64,000 bases of DNA from Monocercomonoides exilis PA203. Taxonomy: Eukaryota > Protista > Preaxostyla. The position numbers were made by a program, and so were the translations under genes. The notes under the pieces are model-generated. The model was not told where the DNA came from, did no database searches, and was given only the letters and a program-made list of their open reading frames with translations. Location of the stretch: contig LSRY02000005.1 in NCBI GenBank assembly GCA_001643675.2, positions 186,001 through 250,000 of the forward strand, read 5' to 3'. Positions 1 to 64,000 of the stretch are shown piece after piece; the first letter of the stretch is position 1, and every line of letters starts with the position of its first letter.

Positions 1-2
1 TC

Positions 3-3000
3 ACTGTTCGTGCCGATGACGGCTCCTCAAGCAATGAAAATGATGAAACAAATACACTGAAAGAGCACTTTGAGATTGAGATTAAGCCTCTCCCGTTTAA
101 CTTCTACGAGTTCAACCAAGAAAAGCACGTCATGTTGGAGCCCACTTTTGTGTCACATCCTTCAGAACAGAAGGAAGGAGTTAGCCCTGATGAAAGTGAA
201 CATTCTTCAAATGGAAATCAAATAATTGATTCGAAAAGCACAAGACTTCACTCAAGCAACGAAGAAGAAGACGCAAAATGTGTGCGTTCACTTGGCGGAA
301 CAAGCCATTCAGAGCAGCTGCAGATATCTTTGGTTGTTGATTCTATTGACGAAGTTATTGATGAATATGCAATGGATCAAGAAGATACAAGCAACCAAAG
401 CATAAGTCGGTATTGCGAGCTTGTTCATGGTGGAGTTTTACTGAAAAATTCTGAGAGCGAAAAAGGAGGAACAATAACTTGGTCCATGGACGCAGAAGTT
501 CAGTGGGATCAGCCAGAAAAACAGCAACGAAATTCTGATAGAAAAGATTATAAAAAACGGTCAAACGAATTGAAAGATCTTGAATTTAGTGTGTATTTGT
601 CTATGAAACAAATAGAGGAAGGCTGGCGCACAGTTCCGTCGATAATTTCAGACGCAGTTATAACCGAGCAATGTGAACGGAAAGATAAACGAACAGAAAT
701 CACCAGCAGCACAAGTGCAAATTCTGAAGAAGGCGTTGAAACTGGTGTCTTTGTTCGTAGAATTGAAGGAAAAGTATCAGAAGAGCAGGAGACAGAGATT
801 CTGCAAAGCGGAAAAAGTGTAATAGTCAATGGAATAACAAAGATGGACCCAGCATCAAAAGATGAGAACGGAATCATCACTTCTTCATATGCAACAGCTG
901 AATGGAAGGCTCGCATCTGCCTTCCAATTTACACTCGCCCAGCGTCTTCGTCTAATTCAGTGAATATTTCTTCAAATGATTCAAAGTTACCTTCACATGA
1001 GTCAAAAATACACTCAAACAGATTTTCTTATGCAAAGGCAGAATTTAGTGATGATGAAAAGAAGGAGATTAACGAGTACTATGCACAATTTAGATCTGCC
1101 ACAAAAAGGTTGCATCTGAAATTCAAAGCAGAAGTTGAAGAAGCCAAAACAATTCCAACTCCTCCTCCGCTTACCAAAGTTGGCATTGAGGATTCTTTCA
1201 CTATTGCGATTTCTCCTTCAATCATTTCTCAACTGACTGTTGATCAGCCAGTGATTGTTGACCCAGGAAATCCGAACGATCATTTAACAAATACAAAAGC
1301 CCAGCCTGTGTCATTTCCAACTTATGTGTTTTATCTGATAGCTGCATTTATATTCATTTTTATCCTTATCATCATAATCATTATCTGCGTTATAAGAAGG
1401 AAGAAAGCAAAGAAACAGAAGAATTTACAAAGAAAGACTCTTAATGAGTTTGAGATGGATGAGATAGAATATAATTCAGCTCTGGAGAAGAAGAAAACAA
1501 AGTCTTCGAAAAAGAAAAGGAAGAGAACTTCAAAGAAAATGCGAATTGCTGTTGAAAAAGACGATGATTGCTTTGATTTAAATATCGATGATGATGAATT
1601 TACAAATCCGATTTCAAAGGATGTCAAAAAGAATACCGAAAACAGATTAAGATGTGAAAAGAACGATGAATACTCTGACGAAGAATTTGAAATAGATATT
1701 GACAGTGAAGAAAGCGATGACTTTTTGAAGGACGATGACGACATGTCTATTTGTACTAATAGCTCGTTATCTTCAGCTCCTCTGCTTCAAGTTCGGAGAT
1801 CAAAGAAGTCAAGTTACAATAGCGATTCATCGTTTTTATCCTCGCCAATCATTGCAGAACCTGAAGGCATTTCCACTATTGAAATCCAAACACCAGAAAC
1901 AATGGAAATTGAACTGGAGATTGACTCTGAAGAAGAAGAAGAGAAACAAAATGAACCCGAAAGCATCACATGCAAAGAAGAAGCTCTGACAACCAAAGAG
2001 GAAAATGCTGTTGTTGATATCAAACCAAAACCTTCTGAAGCAGCTAATGAAGAGCACAACAGCGTCCACAGTGTATCAATAAACGGAGAACAACAAGACA
2101 GCCGCAGCGGAAGTCTTGTTAGCAGCAATGGATTTGGTACCAACTTTGATCAAAGCGATGACCTGGAAGATGAGGAAAACATTCGAGAAGAGACAGAAAG
2201 CTATTACACTGTGCAGCATAGTGAAGGATCTTATTTAAGTGATTCACAAGAGACGCTTGAAACAGAAGTGACTGTTAGCACAGACAAAAATGAAAAGAGC
2301 GAAGAAACAAAGAGTGTGAAATCGACTTTGTCGTCTGTTTCGTTGAATGCCTCAACACGCTCAGAAAAGTATCTTATCACTCGCAGGGCATTTTGGCAAA
2401 CAGGAAACGACATTAAAAGCTACGATGAAGGCAAGCCTCATAACTGTGTGTCGCATGCAGATGACGAAGAGTGGGACTCTGTGCTCGGCGAGCGGCAAAA
2501 AGCGTGGGACGATTTTTCAGAGAATCCTTCAATTGTTCCGAGTGTTGATGGCTCCAAATCGGAATGCGGTGGGCTGTTTGTGTTCTTCAGAGATGACTCA
2601 GATGGATTCAGTTCCGATTCTGAAGACGATTCATCAGACGGAAATTCTTGGATCGATGACGAAGAAATGAACCAAAGGCAAAAGAAGGAGAGGAAGGAGG
2701 TCAGCATTACGGGCAATGATTATGTTGTTTCTTCGCTTTCGCGAAAAGAGCAGAACAAAAGAGATAAACGAATTTTAAGAGCACTGCTACAAAAGGAAGA
2801 AGAGAAGAGACAAATGGAACTGGAAGAAAAACGCTTGAAGCTGTTGGAAGAGGATGCAAAAGAAGAGACAGAACAGTCTCCATTCACGTTTGCTTCTTCA
2901 TCAGCATCAGTTTCAGAAGTCGATAAATCTCCAAAGCTAACATCAGCAGAAGCTGCTTCATTATGCGCTCTGCAACTGACTTCAGATGGGTTGAATGACT

Positions 3001-6000
3001 CATCTGCCCCACTCCTTCAGAAAGACACAGCATTACCTCCTTCTTCTATGCTATCAATTCCAGTTCAGACGACTCCTTACATATTTTCTCTACAATCACC
3101 TGACCCATGCTTTACATTTTCTGCTGCTTCCAGCGAATCATCTTCAGAAACTTTACCGATTACTTCTTCTGATAATGTTGCTCCTGTCTCTACGATCGAT
3201 CCACAGATACAGTTGAGTAATGGAACGCTTCCAGATGTTGAACCTGATACTTCAAACGTTTCAGGACAGGCTGTTCCATCACATCCTAATTCACTCCTCC
3301 AATCCGATGAACAAGAGGGACTTGATCTGAAAAAACTGAATGCAGTTATTGCACAGCTGCAAAAGCCAACTGGAGAAGAAGGAATACTAATCGAAGCATC
3401 TGACGAATACGACGATTACAAATCTGAAATCAAACAAGATAAACTTAAAGACGAAGTTGAACTTGAAGATCCTGAAGACAATGAAGATGTATCGTTGACA
3501 AAATACCGTTCAGCATCTGAAATCTTACAAGCACCATTTTACAACACACCAACTCCACTTCCGTTTTCTCCATTCATATTTCTTCTTCGAAAGCGATCAA
3601 AAACAACAACGTCTGTGAACATATTTGCAACGTCGATGATTTGCGGATTTCCGTTCAGAACTCTCAATGCTGATAAGTCTGCTACACTTGCATCTGCTGC
3701 TTTCACTTCTTTCCCACACAGCTTCTCTTCGTTGTCAGAAGAAGAGCAGCTTTCTCTTCGTCTTCCATTTGCTGCGTCTGTTGCGCTATCTGTGTGTGTT
3801 GGCTTGTCCCATCTGGCTGATATGGACATTAGCGATCTCAAAGACGAAGAAGAGCATCTGAAAAAAGAAAAGAAGCAGGAAAAATATACAAAACAAAAAG
3901 GAAGTGCTGATGCAGCTGAAAATGCTGAGGGACAGAATTCATCAGATTCTGTTAGAAGTGGATGCAAAGATTCGTCGGCTGATGGAGGCTGTAAAGACGA
4001 TGAATCGGAGGAAGAAGAAAGCTATGAAACTGCAGAAGAAAAAGAAAGAAAACTGAAGTTAGTTCTGAAACAAAGAAAATCCATATTGAGAATGTTTTCA
4101 CCGTACAGGGTGCTATTTGGACCAGAAGGAGAATTATGTTTGTATTGGGGAACAAACAAAGCAGAAGAAGAGGGTAAACAGAGCAAAGAAGATAATAAAG
4201 ATCAGGAAGAAAGAAAAGAAGATAAATCAAATTGCAAAGCATCGATGGCTGATAATGAGACCAACAAAAAAGAAGCAGAAGATGAAGAAATAAAGATGGA
4301 TGACTTTGAAGTTGACGAAGGCATGGATGGAGGCGGATATCAAGCATTGAGATGGAAGGCTCCTGAAATAGAGGAAGAAGAAGTTTGCAACCAGAATGAG
4401 AAACTTGCTGATGATGAAGACTTTTTCACCCTAAGAACGAGAACTTTGAAGCCCTCGTCTCGCTTTTGCCTCTTTAATCTCAAATTTGGAGACGAAGACA
4501 GCGACGACAATGAAGAAACACAGCTCATAATGGACGAACAGGCATGCGTGTTCTCAATCGGCATGCTCATCTTCTCAATCATCGAAGGCGTTGAGCCATT
4601 TCCTGAGCAGGATGCGATCACAAGCGGAAGAATGATTGAAATGAATGAAAGACCAAAGTCTATTTATTTCAACACGCTTTGTCGCGAGCTCAACGAAAAT
4701 GCTTCTCAATCATCGTCCTCTTCTTCATCCTCTTCATCATCATCAACTTCTTCATCTTCATCTTCTCTAACACTCAACACATTTTCAACTGTGCCTTATC
4801 TTCCATGCATCGCTCCAAATGGATCGTATTATTCTCGTTGCTCAGCATCTTCCAATGAACCATCTGCATTCTTGTCTTCGTTGTGCACTATTTTGTCCCT
4901 ATCTTCCATATCTTCTCTGCTTTCTCTTGTTCAAAAGTGCTGGAAACAGGATCCTCTTGAAAGGCCTTCTCTTTCTGAGCTTACAGACCAATTGAAGGAG
5001 ATTGTGCCAGAATCGCTCCGTCCACAGATGACAGATGATTCTTCAAACGAAGAATATGCAGCGCAAAAGGCAGCTGAACGAAGGAAAAAACTGAAAGAAA
5101 TGGAAGCGAAAGCGAAGGAAATGAAAGGCGGAATGGGCGAAATTCATTCACTGAAGGATGAAAGAAAGCAAGAAAAGATGAAAAGAAAAGAAGAAAAAAG
5201 ACAAAAGAAACTTGCGCAAGCTAAAGATGAAGACGATGATGAAGAAGAAGAATCAACTTCTTCGTCTTCGTCTATTTCCTCTTCATCTTCTTCATCTGAG
5301 TCAGATTCCGACTCCGACTCAAAATCCTCACCTTCAGTTGCTCATCAACAAATTGAAGAGCCTAAAACTCCGATGAAGCATATTGAACCAGAAATTGTCT
5401 ATATTATGCAGCTGGCAACCGCTTACGAATGCAGAGCGGAAGAAGATGCTTATCAGCAAAGGCCAAGCATTCCATTTTCATCAACTGAAGGCTCTTCTAT
5501 TTCTGCACAGCAACCATCATGTTGCAAGCAGGCTATTCCCAGCGCAAGCGATGATCTCACATGTTCAAATGCAATTGCTTATACTGCCGATGCAAACAAT
5601 GCTATTGATGTTCTTTGCACACCTCCATCCAGCCCAACAATGGAAGATGACACAATGCCGATATTTACATATCAGCCAATTGTGAATCCTTTGCCACTTA
5701 TTAATGAAATGGACGAAGACACTCACAGCAGTTCTTCAATGGAAGCTTCGACTTCGTCATCGTCTTCCTCATTTCTTCAACCTTTGGAATCTCTTGATTC
5801 GTTGGAAAGCAGTTCATCATCATTGAAATCTGATGAAAACATATCTTTATCTGCTTCTTACGATTGCAGAATACCAATTGGCTCTGAATTATCCTTTGAA
5901 TCGTCTCAATCACTTTCTCAGGACACTTCTTCTGATCAGTGCTCGCCTCAGCTTCGAGTCGTTATTCCCATCGACGAATACACTGCTGTTGTTAATGATG

Positions 6001-8483
6001 AACATACTGATTCCGCAAAAACAGTTTTGGAACGAGACGCAGACCTTCCGTCGTTTGCCGTCGAGGCATGTGGCGCTGCAATAATAGACTGGGCTTATTT
6101 AACTAACTCGGATATGCCATCTCCAAATAGAAAAATGCAGCAGCTTTGTGCTCAGATGGATGATGGCAATTTAACTTCTAGTCAAGAATGCTTTGCAGAC
6201 TTGGATTCTGCTGCTTATTTGAGTCAAAATCAATCATCTGCACCGAATATGAACAGAGAAAAGCAGAAAGGAAAGCAAAAGCAGAAGTCTCAGAAGGCGA
6301 AACAGCAAAAACGGAGGAGAGGAAGAAACTTGAGGAGGAACTGTGATGAAATAGAAGACTTTCCCGATGAGTATTCAACATACGACTGGGTGAGAGATCT
6401 TCGTAGACCGACACACCCTTTCACTCCAACAAAAATTACTATTCCAAAGAGAAAGAGACAGGCTTCTTCCTCCTCCTCTTCTTCTTTTGCAGCTGCTTGT
6501 GCTGCGCATCCATCTGGAGCGCGCTCAACTTCGGTTCTTCCTTTTATCGCTCGGCCCAAAATGAACGAGTCAAGAAGCACGTCTCCGTCTCGAAGGCTGC
6601 AAACTTCCCCTTCAAGGAATCGCACTTGCCCGCTTTTGGCATCGCCATCCTGCTTAAACAGATGCAAGTCCACTACTCCAATGAAGCGTGTGCATACGCT
6701 TCCTTCTTCTATTCCTCCTCCTCATGAAGTTCCTTCATCTCCTTGCACACCTCCAAAGAGTAACACTCGTGCAGTTTCGCCTTCTCGAACTCACATGCTT
6801 CCTCAAACAACACCGAAGCATACCTCTTCATCGCCTGCTTCTTCAAGACGCCTTAATGTCCACCCGACTCCATTGAGAACTTCCTCAATCACTCCATCAA
6901 CTGACAGAACTTTCCGTCAGCGTTGCTCGGCTCCTTTGTCAAAGCAATCATCTTCTTCATCATCTTCTTCATCGTCATCTTCTCCTTCGCCTTCTCCTTA
7001 TGTTTCTTCTCCTCTATCAACTCCATCCTCCAATCGACGATTGCCTTCTCCATCAAGAACGCCAATTTCCAGTCCATCCAGCAAACGTTCCATTTCTCCA
7101 ATACGAAATGAAAATGAGAATTTACAAAGCGATGCAAAGGCTCAGAGTGAGAAATCTGTTGAATCGTTTGGCAATAACAATAATTGCTTAGTTCTTTTCA
7201 ATGGAATGGGAGATTATTTGCATGGGCAAAACGTTAATCAATATTGTCCGCTACAAAAAGTTGGGTTTTTCGACAAGACTGGCAGAATGGTTCCGCTTCG
7301 GCAATTGCTTCAGCTTGCCATTCGATCTTCTTTGGAATCCAAAATTAAGGAAAATGGAAAGTTGCTAATTGAAAATGATTATCATTCGCCAGAAAAAGAT
7401 AAATCACAACCACAAAGAGAAAAAGCTCATAAAGTTGAAGAGAAAAAGATACAAAAGATAACTGAAGAAAAAGACGAAGAGGAAAACATTGAAATTTATT
7501 GTGAGGGTTCACTCGAAGCATATGAATGTGATGGCTATCGTTGTGTATTCAGAGAGAAATGCGGAATAAAAGAGCAAGTGCTTTCAATGAACATGGATGA
7601 ATTTGATGATGGCACGAGCAATGAGTCTTATGTCGATGAAAAACGAGAGAAATGCAACGCAAAAGGAAATATTATTGATGTCGACACACTTTTACTGCGA
7701 TTAGAATGCTCAACGAGTTCTGAAGAGATTAAGTGGAAAGCAGAAAACGAGAACAAAAGAAGAGCGGAAGAAGAAAAAGAAGATTCTATCAGTCCCGAAG
7801 AATACAATGAAACTGATACGTTGCTTTCTGCGCTTTCTCTTCGTGTTCAGCCCATACGCATTCAAATGCCGTTTTCGTTGGTATTGTTACAAATTCCGGA
7901 TGATGCTTCAACAAATCTTCATCATTCAACTCGTGAGGAGCAGTATTCAACAATGTATGTTCCTTCAACGTATAAGTTATGCATTGTGTCAAGTCAATGC
8001 GTTTATGTGATCGAATCGTTTAATTGCAACTATTCACTTCTTTCATTGTCTGAAGATTCTTCTCTTTCACTCTCTTACTCCATAGATCATTCAAAAGTTT
8101 TGTTTAACTCTAAAGAAAAAAGCGAGAAAGTTAAACTCGCAGAACGATCATCTTTTATCGAGACATTTTTCACTCAATCTGCTACATTTTTAACCTCTCC
8201 AACTTTTCCATCTTCATATGTTACAGTTTTTGATTCTTCTAATCAAGCATCTCATTTGGATTTATTGCTGGAAGAAAAGCAGATGCTGATTACAACCGAG
8301 TCTTTTGGTGAAATGTTGCCTAAGAGAAGATGCTTGAAGAGAGAAGAACGGCCCATGCGCAATATAGCAAATCAGGACGATTATTTCACTCAAAATGATT
8401 CGAAATCATCAAATGATGAAAAAATGGAATGTGGATTTATTGTTAAAAGACTTTTTGTTCAACTTAGTTGCAAGCCCCAATAA
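3..8483 (+). CDS. Giant single-pass membrane protein with degenerate, insert-split TKL/tyrosine-kinase-like C-lobe (receptor pseudokinase); 5' end lies before the window
   Basis: The frame of ORF 132..8483 is open back to base 3. TM helix YVFYLIAAFIFIFILIIIIIICVI followed by RRKK (~1320-1400). Kinase remnants VALSVCVGLSHL, ALRWKAPE, ACVFSIGMLIFSIIEGVEPF and LVQKCWKQDPLERPSLSEL. No HRD or DFG. Long acidic and Ser/Pro-rich tracts. Confidence 0.8.
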   Translation, partial: TVRADDGSSSNENDETNTLKEHFEIEIKPLPFNFYEFNQEKHVMLEPTFVSHPSEQKEGVSPDESEHSSNGNQIIDSKSTRLHSSNEEEDAKCVRSLGGTSHSEQLQISLVVDSIDEVIDEYAMDQEDTSNQSISRYCELVHGGVLLKNSESEKGGTITWSMDAEVQWDQPEKQQRNSDRKDYKKRSNELKDLEFSVYLSMKQIEEGWRTVPSIISDAVITEQCERKDKRTEITSSTSANSEEGVETGVFVRRIEGKVSEEQETEILQSGKSVIVNGITKMDPASKDENGIITSSYATAEWKARICLPIYTRPASSSNSVNISSNDSKLPSHESKIHSNRFSYAKAEFSDDEKKEINEYYAQFRSATKRLHLKFKAEVEEAKTIPTPPPLTKVGIEDSFTIAISPSIISQLTVDQPVIVDPGNPNDHLTNTKAQPVSFPTYVFYLIAAFIFIFILIIIIIICVIRRKKAKKQKNLQRKTLNEFEMDEIEYNSALEKKKTKSSKKKRKRTSKKMRIAVEKDDDCFDLNIDDDEFTNPISKDVKKNTENRLRCEKNDEYSDEEFEIDIDSEESDDFLKDDDDMSICTNSSLSSAPLLQVRRSKKSSYNSDSSFLSSPIIAEPEGISTIEIQTPETMEIELEIDSEEEEEKQNEPESITCKEEALTTKEENAVVDIKPKPSEAANEEHNSVHSVSINGEQQDSRSGSLVSSNGFGTNFDQSDDLEDEENIREETESYYTVQHSEGSYLSDSQETLETEVTVSTDKNEKSEETKSVKSTLSSVSLNASTRSEKYLITRRAFWQTGNDIKSYDEGKPHNCVSHADDEEWDSVLGERQKAWDDFSENPSIVPSVDGSKSECGGLFVFFRDDSDGFSSDSEDDSSDGNSWIDDEEMNQRQKKERKEVSITGNDYVVSSLSRKEQNKRDKRILRALLQKEEEKRQMELEEKRLKLLEEDAKEETEQSPFTFASSSASVSEVDKSPKLTSAEAASLCALQLTSDGLNDSSAPLLQKDTALPPSSMLSIPVQTTPYIFSLQSPDPCFTFSAASSESSSETLPITSSDNVAPVSTIDPQIQLSNGTLPDVEPDTSNVSGQAVPSHPNSLLQSDEQEGLDLKKLNAVIAQLQKPTGEEGILIEASDEYDDYKSEIKQDKLKDEVELEDPEDNEDVSLTKYRSASEILQAPFYNTPTPLPFSPFIFLLRKRSKTTTSVNIFATSMICGFPFRTLNADKSATLASAAFTSFPHSFSSLSEEEQLSLRLPFAASVALSVCVGLSHLADMDISDLKDEEEHLKKEKKQEKYTKQKGSADAAENAEGQNSSDSVRSGCKDSSADGGCKDDESEEEESYETAEEKERKLKLVLKQRKSILRMFSPYRVLFGPEGELCLYWGTNKAEEEGKQSKEDNKDQEERKEDKSNCKASMADNETNKKEAEDEEIKMDDFEVDEGMDGGGYQALRWKAPEIEEEEVCNQNEKLADDEDFFTLRTRTLKPSSRFCLFNLKFGDEDSDDNEETQLIMDEQACVFSIGMLIFSIIEGVEPFPEQDAITSGRMIEMNERPKSIYFNTLCRELNENASQSSSSSSSSSSSSTSSSSSSLTLNTFSTVPYLPCIAPNGSYYSRCSASSNEPSAFLSSLCTILSLSSISSLLSLVQKCWKQDPLERPSLSELTDQLKEIVPESLRPQMTDDSSNEEYAAQKAAERRKKLKEMEAKAKEMKGGMGEIHSLKDERKQEKMKRKEEKRQKKLAQAKDEDDDEEEESTSSSSSISSSSSSSESDSDSDSKSSPSVAHQQIEEPKTPMKHIEPEIVYIMQLATAYECRAEEDAYQQRPSIPFSSTEGSSISAQQPSCCKQAIPSASDDLTCSNAIAYTADANNAIDVLCTPPSSPTMEDDTMPIFTYQPIVNPLPLINEMDEDTHSSSSMEASTSSSSSSFLQPLESLDSLESSSSSLKSDENISLSASYDCRIPIGSELSFESSQSLSQDTSSDQCSPQLRVVIPIDEYTAVVNDEHTDSAKTVLERDADLPSFAVEACGAAIIDWAYLTNSDMPSPNRKMQQLCAQMDDGNLTSSQECFADLDSAAYLSQNQSSAPNMNREKQKGKQKQKSQKAKQQKRRRGRNLRRNCDEIEDFPDEYSTYDWVRDLRRPTHPFTPTKITIPKRKRQASSSSSSSFAAACAAHPSGARSTSVLPFIARPKMNESRSTSPSRRLQTSPSRNRTCPLLASPSCLNRCKSTTPMKRVHTLPSSIPPPHEVPSSPCTPPKSNTRAVSPSRTHMLPQTTPKHTSSSPASSRRLNVHPTPLRTSSITPSTDRTFRQRCSAPLSKQSSSSSSSSSSSSPSPSPYVSSPLSTPSSNRRLPSPSRTPISSPSSKRSISPIRNENENLQSDAKAQSEKSVESFGNNNNCLVLFNGMGDYLHGQNVNQYCPLQKVGFFDKTGRMVPLRQLLQLAIRSSLESKIKENGKLLIENDYHSPEKDKSQPQREKAHKVEEKKIQKITEEKDEEENIEIYCEGSLEAYECDGYRCVFREKCGIKEQVLSMNMDEFDDGTSNESYVDEKREKCNAKGNIIDVDTLLLRLECSTSSEEIKWKAENENKRRAEEEKEDSISPEEYNETDTLLSALSLRVQPIRIQMPFSLVLLQIPDDASTNLHHSTREEQYSTMYVPSTYKLCIVSSQCVYVIESFNCNYSLLSLSEDSSLSLSYSIDHSKVLFNSKEKSEKVKLAERSSFIETFFTQSATFLTSPTFPSSYVTVFDSSNQASHLDLLLEEKQMLITTESFGEMLPKRRCLKREERPMRNIANQDDYFTQNDSKSSNDEKMECGFIVKRLFVQLSCKPQ

Positions 8484-8904
8484 AATTTTATATCAATAAT
8501 TGAATTTGGAAATTATAAAAAGAAGTTGAACTGAAAAAAATGTATTTAAGATGATAAAATTTTTACCGTTTTATTTTTTGAATATCATTTATCAATTTTA
8601 AGAATTCTTGTATTATTTTTTTCACAAAATAAATATCGATTTTTTCTTTTTCCAACTTTTCTTTTCTTTTTTGCAATTAATCACTTCAAATTGTTAATAT
8701 CTCTTTTTAAGGTTTTATTTTATTGTTATAATTCGTTTGAATTTAATTTTATCAAAAAAAAAAAAAAAAAGCGCAAATGGAAATTTTGAAAATTTTAATT
8801 TGACTTTTCTTTCTTTTTTTCTCTCTCTCAAAAGTTTTCACACATCACTGTTAGAAATAGAAATATTACTTTAAAATTGTGTTTATGTAGTCTGTTTTGG
8901 AATA

Positions 8905-8944
8905 CAATGAGTAAAAAACCCGGGACATGGTAAAAAATCCGGAC
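8905..8944 (+). repeat. Candidate terminal inverted repeat of the pogo-like element (transposase 3' side)
   Basis: TA|CAATGAGTAAAAAACCCGGGACATGGTAAAAAATCCGGAC; ~33/41 identical to the reverse complement of 17587-17627. Confidence 0.7.
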
Positions 8945-9389
8945 TTTTTGAATATTGCAACTGCATTTTGTTTCATTCAAATATGTTCAATTGACCGATA
9001 TGTTTTATGTTTTATTCAGTAATTATTAAACATTTGGAGATTTTTTGAATTGAAAATTGTATTAAAAAACAATTTTTGTATATTTTCAACGAATTCATAG
9101 ACGTTAATGTGAAATGGTATTTCTCAAATTGTCAAAATTGTTGATGTAATATTTTTTTTAAATAAAATGAAAGTTGATACAGACGCAACAGAAGTTTCTT
9201 TCTATCCAATGCTCAGTGAATTTCATCCTTTGTCTTTTCTAAATTCAGTTAACTGGAAATGAAGAATTGAAGAAATTATCACAAAAAACATTCAATTCAA
9301 GATTAACAATGAATATAGAGTCGAATATTTAAAAGTTTGGTAAAAAATTTGATTTGATTTTCAACAAAAAGAATTTCTAAACAAACTTA

Positions 9390-11015
9390 TTAGTATTTCC
9401 ATCTATTCGTTATCATCATGCTGTATTTTAAATTTTTTTTTCTTTCAAATTGAGTTGTATCTTCTGCGCTTTCCTTATGCTCACTTTTCCATTCATCTTT
9501 TTCGTAATCTTCGTCATCTTCATATGTAAAGTCGCTGTCAATTTTTTTCTTTCTCGTTCTGATGATTCTTTTGGCAAAATTGCGACTTTCAGAATTGGTA
9601 TGGTGATCGTCATTGAATAAATTGTCTTCTGTTTGTGTGCATCCATCAATGCTATGTTTTTCATCGATTTTTGTATCCATTTTACACTTTCTTGATGATT
9701 TGATTTTCCGTTTTGGTGTGAAAGAATCAAATAGTTCCTTTTTTGCTTCATCTAAAGAAGTTAAGGAAGAAGATTTTGACAGTGATCCACTTATTTTTGA
9801 TAGAACTTGAGAAGCTGCTAGTGGCCATATTCCTGTATTCAGAAAAGCAGTTTTAATTACTGAAGGAGTGGTTGCTGCGGAGATTGCGTCTGGCAAAACC
9901 TCAGTAAGTGCCTTTCTGTAAGAAGAAGATGAATCATCCGAAGGGACTTTGTAATTATTGTTTAACGTTCTTTTCGATCTAGCGAAAATTAAGTTATCGC
10001 ATGGTTGTAGGATATGTGTCATGTTAGGAGGGAACTTTTTGATGAAGATTCTGCTTTTTTCTGCTTCACGAATGACATCTGAGCATGTATAAGTCGTATG
10101 GTTATCAAGAAGAATGAGAGCCTTTTTTGAAGATGTCGATTGGATTTTTTGATGAATGAGAGGAATCCAATTTTGAAGCATGATGATTTTATAGATTTCA
10201 GTGGTAGTCCATCCTGAAGGTGCAGGAATATAGTTAATATCAAAAAATTTTAAATTAGAAAATTCTTCTGGTATTTTCTTCTTTGGAAAAAGCAAAAAAT
10301 GAGGAAGATGAGAGTTATCTGAGCATACGCAATTACATAAAGTCGCGTTTGAAGATTTTCGAGGCTCAGGAGGAGAAGGAGGGATTTGATCCTTCAAACA
10401 GATGACCAACTTTGCAGAACTTTCTCCGATTTGAACAGAAGATTCATCGAAATTAAAAATATTGGTGACTTCGATATTGTTTCCTTCTACGATTTCTTTC
10501 ACTTCTTCAAACCTATTAGTCACACTTTCAGGGCTCTATGACCATATTTATGCAATTTCAAGTTGTCTTGCCAGGGCTGCCTTTAATATGGAGCTTCTTT
10601 GAACTAAATAATAAGATAATTTCGGATGAAGTTTCTCGTTTCCTTCTTCTTTTGTTGATTCCGTATTTAAAAAATTAATTGCCTAAAAAAACAAAGATTA
10701 AAAAATATACATATAAAAAAACGAAAACCATTTCCTGTATGTGCTTCATTCGAACTACAACTCCTTCTGATAATAAAGACAAAACCTGATTCTCAATTTT
10801 TTCCAGTTTTTCAGAATTTATAAGAGATGGTCTTCCTTCTTTTCCAACATCTCTGTTTTCCTTTTCAGCTGTTTTGCCTCTGTACCAAGCCTGCCTTGTT
10901 GTTGCTTTCGCTTTGACTGCAACATTCACTGTCAATGGATATGTTTTCTTGATTTCAAAAATTTTTCGAGATCTGGAATGAATTGTCCGATATGGGTGAT
11001 TTTTTTTGATATCAT
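9390..11015 (-). mobile_element. pogo/Fot1-like (IS630-Tc1-mariner, DDE_1) DD35D transposase, disrupted
   Basis: Catalytic motifs IFNFDESS, LLDNHTTY and THILQPCDNLIF, with 35 residues between D2 and D3. N-terminal HTH-region GRP motif in ORF 10675..10935. Probable short intron ~10684-10729. Stop and frameshift at ~10535-10555 between the two ORFs. Confidence 0.85.
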
Positions 11016-11349
11016 AAAAAATTCCGACGTTTGATCATCAAAAATTTTCATTAAGGGTGGGGTTGAATCGAAAATATTTTTGTTTAATTATGCGAAAATA
11101 TTGTTCAATATATTATTATTTTTATTTGCTTGCTGGTTTTAATTTGTTTACAATTGTTTTTATTACTTATTTTCAAAAAAACATAAAAAAATTATTCGCA
11201 AAATATCGAAACTTAAATTCACTGAGCAAAAAAAAAGTTTACTGGTTTTTTAAAACATTAAAACAATAATCACAATACATAATCAATCTAATTTTTATGC
11301 AAAAATTTGTTTTATGATGTTGTTGCAAAGAAATTTAGAAATTGATGCT

Positions 11350-13420
11350 AAAGATATAAAAGCATTTGTTGAAAACAATAATTTTCGACAGCTCTGGCAA
11401 AGCGATTCGCAAAGCAGCCTTTCCAATAATCATTACCTTCTTTTGAGTTCACTAATTGCTTGCTATTCTGAAATATGAAAGATTTTTGCTTTTTTTCAAT
11501 TCCATCTTTCTCAATTCAAATCCAATTAGCTTCTTGAAAAATTTGCAGCCAATTTCCATCTCAATCTCTTCATCTTGCACACTTTCCATATAAATTCTAT
11601 CTCTCAACTCGATGGATAACCCAAACAATGAGCTATCCCGCTTTCATTCATTTTCATTCATTTCCACCTCCTGCCCTGAAAACGACACAAAAACATTCAA
11701 CAGATAAATATTCATATAAAGAAAAACAAATAAAGACCAAACTGCTCTTCGACTGTTTTTCTCCAAGCACACTCATTTCCACAACAATCATCATTCAAAA
11801 TAAATCAATCTCTTCATTTCAGTCTCAGAATGGTTGAATACAGCATGGGATGCATCTCCACAAAAAGCATTGAATAACTTTCTGGAGGATCTTCTCATGC
11901 TGTGCACATTGTGGTGGATGTCCAAAGGGGTTTTTTCTGTTTTTGGTATGATCATCTCCTTTAATAATATTCTCAACCACCAAAAGAAGTATTTGATGTT
12001 TATCTTGTCAATAACATGAACATGAGAGATATGGGGCAGAGAAGAGATGGAAGAATATTTTTTGTGGCAGGGGGTGGGAGTTGGGTATTTTATGGAATGT
12101 TAATATTTCGAGAGGGGTTTTTGAATGAAAGAAATTCTGAGACAAAAAGATGGGGAAGGAACAGGTGGAGATTTGTAGAGGAAAATGTAGAAAATATGTA
12201 GAGAAGTTGCAAGGGATGATGAAAGAGGACTGATTGGTGATTGGAGAAATGGATTTTGAAGAGAAAGAAAAGAGGGCAAAGGCGGGAAAGAAGATGAATA
12301 TTTTGAAGTGTTTGATTGGATGAGGGGTATTTTTTTTGAGAGGAGTAGAATGTTTTATAAAAGAGAATGGGAAAGAGAAGAAAAGGAGGGGATTGATATT
12401 TTCTGATGATTTTGTGAGCTGAACGGAAGAGGAAAAATGGAAAGGAAAAGAAATTGAGAAATATTAACAGTTTCTATTTTCGAAGCAAAAGGAGAGGAAA
12501 TCGCAAAAAGAAAAGCAAATGATTTGAATAAATCAAGCTTTATTGATAAATTTCAGAACATCAGCCAAAATATTTGCAATTTGGGTTTTTGACTCGTTGC
12601 GAAATTAACTTGTTTAATGTGATGTTTCATTCAGAAAACAAATTCACATGGAATCTTCCCACTTCTTCTTCAGAAATTTTTTTGAGTTTTTGTGGAATTG
12701 TCAATCACCATAAATATTCACTTTCATCATCATCTCATCTTCTTTTCATTATTCCTCATTTTCCTCAACATTTCCTCAACATTTTCTTCTTCACCTTCTT
12801 CTTCCTCTTTGTCTTTGTCTTCGTCTTCTTTCCTGATATCATCATTAGGCATTTGATTCATTTGTATTTTTGGAGCCGACAGAACAGCATCATTTTCGGT
12901 TTGCGAAGGGAAATGCAGGGATCTAACAAAAAGGGAGTCAATTGACTTTGAGGGAATGTAATTCTATTATTTTGCTTGAATGAATCTGTCATAAACATTG
13001 CAATTTGGATTATTATCATTTTGTATAATCAACTTGTTAAATATGATATTTCATTCAGTCAGCAACGTCACAGGATCTTCTCATATTTTTCTTTGGAAAT
13101 ATCATTCGACTGATTTCACATTTCTCAATCCTCTCGCCTTCTTCTTGTTCTTCGCCTTCTTCTTCTGTGATATTTCTTTTCACTTCGTGTCAGAACAGAC
13201 CGTCGACCTTCAGATGCATGTGAGCTGTTCAATCAGTGGCTTGATTGCACCTTCCAAAAATTATTTCATCCAATTTTCCTACTCCCAACAGTATCATCCT
13301 CACTGTCAATGCATTTCGTAACTTCGCTGGATGGGCATTTGAACAGCTTTCCTTTTCCGTTGCAGTTTATCCAGCTCTGCTTCAGCGTTTCGAACGAAAT
13401 ACATGCGCCGGCTGTGCAGA
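11350..13420 (-). pseudogene. Decayed protein-coding sequence with an internal diverged direct repeat
   Basis: Purine/Glu-rich minus strand broken by many stops. Diverged repeat units at ~12574-12660 and ~12998-13085. Confidence 0.35.
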
Positions 13421-13429
13421 ATAAGCTGA

Positions 13430-16400
13430 ATGGGCATAGAAAGAGAAATGGTGGTTGGAGGGAAGGAGCTGACAGCAATATCGCACTCATGCTCTCGCTT
13501 TGCGATACTGCCAAGGAGCAAAGAGAGAGAGAGAGAGAGAGGAGAGGAGAGGAGAGGAGAGCGCATTAAAATGGAAGATGCAACGAAGGTTGATTTCAGA
13601 AGCAAATTGAGTTCAGAGCAGAGGAAAGGGAATCAGTGTGAAAAGCCAAAGGCGAAGACGAAGATGAATGAGAAAAACGAGATATCCACATTGAAAGCTT
13701 ACACTTTCGACTCAAGACTTGCGCAGGCAACAACAGAAAGGAGGTCGAGGGACAGGAGAAGGGTAGAAGGAGGTGATGACGAAGATGAATAACAGCAGAC
13801 ATTTTTTCGCGTTCTACAGTACACTCTCATCTGTTCGGCTGTATTCTCAAAATACCACAGCCTCCTCAACATTTGCCACTCCTCCTTATTTTCTCTTGCC
13901 CTACACACAATTGTCTGCCCCTTCAATTCTTGTTGGAACTCCACCGAAGCCATTTACACCTTCATCTCCCGCCACAGACTCATCTTCACTCACACAGAAG
14001 TCCTTCAACATGACTGGACCAAGCTCCGCCTATTTATCGAATATATCTTCTTTTCATGCATCTTCAACTATTTCTTCCTTGTCGCAACCTATCCTTTGTG
14101 TGATTCTTAGTAAGATCAGATTGGGCAATGCATGTGTATTTGCAAGCAGCATGTGAGCGACGAGGGATGTGTTTGAGCCACAGAGCATCCTTCTGAACTG
14201 TGCAGCGTATGTGGAAAGAAAGTGGATTCAGGTGGGTGGTGAGGAGGAGGGAAAGGGAGTGAAGAAGGATGAGAAAGAGGAGAGAGAGGAAAACACTTTA
14301 ATTAATAACTTTCAAAAGAGAAGATGAAATCAACAAAAGAGAATAATAAGCCTGTGAAGATACTGATCACAATTTGCTTGACTTTCTGCCTGAATTCAGT
14401 AATCAAAGAAGGATTCAGTAGCAAATCATTAGAACGCTATATTCTTTCTCAGCATTTTCATCTGCAAACGCATCATCTTTTTTCTCAACTTCTTCGTCTT
14501 CTGCTTCAACACCTTCCTCTTTTATTTCAACTTCTTAATCTTGTTCTTAATCTTGCTTTTATTCTTGTTTATTCATCATTTTTTCATTATCTTCTCTTCT
14601 TCTTCACATGATTCATTAACTGGCACGCTAGAAATCCCTCAGCATCCACATCCACCTCCACAAGTGATGTCAATCCCTCCTCCTCTCTACATCCTATCTG
14701 ATGCAAACAAAGCAATCCATTCAGCGCAAGTGAACTTATTTTTCTATTATTCCTTTATCATCATCATTTTCTTCTTCTTTTTCTTCTTTCTTCTTCTTCC
14801 TAATCCTCCTCTTACTTCTTCCTCTTCCTCTTCTTTCTCTTCCTCTTCTTCTTCTCCTTCCTCCATCTCCAAAAGTTCTTCTTCTTCTTCTTCTTCTTCT
14901 TCTTCTTCTTCTTCTTCTTCTTCTTCTTCTTCTTCTTCTTCTTCTTCTTCTTCTTCTTCTTCTTCTTCTTCTTCTTCTTCTTCTTCTTCTTCTTCTTCTT
15001 CTTCTTCTTCTTCTTCTTCTTCTTCTTTCTCTTCCCCTTCTTCATCTCCTTCTCTTCATTCTCCTTCTCCTTCTTTCTCTTCTTCTCAGGGATCTGCGTC
15101 TGCATCTGCCTCTGAATCAGAGCTCGAAATGCCCCCCGCTGCAGCCGTTGCGTTGATTTCTGCTCCCTCCCCTCCGATTAACGAAGCACTCACACCTTCT
15201 CTGATGACTGCGGCAATTGCTGGCTCCACATTTTTATTGTGTCATCACAGACACGCAAACGGAGAGAGCGTTCTGGATCTACTGGGAGCTGTGGAAGTGT
15301 TTGGACTGCCCCAACTTGCACTAATGTCACCGGAAAAGACGTTGTCTTCGTTTGATGCTGCTTCTGCATAGAATGATTAAAACGTTGCAACACAAGATGC
15401 TTCTCATGTTGTTTCATCATCATCATCATCTTCTTCTTCTACTTCCTCCTCCTCTTCTTCTTCAATACACCTCACCACACTCATGCCCTCCGCACACCAC
15501 CCCGCCATAGCCGACGTCATCAGCCACAGCTATCTCTAGCGCAGCCGTTCAGCCGCCATCACCACTGCAGAATTTGAGAGCCATCTGGCTGGTTTCCCAC
15601 TCGAGCACACCAAAAGCAGGAGTGAAGCAGACAACACAAGATTTGCATATGATACCTTTTACGACTCAGTCATCCGCGAACAATCGGTGAGGCTGCGTGA
15701 CGACGATGCGGTTTCTGATGTGCTCAGCTACTTGTCAAGATTAGTTTTCCCCACGCTGTTTATGCCATCTTACCTCACCGCCGGTCAGCTTTCTGACTCC
15801 ACACGCCTCAAATCCGACTTCGATGGGGAACTTCCTCTATTCACTTCAGACACATTGAGCATGCCTCCAGATTATCAGAACAACCATTCCTTGGGAGAAC
15901 CTCAGCTTCCGCATTTCCTCTCCTTCTCGCCTTCACTCAGCCCCCGCAAATTGATTCCAGACAGCTCCCCAACTGGTTCCCCTTCCTTCTCCACCAGCTC
16001 CACACTGCTTGAAGCCCTCTACCCTGCTGCCACATCCGTCGTTGCGTCTGTTTCCGACCAATCATTCCTGTCGTAGGCGCTTCCTCTTCTTTGCCCGCTC
16101 GATCCGCTTGAACCGCTCGATCAGATGTCGATTGTGGCTGCTTCAAACAGAATAGCCAGTGCCAGAAAGACAAGTGCGAATGCGAAGAGGAAGCTGATGT
16201 CTTCAGATGAGAAGTCATATGCACTGCCTTTGGAATTGGAGTCGAAAATGGCCATGGAGGATTTGAATAAGTTGGTTTCGAAGGATTTTCGTTCTTCTTC
16301 TACTTCTACTTTAACAACTACTGCTTCTCCTTCATCGTTCTCTTCCTCTTCCTCCTCTTCCACTTCCTCCTCTTCCACTTCCTCCTCTTCCACTTCCTCC

Positions 16401-16625
16401 TCCTCCTTCTCCTCCTCTATTGCTCACCTCATTTCTCACACAGTTGCCAATGAACTGAGTGTGAAGGCAAATTTGTTTCAAGAGGAGATTAACAAGCAAT
16501 TGGAGTTATCGAGGAATACAACGAGAAGAATGACACAGAAAGTGCTGGAGAGGAATCAAGCCACTTCTGAGACATTTTCAAGAGGAGAATGTTTTAGAAG
16601 CGGAGTAGAAATGGAACGAAGATGA
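13430..16625 (+). pseudogene. Fragmented Ser-rich hypothetical gene
   Basis: Chain of coding-like ORFs (13430, 13773, 14541, 15687, 16125) separated by stops and frameshifts; no recognisable domain. Confidence 0.4.
14876..15025. repeat. (TTC)50 microsatellite
   Basis: Uninterrupted TTC run of 150 bp. Confidence 0.95.
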
Positions 16626-17586
16626 GGAGAGGATGAAAAAGGAAGCGGGAAGGACAAGTGATGAGAAGAATAAAGAGAGAAAATACTTGTTCGAATTAGT
16701 TTTATTCATTGATTATCGAGTTCATTGTATTTCGTTCAACGTTTGATGAAGAAACCGAATCGAAAAGAAAGGACTGATGTTTTGTGATGATATTTCAGTT
16801 GAAGAAAAAGATGAAGTGAAGAAAACCAATTGCTTTAACAGGTTAAAAGTTGTTAAATCTATTTATTGAAACAATCTTTTTAACAAACCGTTTCAATAAA
16901 GTCTTTCAAAGTATTTTTTATTTATTAGGATAGTTTTGCAAGTTGAGAAACTTGGCATTTTCCTTTTGCAGTTTTATTTTTTATTTTTCACATTTTTTTT
17001 GAAAGCTGGATCAAATAATTCTTTTTCACGAAAAACATTAAAAAGGTATGTTTTTTTGAATATAACAATAAAACAAATATATATAACAGAAACAAAAGCT
17101 AAATACTTGCAAAAAATCAATTTGACTCTTTGATCAAAAAATACCACAATAGATTTTATTTTTTCTATTTTTGATCTTTTTTTATGATTTCATAAAAAAT
17201 CACCCATATTCTCTTGTAGCAGCTATCCGAAGAAGCTCTTCCGAAGAAATTGATTTCTTTTCCATCACAAAAAAGGGAACGATCAAAATGATCAAAATGG
17301 AAAAAATATTGTTTGAAAGGCTATTCAATCAAACTAACAAATGGCAGTTCAAGTGATGGAATGATATTTTTTTTTTCAATATATTTGCTAAATTTTATCT
17401 TGAATTTTCAACAACATATAAAGAATATTAATCAATCATTCTATCAAGTGAACAACACTTGAAGAGAAGAAATACATCGTAATAATTAGAAAAATTTGAA
17501 CTTTTCAACTAAAATTGTTTCATCAGTCAATAATCAGTTTGAACAAAGCTAATGTTTTGATGAAAGAAAAATTTTCTTTTTTTAAT

Positions 17587-17627
17587 GTCCCGGTTTTTTA
17601 ACTTTGTACCGGGTTTTTGACTCATTG
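17587..17627 (-). repeat. Candidate terminal inverted repeat matching 8905-8944
   Basis: GTCCCGGTTTTTTAACTTTGTACCGGGTTTTTGACTCATTG followed by TTA, so the TA target duplication is imperfect. Confidence 0.65.
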
Positions 17628-17867
17628 TTATTAACTTTTTCACATAACGTTTATTTTAGGTAATTTTGTTCATACCAATAACATCTACAACAGACATGTA
17701 TTAAATGATACAAGCTCATAATTGAAACAAACTGCCATTGTTCTTTAACACGCAAATTTTTCAATAATCAGGACTTTTTCATTAAATTCAAATATCTCAA
17801 CAAATGTCAAAAATTCTACTGTAATAATTATTAGTGACAAACACTGGTCTTTTTCGCATCCAACCAT

Positions 17868-17898
<31 letters not shown>

Positions 17899-18373
17899 TG
17901 ATTGTGTTGAATTTATGAAGAAATAAATGCTTTTATATTTTTTTTTCCCAAAACAAATGACAATTCCAATAACAGCAACTCTTGAATTTTCAAAGACATT
18001 CAAATGAATATCTAATCACATTGAAAATAGCAAAAGATAATCTGATGTATTTTCGTGCACCAGAATTTGTTCAAATCCACTCAAAGCAAAAACAAAAAAT
18101 TTTCATCCAAAATTCATGATTCAAATGCAAAATAATATCAATTTATTAGTTGAATAATATGATATAATTCATTTTTTATTAATCTTTTATCTTATTATTT
18201 GATATCAAAAAAATGAATTCTTAACTTAAGCTAGTTAATAGTTATAATCCATTTTCATATTATTTATGAGGTATAACATTCTGATGATTCTTATTTATAG
18301 CTCTTTGGTGAAAAACTATTTTTTAACTTTCATTCCCATAATTATTTATTTTCATTCATTTTTTTCCTCCTGC

Positions 18374-21300
18374 ATGCTGATAATTGTGCTAATCTGTTTT
18401 TTTCATCAAACATTTGGCTTATTCACTGATGAAAATGCAAAAAGCATTGATGCAATCGTTCAGCTGAGAGATGAATTGTTGAAAGAACAGCAATACTCGA
18501 AACATGTTTTGTCATCTTTGTTTCAGAACTTCAAAATCTTTTCTCAATCAGATATGATGAAGAAAACAAAGAATATAAAAGACAATAGTGAAAACGAGAA
18601 ATTGATAAAAGAAAAAACTTTCATTCGTGGATGCTTCAAAGAAAAGAACGCATCGATAGGATTAAGAGCGATGAATCTTTGCCAGTCAAACAGAAATAGT
18701 TTATTTTTGATTAATTCACTCTCAAGTGCAAGAATCGAAGATTGCCAAATTTTCATTGAAAAAAGCCAAACGAAGTGGATTGTGGAGAGTTTTGGAGGAA
18801 GAACTGTTTTTTCAAATGTTTCATTTGCCCCTGAGAAATCAAAGGCTTTTGTGCCTTGCATTCAGCATGACAGGAGAACAAGAAACTGTTTTGAAGGCTT
18901 TTCCTCTTTGGAATTGAGCTTCTGCCATTTCTCCTCATTTTGTGTTGAAGGAACCCAACCATTTGTTGGAAATTCTGATGCACAGAGAGTGTTTGCGAGC
19001 GGATGCGCATTCGAGAATGTTTCACATGCAAATGTTGAACAAAATGTTTGTCCACAAAGCTTGAAAAGAAACATGCTTGGAGGAGAATGCTTGGTGACAA
19101 ACAGCCAGTTTTCTTCTGTGGACAATGCATATTATGGAAGCATATTTGAAGGACTGATTACACAGAGCGGAATGTTTGGGGCTTTCAACAGCACATTTGA
19201 GAAAAGCACAAAAACAGTCATAACAACAAGATGCACAAACAGAAATGGTGATATTGAATTTGTTGATTGCATTTTCACAGATTTGTCAGGAGCGAATGGA
19301 GGAGCCATTAATCATGATTCAAATGGATCATCAACAATTGTTCGTTGTGATTTTGTGGTATGACTTTTTTTTTTTAATTTGACTTTGTTAATGCTCTTCT
19401 TTACTCATTTTTATCTTTCATGGCTTTGATAAAACACTTACAGAGATGTTGGAGCCCAGTCGGGGATGGAGCAATTATTTTGATTCAAGGGAAACAGAGT
19501 ATGACAAATTGCTCATTTACATTTTGCTGGTCCAAACAAACAACAGGAGGTGCAACGTTCATGAACGCTGCAAAAGGAACATATGCTGGATTGAACTTTT
19601 CATCTTGCTGGGATGTGCTTGGAGGAAATTGTGCTCACTTCAGAAATGGTCAGTCTGCACTTTTTGATTCATGTTGTTTTGTGAACGGAACAACGACGGG
19701 AAATTTAAATGGAGGTGCTCTTGAAGAGCTTGGATCAAATCCAGCAACAATCACGAATTGCCTTTTCAAAAATAACACTGCAACTCAGGTGAATGGAGGT
19801 GGTATCACATTCAATATTTACTCTGACAACTATGCGAACGAATTCTCAATTGAATATTGTCTTTTTGATAACAATACAGCAAAAGAAAGTCACGATTTCT
19901 ATGCCTCATCTCAGTATAATAATGTGATAAACTCCGATTGCTTTGTGGTGTGCCGTTCGCTTTCATCGAATTTGACAAGTCGAAGAGTAGTGATTGAAGG
20001 AGGATCAGCGAGTGATGACTGGATTCCATTGTTTGTTGGAAAAGTGCATGCAAACAGTGGAAATGGAACAGATGAGTGGATATGTGGCACAGCTGACAGA
20101 CCTTGCAAAACATTGAACCATTCGCTGTGGATGTCTGATGTGAGGAGAGAAATGCAAGAGTTTGTGCTTGGAGAAGGAGTATATGGGGATTCTGAGCTGG
20201 TGGTGAATGCAATGGGGATGAAGTTTGAAGGCAGCGGTGCAAGTCTGACGAGAATGGAGCCAAGGGCTGAGGGAGGTGCTGGGATGAAGATCACAAGTGG
20301 AAAGCTGATTGTTGAAAAGATATGTCCGGTCCACAATTCTGCATCGTGGAAAGGATCGCATCTGCTCAAGATTGGAAGGGCAGGATTTGCAGAGCTTCGA
20401 GATGCAGTGTTGAGGAGTGAAAGAAGCGCAGAAGGGGATGAGCAAGCGGAAGTGTTTGAGAAGAGTGCCATTGAGATTGGCGATGGAGAGTTGATTTGCA
20501 ACAATGTCACAATGAAATGGATGAAGAGCAAACAGGAGCTGGTGAGAATTGGAATAACTGGAACTGCAAGAATTGAAGCGAGCACATTTTTGGAGATTGA
20601 ACGAAGCGATGGAGATGGGAGTGTGTTTTGTGGGGTTGTGGAAAATGGAAAGGTGATGGAGCTGAACGGTATTTCATTTGAAGGTTGCAGATGTTTGAAT
20701 GGAAACGGTGGTGCATTGTGGTTGGAGATGAAGATGGGAAGCAGAGTGGGGATTGGGAACATGACTGGTTCTGATGAGAAGACGATGTTTGAGTCATGCA
20801 GTGCAGGAGGATCAGAAACAAGGGAGAATGGGGGAGGAGGATATGGAGGAGGAGTGTATTTGTATGTCTGCGAGGGGATGAGAGACTTTGTGGTGAAAAA
20901 TGTTGGATTTTCAAATTGTGAGGCGAGAGCTGGGAGGAACATGTTTGTGAGTGCAGATGATTTGCAGAAGGTGATTAACACAACAACAATTGAATTTCAG
21001 CCGAATATGGATGTGTATGATGAGCTGAGTGGGTTTGAGAGGAGCACCGCAAATGAAAAGCTTGTGATAGCTCTTGTGGTGTATCTGAGAGAAGTGAGTG
21101 TGCCAACGATTGTGGGAAGCGAAAAAGGGGTGCATGATTTCAGCAGATGTGGATGTGAAATGTTTGCATGCCGGACAATCCAAGGGGCAATCGATGCAGT
21201 TGGATCAGCAGAAGAGCACAGAATTCGGATGAAAGAAGGATACAAGCTCGATTGCGATGCAGTTATCGAAGGTGGTCATTTTGTGTTTGACACAGTGAAT

Positions 21301-24300
21301 GAGTGGGGTGAAATCGTTGTTGGGATAGATACTGAAAAGCAACAGGATGCACTTCTCATGCTTTCAGCAGATACACAAATTATGAAGATGACACTGGTTC
21401 TGAAGGAGTCACTCTGTGGAAGAGAGGCGTTTGTTGAGGTGATGGACAAAACGCTTTCAATGGAGAATAACAAAATGAAGATGATGGAAGGGGTGACTGT
21501 TGTGGATTATGAGTATGTTCGAGTGACTGGAGGGAAACTGGCGATGAGGAATTGCGAGATCGTGGAGGGAAAGCATGTGATCTTTGGTGGAAATGGGATG
21601 CTGTCAGTGAAAGGAGATGGAGAGTTGGAGATGGATAGTGTTATGTGCAAGGGTATTGGATCAACAGGTGTTGATGGGATTGTGGTGGTATCATCGAGTG
21701 GAAAGAGCGATATTCACGATTGTGAGTTTGAGGGAAAGGAAGGATGCGAAAGTGGATTTGGGAAATGGAGCGGAAGCTGGAATGTTGAGATGGAGAATGT
21801 GAGTGTTGCTGGGATGAAACGAAGAACAGGGGATGGGGGATGCTTTGCTTTTGGAGGAGGAAATGGGATAAAAATGGAAGGGAGGAATTGCACGATGAGT
21901 GGATGTTCTGTGAGTGAAGGAGAAAGCAGCGGAGGTGGGATAAAGGTGGAGCTTGGCGTTGCATCAGAGTTTAAATTGGATGAATGGAAAGTGAATGGAT
22001 GTTCTGCACAAGGAAGAGGAGGAGGGATATTTCTTTATGGATGTGCAGGATCGAAGAACGACTATGCGCTGAATGATATTGAGTTTGGAGGAAACATTGC
22101 AGCAGAAGGGAAGGATGTTTTTGTGGAGTGTGACGATCTCGTTGTGGGAGTTGTGAAGGAGAAATTTGTGGATATCAGAGGGAGAGAAGGGGAGAGCGTC
22201 GAGATGGAAGGGATTGACAGAGGATATTTCAAAGAAAGAGCTGTTTCATTGGATCTGTTTCTGAAGGAATATGTGGGAGGTGTGGTGGATGTGAGCAGGA
22301 CTGGTGTTGATGTTATTGGATGTGGGAGCGAAGAGTATCCGTGCAAGACACTTTTGAGGGGATACAAGAATGCAAAGCAATGGGAAGGGAAGAAGACTCT
22401 GAAGGTGAGTGGAGTTGTTGAGATCGAAGACAAGTTCGATGTGAGCATGTTTGAGATTGTGAAGAATGAAGGAGCGGAAAGTGCGAGACTGACAGTGAAA
22501 TCGGTGATTGAAGGAAAAGAAGGCGGTTCTGTTCTTGGAAACACAGCAAGCATGCTGTTGAGAGGGATGGAGATAGGGCTGCCAGTCGAGTTTGTGCATG
22601 ATATAGGTGTTGTAATTCTGTCAAGATCAACAGCAGGAGGCGAAGAAGAGGCTGTTGTGGAGATTGAGAAATGCACATTTGTGGGAGATGGGACTGGGGT
22701 GAGGGAATATGCAATAATAGCTGCAGAGGGTGGGGTTGTGAGGCTGAGTGAATGTGAGATGTCAATGATGGATATGACAGAGACAGGATTTTCTATTCAG
22801 GGAAGCGTTGTGGTTGATGGATGCACATTTTCAGAATGCGGAAGAACCGTTTCAGGAGAAGGAGGAGTGATGAGAGTGGTGATTGAGAATGGAGAAGAGA
22901 TGAGGATGAACAACACAAAGATGAAAACATGCAGATGTGATGGAAAGGGAGGGAAAGGAGGGTTTTTGTGGATGGACTGCAGGGGAAACGAGGCAGAGAA
23001 GCCGTTCATATTTGGCGAGAGATGCGAGATGGAAGGGAATGAAGCAGCTGTTGGAAGAAACATGTTCATATTTGCATCGAATCTGAACAGTTGTGTGAAT
23101 GTGAATTCGTTCTTGTTTGATGTTGGGAACTGGAGCAATGATAAAAATGGATTTGTGGGGAATGATATTTCTTTCACAGATACTGATTTGTTGCGCTTTG
23201 TGATTCTGTTCAAAGACAGAACTGTGCATGTTGCAGAAGACGGATATGATGTGATGAGATGTGGAAGCATTGAAGATCCGTGCATGAGCTTGTGGGAAGG
23301 ACTGATGCATGTTGAGGATTGTGAAGAAGAGAGAATGATCGAGATTATGGAGAAGACAAGGATGGACAGCAGACTTGATGTGTCTGGAATAAAGATAGAA
23401 GCACATGGAGGAACAATGATTGAGGGGGATACGAAGGCAACAATTGTTGTTGAAGTGAAGCAGAGGATGGAAGGTGTGGGACTGGTGAACAGCAAGAAGG
23501 CGGGATTTGAAGGGATCCGATTTGAAGTTGTGAAGGATGAAGAGTGCTTGAAAACAGCAATAATAGAAAACAATGAAGGAGTTCTGTCTCTCACAAGATG
23601 TGCATTGAGCATTGAAGAGAATGAATTTGTTGGAGAGATTGTTTTTGTCCACATGATAAAAGGAGAGTTGAAGGGAAAGGGAATTGAGATGGAAAGTGAA
23701 AGTGCGTGCAATGGAATGTTTATTGTTGAGAGCGGGTGCAGATGCATTGTGGAAGAACTGAAAGTGGAAGGATGCAAAGTGAAAAGTGGAGCATTGATAT
23801 GTGTGAGAGTTGGGATGGAAGCAGGGGAAAGAAAAGGGAATATTGACGATCAAGAGGCAGGGATTGGGATTGCGAACTCGAGCATTGGGTGGGTGGATGG
23901 AGAAGGGAGCGATGCGGTTGTGGTGAAGAGCGAGGGAGAGGTGAGTGTTGGGGCAGAGGTGAATGGAACGAAAGTGGAGGGGTGCAAATGCGGAAGAAGC
24001 ACAAAAGGAGGAGGGATGTGCTGGCAGATGAGCGCTGGGGGCTGGCTCCGTGTGAGCGAATGCAGCGTGGTGCAGTGTGGATGCTCTGGGATAAGTGGGA
24101 GAGGAGGAGGAGTGTATGTTGGGGCAGAGATTGACGGGGTGTTGGACTATGTGTTTGAGGGAGACAAGTTCGAAGGGAACACGGCATATATTGGGAGGCA
24201 CATTTTTGTTGCTTGCCACAATATCTCTTCACAGATTAACGAAACACAATTTCGAATGGATTTGAGAGGCATTTCTGGGCAGGCACACATGATCTCAGGA

Positions 24301-27300
24301 TCAGACACAACAGATCACAGGGAAGACACGGACTTGATGCCATTCATCACGATATATCAGTCATCAACGATCTTTGTGAGCTCCGGAGGAGCAAAAGGCG
24401 GGGAGAACAACAGACAATGCGGGAAAGAAGACAAGTGCTGTAAAACGCTGGGATATGGGCTGGCACACATTGTACACGAGTATGGAACGCGAGTTGTGGT
24501 GGATGAAGCAAGCGAAGTGGAAACAGAGATCAAGCTGGAGAATCTCACGCTGCTGGCAAAGGGAAGCAGGGCAACAGTTGGGATAAGCAGATTGGTGAGG
24601 AAAGAGAAGGGTTGTGTTGTGGAGTGCAAGGGGAATGTGAGTGTGGAGAGAATCAGCTTTGAGGTTCCAGAAGTCTTTCCAACAGAACACGAGCAGATAT
24701 TTGGTGTGGAGGAGGGGACACTTTTAATGAGTGAATGTTGGGTGAAGCCAGCTGAAGGATGCAATGTGTGCAGAATGCTAACGCTGATGCATGGAGAAAG
24801 ATCGTCAGTCACAATAGCCGGATTAATTGTTTCACAGTTTGCGTGTGCTTCACTTGTTGAATGCGTTGAGTGTGAGGTGAAGCTATCAGAAGTTGTTGTG
24901 GAGCAAGGTGAGAGCAGGAATGGGTTGTTTTTCTTGAGGAATGGAGAGATGAATGCGATGAAACTTGATGTGGTGGATGTGAGGATTGAGAATGGGCCTG
25001 CTGTCAACATGTTGAGAGAAAGAGGAAATGGGAACAATGGAATGTTACGAGATGAGAAGGGAAGGAAGCAGCTGAGAGGTGATGAGAAAAGAATGGATGT
25101 GATATTATCGAAGTTCAGCAATATCAGCAGAACAAGTGAAGGAGCGTGCGGAGTGGAATGTGAAGATGAAGAAGGGAAGATTGTGTTGCAAAACTGTTCG
25201 TTTGCAGAATGTGAGTCAAGAAGCACTCGGGGGATTGAAGCCTCTTTTTGCAAGTGCACGAGCTTGAGCTTGGACTCATGCACAGTTGTGGGTGCTCTTG
25301 AGGAAAATGAACAAATGAAAGAAAAAGGGGGACTTGAGAGAGATGAAATATGCAGATGGAATGGCTCTGTTGTGGATGTTGAAGAGAGCGTTGTGAGCAT
25401 GAAAGATGTGTCAGTTTCAAACTCATCATTGGGTGGGCTGTCGGTGAAGGGAGGAGAGGTGAAGATTGTCTCAGGCTTCTTTGCATTCAATAGCTTGACA
25501 ATTCGAGGCTTTCCATCAGCCAGAAGAAACATAATATGCTCTGATTCTTCTGAACTGAATATTGTGAGTCTGAAGGGAGGAGATGGTGTTTTTCCAAATT
25601 CGTCATTGTGGATCTTGAATGATGGATGCATCTTGAAGCGGATTGCTGAGGAGCGAGTATCACCACTGTTTATCCCAATTCTTCGATCTGCCACACCAGA
25701 ACAGAACGAAGAGCTTTTGAGTATTGCGTTCAGAGGAGCACTTCTTCTGCCGTGCAATCTTTCTTTTCGTGTGACTTCCTCCATCGGAGATGTTGAGCAG
25801 ATTGAGACTCATGAAATACCAGACTCGGGCTTTGTGAGCGAAGAGGAAGTCAATGTGGCAATTGAATCTGGGATTGTGAGAACAGCAGACGCAAATGCAG
25901 AGGTGAGCGTGTGCATTCTGTTTGGAAATACAGAATCTCTTTCATCAACACAGTCATTCATTCTGAAGAACAAAAGTGAAACAAAGATGAATGGAGATGA
26001 AAAAATTGTTGAAAGTGGAAAAGAAGAAAAATCATCATGGGCGTTGATTGTGATTGTGATATTTGCTGTATTGTTTTTGATTGTTCTTATTGTTTCAATA
26101 ATATTCATTGTTCGATGGAGGAAGGTGAAGAATGAAGCAGAAGATCTGAGAGAGATAGTGAATGATAACATCAGAAAAGATCCAAAGGCATTTGAGATGG
26201 TGACGATGGAGATGTCACCAGAGGAGCAGTGGAGAAGAGCAGAAAAAGAGGCAGAGCAGAAAAACGAAAGAAATGTGAAGAAGAGGGTGTATGAGAAGGC
26301 AATGGTGCATTCGGAATCTGAAGAGCATCTTCTGTCTGAGAGTGGTTCCACTGAATACATTCTGGGGAAAGATTCAGACAAAATTCCTCAATGGGCATTG
26401 GAGAAAGATGAAGAAGAGGAAATTCGAAAGCAGACTCCTTCTCCATCCATCTCATCCACTTCAACGACTGATTCAGATTCTTCATTTGTTCGATCGGAAA
26501 GTCTGTGTCCAACCACCTCATCGATGTCTAATCTGGTGGATGGAATGGCCTGCTCATCTCCACATGAAAAATTGATTGTGGACTTGAGGGATTCGCTGTT
26601 CATGTTGCTTCATGGAAGGAATGAGAAGAAGGAGATGGCAATCGGTTCTTTAAAGGAAAGAGAACAAACAGCTGCCCAAATCCTGTTCTGGGTGGCTAAT
26701 CTCGCACTCCACTCATTTGATGAAATGGAAAATCCTCTTTCTTCTCTTTCCAATCTCAGCCCGCACATTGTTCTGTTCTCCGAGCACATGGTGATCTGCA
26801 TTGTGATGCACTCAGACTTCTTGTCTGATGATGACTCAGATTCTTCATCCATCTCTTCATCAACAGTTGTCACATCTGCAACTGACGATGATGATGATGA
26901 TGATTCTCTTCCCTCATCGGCATTTGAGGATGAAGATAGTTTCAAAAAAGAGTGCCTGAGGTGGAAGGCGCCTGAGCTGCTGATGAACAAGAAGATGGGA
27001 GCAACAAAGGAGTCAGTTGCCTTTTCGATTGGGATGATGCTGTGGGAGTGCTTGACACTTCAGATCCCGTTTGGGGAGTATCCAGCAGAGGTGGCAGGGC
27101 AGAAGATTGTGGATGGCGAAAAGCCAAAGCCAGAGGTTGTTGAAAACTCGTCTTTGAGCAACGCAGTGAGATGCGCATTGTGCCAGCAGCCAAACGATCG
27201 GCCGACACTCATTGATTTGAAGAAGGAGTTCATCCAGCACTTTCCAGAAGGAGCAATGGTCATGACCATTGCTGATGCAGTTGATTGCCAGATGCCATCT

Positions 27301-27351
27301 GAGTGCAACTCGCAGATCCCTGATTCAAGCAGCTCGCTCATATCATTGTGA
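18374..27351 (+). CDS. ~2960-aa receptor-like protein: signal peptide, repeated pectin-lyase-like/right-handed beta-helix ectodomain, TM helix, cytoplasmic TKL-like pseudokinase
   Basis: Exon 1 18374-19357 (MLIIVLICFFHQTFG), phase-0 intron GTATGA...TTACAG 19358-19443, exon 2 to 27351. GGA(I/L)/GGG(I/V)Y repeats and five G.D...CG....(P)C.T modules. TM WALIVIVIFAVLFLIVLIVSIIFIV followed by RWRK. Kinase remnants LRWKAPE, VAFSIGMMLWECLTLQIPF and PNDRPTL. Confidence 0.88.
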
Positions 27352-28587
27352 GTGTGCGAATGGCTTCAACTGCATCTTCTTCAAAAAGCACAAATGGCGT
27401 TTGCCAATGAAAGAGACTCAAACGAGGTTGCAAGACCTCTTCTAAACAGAAGACGGATCCTCTGAAAACGGTAATATTTCGATGCTTGTGGAAGTCTCGA
27501 GCATGCAATCCATTGCTCTTTCGGAAAGATCGAGCGGAGTTCAAGCCGAACTTTGCTGAAGCTGTGCGAATGCTGTTTGAACAGAATGGGAGACATATTT
27601 TTTCAGTTTGTGGCAATTCATTTCAAGCCACTTTCTGAATAATTATTTTTCCATTTTTTTTGCCTTTGAGTTTATTGTCAAATTTTGCTCTAAGCTATAT
27701 GTGTGCATTCGATTATGTGATTCAATTCTTTTCGTTTTCTTCATTTTTTCTTATTTATTTATTTATTTTTGTTTTTAATGAGGATGATAAATGGTTTTCT
27801 GACCAATCAAAAACATGCTTTTGAGAAACGTGCTTCCAAGAGTTGTTTTTGCTGTTTTGTCTTTCCTGGTTGCTTGTTTGCATGATTTTGGCTCAAAGGA
27901 AGAAACAAACAACAATCGCTTAAAGCATCAAACGAAGTTCTCATGACTAAAGATTGAAAAACTGAGCAAAAAAAGTTTGAAAATGAATGAAGGAGTTGAA
28001 TAAACTTTGTGCAACTTTTGCAGTTTCTCTTTTCAACAGCGCGAGAGTATTTTGTTCCAAAAATAATTGAATAAAAACAATCTTCCTTCACCTCGTGTTT
28101 GCATTTCCATCTTAAATTCTATTGCAAACAATTTTTTTTAAGTGAAAAATAATGTATCCAAGTCGGAAAGTCAAGTTCAACTTCAATCTGCCAAGCCATT
28201 GACAAACAAAAGACGAACCAACAATTTCAATTGCATTATTGCCATTTCAGATTTTGAGTATCGTTGAAAATCATTACCTTTCGTTCGAATCCTTCAGTTG
28301 CTCTTTGGCGTTCAAAACCCTCAGGAAAGCGAAAACAGTTATTTTTTGATGCTCTTTTCCATTTCACTTTTTTTGTTAATGAGTCTCTTCCACAGTTATT
28401 TTCTCCATTCACACATCCCAAAAATCTCATACTGCAATTGGATCGATTTATTTTATTTCATCTTGGAACGTGCACAAAATAGAAATAGACCCTTTTCTTT
28501 TTTTATGATGATAATTGCTCGCATTTCTGAAGCAAAGCAGCAATAACACAACAAAACTTATCTGTTCTTCTTCATTCGTCTTCTGTT

Positions 28588-30918
28588 TCACTTGATTTTC
28601 GCTTCCTTCAACAGCCACTTCACCTGCTTGCCAAGTCCCGCCTTGCTCAGCTCTGCATCCTTCACGCTGCTCACCGCAATTCTCAAACTCTTTCCAGCTT
28701 CCTCTTTGCAAAAGCCTGCCCCTCTATTATCATATGCTTCTTGCTCCTTTCCGCTCTCACTCCTCCATGACTCTGAACGCGATATATGGTGGCTCCTGTG
28801 TCCATGTCGATGATGCCTGTGATGAGAATGGTCATTATTCATTGCGTGTTGCGAATCCCATTCTTCAATCAATTTGCTCAGTGAAGAGTTTTTATCTCTT
28901 CTGAGGAATCTGTTGTCACAATGCCCATGAGTGAAATCATGATGTCGCCTGTGATGCCTGTGTTCATGCTTTGTGGTTGTCTTCAACGAACTCACCATCG
29001 AACTTGCATCTGAACTGTCTCCGCTAGGCCTTGCTTCACTCTGCTCCTTCTCTTCCCCTTTTGGTTCATCATTTAATTCTTCATCTGCGTTTCCTCCTCC
29101 CTTTCTCTCTGATTTTCTTTTCTCCACACAATTAATACGAGCAGATTTCTCGCTAAATCCTCTTTTCTCAAATCCTTTTCCCAATGCCAGTCTCTTTTCT
29201 TTGCCATCTTCATCGCCTTCATCATCATCATCATCAAGTATCAAGCTCTTTTTTTCCTTTATGCGCAAATTCTCTTTCCACTTTCCCCTTGCTTTTTCCT
29301 GCCTCAAAACATCCTTCGTTATTTCTTTTCTCTCATCCTTTTTCTTCAAAATATTATTATTATCTTCTTGTCCAGAATCTTCAATATATCTTCTCTGCAA
29401 TATGTGCTCTTTTTCCTCGTCTGTTCTATTTGTCACGCTTCCTCTTCTTTTCATCTTTTGCGCTTCAAACAGATCTTGGTCCTCTTCTTCAGATGCATCT
29501 CCAATCTCAAATATCTCGTCTCTCCCAATACTAATTTTCTTGCCTATTCCCGTTTCCCATCTCTCTTCCTCTCTCCTTTCAGCCTCGTAAATTCTTGACT
29601 CTTTTCTTTTTCCTTCTCCTCTTTCGTCTTCTTCTTCTTCGATTCCTGTTTTAGTCTGCTGTTTGCTTTCTTTTCTATCCTCAGCAGTATCGTCAATGTG
29701 CCACTCATAAATCCCTGACTCACGCTTCAAATTGTCGTATGTTTTGTCGCTTTCTTCTGAGCCATCTCCTTTTCCCTCAGCAAAATCCTCCATCTCGCTC
29801 TCCCCGCATCCCCCAATCATCGCAATGTCTGCCAAAGAGACTGTAATCGGACTTGATGCACCTTCTCTCTTGAGCACAATCTGCTCTGAAAGAAGCGAAG
29901 AATATGGAAAGTCGGAAGAAGGCAAATCGATCCTGCTGATATCAGCTTCCAAAGATGTTTCGCCTGAAGACAAAGCAGTCTCTGCCTTCGTTTCCGTATT
30001 TTGCTTCGAAGATAATAATGGTTCTTGCATTGGCGACGATGCCATTGAAGAGGATTCCCTTTGGCCTGATGAAGATGGAGAAGTGGTTTCGCTGCGCGAC
30101 ATTTTCATCCGATTCTGTGAATCATGCAATGCATTTGAGTTCGCCAGCAGAGATCTGTCAGTCTGTTCAGCTGATAGCCCTTGAGTCGCATTGGCACTGT
30201 GCTCTGCCTTCTCTTCCTTCATTCCTCCACCCAAAAAGCCCAACCGAAATCGTTTTCTCGGGGGCTGCACGTTGCTCGTTCGATGAAGTTTTTCATCAGC
30301 GCTTGCAGATGCACGAGCAACACTTTCTGCGCTGACTTTTGTCACAAGCAATTTCGGTTCATCCTCTTTGGCAGCTTCTCCAAGTCCGAAAACGCTTCCC
30401 AAAATGCCTTTTCCTTTCTCCCCTTCATTGGCTCCTGATTCTTTTCTGTTCGCCTTCTGCTGCCCTTTCCTGCTCTCAGCATGCCCCACATTCACTTTTT
30501 CTTTTGATATCAGTTTTTCAGTCATCGGCAAAAACAAGTCATCCTCGTCAATTACCCCATGTACTCCATATACTGTGTTTGATGACTGCACGGCTTCGCC
30601 GTCTTCTATCTCGCGACTCGTTCCGTCATATGCCTCCGAAAATAGTTTGTCAAACTCTTCGTCCCATCCCTCTGATTCCTCCCAAGCTTCGTAATCCTCG
30701 AAGCCCACTTCCCTTTCCTCGATGATTTGTGTGCATTTGTCTGCTGTTTTGTCGAGACCGACTAAAGCAATCTCCATTGACAAAATACAATTCATAAACA
30801 AATTCTTCTTGTTTAATAATCCCAATTGAATCAAATTTACAACTTTCCCAATTTTTCTGGAATTTAAATTGCCCTTCGATTCTGTGCTGTTTGGCCTCCT
30901 TACTCCTCTGTGAAGCAA
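28588..30918 (-). CDS. Hypothetical low-complexity protein (acidic/charged, His-rich C-terminus); 5' exons unresolved, possibly extending to ~31400
   Basis: 776-aa ORF with host-like composition; intron-like AT tracts near 30765-30840, 30908-30955 and 31135-31200. Confidence 0.6.
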   Translation of the reverse strand: MLHRGVRRPNSTESKGNLNSRKIGKVVNLIQLGLLNKKNLFMNCILSMEIALVGLDKTADKCTQIIEEREVGFEDYEAWEESEGWDEEFDKLFSEAYDGTSREIEDGEAVQSSNTVYGVHGVIDEDDLFLPMTEKLISKEKVNVGHAESRKGQQKANRKESGANEGEKGKGILGSVFGLGEAAKEDEPKLLVTKVSAESVARASASADEKLHRTSNVQPPRKRFRLGFLGGGMKEEKAEHSANATQGLSAEQTDRSLLANSNALHDSQNRMKMSRSETTSPSSSGQRESSSMASSPMQEPLLSSKQNTETKAETALSSGETSLEADISRIDLPSSDFPYSSLLSEQIVLKREGASSPITVSLADIAMIGGCGESEMEDFAEGKGDGSEESDKTYDNLKRESGIYEWHIDDTAEDRKESKQQTKTGIEEEEDERGEGKRKESRIYEAERREEERWETGIGKKISIGRDEIFEIGDASEEEDQDLFEAQKMKRRGSVTNRTDEEKEHILQRRYIEDSGQEDNNNILKKKDERKEITKDVLRQEKARGKWKENLRIKEKKSLILDDDDDEGDEDGKEKRLALGKGFEKRGFSEKSARINCVEKRKSERKGGGNADEELNDEPKGEEKEQSEARPSGDSSDASSMVSSLKTTTKHEHRHHRRHHDFTHGHCDNRFLRRDKNSSLSKLIEEWDSQHAMNNDHSHHRHHRHGHRSHHISRSESWRSESGKEQEAYDNRGAGFCKEEAGKSLRIAVSSVKDAELSKAGLGKQVKWLLKEAKIK

Positions 30919-31538
30919 GAAAAGCGCAAAACAATTATATTAAAATATAAAAATGGTCCTGATCCGCTCATAATTATTCTCTCCTGCCTCTTCCAGGCAT
31001 CCATCATCCACCCCATGCCTTCGGCCATTCGTGCCTCTCTGATTGTGAAGTGCTGAGAAGCAGCCAAGCAGAAGTGCTCTTTGTGAAGTGCTTCCAAAAA
31101 CAAACACAACAGCCAATTTCTCAAAAGAGGCAGACCAAAAAATGAAAAACGGATTGTGTGGGGAAAAAAACAATTAATAAACAAATAAATAAGCTGCACA
31201 ATAACGTCATTCCAAAGGCAACCACGAATTCTTGCTGTGTGGCGAGCCAGTCGCATTCCATTTTGTTCTTCATTGCTCACAATCTTCATTTTATCCTTTT
31301 CCTCTCCAAAATTCGTTTTTCCAACCATTCCTTCTCCCAAACTTCTGGCATTCGGCTGAAACAGGCGTTGCTTTGCAGATGTCCATCAATAGCTCGCAGA
31401 AACACTTTCCCAGGCAATATGCTCATTGTGGTGGCTGTGGCATTGCAGGTGTGTGCATCGTGGCTGCAAATGAATCATAATAATCTGCTCCAAAAAAAGA
31501 ACAGAAAAAAGTGAACACGAAAAATGAAAAAATGAAAA

Positions 31539-32315
31539 TCATAGAATTCTGAAACCTTGGGGCAAATAAGCTCCAAAAGAAAATGGCTGAAATGGAACTT
31601 GGGGAGCATAGCAAAAAGGAGAATAATATCCAGCCATCCCCTGCTGCATTGGGGCACTCTCTGCTGGCCGAAGCACAGGCACCACTTTCTCCCCCTTTTG
31701 CTCCTCAGAAGCTTTCTCGGAGCTGTTTTCTGCAAGGTGTCGCTGCTTCTGCGGTCGAACTTCTTCCATTCCATCATCCTTGCTCTTGTCTTTCCCATCC
31801 CGTTTTTCTTGCGCAATAAATGCCTGGAACAGCGCGCCTTTCGATAACTGCTGTGTCTCTTCCCTTTTTGCACTGCTGTCGCTCATCGACGCTTCAACAG
31901 CCTCCAGCTCGCTCATCATCGCTTCATACAAAATCGGCTTTGTCCCGAACCGTGGCATTGCTGGTACCTCCTCTTCACCACGTTCCCCAATTTGTATTTC
32001 CTTGCGCGCCTGCTGCATCTTCCTTACCAGGTTCTCGGGAGGCACAAACGAAGGCCTTTTCGCTTCCTTTTCTTTTCGCTTCGCCCTCTCCACCTCCAGC
32101 GCCATCGACTCCAGGAAGTGCAGGTCAGAAACCATCGTTTGCACGTTCATCTCAGACAGACGCACAAACTGCTGCGGCTGCCTCTTCCCCGTGCACCCGC
32201 TCTGTTCTTTGTGTTTCTTCACACACTCCACACAGCATGTCCGCACCCCGCACTCCGGGCACTTGTACTTCCACTCCTGCTTTTTGCATATTTCGCACAT
32301 GCCCTCGTCTGCCAT
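31539..32315 (-). CDS. BCD1: zf-HIT zinc-finger protein, box C/D snoRNP assembly factor BCD1/ZNHIT6-like
   Basis: CEIC..EWKYKCPECGVRTCCVECVKKHKEQSGCTGKR followed by FVRLSEMNVQTMVSDLHFLE, the N-terminal signature of Bcd1/ZNHIT6. Confidence 0.75.
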   Translation of the reverse strand: MADEGMCEICKKQEWKYKCPECGVRTCCVECVKKHKEQSGCTGKRQPQQFVRLSEMNVQTMVSDLHFLESMALEVERAKRKEKEAKRPSFVPPENLVRKMQQARKEIQIGERGEEEVPAMPRFGTKPILYEAMMSELEAVEASMSDSSAKREETQQLSKGALFQAFIAQEKRDGKDKSKDDGMEEVRPQKQRHLAENSSEKASEEQKGEKVVPVLRPAESAPMQQGMAGYYSPFCYAPQVPFQPFSFGAYLPQGFRIL

Positions 32316-32842
32316 CTGCTGCTTGCTGCTCCAAGAGTGGGCTTTTACAAAAAAAATTCACTCAGCACAAAATAACCTATGGGCCAAGAACAAAAGAAAA
32401 AACATCCACACCAAATACCTCTATCCATCAGAAACTTTTATCTATCTTCAAGCATGTGAGCAGATTAAGCACTTGCCAGAATTCGTTGAAGTCGCTCAAT
32501 CGGAAAGAGATTGGAAAAAAAGAGATTTTCATTTTTTTCAACTTAAAACAAAAGTTTTGAAAGCTTAGTCGAATAGCTACAATGCATCGACTTTAAATTA
32601 CCCCTTTTAAATAGACCCTCAAAATATAGGGGGAAAAAAATAATGAGCAAGGAGAAGTGAAGCAGTGGCAAGCACAATGATAAAGGAGAATGCTTCAAAA
32701 CCACAACAGAAAACACATACAACCAAAAATCAAACAAAAAGCTTCACGAAAAACGCAAACAGGAAAGCAATATCACAACACAAATAAATCGAAAAATGAA
32801 ATCAAAAGTAAACGGAAAAGAGAAAAAATTGAATGCGACCGT

Positions 32843-33445
32843 CTAGCAAATCGACTCTCCCCTCTCTTCCTTCTCCTTGATCCTCTTCACTGTGCACCGC
32901 AGCTGCTCTCTGTCTTTCTGCGAAAGAGCCCCGCTGCGCATGTGGGCCTTCCAAGAGGGCGGCAGCACGAGGCGGTCGAAGGGCACAGGCTGCACCAAGC
33001 GCTTGGCATCGAAGGTGCGCAGCAGATAGATGGCCAGCTGCTGGTCGGCTGTGCGGATGTGGCTCATGATCCACATCGAGCAGAACGCCACAACATCCGA
33101 TAGCGGCGCCTCGCCTGCCTCGATGCCTGCCACAAACGTCAGCGCAGAGCCCAGCAGCTCCACGTGTGCCTGGCAGTGTCTGCTCTGCACCTGCGCCGGA
33201 TAGTGCGTGGCCTCCATCATCTGCTCCTCGTCTGCAAAGTGGATCATCGCCACTGCCAGCAGCTTGTCCCCTGCCTGCGCCACCTCTGCCAGCGGGGCGT
33301 GCTGCGCAACCAGCGCCACAATTGCTGCCAGCGTGTCGACCAGCACGTGGTGTGCCTAGTCCATCCGCCCCACCTGCGTCACCAGCTCTTCGCTCCACAC
33401 AATCTGCTCCTCCTTCGCAGAGGTCGCAAGATGCTCAATATACAT
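32843..33445 (-). CDS. Hemerythrin (bacteriohemerythrin-like di-iron protein) with an in-frame TAG at codon 30; pseudogene or readthrough
   Basis: MYIEHLATSAKEEQIVWSEELVTQVGRMD*AHHVLVD...HFADEEQMM...HCQAH...WIMSHIRTAD. The full H/HxxxE/HxxxH/HxxxxD ligand set is present. TAG at 33356-33358. Confidence 0.85.
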
Positions 33446-33495
33446 CGTTTTGCTCTGAATATAAAAGAATCACATAATAATTTGAAAAATTATTA

Positions 33496-34550
33496 GTGTC
33501 AGAAATTTATCGGTACCCAAAAAATTATACGGGACCTAAATTTTCTGGCTCTCAAGAGCACTTTCAGAAAAAAATAAATAATAGAAAATAATTAATATAT
33601 TATAATATACTATTCCTGAAAATATTTTTGATTTTTTCAATATTTGTGAAAAGATCTGGTGTTTTTTGTTTTATTTTTTTGATCAAAGACTTGCTCGTAT
33701 TTTCATGAGCTTTTTGTTTTGAGTGTTTTGAATGTTGTTATTGATATTAGACTTATCTTTTTTTATGTATTTTTTGGGTATTTTTCATTGTCTAACACTT
33801 CATTTTTTTATTATTCTTTCCATTTCACTAAATTTCGATAAAATTTAAAAAAAATTGTGAAATAAGAGTTCCCATGTTTTTGTTCATAATAGAATAGTTA
33901 AAAAACTGATTGATATGTGTATCACCTAAATTTTGAAATGAAAAAATATGTTTTTTCGTTAATTCAAAAGGGGAAGAATGTAAATTATCAACAAGTGAAG
34001 GATGTCAGAAAAAAGAAAATCTTCAATTTTTAATGATCGAGATTATTATTCAAAAAAACATGTTTTTGTGTATTTTTGTGTTTAAAACTTCAAATCATAT
34101 TTTTTCATTTCAAAATTTAGGTGATACACATATCAATCAGTTTTTTAACTATTCTATTATGAACAAAAACATGGGAACTCTTATTTCACAATTTTTTTTA
34201 AATTTTATCGAAATTTAGTGAAATGGAAAGAATAATAAAAAAATGAAGTGTTAGACAATGAAAAATACCCAAAAAATACATAAAAAAAGATAAGTCTAAT
34301 ATCAATAACAACATTCAAAACACTCAAAACAAAAAGCTCATGAAAATACGAGCAAGTCTTTGATCAAAAAAATAAAACAAAAAACACCAGATCTTTTCAC
34401 AAATATTGAAAAAATCAAAAATATTTTCAGGAATAGTATATTATAATATATTAATTATTTTCTATTATTTATTTTTTTCTGAAAGTGCTCTTGAGAGCCA
34501 GAGAATTTAGGTCCCGATAAAAAAAAGGGGATATGATAAATTACTGACCC
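33496..34550. mobile_element. Foldback/MITE-like element: 455-bp inverted arms, 145-bp spacer, TA flanks
   Basis: Arms 33496-33950 and 34096-34550. The inner ~420 bp are near-identical (one mismatch seen); the outer ~35 bp are more diverged. Ends TA|GTGTCAG...CTGACCC|TA. Confidence 0.88.
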
Positions 34551-36035
34551 TAATCTGCAATTTTCTCATCTTTTATAAAGTCATTTTTCTAAATATATTT
34601 TTCATGGACATATCAAAACAATAAATAGCAACATTTTGAATTTTTTATTTTCTGAAAATGTAAAATCTTAAACCAAGAAAAAAAGACGGAATTTGTGTTG
34701 AGATGGAGAGAGAGAGAGTGAAAATTGAAACATTAAAAAAAAAAATTGCTTCAAGTTCAAGAGAGAAAATGTGAAAATTAAAAGAATTAGTGCACAACAA
34801 AAAATGAATCAATTATCGCAATGGTCACGATATATATCCATAATCTTTCGAAAAAGAAGAATAGATGAATTGCACAATTTTTGTGTAATTGTGAAATTTT
34901 CGAAAAATTTTGAAATTCGTATATGTTATTTTGAAATTATCAAGCAATTTTGAAATTTCTCAGAAAAATTGAAAATAAGGCAGTTATTTTAAGTTTCACC
35001 AACAAATTTCAAGTTAAATAAAAATTGTGGGAAGATCTTCATTTTTCGCATTAAAATTGTGATGTTCAAAAATTATTGGAAATTTGTTAAAAATATTATT
35101 AATTATGTTTTGAACAATTTTCATCATGTTCACCATTCAATAATGTGAAGCAAATCGTTTATTGAAGTTTTATTCCAACCATGAAAATAAAAATAATTAA
35201 ATATTATATCACAAGTTTATTGTGATTATCTAAATATTTTTGTGACAACAAATGATTGTCAATGTTCAAAACATCAAAAATTTCAATGGAGAAAATAATT
35301 TGTAAATGTTTTGTGATTTTCATTGACTGTGAAACTATGAACGCAATCATTGAAAACAATCATTAATAAATCGAATCAGTACCTCCAATGAAACAAATGA
35401 CATTCTATGCCTTTTAATGATTAAAAAATTGACAAAAACCGATGATTAAAAGGAATAAATCTGCATTGTTGTCCGATTCATAAAGTTGGTTTCCATTAAA
35501 CCACAACAAATTTGAGCCGAAAATGAACAGATCATATCCATAGAAATGATTTTCCACTGGATAAAAAAGAAAAGAATCAAATATTCACAAACGATTTACT
35601 GATTTTTTGTTTCTTTTTGAATAAATGACTTTCTTCTACTGTTATATCTCTTCACGCGGCAATCAAATCTCTGTGTGTGGATCGTATGGTCGTTTGAATA
35701 ATCTGAGTTGAATGTGAAAATTTGTTCAAAGTCTTATTAAACAAAATGTTGATTAAAAAGGAAATACAACTAATTTTTGAACCGTTCTATCAGTAATTTG
35801 ACGCAAGATACATGATTTGGAGCTTTTCACAGACTAGAAATAAAATAAAACAATACATCGTTTTGTTTAACATTTTTTTCCATGGAGAACGGAAACACAA
35901 ACCATTTATCTTCAGATTTTATTCACATCAACTTTATCCATCACGTCTCGAATCCTCCAAAAAACAACAAGATTTAATTTGAAATTTCATATTTTGCAAC
36001 ATGAAAAGGTTCTGAAACGACTTTCACATTTTTAA

Positions 36036-37214
36036 GTGGATGCTGAACACAGATTAACCTTGCCATTCCGAAGGCAAAGAAGGGATGATGAGAAAGTGAC
36101 TTGTGTGTTTGATCAGTGCATTCCGTTGTTCCCATGCGTACTGATGAAACTGTGGGGATATGTTGTAGCACTTTCGGAGACAATTTCAGTTTCGCTGGTG
36201 AATCTGCATCATCAACTTGCAACGTTGGTGTGAAAGTTGTTTAGGAGAAAGTGGATCTTAGTATCGAACTGCGTGAACGCGTTCCATTTGATCTGCATTC
36301 TGTTTAATCCTTTTAAGTTACAACCTTCCACAGCTCAACTGGTGTTCCGATCTGCCCAGTCGAGGAGTGTGACTGTGAAGACAGATGATGAAGTGATAAG
36401 ATGAGGAGTTGTCGAGAATGAAGTGTGGAAGATTGAGGAGATAGTGGTGAAACTGGCAAGGAAGATTCTGGAGCTGAGGTAGAAACACAATACAAAGGTG
36501 AAGGAGCTGATGGAGCAGCTGGTGGAGATGAAGAAGAACATAGAGCTCAGCTAGGAGGAGTGGTGAGTGTGGTTAGCAAACAGATACTAATGGTTTGGCG
36601 ATGCATGCTGCCATGCTTTTTTCACTGGCCTCTGCATAGTGCGGGATGGTTTTATTTTTGGCTTTGTTGATTCTGCAGTTGGGGCTGCGTGAAAAGTGCC
36701 AGGAGACGGTTGCAGTTATTATTAAAAATGGAAGTGTTGTGGTCCTGTCGGTATACACAAGCGGAAAAGGAGTTGTTGTGAAGTTGGGCGTTATGTGAGT
36801 TTCGATGGAGAAGTTAACTGATGAGGAGGAGAAGATGAAAGGATGGGATCAAAATCTTGGATCAGCGAAAGATCGGAGAAGAACGACGCTGTGACCAATG
36901 GTGGAAGCATTGATGATAATGGTGGTTGTTGTGAAGGAGGAGTGAATGCAACGTTGCGGTAGAAGATAAACAAAATCTTGAAGGAAACGAAGATGCTGAT
37001 GGAGCTATCGAAAGTGTATGAGAAGATGATAATAGAGCAGAAGGCGCTGTTCAATGAGGTGATTGAGACGCAGCAGACGGCGCTTGCGCGAAAGAAACAG
37101 GAGCAGAAGAAAATGAAGGCATCATATGAAGAGAATGTTGAACGGCAGGTTGGGCAGGTAAAGGAGCAAAATGAGCTGGTGTTGCGGGGAAACTTTGACA
37201 TGGAAAGTGATTGA
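36036..37214 (+). pseudogene. Decayed coding-like sequence ending in a coiled-coil fragment
   Basis: Purine-rich short ORFs (36036, 36978) interrupted by stops; no identifiable domain. Confidence 0.25.
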
Positions 37215-38219
37215 GGGGCAGAGAAGAAAGGGGCGAGAGAGTGTTACAGAACGAATAGGAGATGGATGAACAGAAGAGGAGGCGAAGAAAACGAAGAAGA
37301 AGAAGGAGAAGGAGGAGGAGAAGAGAAAGAAAAAGATGTTGATGATGAAGTCCAATTATTTTCTTCCTCTATTTCATTCAAAGCAACCAGCGGAACTGTT
37401 TCTGCTCCATTTCTCAGCAAATAATCCGCAGAAAGATTGTTCTAACGAAAAGAAGAAGAAGAAGAATTTGAAGAATTATTATTATTTTTATTATTTTAAT
37501 TGTCATTATTATTACAATGATCATTGTTATTATTCAAATCATCCTTATTCTGCTGAGCCAGCACATTCATGCCAAAAGAAACCTTTTTATTCAGCTGAAT
37601 CGGATGGCAGTCTCTGAACAGGGAAAGAAGGCCACACAAAAAAGACCAGGCGAGAAGAGAAAGAGATTGAGCAAGATAGAAACTGAGAGGGCGAGGAAGG
37701 AGTGAGCCTATGAAAAGAGGAGAAGAGAAGGAAGAAGTGTTTTGTGGCTTTTCAGATAAAAATGATGTTTCAGTTGTTGTTTGAGGAGTTATTTGACTTG
37801 AAAAATCTCCATTTTCATTGAAAACTTCGTAACTTAGCTGATTTTCATACAATTTGTCCTTCTTCATGTATTCATACGCCAACTCTAACAGATTCTCTGT
37901 CAAAATCTTGTTAGACAAATAGCCTGCTCTTGTATTCTCCAAAGATCTGTTGTTTGAAGAAGAAGAAGATGATGATGAAGAAGATGAAGAAGATGAAGAA
38001 GAAGAAGATAATGATGATGATGATGATGATGACGATGATGAAGCAGAATCGCAAGAATCATAAGAAGAAAAGGAAGAAGAAAAAGAATAAAAAATGAGGA
38101 GGAAGAAGAAGAAAAGGAAGATGATGACGACGAAAAATATTTGAAAATTGTTTTTCAACCAGATAGACTGAAATTTGATTAAACATTCAGTTTTCCCCAA
38201 AAGAGATCAGGAGAAGAGA

Positions 38220-39690
38220 TGGTATCATCAGTAATGGAATAGAAATGGAAGAAAAGACAAATGCTAAAGAAAGCAGGCCCAGATGATGTGTAATTATAAA
38301 AATGGTCGTTATCCGAAGTAATTCAATCTGCAACAAATCGCACATTGTTGGCGTTTAACTGGAGAACATGAGCAGATGATAACGGAGCTGTAGCTAATGG
38401 AACTTTCATGGAGGGTTCGCAGAAAACTGTAGACTTAGTGAGAAAAGAGTTGTGCAGCCTCCTGTTCAAAAATCATAAGTTCCATTCTTCTCAAATATTC
38501 TTGAGTCATAAATATTCACTTCTTCTGAGCCATGCACAAAAGCAAGTTCCTGTTAAGACTAAAATAAGAGAAACATTAGCTGCTTCAATTTTTGTTTGGA
38601 CGTTTGCGCTCACATTTCTTTGTCCATATTTCACATAAGTGTTGTCATCGAAGTCTTCACTTCTTTTTTCTGTTATTGTTCCTGTAAATTTCTGAACTTC
38701 ATTTGCATAACGTGGAAAAAGTTGATTTATACAATGGCTGATAGAATTACACGGATAGCTTTCATTGATCCCACATGAAAAAGCACTATTGGAATTTGGT
38801 TGAGCAGCAGTTGAAAAAACAAATCTGGTTCTTCCTTCAGCATCATTATGCCATTCACTTTTGTCAATGATTGAACCCGAGTTTGCGCAACTCTGTTTGG
38901 TGTTTGTCTGTTTGAATAACTTCTTACGCGAATGTTGTTAAACGAAAAGTTTTGAAGAAGAATTTCATGTCCACCTTTCACACATGTGTTACAGCGGAAA
39001 AAACAGTAGAAATATAAAATTTCTTTATTCACTGCATTGATTTGTGAGCCAACAGCACCTCCTGCTGTTATCGAAAAGCAGTTGCAAAATAGGCAGTCAT
39101 TCATTAAGACTTTGTCCATTGAAAGCCAATGCTCAATAGCACTACCTCCAGAACCTGAAGAGTTAAGCGCACTGCATTTGAAAAATAAACTGATTAATCA
39201 CACATATCTTCTGCCTATCGGTTCTCTTTGCACGCAGATCAATTACCACTCCGTCGTTGCCGAAAGAGTAATTTTGAAAGGAACAATCATCGGCCATTGA
39301 CGTGAATTGACATTTTCAAACTGGATTCCTTTGCCACCACAACCATCTGAACTTGCTTTTTCTGTAGAACATTGGACGAACGTTGAATGGAGCACAATGC
39401 ATTCGAAGATTTTTAAAGCATATATCCCTCCGCCTCTTATGGATGAAGCCTTGCTTCTTGTAAAAGATGAAGTTACAATTGTCAAAACTGCATTTGCATT
39501 ATCATGAACATAGAGTGCACCTCCTTGTTGCGATGTGCAACAAATCCATTTGCACAATGAAAAGGACTAACTTTCTGTTGAATCCATTTTGTTTTTCCTT
39601 GAATTTGAATATTATTCAATTCTATTTAACATTGATGAGAAGAATTTTTCATTTGAATTGCATTAACCAAGATAAACAGCGAAAATGAAT
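38220..39690 (-). pseudogene. Pseudogene of the beta-helix surface-protein family
   Basis: QQGGALYVHDNANAVLTIVTSSFTRSKASSIRGGGIY and FCNCFSITAGGAV motifs in different frames, with stops. Confidence 0.7.
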
Positions 39691-40310
39691 GAATAAGTTT
39701 TTTCAAATCTGAATAATTTTTCAACGTAAAAACTTGTGAAACACATTGTCCCTCATATATCTTGTTCAGAAACATTTATGATAAAAGGCAACAAGTCTTA
39801 TGTCACCAGAAAACAAATATTCTAATTGATCAAACAATAACATTAAAAATTAATATCTAGAACAGGGTTTTTTGGATGTTGAAGTTTATCATAGATAATC
39901 TTTCTCGTTTGTGAAATTTTGAATATTGATGATAAATAATTTTAACAGAGAGTTTCATAACATTCACCAATCTGTAAATATTTTGATCCTTGGAGACTTT
40001 TTAAAAAATTTGACACTTATCATTCATCTGTCAAAAAAAAAGCAACGAAAACATTCAAACGATAATAACAATTACTTTGAAAAGAACAAAATTGTATTCC
40101 AAAGCTTGTTTCGAAAAATCATTCATTATTTCATAATAATTTTGTTTAAAAATTTTTTCTTTAATAAATAATAATTAAAAACAACAGAAAATTTTTCGAA
40201 AATTTGATTTGAATTACTTCATGTATATGCATAATATATTTTTTCACATAAAAATTTTGTCCTCCTGAGTTATTGCAAAATTCCCCAAAAATTTCAAATT
40301 TTTCATAGAC

Positions 40311-40404
40311 AATTTCAAAATTATTGGGTTATTTCAAAATAACCCAATAATTTTGAAATTTTTTTTTATTTCACAATTCATCTAATTATTAGATGAATTG
40401 TGAA
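40311..40404. repeat. Two adjacent perfect palindromes (24-bp and 17-bp arms)
   Basis: 40311-40334/40337-40360 and 40370-40386/40388-40404 are exact reverse complements. Confidence 0.9.
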
Positions 40405-40616
40405 TAGATTTTTTTCATTTGAATAGATTCAACTTATTTGAATGAACTGGGTTTTTCTTAAATGAGGTCATGTTATTTTAAATGGTTGAAGTGACACTTG
40501 AATAAAGAACGATACACTTAAATAAAGTTTTTGTGAAAAAGTTGTGAACACTTATAATAATATTTTCACGTAGACCTGTGCGACACGACAAGCGAATTTT
40601 TGTTGCTGTCAGTCAC

Positions 40617-40620
<4 letters not shown>

Positions 40621-40663
<43 letters not shown>
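40621..40663. repeat. Poly(A) tract (~43 nt) just inside the element A left end
   Basis: Direct read. Confidence 0.9.
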
Positions 40664-40665
<2 letters not shown>

Positions 40666-41085
40666 CATTTTTTATGTCACAAAATTACTTTTGTCGCATT
40701 GAAACAATTCAATTTTATTTTATTTTAAATATTTCTTTTTTTTATATCATTTGATCGTTCAATCCATTATAACATAAACAGATTCATAAAACATTATTTT
40801 GCAACTAATGAGTTGTGAATCATATTTATCTTTTAATAAGAAGTGCTAACACAAATGTTCTCATGAGCAATTTTTGATTCGATAAACCTTTAATTCATTA
40901 AATCCAAACACGTTCAAATACAATATATATGAAGAAATTATAACGTTTCCTGAAGGAAATAAATGATGAAAATGCGAAAGATATTACCAAATGTTAATCC
41001 AATTGTTTGCATTCATTGTTACTATTTAATTCATGGAAATTGTATTTCTTTCTTTGTTTTTTATTCCGTATTGAATGTTGAGCTT

Positions 41086-42413
41086 GAGCATTGCACTGAG
41101 GATGAATAGAAGCAGAAGATCGAAGAAATGAATGAAATGATTGATGGAATGGGAAAAGAAGAAACAAATTTGGAGTTCACAAAAGAAATGTTCAACAAAA
41201 TGGATAAAATGAATGAAGAAAAGGAAATGTGTTTGGTAAATGCGTTTGTGTTGCTGAAGCACATGAGATATTGCATTTTCATGAAAAATATGCGGATTTT
41301 GTGGCTTGAGAAAGTCTTCGTTGAAAAAAAGAAAAAAAAAAGAAGATCAGAATTGAAGGAAAGAATGGAAAGGACGGGAAAAATGAAAAGCTTCTGGTTG
41401 ATATCAGCGAATGCTGTGTTTTTCTGAATGAATGAATTTCGTTGGAATCGATTTCCGTCTGTGAGCGCTATCTGCTGAAGGTTGGATTGAAGAAAGAGGA
41501 AAAGGAGGAGATTAAAAATGAAGTGGAAATGGCATTGCAGGGATTGAACAACATAGGATGTCGCGTATGAGCACTTCTTTTTCATTTTTGACATATTAAT
41601 TTTTTTTATTTATTCATTAATCGTTTTTTTTTATAAATTTAATTCTGATGAGGAAATCAAAAAAGAGCTGTATTTGAATAAGATAACAGAAATCATCAAA
41701 TATCATTAGGAGCATCGCAATCTGACGCAACTTGCTTATCAATCAGCTTAGCGGTTTTTGATTTGCAGATTCTTCCATGATGAAAGTTTGGAAGATATGA
41801 TTGTGAATGAGCTGCATTGTGCTAGAGAAGCAAGAAGAGAATTGGTAGAGCTGACAAGATATGTTGATTGGAAGAGAAAAGAAGAAGAAAGAAAGAAAGA
41901 AACGAAGGAAGAGCTAATTTTGTCAAGATGGATTGAAACATTGGGGATTTTCTTTCGCATTTTCCGATTATGGAATGAATAATTTATTATGTCTTTAAGC
42001 AGTGTTGAAAGAGTGCATAGAGAATCAAGAATCAAACACAGAGAAATCAACGAGCAGCGCATTTATATAATTGAAGCAGCAGGCAACAAAGATGTGACAA
42101 TTGATGGCTTGTTGAAAGATGGAGCTATTGATCTCGTTTTATAGGAACTTCAGCAATTAACAATGGAAAGAAGAACGGCATGCCAAAGTTTGATATTATG
42201 CTTGTCAATTTCAAAAAAAAAAAAAGTGAAGAAGAGAGACGAAATGGAAGAAGAGAAAAGAAAGAGCTGAAAAGGAAAGTGCTTGAAAAGATGGCAGAAG
42301 AAGGATGCGAAGATATCGTAGCTAGCATCCGAGGATTGATTCGATTTCATAACGAAGAAAATAATATTGATGATTTGTCATTCAAAATTTCTTTTTATTT
42401 TGTGAATGTTTGA
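41086..42413 (+). pseudogene. Decayed paralog of the 62032-63354 helical-protein family (cargo of element A)
   Basis: ELYLNKITEIIKYH*EHRNLTQLAYQSA*RFL aligns with EPYLSEIKEIILYHQEHRNLTRLAYQSAWSFL. Shared VEMAL..L.NIG motif before an intron-like tract and shared M.EEG.ED near the C-terminus. Frameshifts and stops. Confidence 0.8.
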
Positions 42414-43613
42414 CCAGATACATTTCATTTTATATTTTAACTCAAAAATTTCTTCCTTCTTGTTCATATCTCAAAATTGAAAACAAATGCTTGAGGGTTT
42501 GATAACGTTTTTTTTATTTATTATAATTTCTTTAAAAAATGAAGTGAGACCTAATCGCATTAATATAAAGAGAAAATTGCATTGAAGATTATTCCATACA
42601 ATTCTTTTCTTCTTCAGAAAACATCTACAAGAAATTTGTTGCTTCAACGTTTCGGTGGAAAAAAAAATGAATTCCATTCTTCATTTTTCTTTCATAACCT
42701 CCAGCTGCCTTTCGTCTTCTCCGATGAAAATTTCATTCATTTCTGCTGGTTTTTCTCAATTCTTTTCAATTGGAATTCTTTCTTTAAACATTTCCATTTA
42801 TTTTCATAGAATCTGTTTATTTTCGCATTACATAAGAATGGAGAATGCAAAGAAAGAATAATTACATCGAGTATGACAAACTATGTGTAGAAAATATCAA
42901 GCGAACATGAATAGTGTTGCATTCGTGAGAATTTTGAGTAGTTAAATGAATGTTCTGTTAAAATATCAATTTTTCAGCAATCGAAAAAACACAAAATCAG
43001 CATTCTCCTTGTAAATATTGATAGATCATTATTTCATTAATTTCTTAGAATGACACACATTTTAATGATTAAAATTCAGCACTTTCTGTTCAGCTTATCT
43101 AATAATCTCAGCCCACTTATTACATATGAGTGAATTTGTTCGATTTCTTTGTTCATGGTCTGTACACACTTTTATCTTCATCACTAATTCAAATGCTCCA
43201 TTAGGTCATTGGTATTGCTTTTTTCTTCCATATTAAAAAATAAGAATTTCATCCTTTATTTCGAAAAAGATCCGGAATAAACATTCAAAAACTTTGTTAG
43301 GTATGTTTTCATTATAAAATAAGAAATGAATTTTCAAATGATAAAATCACATCACATGAAGAAAATTGAAAAAAGAGTCAAACAAACAAAAATTAATGAA
43401 ATTATGAAATTAACAAACATATCCATTTTCAAACAATCGTTAAAAGAAAATGTCTTCCAATGTGCATTCTTCAGATATTTTTTTGGACACATGTTTGGTT
43501 CTTTCAACGAAAATAAAGGATTATCAAATATCAAATGAAAAGTTATGGTTGCAATTGATGGAAAAATGAAATCTCAAACATTTCACAAGCTCAGCAAGTT
43601 ATTTTGTTATTCT

Positions 43614-46600
43614 TAAACCTGTGTGACGTGATGAAATTTTTGTCTTCACGTCCGTCAGTGATGGTTGGTTACGTCAGTGGTGTTTTTTTTTTTTTTTTTA
43701 ATAGAAAAAAGATAACTTAATTATTAATAGTGAACATTTTTTATTTTTGAATAAAAATTTTATTTTAAATAATTTTAAAAGGTGCAATTTTTGATTTGAT
43801 AATCTTTTTCCCATAAATCGATTTCAATTTTAAATTAAGAATGAGTTGCTTTTAATCAGAGATCCAACGCCTCATTTGCACAATAATGTTCATAATGTGT
43901 CACTCCACTACTTTTCACATAACGATTGATGTATCTAGCACTTATACGGTTTAATATTATTTAAAACTCTCTGATTTTTCATTTTGATGTTTTTTCTTTT
44001 TTTAATCAAATTTTCATATCTCTGCCCACTATTCTCAAGTATTTCATTTCTTAATTGCTTATTTTAGACAATCACTGAATGCCTCTTATGTTTGAATGTT
44101 TGTTGAATTTTATCATAGAATATTTAAAAAGATTTCTCTTTTTCATCATTTCCTCCGCATCCTTTCCTGTACCCACGCTCTTTCATCGATTCAACCTTCA
44201 ATTTAGAACAAACAACTTCATTTTTCAGACATGCTCTTCATCAAATGCTGCTGTAGTGCATGTTAGAACCGAAACTCAAAGATAAACACCAGGATGATTG
44301 ATTTTATTCTATTTAAACAGCCATCCCTTCGAATGGTGTGAATGGAATGATTCAAATGGAGGATCAAGTTGTGGTGGAGCACTTCGTGTTGAATGCGCAA
44401 ATGCAAATCTCTCAATCATTTCGTATTTATTCGACAATTGTTACTGTACAGGAAATGGTGAAGGAAGAGCAATATTCTGTCGATATTTATTACAAATCAG
44501 CATTACAAAATCTAATTTTTCGAATTGTCAGGCGAGACATGGAGGTGCTGTAGAAATATGGAATCCGCAATCAAATTCTGATTGGACATTCTCAGAAAAC
44601 AGAGTTGAAAGTTGTAAAATAATTGATTGGAATAGATCAGGTTGGTATTTCGATATATATCCTTTGCCATCAAACTGTCAATTACTGTTCACAAACTGCA
44701 AGTGCATCGCAAATTCTTGTGGTGATGCTGCTGGTTCTCTAACATTTCAGAATCCTCCAGGCAACAAACTAAGTCAGTTTTTGATAAATGATTGTCAGCT
44801 CTTAAACAATAAATTGACATCAACTTCATCTACACGCGGTGGAGCTGCCATCTCTTTGGATGCATCCTTCACTTGGATGAATGAAATTAGATTCATCACC
44901 TTCTGCTTCTTCGATAGCAATTCCGCAACCAATGGCACAGGGAATGATGTGTTCTTCAGTGGCAATGCAATCACCAAATCTCCTTTGCAGCAATGCGGTT
45001 CAACAACAGAATCAAAAAGAGTGTGGAATGCAGGAACAGCTGACAATGCAGTGTACAACAGTTGGCTTCCTCTTATCCCTTCGATTAAAATAGTTGGCAA
45101 CAGTGGAACAGATGCTTGCGGCTGTGGCAGAACACAGCAAATGCCATGCGCCACAATTGAGTTTGCCCTCAGCGGCTTCATCTCCCTCCAAGACGCCTCT
45201 TCACCCTCCTCACCTCAACATTTGTTCCCATTCAAACACTCACTTTCAGCGCGGTTGATACAAAAAATCACAGGAAATGGCACAACTGCCACCACCATTG
45301 CCTCCAGTGGCATTCCTCAACCACCAAACTCACATTCACAATCATCAACATCAACATCTTCTTCACCAGATCCATCTGCCTCGTCTGCCCTCTTCCAACA
45401 AACACAAGGTACCCTCACAGTCTCTGCCCTCGCCATCTCCCACAACTCCTCAAATCCCATCACCCCCATCCTCTTCCACCTCTCCAAAAACTCCCCTTCC
45501 CTCAACCTCAACACAACCACCATCACCGGAACAACCCCATCTTCATCATCAATCACAACCCCCCTCTTCTTCCTCACTGCTGGCTCCCTCGCCCTCAACC
45601 ACACAGCAATCACCAGTCTCACCCTCAACAGTCAAAGCATCTTCCACCTCACCTCCCTCACAAATCCTCTCACCCTCAACTCCTCCAACATCACCGGCAT
45701 CACCTCCACTGCCACTCCAGCCAGCTGTGTCCTCTCCTCTGCCACCTCCCCTGCCCTCTCCCTCTCCCTCGCCAACTGCACCATTACCAACATCAACTCA
45801 GCTCCACAAAACCAACAGACTGCCACCAATGGCGGGTGCATCTCATTCGCCTCATCTGCCTTTGCTAACACATTTTCTGTGGGCAACACCAAATTCACTG
45901 AATGTGATATGAGCAAAGAAGAATCGAAGAATTAGAAAGAGAGAAAAGCGAATACTCAGAGATCGGAACATGTTGGTGGACATGAAAGGAAAACTCAAAC
46001 GAAACCTGTTTCAAGCGGATCAAAGAGAATGACATTCTGCGGGGATGATGCGAAAAAGAATGATAAAAAAGATAATAATAAAGAAACAAAAAAAATTTGA
46101 ATTAAGAGAAAAGATGTTAAAGAAGATGAATGAATAAACCAGATAACTGTTTCATTTCGCAAGCTTTCTATGATTTACAGGTTAACAAAAGCAACAAAAT
46201 ACAATACGGTGATTTTTTTTAAAATTTCGAGATGAATTATTAAGTATTTTTGATAAAGCAATAAAAATCAACGTGCTTCAAAAATATCTTCTGCATATTT
46301 CTCGGATTTGATGTGAGACATTGAAGAAAAAATATAAAAAATTTGAGAGCATTTGTTAACAATAAGTTATAATTATATTTAATATTGAATCCATTTTCAA
46401 AGCTATAAAGAAGTGTCAAACTTCTCAAAACATTTCATTCATTCGAACAAACTATTCAGCCCTCATCTTCTGTTGACAAAGAGAGAGAAAAAAGTTCTGC
46501 AAAGTTATAAAAGTCTTTTGTGCTTTTCACCATTCCATGCAATATCTTTATCAAAAATTTCTGATCATCTTTCAATTCTTCTAGTACTGTATGATTCTTC

Positions 46601-47529
46601 CATTTCGCAATCATTATTCTCGACACAATTTGTTTCATGTTTATGACATCCAAAAAACTTTTTTCTATCACTCGTTTTCGAAGAAAAATTCTTCATGCGT
46701 TTCTGAAAAAATTGCGTTCAATAAATCAAGTGATGAAGATAAGGAAGGCAGGCGCTTCAAGTCGATCGAAGAAATTGATAAATACTTTTCAACGTTGTCG
46801 GGAAAGAAAGATGAATGAAAAAAAACGAAAATAACATTTTATTGAAAAGGAATTTGTTGAAGCCGAGTCTTCAATATATTTGTGTGCGTAACAAAGAGAT
46901 GAAGATAAACCGTGAGTAGTTTGTTATCTGACTACTGGCTTTGGACATTTTAGTGAACTTTGTGAACTTGTTAATAAAAAAAATAGTTCTATAAAATTTA
47001 TCATTAAAAAAACAAACCATTTTCTGATACTGTTTCATTCTGGACAAATTGTTGATTTTTTTTTAGGTCAAGTTTTTTTTGTGTGTTCTCGCTGCACGTG
47101 TTCAATTTTGATTTGTTCCATAATTACTTGAGAAAAGCGTTAAAATTCTTCATCGCACGATTCTATTTCACCTTCATCATAGGAAAATGCAACTTTTTCA
47201 CCAATTAGTATTTATTTCAATTTTTTGTCCAACATCGAAATGCTGACTTGCCCTGACGGTCATGACCGTCACCGTCGATCTATAATTCCTTTTTTGCCTA
47301 TCTGTCAGTTTCCCATTGTAACTTTTTCATTGTTTAAAAGTGATAAAAAAAGTCTTTTGATTTTCTTGTATAAATAATAAATTTAAAAATGAAATTAAAT
47401 GAATTATTTGATTTTTTTGAGCTTTCACGAAAAATTAAAACTTTTATAAATAACTGACGTGAATATTTTTGTTGAGTCCGTCAGAATTGAAAATTTTCAT
47501 GTCAATGGTCATTACGTCACTCAGGTTTA
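43614..47529. mobile_element. Element B: non-autonomous hAT-like transposon nested in A, with gene cargo
   Basis: TIR TAAACCTGTGTGACGTGATGA / TCATTACGTCACTCAGGTTTA (19/21). 8-bp TSD GTTATTCT at 43606-43613 and 47530-47537. Subterminal CGTCAGT motifs. Confidence 0.88.
44298..45935 (+). CDS. Truncated beta-helix surface-protein fragment (cargo of element B); no TM or kinase part
   Basis: 545-aa ORF with CGGALRV, HGGAVEI, RGGAAI and GTDACGCGRTQQMPCATI motifs, homologous to the first ectodomain module of 18374-27351. Confidence 0.7.
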   Translation: MILFYLNSHPFEWCEWNDSNGGSSCGGALRVECANANLSIISYLFDNCYCTGNGEGRAIFCRYLLQISITKSNFSNCQARHGGAVEIWNPQSNSDWTFSENRVESCKIIDWNRSGWYFDIYPLPSNCQLLFTNCKCIANSCGDAAGSLTFQNPPGNKLSQFLINDCQLLNNKLTSTSSTRGGAAISLDASFTWMNEIRFITFCFFDSNSATNGTGNDVFFSGNAITKSPLQQCGSTTESKRVWNAGTADNAVYNSWLPLIPSIKIVGNSGTDACGCGRTQQMPCATIEFALSGFISLQDASSPSSPQHLFPFKHSLSARLIQKITGNGTTATTIASSGIPQPPNSHSQSSTSTSSSPDPSASSALFQQTQGTLTVSALAISHNSSNPITPILFHLSKNSPSLNLNTTTITGTTPSSSSITTPLFFLTAGSLALNHTAITSLTLNSQSIFHLTSLTNPLTLNSSNITGITSTATPASCVLSSATSPALSLSLANCTITNINSAPQNQQTATNGGCISFASSAFANTFSVGNTKFTECDMSKEESKN

Positions 47530-48427
47530 GTTATTCTGTTTCTTTTTCAAACGTGTTTATTTCATTGACAAAATGTAATGTCAGTGACAGAAGTGACATC
47601 CAGTGACATATTAAATTCCTTGTTTCACAGATCATGTCAGTGAAAATTTAATTTTGGAACATTAGATTAATTGAATTTTCAAAAATTTTGCAAAAAATAT
47701 TCAATATTTCTTTATCAAATATTTTTTATCATGTTTGACAAAGAAAAAATCACTGCTGATTTCTTTTCTTCTCTTTCTGTTTTCTTTCTTTTTTCATTTT
47801 GTTGAAATCAATATTTCCTTCCATGTTCCAACAAAATTTTCTAATTTTGTTGAAACATGAAACATTCTGTCAATTATTTAAAAAAAAAAATATTGGCACA
47901 TTTTATTTTTCAGTACTCAGAAATACTCCCAAAAATGAAGTAAATAAAAAAATAATGGTTGTGATCAGTAAAAATTGTCCTGTCGGTCACCTATGTCAGT
48001 TTCTGACAAATTTTGCCACTTGTCGCACAGGTTTATTTTCACGTTTTATCTTTCACTTTATCAACAAAAAATTAAAAAATCCAAATTTTTTGTGATTTTT
48101 CAATATTCTCAAACAAAATTTGAGACATATTAAAAGAAGATTTAATTTTACAAAAAGAGAGCGAAATATCGAAAATTTATAATTTATTCTTGTTCCTCTA
48201 TTCTATTTTTAACATTTTCACATTTTTTTTGATCTCTGTGTAATTAAATATCTCAAATAAAAATTTGTTTCTTTTGATGTTCGCAGAGCAATCAACAACA
48301 AACAAAGTAAATATTTTTGAAGCTCTCAGTCGAGTCGACAGATTGATGCAGCTTTCATCTTTGCCACTTTCTCCATTGACTGGACATATTTCATTTTCAT
48401 TGATAGATTTCTTTTTTCAAACCTCTC

Positions 48428-51200
48428 TTAATAAGTCTTCTCTACCTCCTTGACTGCTCTCCTCCACTGCTCTTCTAGTAATGTCTCCATCGTTACCATT
48501 TCAAATGCCTTAGGATCCTTTCTGATGTTATCATTCACAATCTCTTTCAGATCATCTGCTTCATTCTTCACCTTCTTCCATCGAACAGCCAGAATAGCAA
48601 CAATTACAAGCAGAAGCACGTCAAATACAACACACACAATCTCAACAATTGGCAAAAATGATTTTTCTTTCTTTCCCTCCTTCAACAAGTTTTCCATCTC
48701 CCTTTAGCTCAGATTTAGTTCTGTTCTTCAGGATGAATGACTCCGTCATGAAAGAGAATCAATCTTTCCAAACAAGATCTTTGCAGATATTTCTGTTTTC
48801 TCAGATGCATTGAAACAATTGATGCTGGAATGGCTTCATGATTCTCTATTTCACCTGCTAACTCTTCTGACAGATGCGGATACACCTGGAGTTCGTGAAC
48901 CATTCAATCGAAGGAATCAACCTGGAGAGCCAAGTCGCAATGCAGAAGCAAGGAACCAGCAAGATCAACTGCAAGGGTGTCACCTTACTGGAAAGATATC
49001 ACTGAATTTAGCTGTTGAATGAGGAACGGGATGCTCTTTCTGAAGCCATTTTTCCAATGTTCTCAAACTGGTGGAAATCCACGTCGAGGTGTTTGGAAGA
49101 AAGCCATCCCCGACTTTCGAACTTTCAATATTCAGAAGCGCATGGACAGAGCAGGCGATGTAGTTCCTCATGTATGGATAGCATGCAACATTCGGTCTGT
49201 TGTTGGCAAATAATACAAATTAGATGGAAATGCTTCCGACTGATACAGACAGCCCTCCTTTAGATGAATTGACAATGCTCGTGTCTATTTTTCTTCACGA
49301 GCAATTCTGAAGATCAACCATTGATCTAATCCACTGGCACAGCTCTTCTGATCGATCATCGCTCGCTCTCAACTCTGGTGCGCTTGTTGCTCCATCAAAT
49401 GAACATGAAGATAAGTTTTCATCCGTCAAATCTGCCAACGCTTCAATGCTCCCTTTTTCAGATGTGGAAACACACTTTTTGTTCGAGCAGTTTTCCAATT
49501 CCAGCAAAAAAGATGAAGATGAAGCAACCAAGCAACACGGACAAAGCGAATCTCTTGTTACGTTTTGAAATGAAGACTGCTTCAAATGAAATGTCGAAAC
49601 ATTCTATGTCACGCTCACTGCACATCCTTCTCCAAGCATTGTGTTTGAAATAGCCAAGAATGATCTCAATATCTGAATCTTGGCATTTTATTGAATGCCA
49701 AGAACCAGACAGCACAGATATTGCATCGAATTCCGAATGATAGTATTGGATGTTTGAATGGCCTCCAGAACTATCTGAGGAAAGCACAATCACGTTTGAT
49801 CCGCTCTTAGTGCCTTTCATCTGAATGTTCTGAAGCTGTGAATCTTTGTAATTGCGAAGGACGAGAGAGGATCGATCAAAAATATACCTGAAAATAAGCA
49901 CCTGAGACATGAACAGGTTTGCAAGATTGCGGAAGTCCAACAACGCACTTGAATTCATGTCAGAAATGTTCAAGTTCATATATGAGCAATATTGGACGCC
50001 TCTTGCTGCCAGGCACGAAGAACTGAGACTAAAGAAAGTGAAAGTCCACCCGTTTGTCGATAGTCTGCAATTCTCGTGGAGAATGATGGAGCAATCCAAT
50101 TTCATTTCAGAGTTTCCAGTCGAATCTTCTTGAGTAAACGCTGCGTCTGAAATAGACAAGTTTACATCAGCCAGCAATAACAAGCTGGAATGAGAAGAAG
50201 AAAAAGCGCTTCCAAACAAAAACGTGAGAAATTCCTTTTTCACTCTCGATGAGCACGAAACGAGGCTTTTCGTCTTGCTTCCGATGCTGCTGTTCAGCAC
50301 AACATTCCCTCTTTCTCCTTCTTCATCCAGCGACTTGAGCCAAACATCGCAAGCGCTTGCTTCCCCTGTCACCTCAGCGCTTTTGTCAATCAGAAAACTG
50401 CAGTAAACTGAAGGAATGATGTGGGGCAGAGCAACATTCAAGGAAATGCACGGTTCGCTCATTGCGCCACGCTGCTGCGAATCAGAAGCGTTGTCCGTTG
50501 TTGAAGATGCAAATATTGTCTCGCTCTGATACACAACCACAAGCAGCAACAGATCCTGCACATCAGCATAGTCAGGTGCTGTGCATCCACACATCGCAAA
50601 CTCCCTGACAAACGGTGCTCTGAAATCGAGATCGAACAGCTCAGCTCCTGTTTGAGTTTTCACATTCGCGCATTTCACATACACGTCTCTTCCCACAAAT
50701 GCTTTGTTCTCCATGAATGCGGTGTTTTTTAACAGGTAAGGAAGACATCTCTTGTGATCAAAGAGCAATCCAGGAATATAGTGCCTCCTCTTCCAGTTGC
50801 AGAGTTGAAACATCCAGAGATAGCTGAAAAACTGCACTCAAAAAAACCTCCTTCGCTTAGACTCATAATCATTCCTCCACCGCTTTCACTTTGGCTGCTT
50901 TTACAGTTCTTCATCGATGTGTTTTGCACAGACACGCTACAAGGCTCGCTACCAATGCAGCTGATAAGGATGGTTCAGATGGCGGACTTTGGAGAAGCGA
51001 AAAAAGCGCGTAACATTTCAGCTGAACTATTAAACTGTTAACTTCAACCAATCCTATCAACTCGCCTCTCCACACAGCCTGTGAAAACACGGAAACAATT
51101 CTTCTGATCATCAACTCCGTATTGCTCATGGAAACATTTGTCAAATCAATGCTGCTCTCATGTGATGCAGTTAGAACGTGGACTCCACATTCGATGGATT
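48428..51200 (-). pseudogene. Pseudogene fragment of the receptor-pseudokinase family (distal ectodomain, TM, juxtamembrane)
   Basis: TM plus RWKKVKNEADDLKEIVNDNIRKDPKAFEMVTME..EEQWRRA, nearly identical to 26110-26240. ENKAFVGRDVYVKC and GRGGTIFLDC motifs. Many frameshifts; ends before the kinase-like domain. Confidence 0.85.
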
Positions 51201-51847
51201 AAAACCAGAAGAATAACATTTCGCATATTTTAAACAGGAAACCTCTAACGCAAAAAGGAATGTCTGCTGGAGAAGCGCAGACAAATAGCAAGAGAAAGTC
51301 GATAAAACGACGTTCATTATTCAATGAAATAATGAAGACTAGCTTATTTGATTTAATTATTTTTTATTAAAAAATAATATCAATTACAAATATTGTCCGG
51401 TTGTTTTTTCAAGTCTTTTAATGCTATTGGCCCAAGCAGAGCAGAAATAAAGTTGTTTGCACATTCATTGACACAATCTAACACATTATTCAGCATTATT
51501 TCAATTAGCATTAATTGCGATAATTAAAAAAAATGCTAAACATTTCATAATTCATGAAATTCTTCTTTTTTTCAATTTTAAACGCATGTTGAAACAGGTG
51601 GATTTTATTCATAGAAGGTCCAACAATCAAAGGATGCAATATTGATGCGTTTTGAATCGTTTTTTGGCGCAAAAGAATTTTATCAGTTTTATTAACTTCT
51701 TGATCTTTTTGATCTTTGAAAAAATTTGACGAAAACAACAAAAATCATTTCCAAAACAACATTTACAATTTACAAATAATATATGTATATTTTTGCAATC
51801 AATTTTATATACATTAAATATACTTGTTTTTCATCAAAATTTTCGTA

Positions 51848-52016
51848 ACTCAAATGAACTCAGTCTATCTCAAATGAATTCGGTTTATTCAAATAAACTC
51901 GATCTATTCGAATAAACATGAGTTCATTTGAATAAATCTGGTTTATTTAAATGAAAAAAATCTATTCAAAATTCATCTATTGAAGAATTATTGAAGAATT
52001 ATTGAAGAATTATTGA
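51848..52016. repeat. ~19-bp degenerate tandem repeats, then (TTGAAGAATTA)x3
   Basis: TCAAATGAACTCAGTCTAT-like units at 51848-51950; 11-mer triplet starting at 51980. Confidence 0.75.
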
Positions 52017-52534
52017 TATGACATTAATAATTTTTTATTCAATCAAAAGAGAAGAAAACTAAAACGGGAAAAAAATATTCAGTGAAATAAAAAAAACTAA
52101 TAAATTCATCATCGACTTTATTTAAAGCAATCATATAAAAGAATCCAAATGAATAAAGATAAAAAAACTGGTTATGAAGATTGAAAATCATGTTCATTTT
52201 AATATGCAAAATAAAAGGATAACAATCAAAACACTAAAAAATAAAAAACTAGTAACAAAACAAACATAGAAAAGGTGCTGTTTCAAATGAAAAGTGCACA
52301 ATTATTAAAGAAAAAATTATTCAACAATTTTATTGCACAAATAGAACTCGAAAAGAAATTCACTTTCTAATCCAAATTGCAATTTGAAAGTATTTCAACT
52401 CTTTATGAAAATTCGATTTGTTTAATAAAGAAATACATAAAACATTGTTTCAGTTTACAAACTTTGCAGACTTTTTTGAAGGATAAAATTTAATCTGTTT
52501 ATTATCTATGTGTCTAACAATCAGAAATCCTCCA

Positions 52535-55500
52535 TCATTTTGAAGAATGCTTAGACTTTGAATAATCTGCATATCTCCGAGGAGAAATTTGAGGGTCTGA
52601 AACAAAAGCCGGCTTTATGTGAAACTTGCTTCCGAAATTAAATTCAGAGGGTGGCTTGATGTGCTGCTTCGGATAATATCTGCTTTTTGGCTTTGTCTTC
52701 ATCACGACGACAGGAGAAGCAGGAGGTGCGATGGCAGAGGAAAGAGGCTGGACAGAAGGAGGCGAAAAGGGAGATGACGGGTCGCGAGGTGTGGGTGTCT
52801 GGAGGAGAGGAGAAATGGAAGAGGAAGAAGAAACAGCTGGCAATGATGCTGTTGAAATTGCAGGAGGCGAAGCTGAGAGTTGAGAGGAAGACGGAGATTT
52901 CTTTGAATGAAGTGGTGTTGTGTTTACAGAAGATGAAAGTGAAGCGGATGAAGATGACGATGAAGAAGGCTTCTGATGAGATAACAATTCGTCTTTTGGT
53001 TTTTTTCCTTCTTTTGTTTCTTCCATTTCCTTGTTTTTGTCCAAATCAGCATTTGCAGCATCATCTACAGCAATAGGAAACAAACCTCCAATTTTCATTT
53101 TCCCTCTGCCTCCTCCTCCTCCTCCTCCTTCCCTGTTCTCCACAAATGATGTTGCCAGCAACCCCTTTTTCTTCATAAGATTCAGAATTTCTTTGTCTTT
53201 CTTGTCTTTCTCTCTCTCCTTCTCCTTCTCCGTGTCCAATTTCTGCTTTTCCTTTTCTACCTCCCCCTTCATCTCCTTCAACTCCTGCTGATGCATCCTC
53301 TCCCTCTCTCCCAGCTCCACCTCCAGCGCCATCACCCGGTTCTCCAGCATCTGCGTCTTCGTAAGCAGAGTGTTCAGCCGCTGCATGTTTCCTCCGCCTC
53401 CTCCTCTTCCTCTGCTCTCCTCCTTCACAAACAGCGCTATGTTCATCTTCTCTTCGTGCTCCTTCATCCACTTCGTCCGAAGCCTCTGCACTTCCACTGT
53501 CAGCTGCCTGTTCTCTTCTTCCAGCTTCTTCATTTCTCCTCTATTTCTGTACTGTTTGGACACACTTAATCGTCCTTCTTCTTCTGAATCATCTTCGTCT
53601 TCCTCATCCTCCTCCTCCTCATCGCTTTCATCGCTTCCATATCCTTCCTCATCTCCTTCTCCTTCTCCTCCTTTGCTTCTTCCCTTCTTTCTCCTTCTGG
53701 ACTGCCTTCTTTCCATTCTGTTGCTCGACTGCTGCAGTCTTTTCAACTGCCTCAGCTGAGCATCTGATGTTTTCTGCAGCTTTTCGAGCACTGCTTTCAG
53801 CTCAGCATTTTCATTCGTGTAAAACAAAAGCTGCTGCTGAAGCGATGCAATGCGCGCAGAAGAAGCAGAAGAAGAAGAAGCCTTTGGAGAAGCCTTTGGA
53901 GAAGCAGACACATTCGAAGACGGAAAACGAAGTGGCGTCTGTTTTAGCTTGGCAGGCGACGAAATCAACTGAACAGAGCTGTTGCGCTTCCTCTCGCCTG
54001 GCTTTTCGCCTCCTTTCACCTTCACTTCATTTGAGCTCTTTCCAATCGGCTTCGTCTTCTTCTCTGGCGTCAGAAGCGCAACAGACCCAGTTTTGCTGTC
54101 TGCATCGTTGTCTGAGTATTCTTCCTCCTCTTCTTCTTCGTCTTCTCCTCTGCCTCTTTTTGGTCTGTTTTCTTCTGCTTTTCTCTGTTGCGGCAAGCGA
54201 GTAACAGACTTGCTTTGTGTTTTGAACAGCTTCGGCCGGAAAATCTGTGTTTTTGAGGCTTTTGAAGCAGAAGAGGAAGCTGTTGATGTTTGCTTGTTTT
54301 GCATGCTGCTGCGTTTGTTTGCCGGCTCTTTCTTTTTCAGAAGCTGCTTTTCCTTCTCTTTTTGCTTCTCTGCCAAAGCCAGCCTTTCCTCGTATGCCTT
54401 TTGCAGCCCATCCAACCTCTTTCTTTCTTCTTCTTTCTCCTTCTCCTTTTCTTTTTCTTTTTCTTTCTCTTTCCTCTTCTTCTCTGCCCTCAGCCTCTCT
54501 AGTTCAGCCATCGCCTCTCTCTTCTTCTTCGTCTCCAGCCAAAAATCTTCAATCATCAGTGCGCTTTCCTTCCTCTTCTTCATCTCCTTCTCCTGCTGCC
54601 TCTGCTTTTCTCTTTCCTTCTGCCTGATCCGCTCTGCTTCCTTCTGCATCTCTGCCGCTCGCATCTTCCTCTCCCTCTCTTTCCTCGCCTTCTCCTTCTT
54701 TTCTCTCTCAGCTTTCTCTTTCTCTTCCAACACCTTCGCTTTTCTGAACCTCTCCTCCCTCATTTTTGCTTCTTCCTCTGCCTCTTTCTGCTTCTTTTGC
54801 TTTTTCAGCTCAGAAAGTTCGTTTTTGGCGTCTCTCACCAGCAATTCGTTCTTCCACCAGGTCTCCAGCGTATCCACAGCCTCTTTCCTCTTCTTCCCTT
54901 CGCTTTCCATTTCGCTCTTCTTTCTCTGCTCTTCTTCTTCTTTCTCTTTCTCTTCCCTCATTTTCCGTTCTTTTTCCTTCTTCCTCATGTCTTCTGCTTC
55001 CTTTCGCATCTTCTCGCTCCTCATCTTCCTTTCCTTTTCTTTCCTCTTGTTCTCTCTCACTTTCTTCTCCTCCTCCTCCATTTCCTTCTTCGCTCTTGCT
55101 GCTTCTTTTTCTTCCTCCAATTTTTTGTTCCTTTTCAGCTCTTCCAACTCTTCCTTTGCTTCTTCTGCCAACAAACTGCTTCTCCACCAGTCTTCAATAA
55201 ACAGCACAGCTTTCTTCTTCTTCTGCTTCTCTGCTTCCTCTTTGGCTCTTCTCCTTTCTTTCTCTTCTTCATTCTCAAAGCTTTCCTCTTCTTCTTCTTC
55301 TCCTCCTCCTCCTTCTCCTTCTCCGCCTTCACCTTTGCTCTGTTCTTTGTTCACGTGAAATGAATAAAGATTCTCTTGTTCTCTCTGTTTTCTCAGTCTT
55401 CTTTGCCGTCTTTTCTTCAAAATGTCGTTGATTTGTTCGTTTTCTTCAGAATTTTTCATTTCATTTCCTTCTCCTCTTGTTTCTTCCTCCTCCTCCTCTT

Positions 55501-58101
55501 CCTCTTCTTTGTCTTTTTTCTCCAGTTCGCTCATAACATTCAGGTCAAGATGAACACATGCAAATGATATGCGCTCATTTACTGAAGTCACAGGAAGTGA
55601 AGAAAACAGAGAATGATACGGCTTGTGCGTCCCAACCTGTTCATCATAATATTCAACATCAAAGAAAAAGAGAAAGAAAGAGAGAGAAAAAAAAAAAGAG
55701 AGAGAGAGAGAGAAGAAATGAAATGAAATGAAATGAAATTTTTCACTCATAAAATCAGCATAAGCATAAATAGAAGAACAAACCTGTTTATTAATAGCTT
55801 CTGATACATTCACCATCGTTATTCCAGTTATTCCCATTTTGATATCTCCTTCAAGAACATCATTTTCTTGTTGCCTTTTCAACTCCTCCTCCTCTTCTTC
55901 TTCTTCTTTCCTTTCTCTTTCTTTTATCTCCTCCATCTCTTCCATCATAATTTTCCTCATCATCTCTTTCTTCCTCTCTTCCTCCTCTTTCCTCTCTCTT
56001 TCTGCCACTTCTTCGTCTGACGCCACATCCGGAACAATCGGCATCTTAAACCCAAATCCGTATCTGTCGCCTCCTTCATCTTCGTCTTCATCACCGTCGT
56101 TATATTCTTCTTCCTCATCGTCTATCTGAAATCCATTGTCGCTGTCAAAATGCTTCACATTTGTGCTTTTCTGATCTTTGATCAGTTTGAATGGCTGGAA
56201 AGGAGCTGCATTGTTATCTTCATCTTCATCGTCCTTCTCGTCATTCATCACAACTTTCAGCTCTTCTTCTCCTTGTTCTTCTTCCTCCTCCTCTTGCCCA
56301 TTTATTTGATTCTTCCTTTTGTCCTTTTCTTTCCCTTTGCCCTTTTTCTCCTTGTTTTCTGCTTCTTCTGTTGCATTCTCCAAGAAAAATGTGTCAAAAT
56401 CATCGTCATATGCGTCGTTTGCCTCCGCCTCTTCCACCTTCTGCTGCTGCTGCATCTTCATTTCCGACTCCTTCTTTCTTCTTTCCTCTTCTTCTGCTCT
56501 TTTTTGGACTGCACTTTGCTTCTTTTGTTTGTATTCCTTCAGAAACGAGCGCTGAAACGACGGCGGCCACATCAGAAGCTCAGGAAGAGGAACAGGAGAC
56601 AAAGCACAATCTGAAGAAATAGCATTATTGGATGAAGAAGAAGATGATGATGATTTGAGGTGAGGAGGGTAAATGAATGGGAGCAAGGGAGGAGGCGGAG
56701 GGGGTGATGGGATAATTGCAGGCTGAGTGTTCAGAGGAGGAGAAATGAACTCAATCAGAGCAGATGCATTGGGGTGGTCGACAATTGCCTATGAAATAAA
56801 AGAATAGAATGTTCATTTGAAATAACAGGAATGAATTGTTAAATATAAAAAAAACATTTAGAAAATTTCACTCTCTCAAAACAATTTCAGAAAGATAAAG
56901 AAAAATAAATAAAGTTTGAATAAATTTCTCGTTGAAAATCACCTTTTTTCATTCGATTCAATACAAATTGACAAAAATCTTTAAATAATTCATTGAATAG
57001 CCATAAAAAAAATACCTTTGTGAATACACTTGCACTGGACAAGACGGTACCGGCACGAGCCAGAAAACAACAGCCAGATATTTTAGCAGGAACAGAAAGA
57101 GAAGATGCAACAGAGAGAAGAATAGAGCGACTTATTTGAGGAAGATGCAGATGAGCAGAAGAAGACGAGGAAGAAGAAGATGATGAAGAAGATGAAGAAA
57201 CATCAGAGGAAGAGTTCGCACAATCTGATGAATGCACCGCAGGATGAAGAAGATATTCTGGATAAAATGGGATTGTTATCTTCCGAGCAATACTTTCCTT
57301 CGCCTTTCCATTTCCTTTTGCTCTTTCTTCTTTCTCTTCCATCTTCCAATTCTGAGACTCGACCATCAGATGAGGCAGATGCGGAACAAACACATCCACA
57401 AAGGGCAACGACTCTTTCATCGCTTCTTCATCTCTTTCATTCGCTCCATTTGTCCGCCTTCCTGAAAGCTGGCTTTGGTTGCCTCTCTCTAATCTTTCTC
57501 CTTCTTCATCATTTTCTTCTTCCTCTTCCTCTTCTCCTTCATTGTATTTCTCTCTTTCCTTTTTCGCTTCAATAGCTTTCACCTTCGGCTCCACATTGGA
57601 TTCCCAATATTTCTTCCCGTTTGGCACAATTCTGGTTGAAATGATGGTTGGAAAAGAGAAATCAACTTCTTCCTCGTCCTCTTCCTCATCTTCTGCCGTT
57701 TGAGGCCTTTCTTCGCCTTCAAACCAGTCGTCGTCATATTCCCCTTTCTTCTTCTTTTTCTTCTTTTTCTTCTTTTTTCCTTCATTTCCGCCTTCCAAAT
57801 CGTAAAATGTGAAAGCAAACGGAAGACGTATTTTCGAATCAAGGAACACTTTCATCATCGATTTATCGCCCATTTCTTGTATCACATCGTTTGGCCTGTA
57901 GCACAGCGAAAACGAGAGAGAGATGTTTGTGCATGGATCAATTGCACGGAAGGTGAATGCTCTGCTGGGAAGAAGAGAATCCAAAGAGAAGAAACAAGAA
58001 TAATGCACTTGTTCTGAAGGCGAGGAAAATGAGGTGCAAAGAGAGAGTGGTGTGAATGTGCTAAAATATGAATGGCGATTTGAAGAAGAAGAAGAAGAAG
58101 T

Positions 58102-58190
<89 letters not shown>

Positions 58191-59394
58191 TGTATGGTTG
58201 TGAACTGCGTTTGTTTGTGTGTTTAGTTCCATTTTCCCCGTTCATTTCATCGTTATCATTCCCTTCTCCTTCTTCTTCCTCTTCCTCTGCTCTTTCTATT
58301 TCTTCCCACAACTTTTCTCTCATCTCCTTCTCCTTCTTTCTCCTCCTCGGCGACACAATCAGAAACCCCAAAACAGAACTCGGCTTCGCCTCAAAAGCCA
58401 TCTGCTCGAAGAAAAAGAGCCTTTTTTTCTTTGTCTTCTTGTCCACTTTCATCCGCCCCTTAAGAGACTGGCAGCATTCTGCGCGGCTGTCGAGCACAAA
58501 CACACGAACAAACGCATCTGGCGGGAGTCGGAGATGCTCCTCAAGTCCTTTTAAGTCGCTTCTGCTGCGTTCCTGCTCTTTCTTTGTAGCGGGCTTCGTT
58601 TGGTGCAAAGATCTTCTCTCCATCTCCATCCAGCGCGCCTCGTCAAAGGAGCCGAACATTTCCTGTGACTTCTTTATCCCTTCCTTATTCTGCTTCTGCA
58701 GCTCGTCAAACATTCCGCTGTGTGGCTTTCCTCCTTTGCATTGCCCGTCGGCTGCACCTTCTCCATCTGCCCAGAACAGGTTCACAATCAGCGGATATCC
58801 GTCGCTGCACAATGGATGTGCAACATTTGATTGCGTTGATTTTTGGCTTCCCTTTTCTGGAAGATCGCAATAATGACGAGAAGGCTTAACGAGTTGGGCA
58901 GAAGTGGATTCTTCTAGAGCTTCCAGCCCTCTTCGGATGAATCTGATAGATGATTCAGCTGAAACTGTCAAGCGACAAAATTTCTGCAGATACGGGATTG
59001 CCTCTTCAAATGATGTTTTTATAATCCGAAATGTCGCCAGAATGATTCCCACATGATCTTTAGGCATTCCATCAAGAGCTGTTTCCTCGCTGTTCTCCTC
59101 CAAGCATTCATCTTCTTCCGCGCTGCTGAATGAAATCAGGTAATTGCTGTCAAAACCCCCTGTTTCAGGAGAGTCAAAGTAATTTTTTCCTTTGCGTAAA
59201 TATAAAAAAGCTTGGATTGGATAACCAGCTTGAAGTTTTGACAGAGTTGATGAATCAAATGTATATCTGCAACGTGCCGAGCAAACTAAATCTCTTGAAG
59301 TTGCATTGCTATTGTTGCTTTTAAAAAGCTCACACAACACAGATGGATGAGACATATAAATGGAAGGTAATACTAACAAAAAAAAAATTCGCAA
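52535..59394 (-). CDS. Large multi-exon charged coiled-coil/SAH protein with three IQ-like motifs; 5' end unresolved
   Basis: ORFs 56887..59394 and 52535..56686 join in frame through a phase-0 intron at 56789-57015. Likely 147-nt in-frame intron at 55637-55783 (GTTTGT...AACAG). E/K/R-rich helices. Confidence 0.7.
58102..58190. repeat. (TGA)~29 microsatellite encoding poly-Ser on the minus strand
   Basis: Direct read. Confidence 0.9.
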
Positions 59395-59915
59395 TGATAA
59401 ATTTTATAAAATATAGCACACAAAAATCAAAATGCTGCTGCGAATAAAAAGGAGTTGAGGAATCAGAAACAACGTTTGTTCTCAAAAAACAAGGTTGTTC
59501 ATTTCCAGTGTCAAAAGCAAGAGATAATGATGAAGAACATTTTTCCTTAAAGAATAAATTAATTTTCAAATAAAATAAAACATTCATTTAACATATTCAA
59601 TATTAAGAAATTTCTTGAAAATTATATAAAAATAAAACTTTCAATTCAATATTTGTTAATGAAAGACGAAAAATTCTGTGCAAATTATGTGGAGAATTAA
59701 GGTGCATGCTAGATTTATCTTCTATCCATGGTGTTATTTCGTCATTTTCCACTTTTTCATGTTGCATTAACGTGAAAATGTTTTTCTTGAATTATTGTAT
59801 GGGATATTCTTAACTGATTTTTGTGGGGAAATCATAATTCTTTGCGCATTATTGCAAAATTTGATAACCATTTCAAATAATAATTTCGAACCAATTAAAC
59901 CATAATGTTTTTGAA

Positions 59916-61309
59916 ATGTGTCCAAGAAAAAAGGCAGCACCAATCCGTACCAATAATGCACTAAAGAAGCAAATAACCGATGTCCTTCATTGCCCGTTTG
60001 CAAAAAATATTTTTGTTGAGTATAAATAGTTATAATATGTTATTAGTGAACACATCGCTGCTCAATTATTAGAAGAGTCTTATGGAGATGTTGGGCGTTT
60101 GTATTGTTTATGTGTTTCTTTTTCATCCGTTTATCTTCTTTAAGGTGCACTTTCTAATTATTATGAGCATCCTGATAATTATCCATTTACTGCAAAAAGT
60201 CCAAAAGATGTTAACAAAGAAAAAATTGAATTATTTTTCAAAAATTACAAAGGTTTGGATATTCTTTTATTATATATTTGCATATTTGATTTATATTAAA
60301 ATGTTGTATTTGAAATATGTGTTGTTTATAGCCGAAGATAAAAACGCTATTGAAGAGGATGGCTTTGAGCGCCTTCTCACCGACTGCGAAATAAATCCAG
60401 AAGATTTATCATCACTTGTTATTCCTTGGAAGCTTGGAAGCAAAGTATTTGGACAATTTTCTCATGATGACTTTATTCAGGGATGTGTTAATTCTGGGTT
60501 TGTTTTTCTAAATATTGTATATTCTTTTAACGAAAATTTTTAATTTATAACTTAGTGTTGAAGATCTTGAATCATTAAAGTCAAGTCTTTCCATATTCAT
60601 GCAAAGCTTATATGAACCGATATATGTTTGATAAATGATTTTTTTTATAATAATTTGAAGAATTCAAAATATCATCATACATGACTATTTATTTACCTTT
60701 GAATCCATCTGTAACATATAAATATATATATCTAATTTTGTTACAGTTTCAAGACTTTTACAAATTCTGTTTTTTGTACAATATTGGAGAAAGTCGAACA
60801 AAACAGATGCGTATGATGTTGATTATTTTATGTTGAAATTTTCAATTCATATTTTTTTTGTTTGCTTGTTTTTTGCGCATTTGAATTTTTTGTTTTTATT
60901 GAAAATTTTATTGAAAAATTCTAGCAAGCGCTGATTGCATTGAGCTGTGGAAAGTTGTTTTGAAGGGAAGGTTCACTTCATTAGACGATTGGTGCGAATT
61001 TATAAAGGTTTGCAACACGTTGATAATTTTTCGATTATTTAATAGTATATTTTCATTCTGATTGTTACGATCATTTTTATTGGAATTATTTTTAAAATGA
61101 ATGAAAAAAATTGAAACGTCTTGTTCAAACAGGCTGTTAATCCAACTTACATTTCATTTGACACTTGGAATTTGTTGCTTGAATTTAGCAAAGAAATAAA
61201 GTCCGATTATTCGAATTTTGATGAGGATGGAGCATGGCCAATTCTTATTGAAGATTTTGTTAAGTGGAAGAAAAGCGGGAAAACTGATTTGCCAAAAAAG
61301 AAAAAGTGA
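59916..61309 (+). CDS. DCN1: DCN1-like cullin neddylation E3 (UBA-like plus PONY/Cullin_binding domain), 8 exons
   Basis: Exons 59916-59995, 60047-60096, 60145-60252, 60332-60497, 60556-60625, 60747-60810, 60925-61007 and 61133-61309 splice in frame. Motifs [36 protein letters not shown] and [15 protein letters not shown]. Confidence 0.92.
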
Positions 61310-62031
61310 AAGGATATCGATTTGTTTGTAAGATTTGAAGTTATGGAACGAATTCATGTTATTGCTCTTTCTCTTTTCTGATCATTAAATTTTTTCGAAA
61401 TGTTACATTACTAAATCAAAAATTTTTTATTTTTAATTAGAATGCAAATAATTTGGATTCAATTTGTGATTGGGTTTTATCATTTGTGTGCGTACTTATA
61501 AGTGTGTGAATACCAAAATAAAACTATTAAATAACTCATCAAATAAAAAGGAAAATAATCTTGTAATTTAGTATTTTTCATTTCAATTGTTCAAAATGTC
61601 AAATTCTTATCACGAACACAACAATTCTTCTCATCAATAAACTAGGAATTAATTTTTAAGAAATTTTCTAAATCACATATTTTCTTTTTTCATAAAAAGA
61701 ACTTATTTCTTCAATGAACAAAAATATGGCAAACAGATCAATGGGGCAAAAGCTTTCGAGCAACACCAGAAAAGAGATTGACGGCGCAGCGGAGAGCGAA
61801 ACGTCTTTCAATACAAAAAAGTTATTAATCCTGTTTTTTGTTTTGCCATAGTCATTGAGCTGTTTTCCTCCACTAATTGAATTGATTGAACAAGAAACAA
61901 AAGCAAATGTGATTCTGTTAATCCATCAATGAATGAAGCAGAGGCATTACGCCCAGGGAAAATCTTTTTTCGTTTGCCTGTTTTTTTCCTTTGTTATTTG
62001 AATGTGCAATGCGATTTTTTTTTTTTTTTGA

Positions 62032-63354
62032 TTGTGTGAAGTGTCAGTTTCAGAGTTGTGCCTTTTCTCTTCGAAAAAGCAAAAGCAGAAAATAGAAAAG
62101 CTGGATGGAATAATCTGGGAAATGGATAGAAAAGATTTTTGCTCGATTTCCATGTTTTCGATTTTTGGCCAGCTTGGGATGATGATAACAGAAAAGAAAA
62201 TGAAGGTGGAGAATGTTATTTTGTTACTGAAGCAAATAGGATATTGCAAAGTGCTGAAATTTAGAGAGTCCTTGCGTTTTGAAAAAACTTCGCTGTGTGA
62301 AGTATTTGAGAAGATGATTGTCGATGAAGACAAGAAAGATGAAAAAAAGAATGAAAAGATGCTGATTGACCTCTGCGAATGCTATCTGCTTTTGCGAGAA
62401 AGTAATTATGATGTGCCTGATGAATTGGTTTCAATTTGTATTCGTTGCCTGCTGAAAGCTGCATTGTGCAAGGAGGAAAGCGAGGAAGTTCGAAAAGAAG
62501 TGGAAATGGCATTGCTGGCACTGAGTAACATTGGATATGGGGTGTGTGAATTTCTATTTCCTTTGCATAGTTATTCAAGTGTGCTTAATATTTATTGATA
62601 TTTTTTCCAATTTGAACAGGATACGAGCAAAGAACCGTATTTGAGCGAGATCAAAGAAATCATCCTGTATCATCAAGAGCATAGAAACCTGACGCGTCTT
62701 GCCTATCAATCAGCTTGGAGTTTTTTGTTCAACAGATTGTTCATGCAGAATGAAATTGAAGATGTTGTTGGGAATGAGCTGCATTATGTGAGAGAAGTGA
62801 GTGGAGAATTGGATGAGATCAGGAAATGGGTGGAGCAGAAGAATGAAGAAAAAGAGGAAGAAATGAAAAGAAAAGATGAGAAAATGAGACGAATTGCAGA
62901 AGTGTGGCTTCGCTCAATTTGCTCCTTCTTTAGCCGTTGCAAAGTTGCAGATGAAGTGGCCATCGGAATGGTTGCTGATGTGACGAGACTATGCCGAACG
63001 TCAAGAGAGAATGAAAGAATGATATTTTCAGCCTGTTTAAATATTTTCAAAACAATGTTGATTCTGAAATGTGTGAAAATTGAGGCGTTGTTAAAAGGAG
63101 GTGCAAGCAAGCTGGCTGTGGAGGTGCTGCAACAGTCAACATTGACGAACCTGAATACGAATATCTGCTTCAAGTTCTGTTTGGTTGTTTCTGAAAGGTT
63201 GGAGAAAAAGATGAATAATGAAATGGAAGCAAAAGAAATGAAGAGGGTGAAAATGGAGTTTGATGAGGAAATGGAAGAAGAAGGATATGAAGATACCATT
63301 TTGAGTCTGAATGGATCGTTTTATTTTTTTAGAGATGGAAAGATTGTTTATTGA
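62032..63354 (+). CDS. Lineage-specific all-helical multigene-family protein; 5' exon(s) possibly from ~61726
   Basis: ORFs 62032..62598 and 62641..63354 join through a phase-0 intron at 62542-62619 (GTGTGT...AACAG). Paralog at 41086-42413. Confidence 0.75.
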
Positions 63355-63483
63355 CCAGTTATCTAAGAGTAGTTTATCTGTATGTTTAATGAAATGATGT
63401 TCCTCATATTTTGTAACTCACAAGTTTTATTCTTTTGTTTTGAATTTTTTTTTTCCAAAATTCAGAAAGTATTTATTCAATTC

Positions 63484-63514
<31 letters not shown>

Positions 63515-64000
63515 GATTTCCAAAATAATTATTAATTTATAAACACCAAAAAAGAACTCAATTTCGAAAAAAAAAAAAAAAAGATGATTGAAGCATTGCA
63601 CTTATTTCAATATTGAATAATTCGAAAAAAAGCAATTAACAAAGCTTGAAAATTCTTGATTCAAATTTTCTGACAATTCCAAAATTGATTTTTTCAAACA
63701 TGTGTTATTCTTTTTGAAAAGTTCAGAAGATATAACTGTCATTTTATAAAAAAAGTTCATTTATCCATTAAATTTCACCAAAATGCAATCCATGCGGTTT
63801 TTATCTTGTTTATGAGAAACAGTTTTCATTGAATATAAATCAAAAGACAAAATTAAAAAAAAATGAGCGACAAATAACTCACTATTTTTCACACAATATT
63901 ATGACATTTGTGAATTTTCTTAATCATGAACCAATATTCACATCAATATAAAATTGATACCAAAGAAAAAATTAATAACGAAAATTGATAAATGAAGAGA

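Follow-up and report, generated by a model that had tools for sequence, protein, structure and literature searches.

Two nested mobile elements in the genome of Monocercomonoides exilis, a gut protist belonging to the metamonads and oxymonads, probably represent two non-autonomous Pack-type hAT families, A and B, each of which arose from one ancestral capture of host DNA and has since had its cargo patched from host paralogs. The elements are located in a 64,000-nucleotide stretch of contig LSRY02000005.1 (the window, to which all positions without a contig label refer), where element A spans 40571-48035 and element B spans 43614-47529. An earlier note, made from the sequence of the window, had proposed that A and B are non-autonomous hAT elements which carry host multigene-family DNA and moved after its capture, and the multiple copies with different target site duplications (TSDs) bear this out.

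The window contains exactly four occurrences of the 14-bp motif TA(A/G)ACCTG(T/A)G(C/T)GAC, at 40571 and 43614 on the forward strand and at 47529 and 48035 on the reverse strand. As the earlier note described, A and B have these ends in common and each is flanked by its own perfect 8-bp TSD, which is TTTTCACG for A (40563-40570 and 48036-48043) and GTTATTCT for B (43606-43613 and 47530-47537). A scan that looked for inverted ends flanked by perfect 8-bp duplications, independently of the motif, returned from the window only A, B and two artefacts that stem from a single long palindrome. The terminal inverted repeats (TIRs) are 14 bp long and imperfect and begin with TA(A/G); hAT TIRs begin with (T/C)A. 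The left and right ends are dissimilar, and hexamers with a TGAC/GTCA core recur near both. The left end of A (40571-40665, forward strand), which comprises the TIR, TGAC-type subterminal repeats and a poly-A run, is kept across A-type copies, and its right end (47538-48035, reverse strand) consists of a TGAC-rich subterminal region and the TIR (48022-48035). The left end of B (43614-43700, forward strand), a TIR with subterminal repeats, is common to 8.3-kb transposase elements, and the right end (47441-47529, reverse strand) has subterminal repeats followed by the TIR (47516-47529). Among 18 A-type elements, median identity is 90% over the first 48 bp versus 72% in the interior. Merlin elements have GG-starting TIRs and an IS1016-like transposase and MULEs have long TIRs and TSDs of 9-11 bp; membership in either group is ruled out by the TA-starting 14-bp TIRs, the 8-bp TSD and a hAT-like partner enzyme. 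When the TSDs were compared with the Hermes-like target preference nTnnnnAn, T occupied position 2 at 32 of 70 strand-symmetrised sites, which is not a clear excess over the AT-rich background.

A genome scan for TSD-flanked TIR pairs, which the earlier note had suggested, found 128 matches to the end motif compared with 20 for a reversed control, and the sequence was read for about half of the 128. Perfect 8-bp TSDs flank 28 of the 32 exact adjacent motif pairs and two more have one mismatch, in a sample that selection for exact TIRs biases toward young insertions. The most distant copies are 60-75% identical, and perfect TSDs were found in six of seven copies that lack a close sampled sister, where about one would be expected had insertion and split been of equal age.

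The nesting of B within A, also proposed in the earlier note together with a search for empty sites at paralogous loci, is established by the coordinates and TSDs and by six sister A elements in which B's site is unoccupied. Each of these sisters has a single copy of B's left TSD (43606-43613) at the same place, exact in four of them and with one or two changes in two. Without B, element A is 3,541 bp long and is colinear from end to end with the copies L029 (85% identity), L015 (82%) and L026 (74%), each of which has its own TSD. The interior of the A family that lacks a long frame (42414-43605) is colinear in sister copies, and the corresponding interior of the B family (45936-47440) is mosaic among B copies. 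From the distinct TSDs and B's empty site, we infer that the elements were excised and reinserted by a transposase.

No transposase was seen in A or B, and the long open reading frame of B has no Pfam match, in agreement with the earlier note. Candidate partners were found by searching for a hAT transposase between the same TIRs, and same-ended elements encoding such an enzyme are 8.2-8.6 kb overall. Three of these elements (L013, L037 and L041; 8.3-8.6 kb) have B-type ends. They have only about 55-90 terminal bases in common with the short elements, and thus the interiors of A and B are not deletion derivatives of the B-type autonomous copies. By inspection, the transposase of these three elements has the D-D-CxxH-RW-E motifs, and its dN/dS is 0.37. 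It matches PF05699 just below the 21.4-bit cut-off (E 6.6e-4, 19.9 bits), and its Atlas neighbours are hAT/ZBED1/DUF659 at 0.92. Sequence searches of a protein collection and the PDB with the M. exilis transposase gave no match, and comparison with Pfam cores gave nothing beyond DUF659 (E 0.08). For the A family, a PF05699 match at C48:126550 (29.4 bits, above the cut-off) lies between A-type TIRs (C48:121625-129833); the sequence of this candidate is known in part (L005), and the interior comparison covers that part. A length of 8.3 kb is not a sign of autonomy, as L038 proved to be a 3.5-kb A element carrying a DIRS-like insertion. The M. exilis elements resemble hAT elements of the Hermes/Ac type in their short imperfect TIRs, asymmetric ends, short subterminal repeats, 8-bp TSD and hAT-motif transposase (PMC10368747), but their transposases are very divergent, contain an intron and are found in 8.3-kb elements with an additional conserved ORF region. 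A and B are presumably mobilised in trans, by cut-and-paste, by the hAT transposase of same-ended elements.

One host gene family was identified in each element, whereas Pack-TYPE elements commonly, though not always, combine pieces of several unrelated loci. The cargo of A (41050-42413, forward strand; 5' limit approximate) is an armadillo-like helical-family pseudogene with profile matches at 41352-42410, and it has five stops and one frameshift across 324 aligned codons. It retains an intron near 41557-41645, which indicates that capture occurred at the DNA level. The earlier note had recognized this cargo as a copy of the helical-family gene near 62 kb, and the two are 68% identical in DNA sequence. 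The latter gene, MONOS_11789 (62032-63354, forward strand), served for comparison only; it is intact, with no stops or frameshifts, and no TIR/TSD pair surrounds it in the window scan. The best match of the A cargo to a host protein was 52% amino acid identity among the sampled proteins, for which the best 40 candidates were scored, and host-gene matches to A are confined to the gene part of the element. A predicted model of the helical family is ARM-like, and ARM repeats top the fold search with a TM score of about 0.5 but no match at E<=0.001. An intron-bearing armadillo-like gene is found in the same place and on the same strand in all 20 long A-type copies, and the cargo is disabled by one to eight stops in each of the 21 copies scored.

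The cargo of B (44217-45935, forward strand) derives from a giant transmembrane tyrosine-kinase-like receptor gene, of which it is an internal exon encoding part of the ectodomain. It corresponds to residues 310-858 of MONOS_16610 (59% identity), or about 550 of the 2,200-2,650 receptor residues, and is predicted to form a beta-helix followed by a Ser/Thr-rich part; the fold search gave no match at E<=0.001, with beta-helix enzymes leading weakly. The open frame (44298-45935) is broken just upstream and includes no signal peptide, transmembrane or kinase part. Among the best 40 candidates scored, the closest relatives are MONOS_16610, MONOS_13179, MONOS_5057 and MONOS_2314 (58-68% amino acid identity). 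The earlier note's reading of this cargo as a beta-helix fragment is thus upheld by prediction, but the gene at 18-27 kb, which it took for the paralog, is a distant relative (27% over 237 amino acids) and was rejected as the source. An internal beta-helix exon of receptor-kinase-like genes is present in the same place and on the same strand in 10 of 12 B-type copies, and in the L020 pair B-type ends enclose a helical gene.

Could empty elements instead have captured different host paralogs repeatedly and independently, as in rice Pack-MULEs? The cargo of the A lineages shows only 37% mutual amino acid identity, comparable to the 41% identity with host genes, and several cargo copies resemble a host protein more closely than they do the copy in another element. 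In addition, a free quick tree scatters the A cargo copies (12 changes), and the L020 pair, which combines B-type ends with a helical gene, implies that a second capture, or a swap, took place at least once. The AU test does not uphold the polyphyly suggested by the quick tree, however: a single clade of A cargo is not rejected (p 0.86), and the tree constrained to one clade scores better by 74 lnL. Long-branch attraction between decayed sequences may underlie the AU result. With the same family, strand and position in 20 of 20 copies and with colinear non-coding interiors, we regard repeated capture as improbable, and one ancestral capture per family remains the preferred explanation.

The divergence of the cargo may be accounted for by replacement of internal tracts. 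Two replaced tracts in the A cargo (about 41770-41970 and 42070-42280, forward strand) share 61-71% identity with sister elements, against 85-95% in the flanks (0 of 2,000 permutations). The second tract is 83% identical to a host paralog at C39:456484, and sister elements are missing from its best 40 matches. Similarly, a tract in L015 is 86% identical to C23:812113 versus about 65% to its sister. Since the two tested tracts are closer to host paralogs than to sisters, the comparisons point to gene conversion by which host paralogs overwrite patches of element cargo. No tract donor exceeded 86% DNA identity; the C39 and C23 loci, which are on contigs without an exact TIR, are candidate donors. 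A tract in L027 is weak evidence, as its 84% identity to the C25 arrays barely exceeds its 82% identity to sister elements, and it was set aside. In B, a divergent tract (44613-45213, forward strand) is 69-81% identical to L027 within flanks that are mostly 90-99% identical (dS 0.86, dN 0.19), and the search for its donor gave no close match, the best candidates reaching 78-82%. The shuffling of family pieces envisaged in the earlier note is real, and the examples shown run into the element, from host paralogs and sister elements.

An alternative is that selection maintains the B frame because its product is a secreted or chimeric beta-helix protein. B, L027 and L017 retain open frames of 545, 526 and 459 codons, respectively, and dN/dS among B copies is 0.16-0.57. 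Differences between sister copies, however, sit in sharp tracts (dS about 0.9, dN/dS about 0.2), and the presence of such tracts beside 95%-identical flanks indicates import from functional paralogs. Given that other B copies have stops or large deletions, and that the B frame encodes no signal peptide and is interrupted immediately upstream, function inside the element is unlikely. We attach similarly little probability to the idea that the elements are a silent mobile archive in two-way exchange with the armadillo-like and receptor-kinase families, with tracts written back into expressed genes; if true, such an archive would diversify receptor ectodomains, like silent cassettes in antigen-switching systems.

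The elements are very unlikely to have driven the host family expansions, with host genes having later lost the element ends. The families are indeed huge and dispersed (about 1,700 helical and 470-670 receptor candidates by search), the cargo is drawn from exactly these families, and the M. exilis assembly paper reports kinases overlapping unclassified repeats (PMC8767320). Yet all 21 scored A copies are broken, whereas the host gene at 62 kb is undamaged and no TIR/TSD pair seen in the window encloses it. B lacks most of the receptor including its transmembrane and kinase parts, host matches are restricted to the gene part of A, and no identity above 56% to an element copy was seen among 81 other annotated family proteins. 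The earlier note's proposal that the system disperses the expanded families is therefore not sustained: cargo is fixed in each family, and a few dozen inactive copies are too few to account for families of this size, which A and B leave unexplained. Assembly error or a chance motif can be dismissed despite the homopolymer errors of a Nanopore assembly, because motif enrichment, about 30 loci with perfect TSDs, the sister empty site and the transposase partners cannot result from misassembly, and 39-61% of sampled words are present in four DNA runs (probably of the source sample).

Under the preferred reading of single capture followed by patching, the ancestor of each family would have taken host genomic DNA once, an armadillo-like gene in A and a receptor-kinase ectodomain exon in B, and the hAT transposase of same-ended elements would have moved the families in trans. 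In old lineages the cargo may have decayed while the elements continued transposing, which would keep their TSDs fresh. Hundreds of host genes are homologous to the cargo, so that host paralogs could have overwritten tracts of 200-600 bp, probably in break repair, and the elements probably recombine among themselves as well. B would have inserted afterwards into the right subterminal region of A. The cargo would thus be carried along passively and receive host sequence rather than being the origin of family expansion.

Pack-hATs are already known, and what A and B add is their extension to an oxymonad, for which our literature search found no description. The earlier note's statement that gene-capturing Pack elements are known mainly from plants needs widening, as Pack-hATs are also known in animals and fungi. 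Like the Pack-TYPE elements of maize and rice, including Pack-hATs (Gisby and Catoni, bioRxiv 10.1101/2021.06.18.448592 = PMC8903248), the M. exilis elements lack autonomy, have TIRs and 8-nt TSDs, contain host coding DNA and form multicopy clusters. They differ in that the cargo of each family is old and fixed, comes from a very large multigene family without a single close parent and is apparently patched from paralogs, and in that the host is a metamonad. In Pseudocercospora fijiensis and related fungi, a hAT-borne histone H3 was captured once and its inactivated copies were amplified (PMC6710886), which parallels the probable single capture, the multiplied dead copies and the intact host gene in M. 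exilis. The fungal carrier is a complete hAT whose H3 is killed by RIP, whereas the M. exilis carriers lack a transposase and their cargo is mosaic and derived from lineage-specific families. Animal Pack-TIRs, of which 208 of 370 cases are hAT, likewise combine captured host DNA with distinct TSDs that show repeated transposition, and capture through gap filling or template switching has been proposed; neither gene conversion nor protists are mentioned in that study (PMC8277862). Apart from multicopy examples such as Pack-hAT-N8_XT and Ssk-FB4, they are mostly single-copy with identifiable parents, in contrast to the dozens of copies in old, probably still-moving M. exilis lineages.

The A and B families put a name to part of the 35% of the assembly classed as unclassified repeats, and transposon cargo may be included among the MONOS gene models. 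They also offer a clear opportunity to study recombination between sequences of only 65-85% identity, since the element flanks serve as a clock by which imported tracts can be mapped and dated. One further copy, L033, is comparable to the composite units that neighbouring insertions of Pack-TYPE elements form in maize and rice (PMC8903248).

Elements A (40571-48035) and B (43614-47529) are real nested non-autonomous Pack-hAT elements, a known kind of element in a new lineage. The window contains four copies of the 14-bp end motif, which form two inverted pairs, one lying within the other, and the coordinates and the perfect 8-bp target site duplication (TSD) that the earlier note had claimed for each element were reproduced. 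A motif-independent scan of the window for inverted ends with an 8-bp TSD returned only A, B and artefacts of one long palindrome. Across the genome (82.3 Mb in 101 contigs; assembly published in PMC8767320) the motif has 128 matches versus 20 for a control. Forty regions were fetched, representing about half of the matches in a sample biased to exact ends, and a perfect 8-bp TSD flanks 28 of their 32 adjacent exact pairs; of the remaining four, two have one TSD mismatch, one is composite and one is a short copy without a TSD. The nesting of B in A arose by transposition, since A without B and one TSD (3,541 bp) is colinear over its full length with the A-type elements L029 (85%), L015 (82%) and L026 (74%), and the B target is present once at the matching place in six sister elements, which are the empty sites at paralogous loci that the note had proposed as a check.

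B, L033 and L038 are three insertions within about 50 bp at one subterminal spot. L038 (G000:C47:1812566-1820895) is an A-type element interrupted, about 45 bp upstream of B's site in A, by a 4.8-kb DIRS-like retrotransposon whose RT/RNase H and tyrosine recombinase frames overlap and are both open. L033 (G000:C38:434989-441336) is a composite in which an A element has inserted 5 bp away from B's site in A; since a near-perfect duplication flanks the outer left and inner right ends, the pair may have moved as a single unit. A 4.4-kb A-type copy (L040:301-4720) has a 9-bp duplication, with a second A-type left end 11 bp further on.

Two types of end, A and B, can be distinguished; in both, the left end differs from the right, and short TGAC-core repeats are present. 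Copies are usually 2.8-4.0 kb in length, and two are only 335-356 bp (the miniature A-type elements L024 and L039, 91% alike, with a TSD in L039 only). A hAT transposase between the same terminal inverted repeats (TIRs) was found for the B type in L013, L037 and L041, which are 8.3-8.6 kb long with perfect TSDs. Their protein has two aspartate motifs, CxxH, RW and a late glutamate motif, and gave a weak hAT dimerisation match when its exons were searched singly rather than joined; its closest Atlas clusters are hAT/ZBED1/DUF659, and its dN/dS is 0.37. A frame break common to all three copies resembles a GC-AG intron whose acceptor is altered in L013. For the A type, a candidate is an above-cut-off dimerisation match within an 8.2-kb TIR pair on C48, a pair that was read in part. 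The long elements have only 55-90 terminal bases in common with the short ones, so the short elements are not deletion derivatives of them. By analogy with hAT biology, the transposase would move the short elements in trans. Further open reading frames (ORFs) lie 3' of the transposase (L013:5532-6494, also in L037 and L041), with a dN/dS of 0.3-0.5 between copies and no Pfam family. The genome also holds at least 41 hAT dimerisation-domain matches from families besides A and B, many in 850-1,000-aa frames.

The cargo of the A type is a helical-family gene, present in all 20 long A-type elements on one strand and at about one position, and once more in L040. Its model is an all-helical repeat that most resembles armadillo proteins, at a level below Foldseek significance; where names were shown, the 97 database matches all belong to M. 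exilis, and a first look gave about 1,700 candidates in the genome. The host member in the window (62032-63354, plus strand; MONOS_11789) is without any break. None of the 21 scored A-family cargo copies is intact: they have 1-8 stops and as many as six frameshifts, and nearly all retain the intron. Some of the frameshifts could be assembly errors, an explanation less likely for the stops. The proposal that the elements disperse the expanded host families was not borne out, because the gene copies they carry are dead and too few to account for the size of those families.

A single receptor exon is the cargo of 10 of the 12 short B-type elements. Its source family comprises proteins of 2,200-2,650 residues in which a hydrophobic segment lies late in the sequence and the C-terminal part is kinase-like; B matches residues 310-858 of MONOS_16610 at 59%, and its predicted structure is a beta-helix. 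Among the published families of the M. exilis genome, the tyrosine kinases are the largest (PMC6759080). The other two B-type copies, the inverted and near-identical L020 pair, have the helical gene typical of the A type; these copies (G000:C17:74570-83340) are 99.9% identical, 1.8 kb apart and have different TSDs, a local hop. The model of MONOS_10185 (P0101) combines a Harbinger-type DDE nuclease with a piece 73% identical to the B cargo, and is either a fused gene model or a capture by a different transposon group. Contig C25 has many receptor-exon copies, often in opposite-orientation pairs with equal scores.

How often were these genes captured? A-family cargo of separate lineages has about 37% protein identity, and its copies are scattered in a quick tree. 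An AU test did not reject one cargo clade, and the constrained tree was 74 log-likelihood units better, a result to which long-branch attraction may add. Together with the fixed cargo position and the colinear non-coding interiors, the test points to a single old capture in each family and to at least one additional capture or swap (L020). No genome copy exceeds 84% for A or 89% for B. In the sample, with its bias to exact ends, seven copies lack a sampled sister above 76%, and six of the seven have a perfect TSD, versus about one expected if insertion were as old as the split. This is consistent with elements that kept moving by cut-and-paste and were seldom copied.

The aspect that deserves pursuit is the apparent patchwise overwriting of cargo by divergent paralogs. 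Sister elements are 85-99% alike outside the cargo, yet have sharp divergent tracts within it: at about 41770-41970 and 42070-42280 between A and L029, over 200 bp between L015 and L029, and over about 600 bp between B and the B-type L027. This clustering of differences is significant (0 of 2,000 permutations). The B tract has a dS of 0.86 and a dN of 0.19, so its two versions diverged while they were working genes rather than after capture and decay. For the L015 tract, identity is 86% to C23:812113 versus about 65% to its sister, and the second A tract is 83% identical to C39:456484, with sister elements absent from the best 40 matches. Neither C23 nor C39 holds an exact TIR, and at the C39 locus similarity to A is confined to the gene part. 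We interpret these tracts as products of gene conversion in which host paralogs are the putative donors and the elements the recipients; no donor was found above 86%, or above 82% for the B tract. The B-type copies are also mosaics of one another's 5' and 3' parts.

Pack-hATs have been described in maize and rice (PMC8903248), 208 of 370 animal Pack-TIRs are hAT elements (PMC8277862), and a fungal hAT element has amplified dead histone H3 copies (PMC6710886). The view of A and B as non-autonomous TIR elements carrying host gene pieces holds, and Pack-type capture by hAT elements extends beyond plants. We found no description of gene-carrying hATs in the oxymonad literature.

Other features of the window include an ORF on the minus strand (9390-10523) with a DDE_1 transposase domain of pogo/Tc1-mariner type (PF03184, E 1e-13), a perfect 425-bp inverted repeat whose arms are separated by 137 bp (33530-34516), and two short near-perfect AT-rich hairpins immediately left of A (40290-40415).
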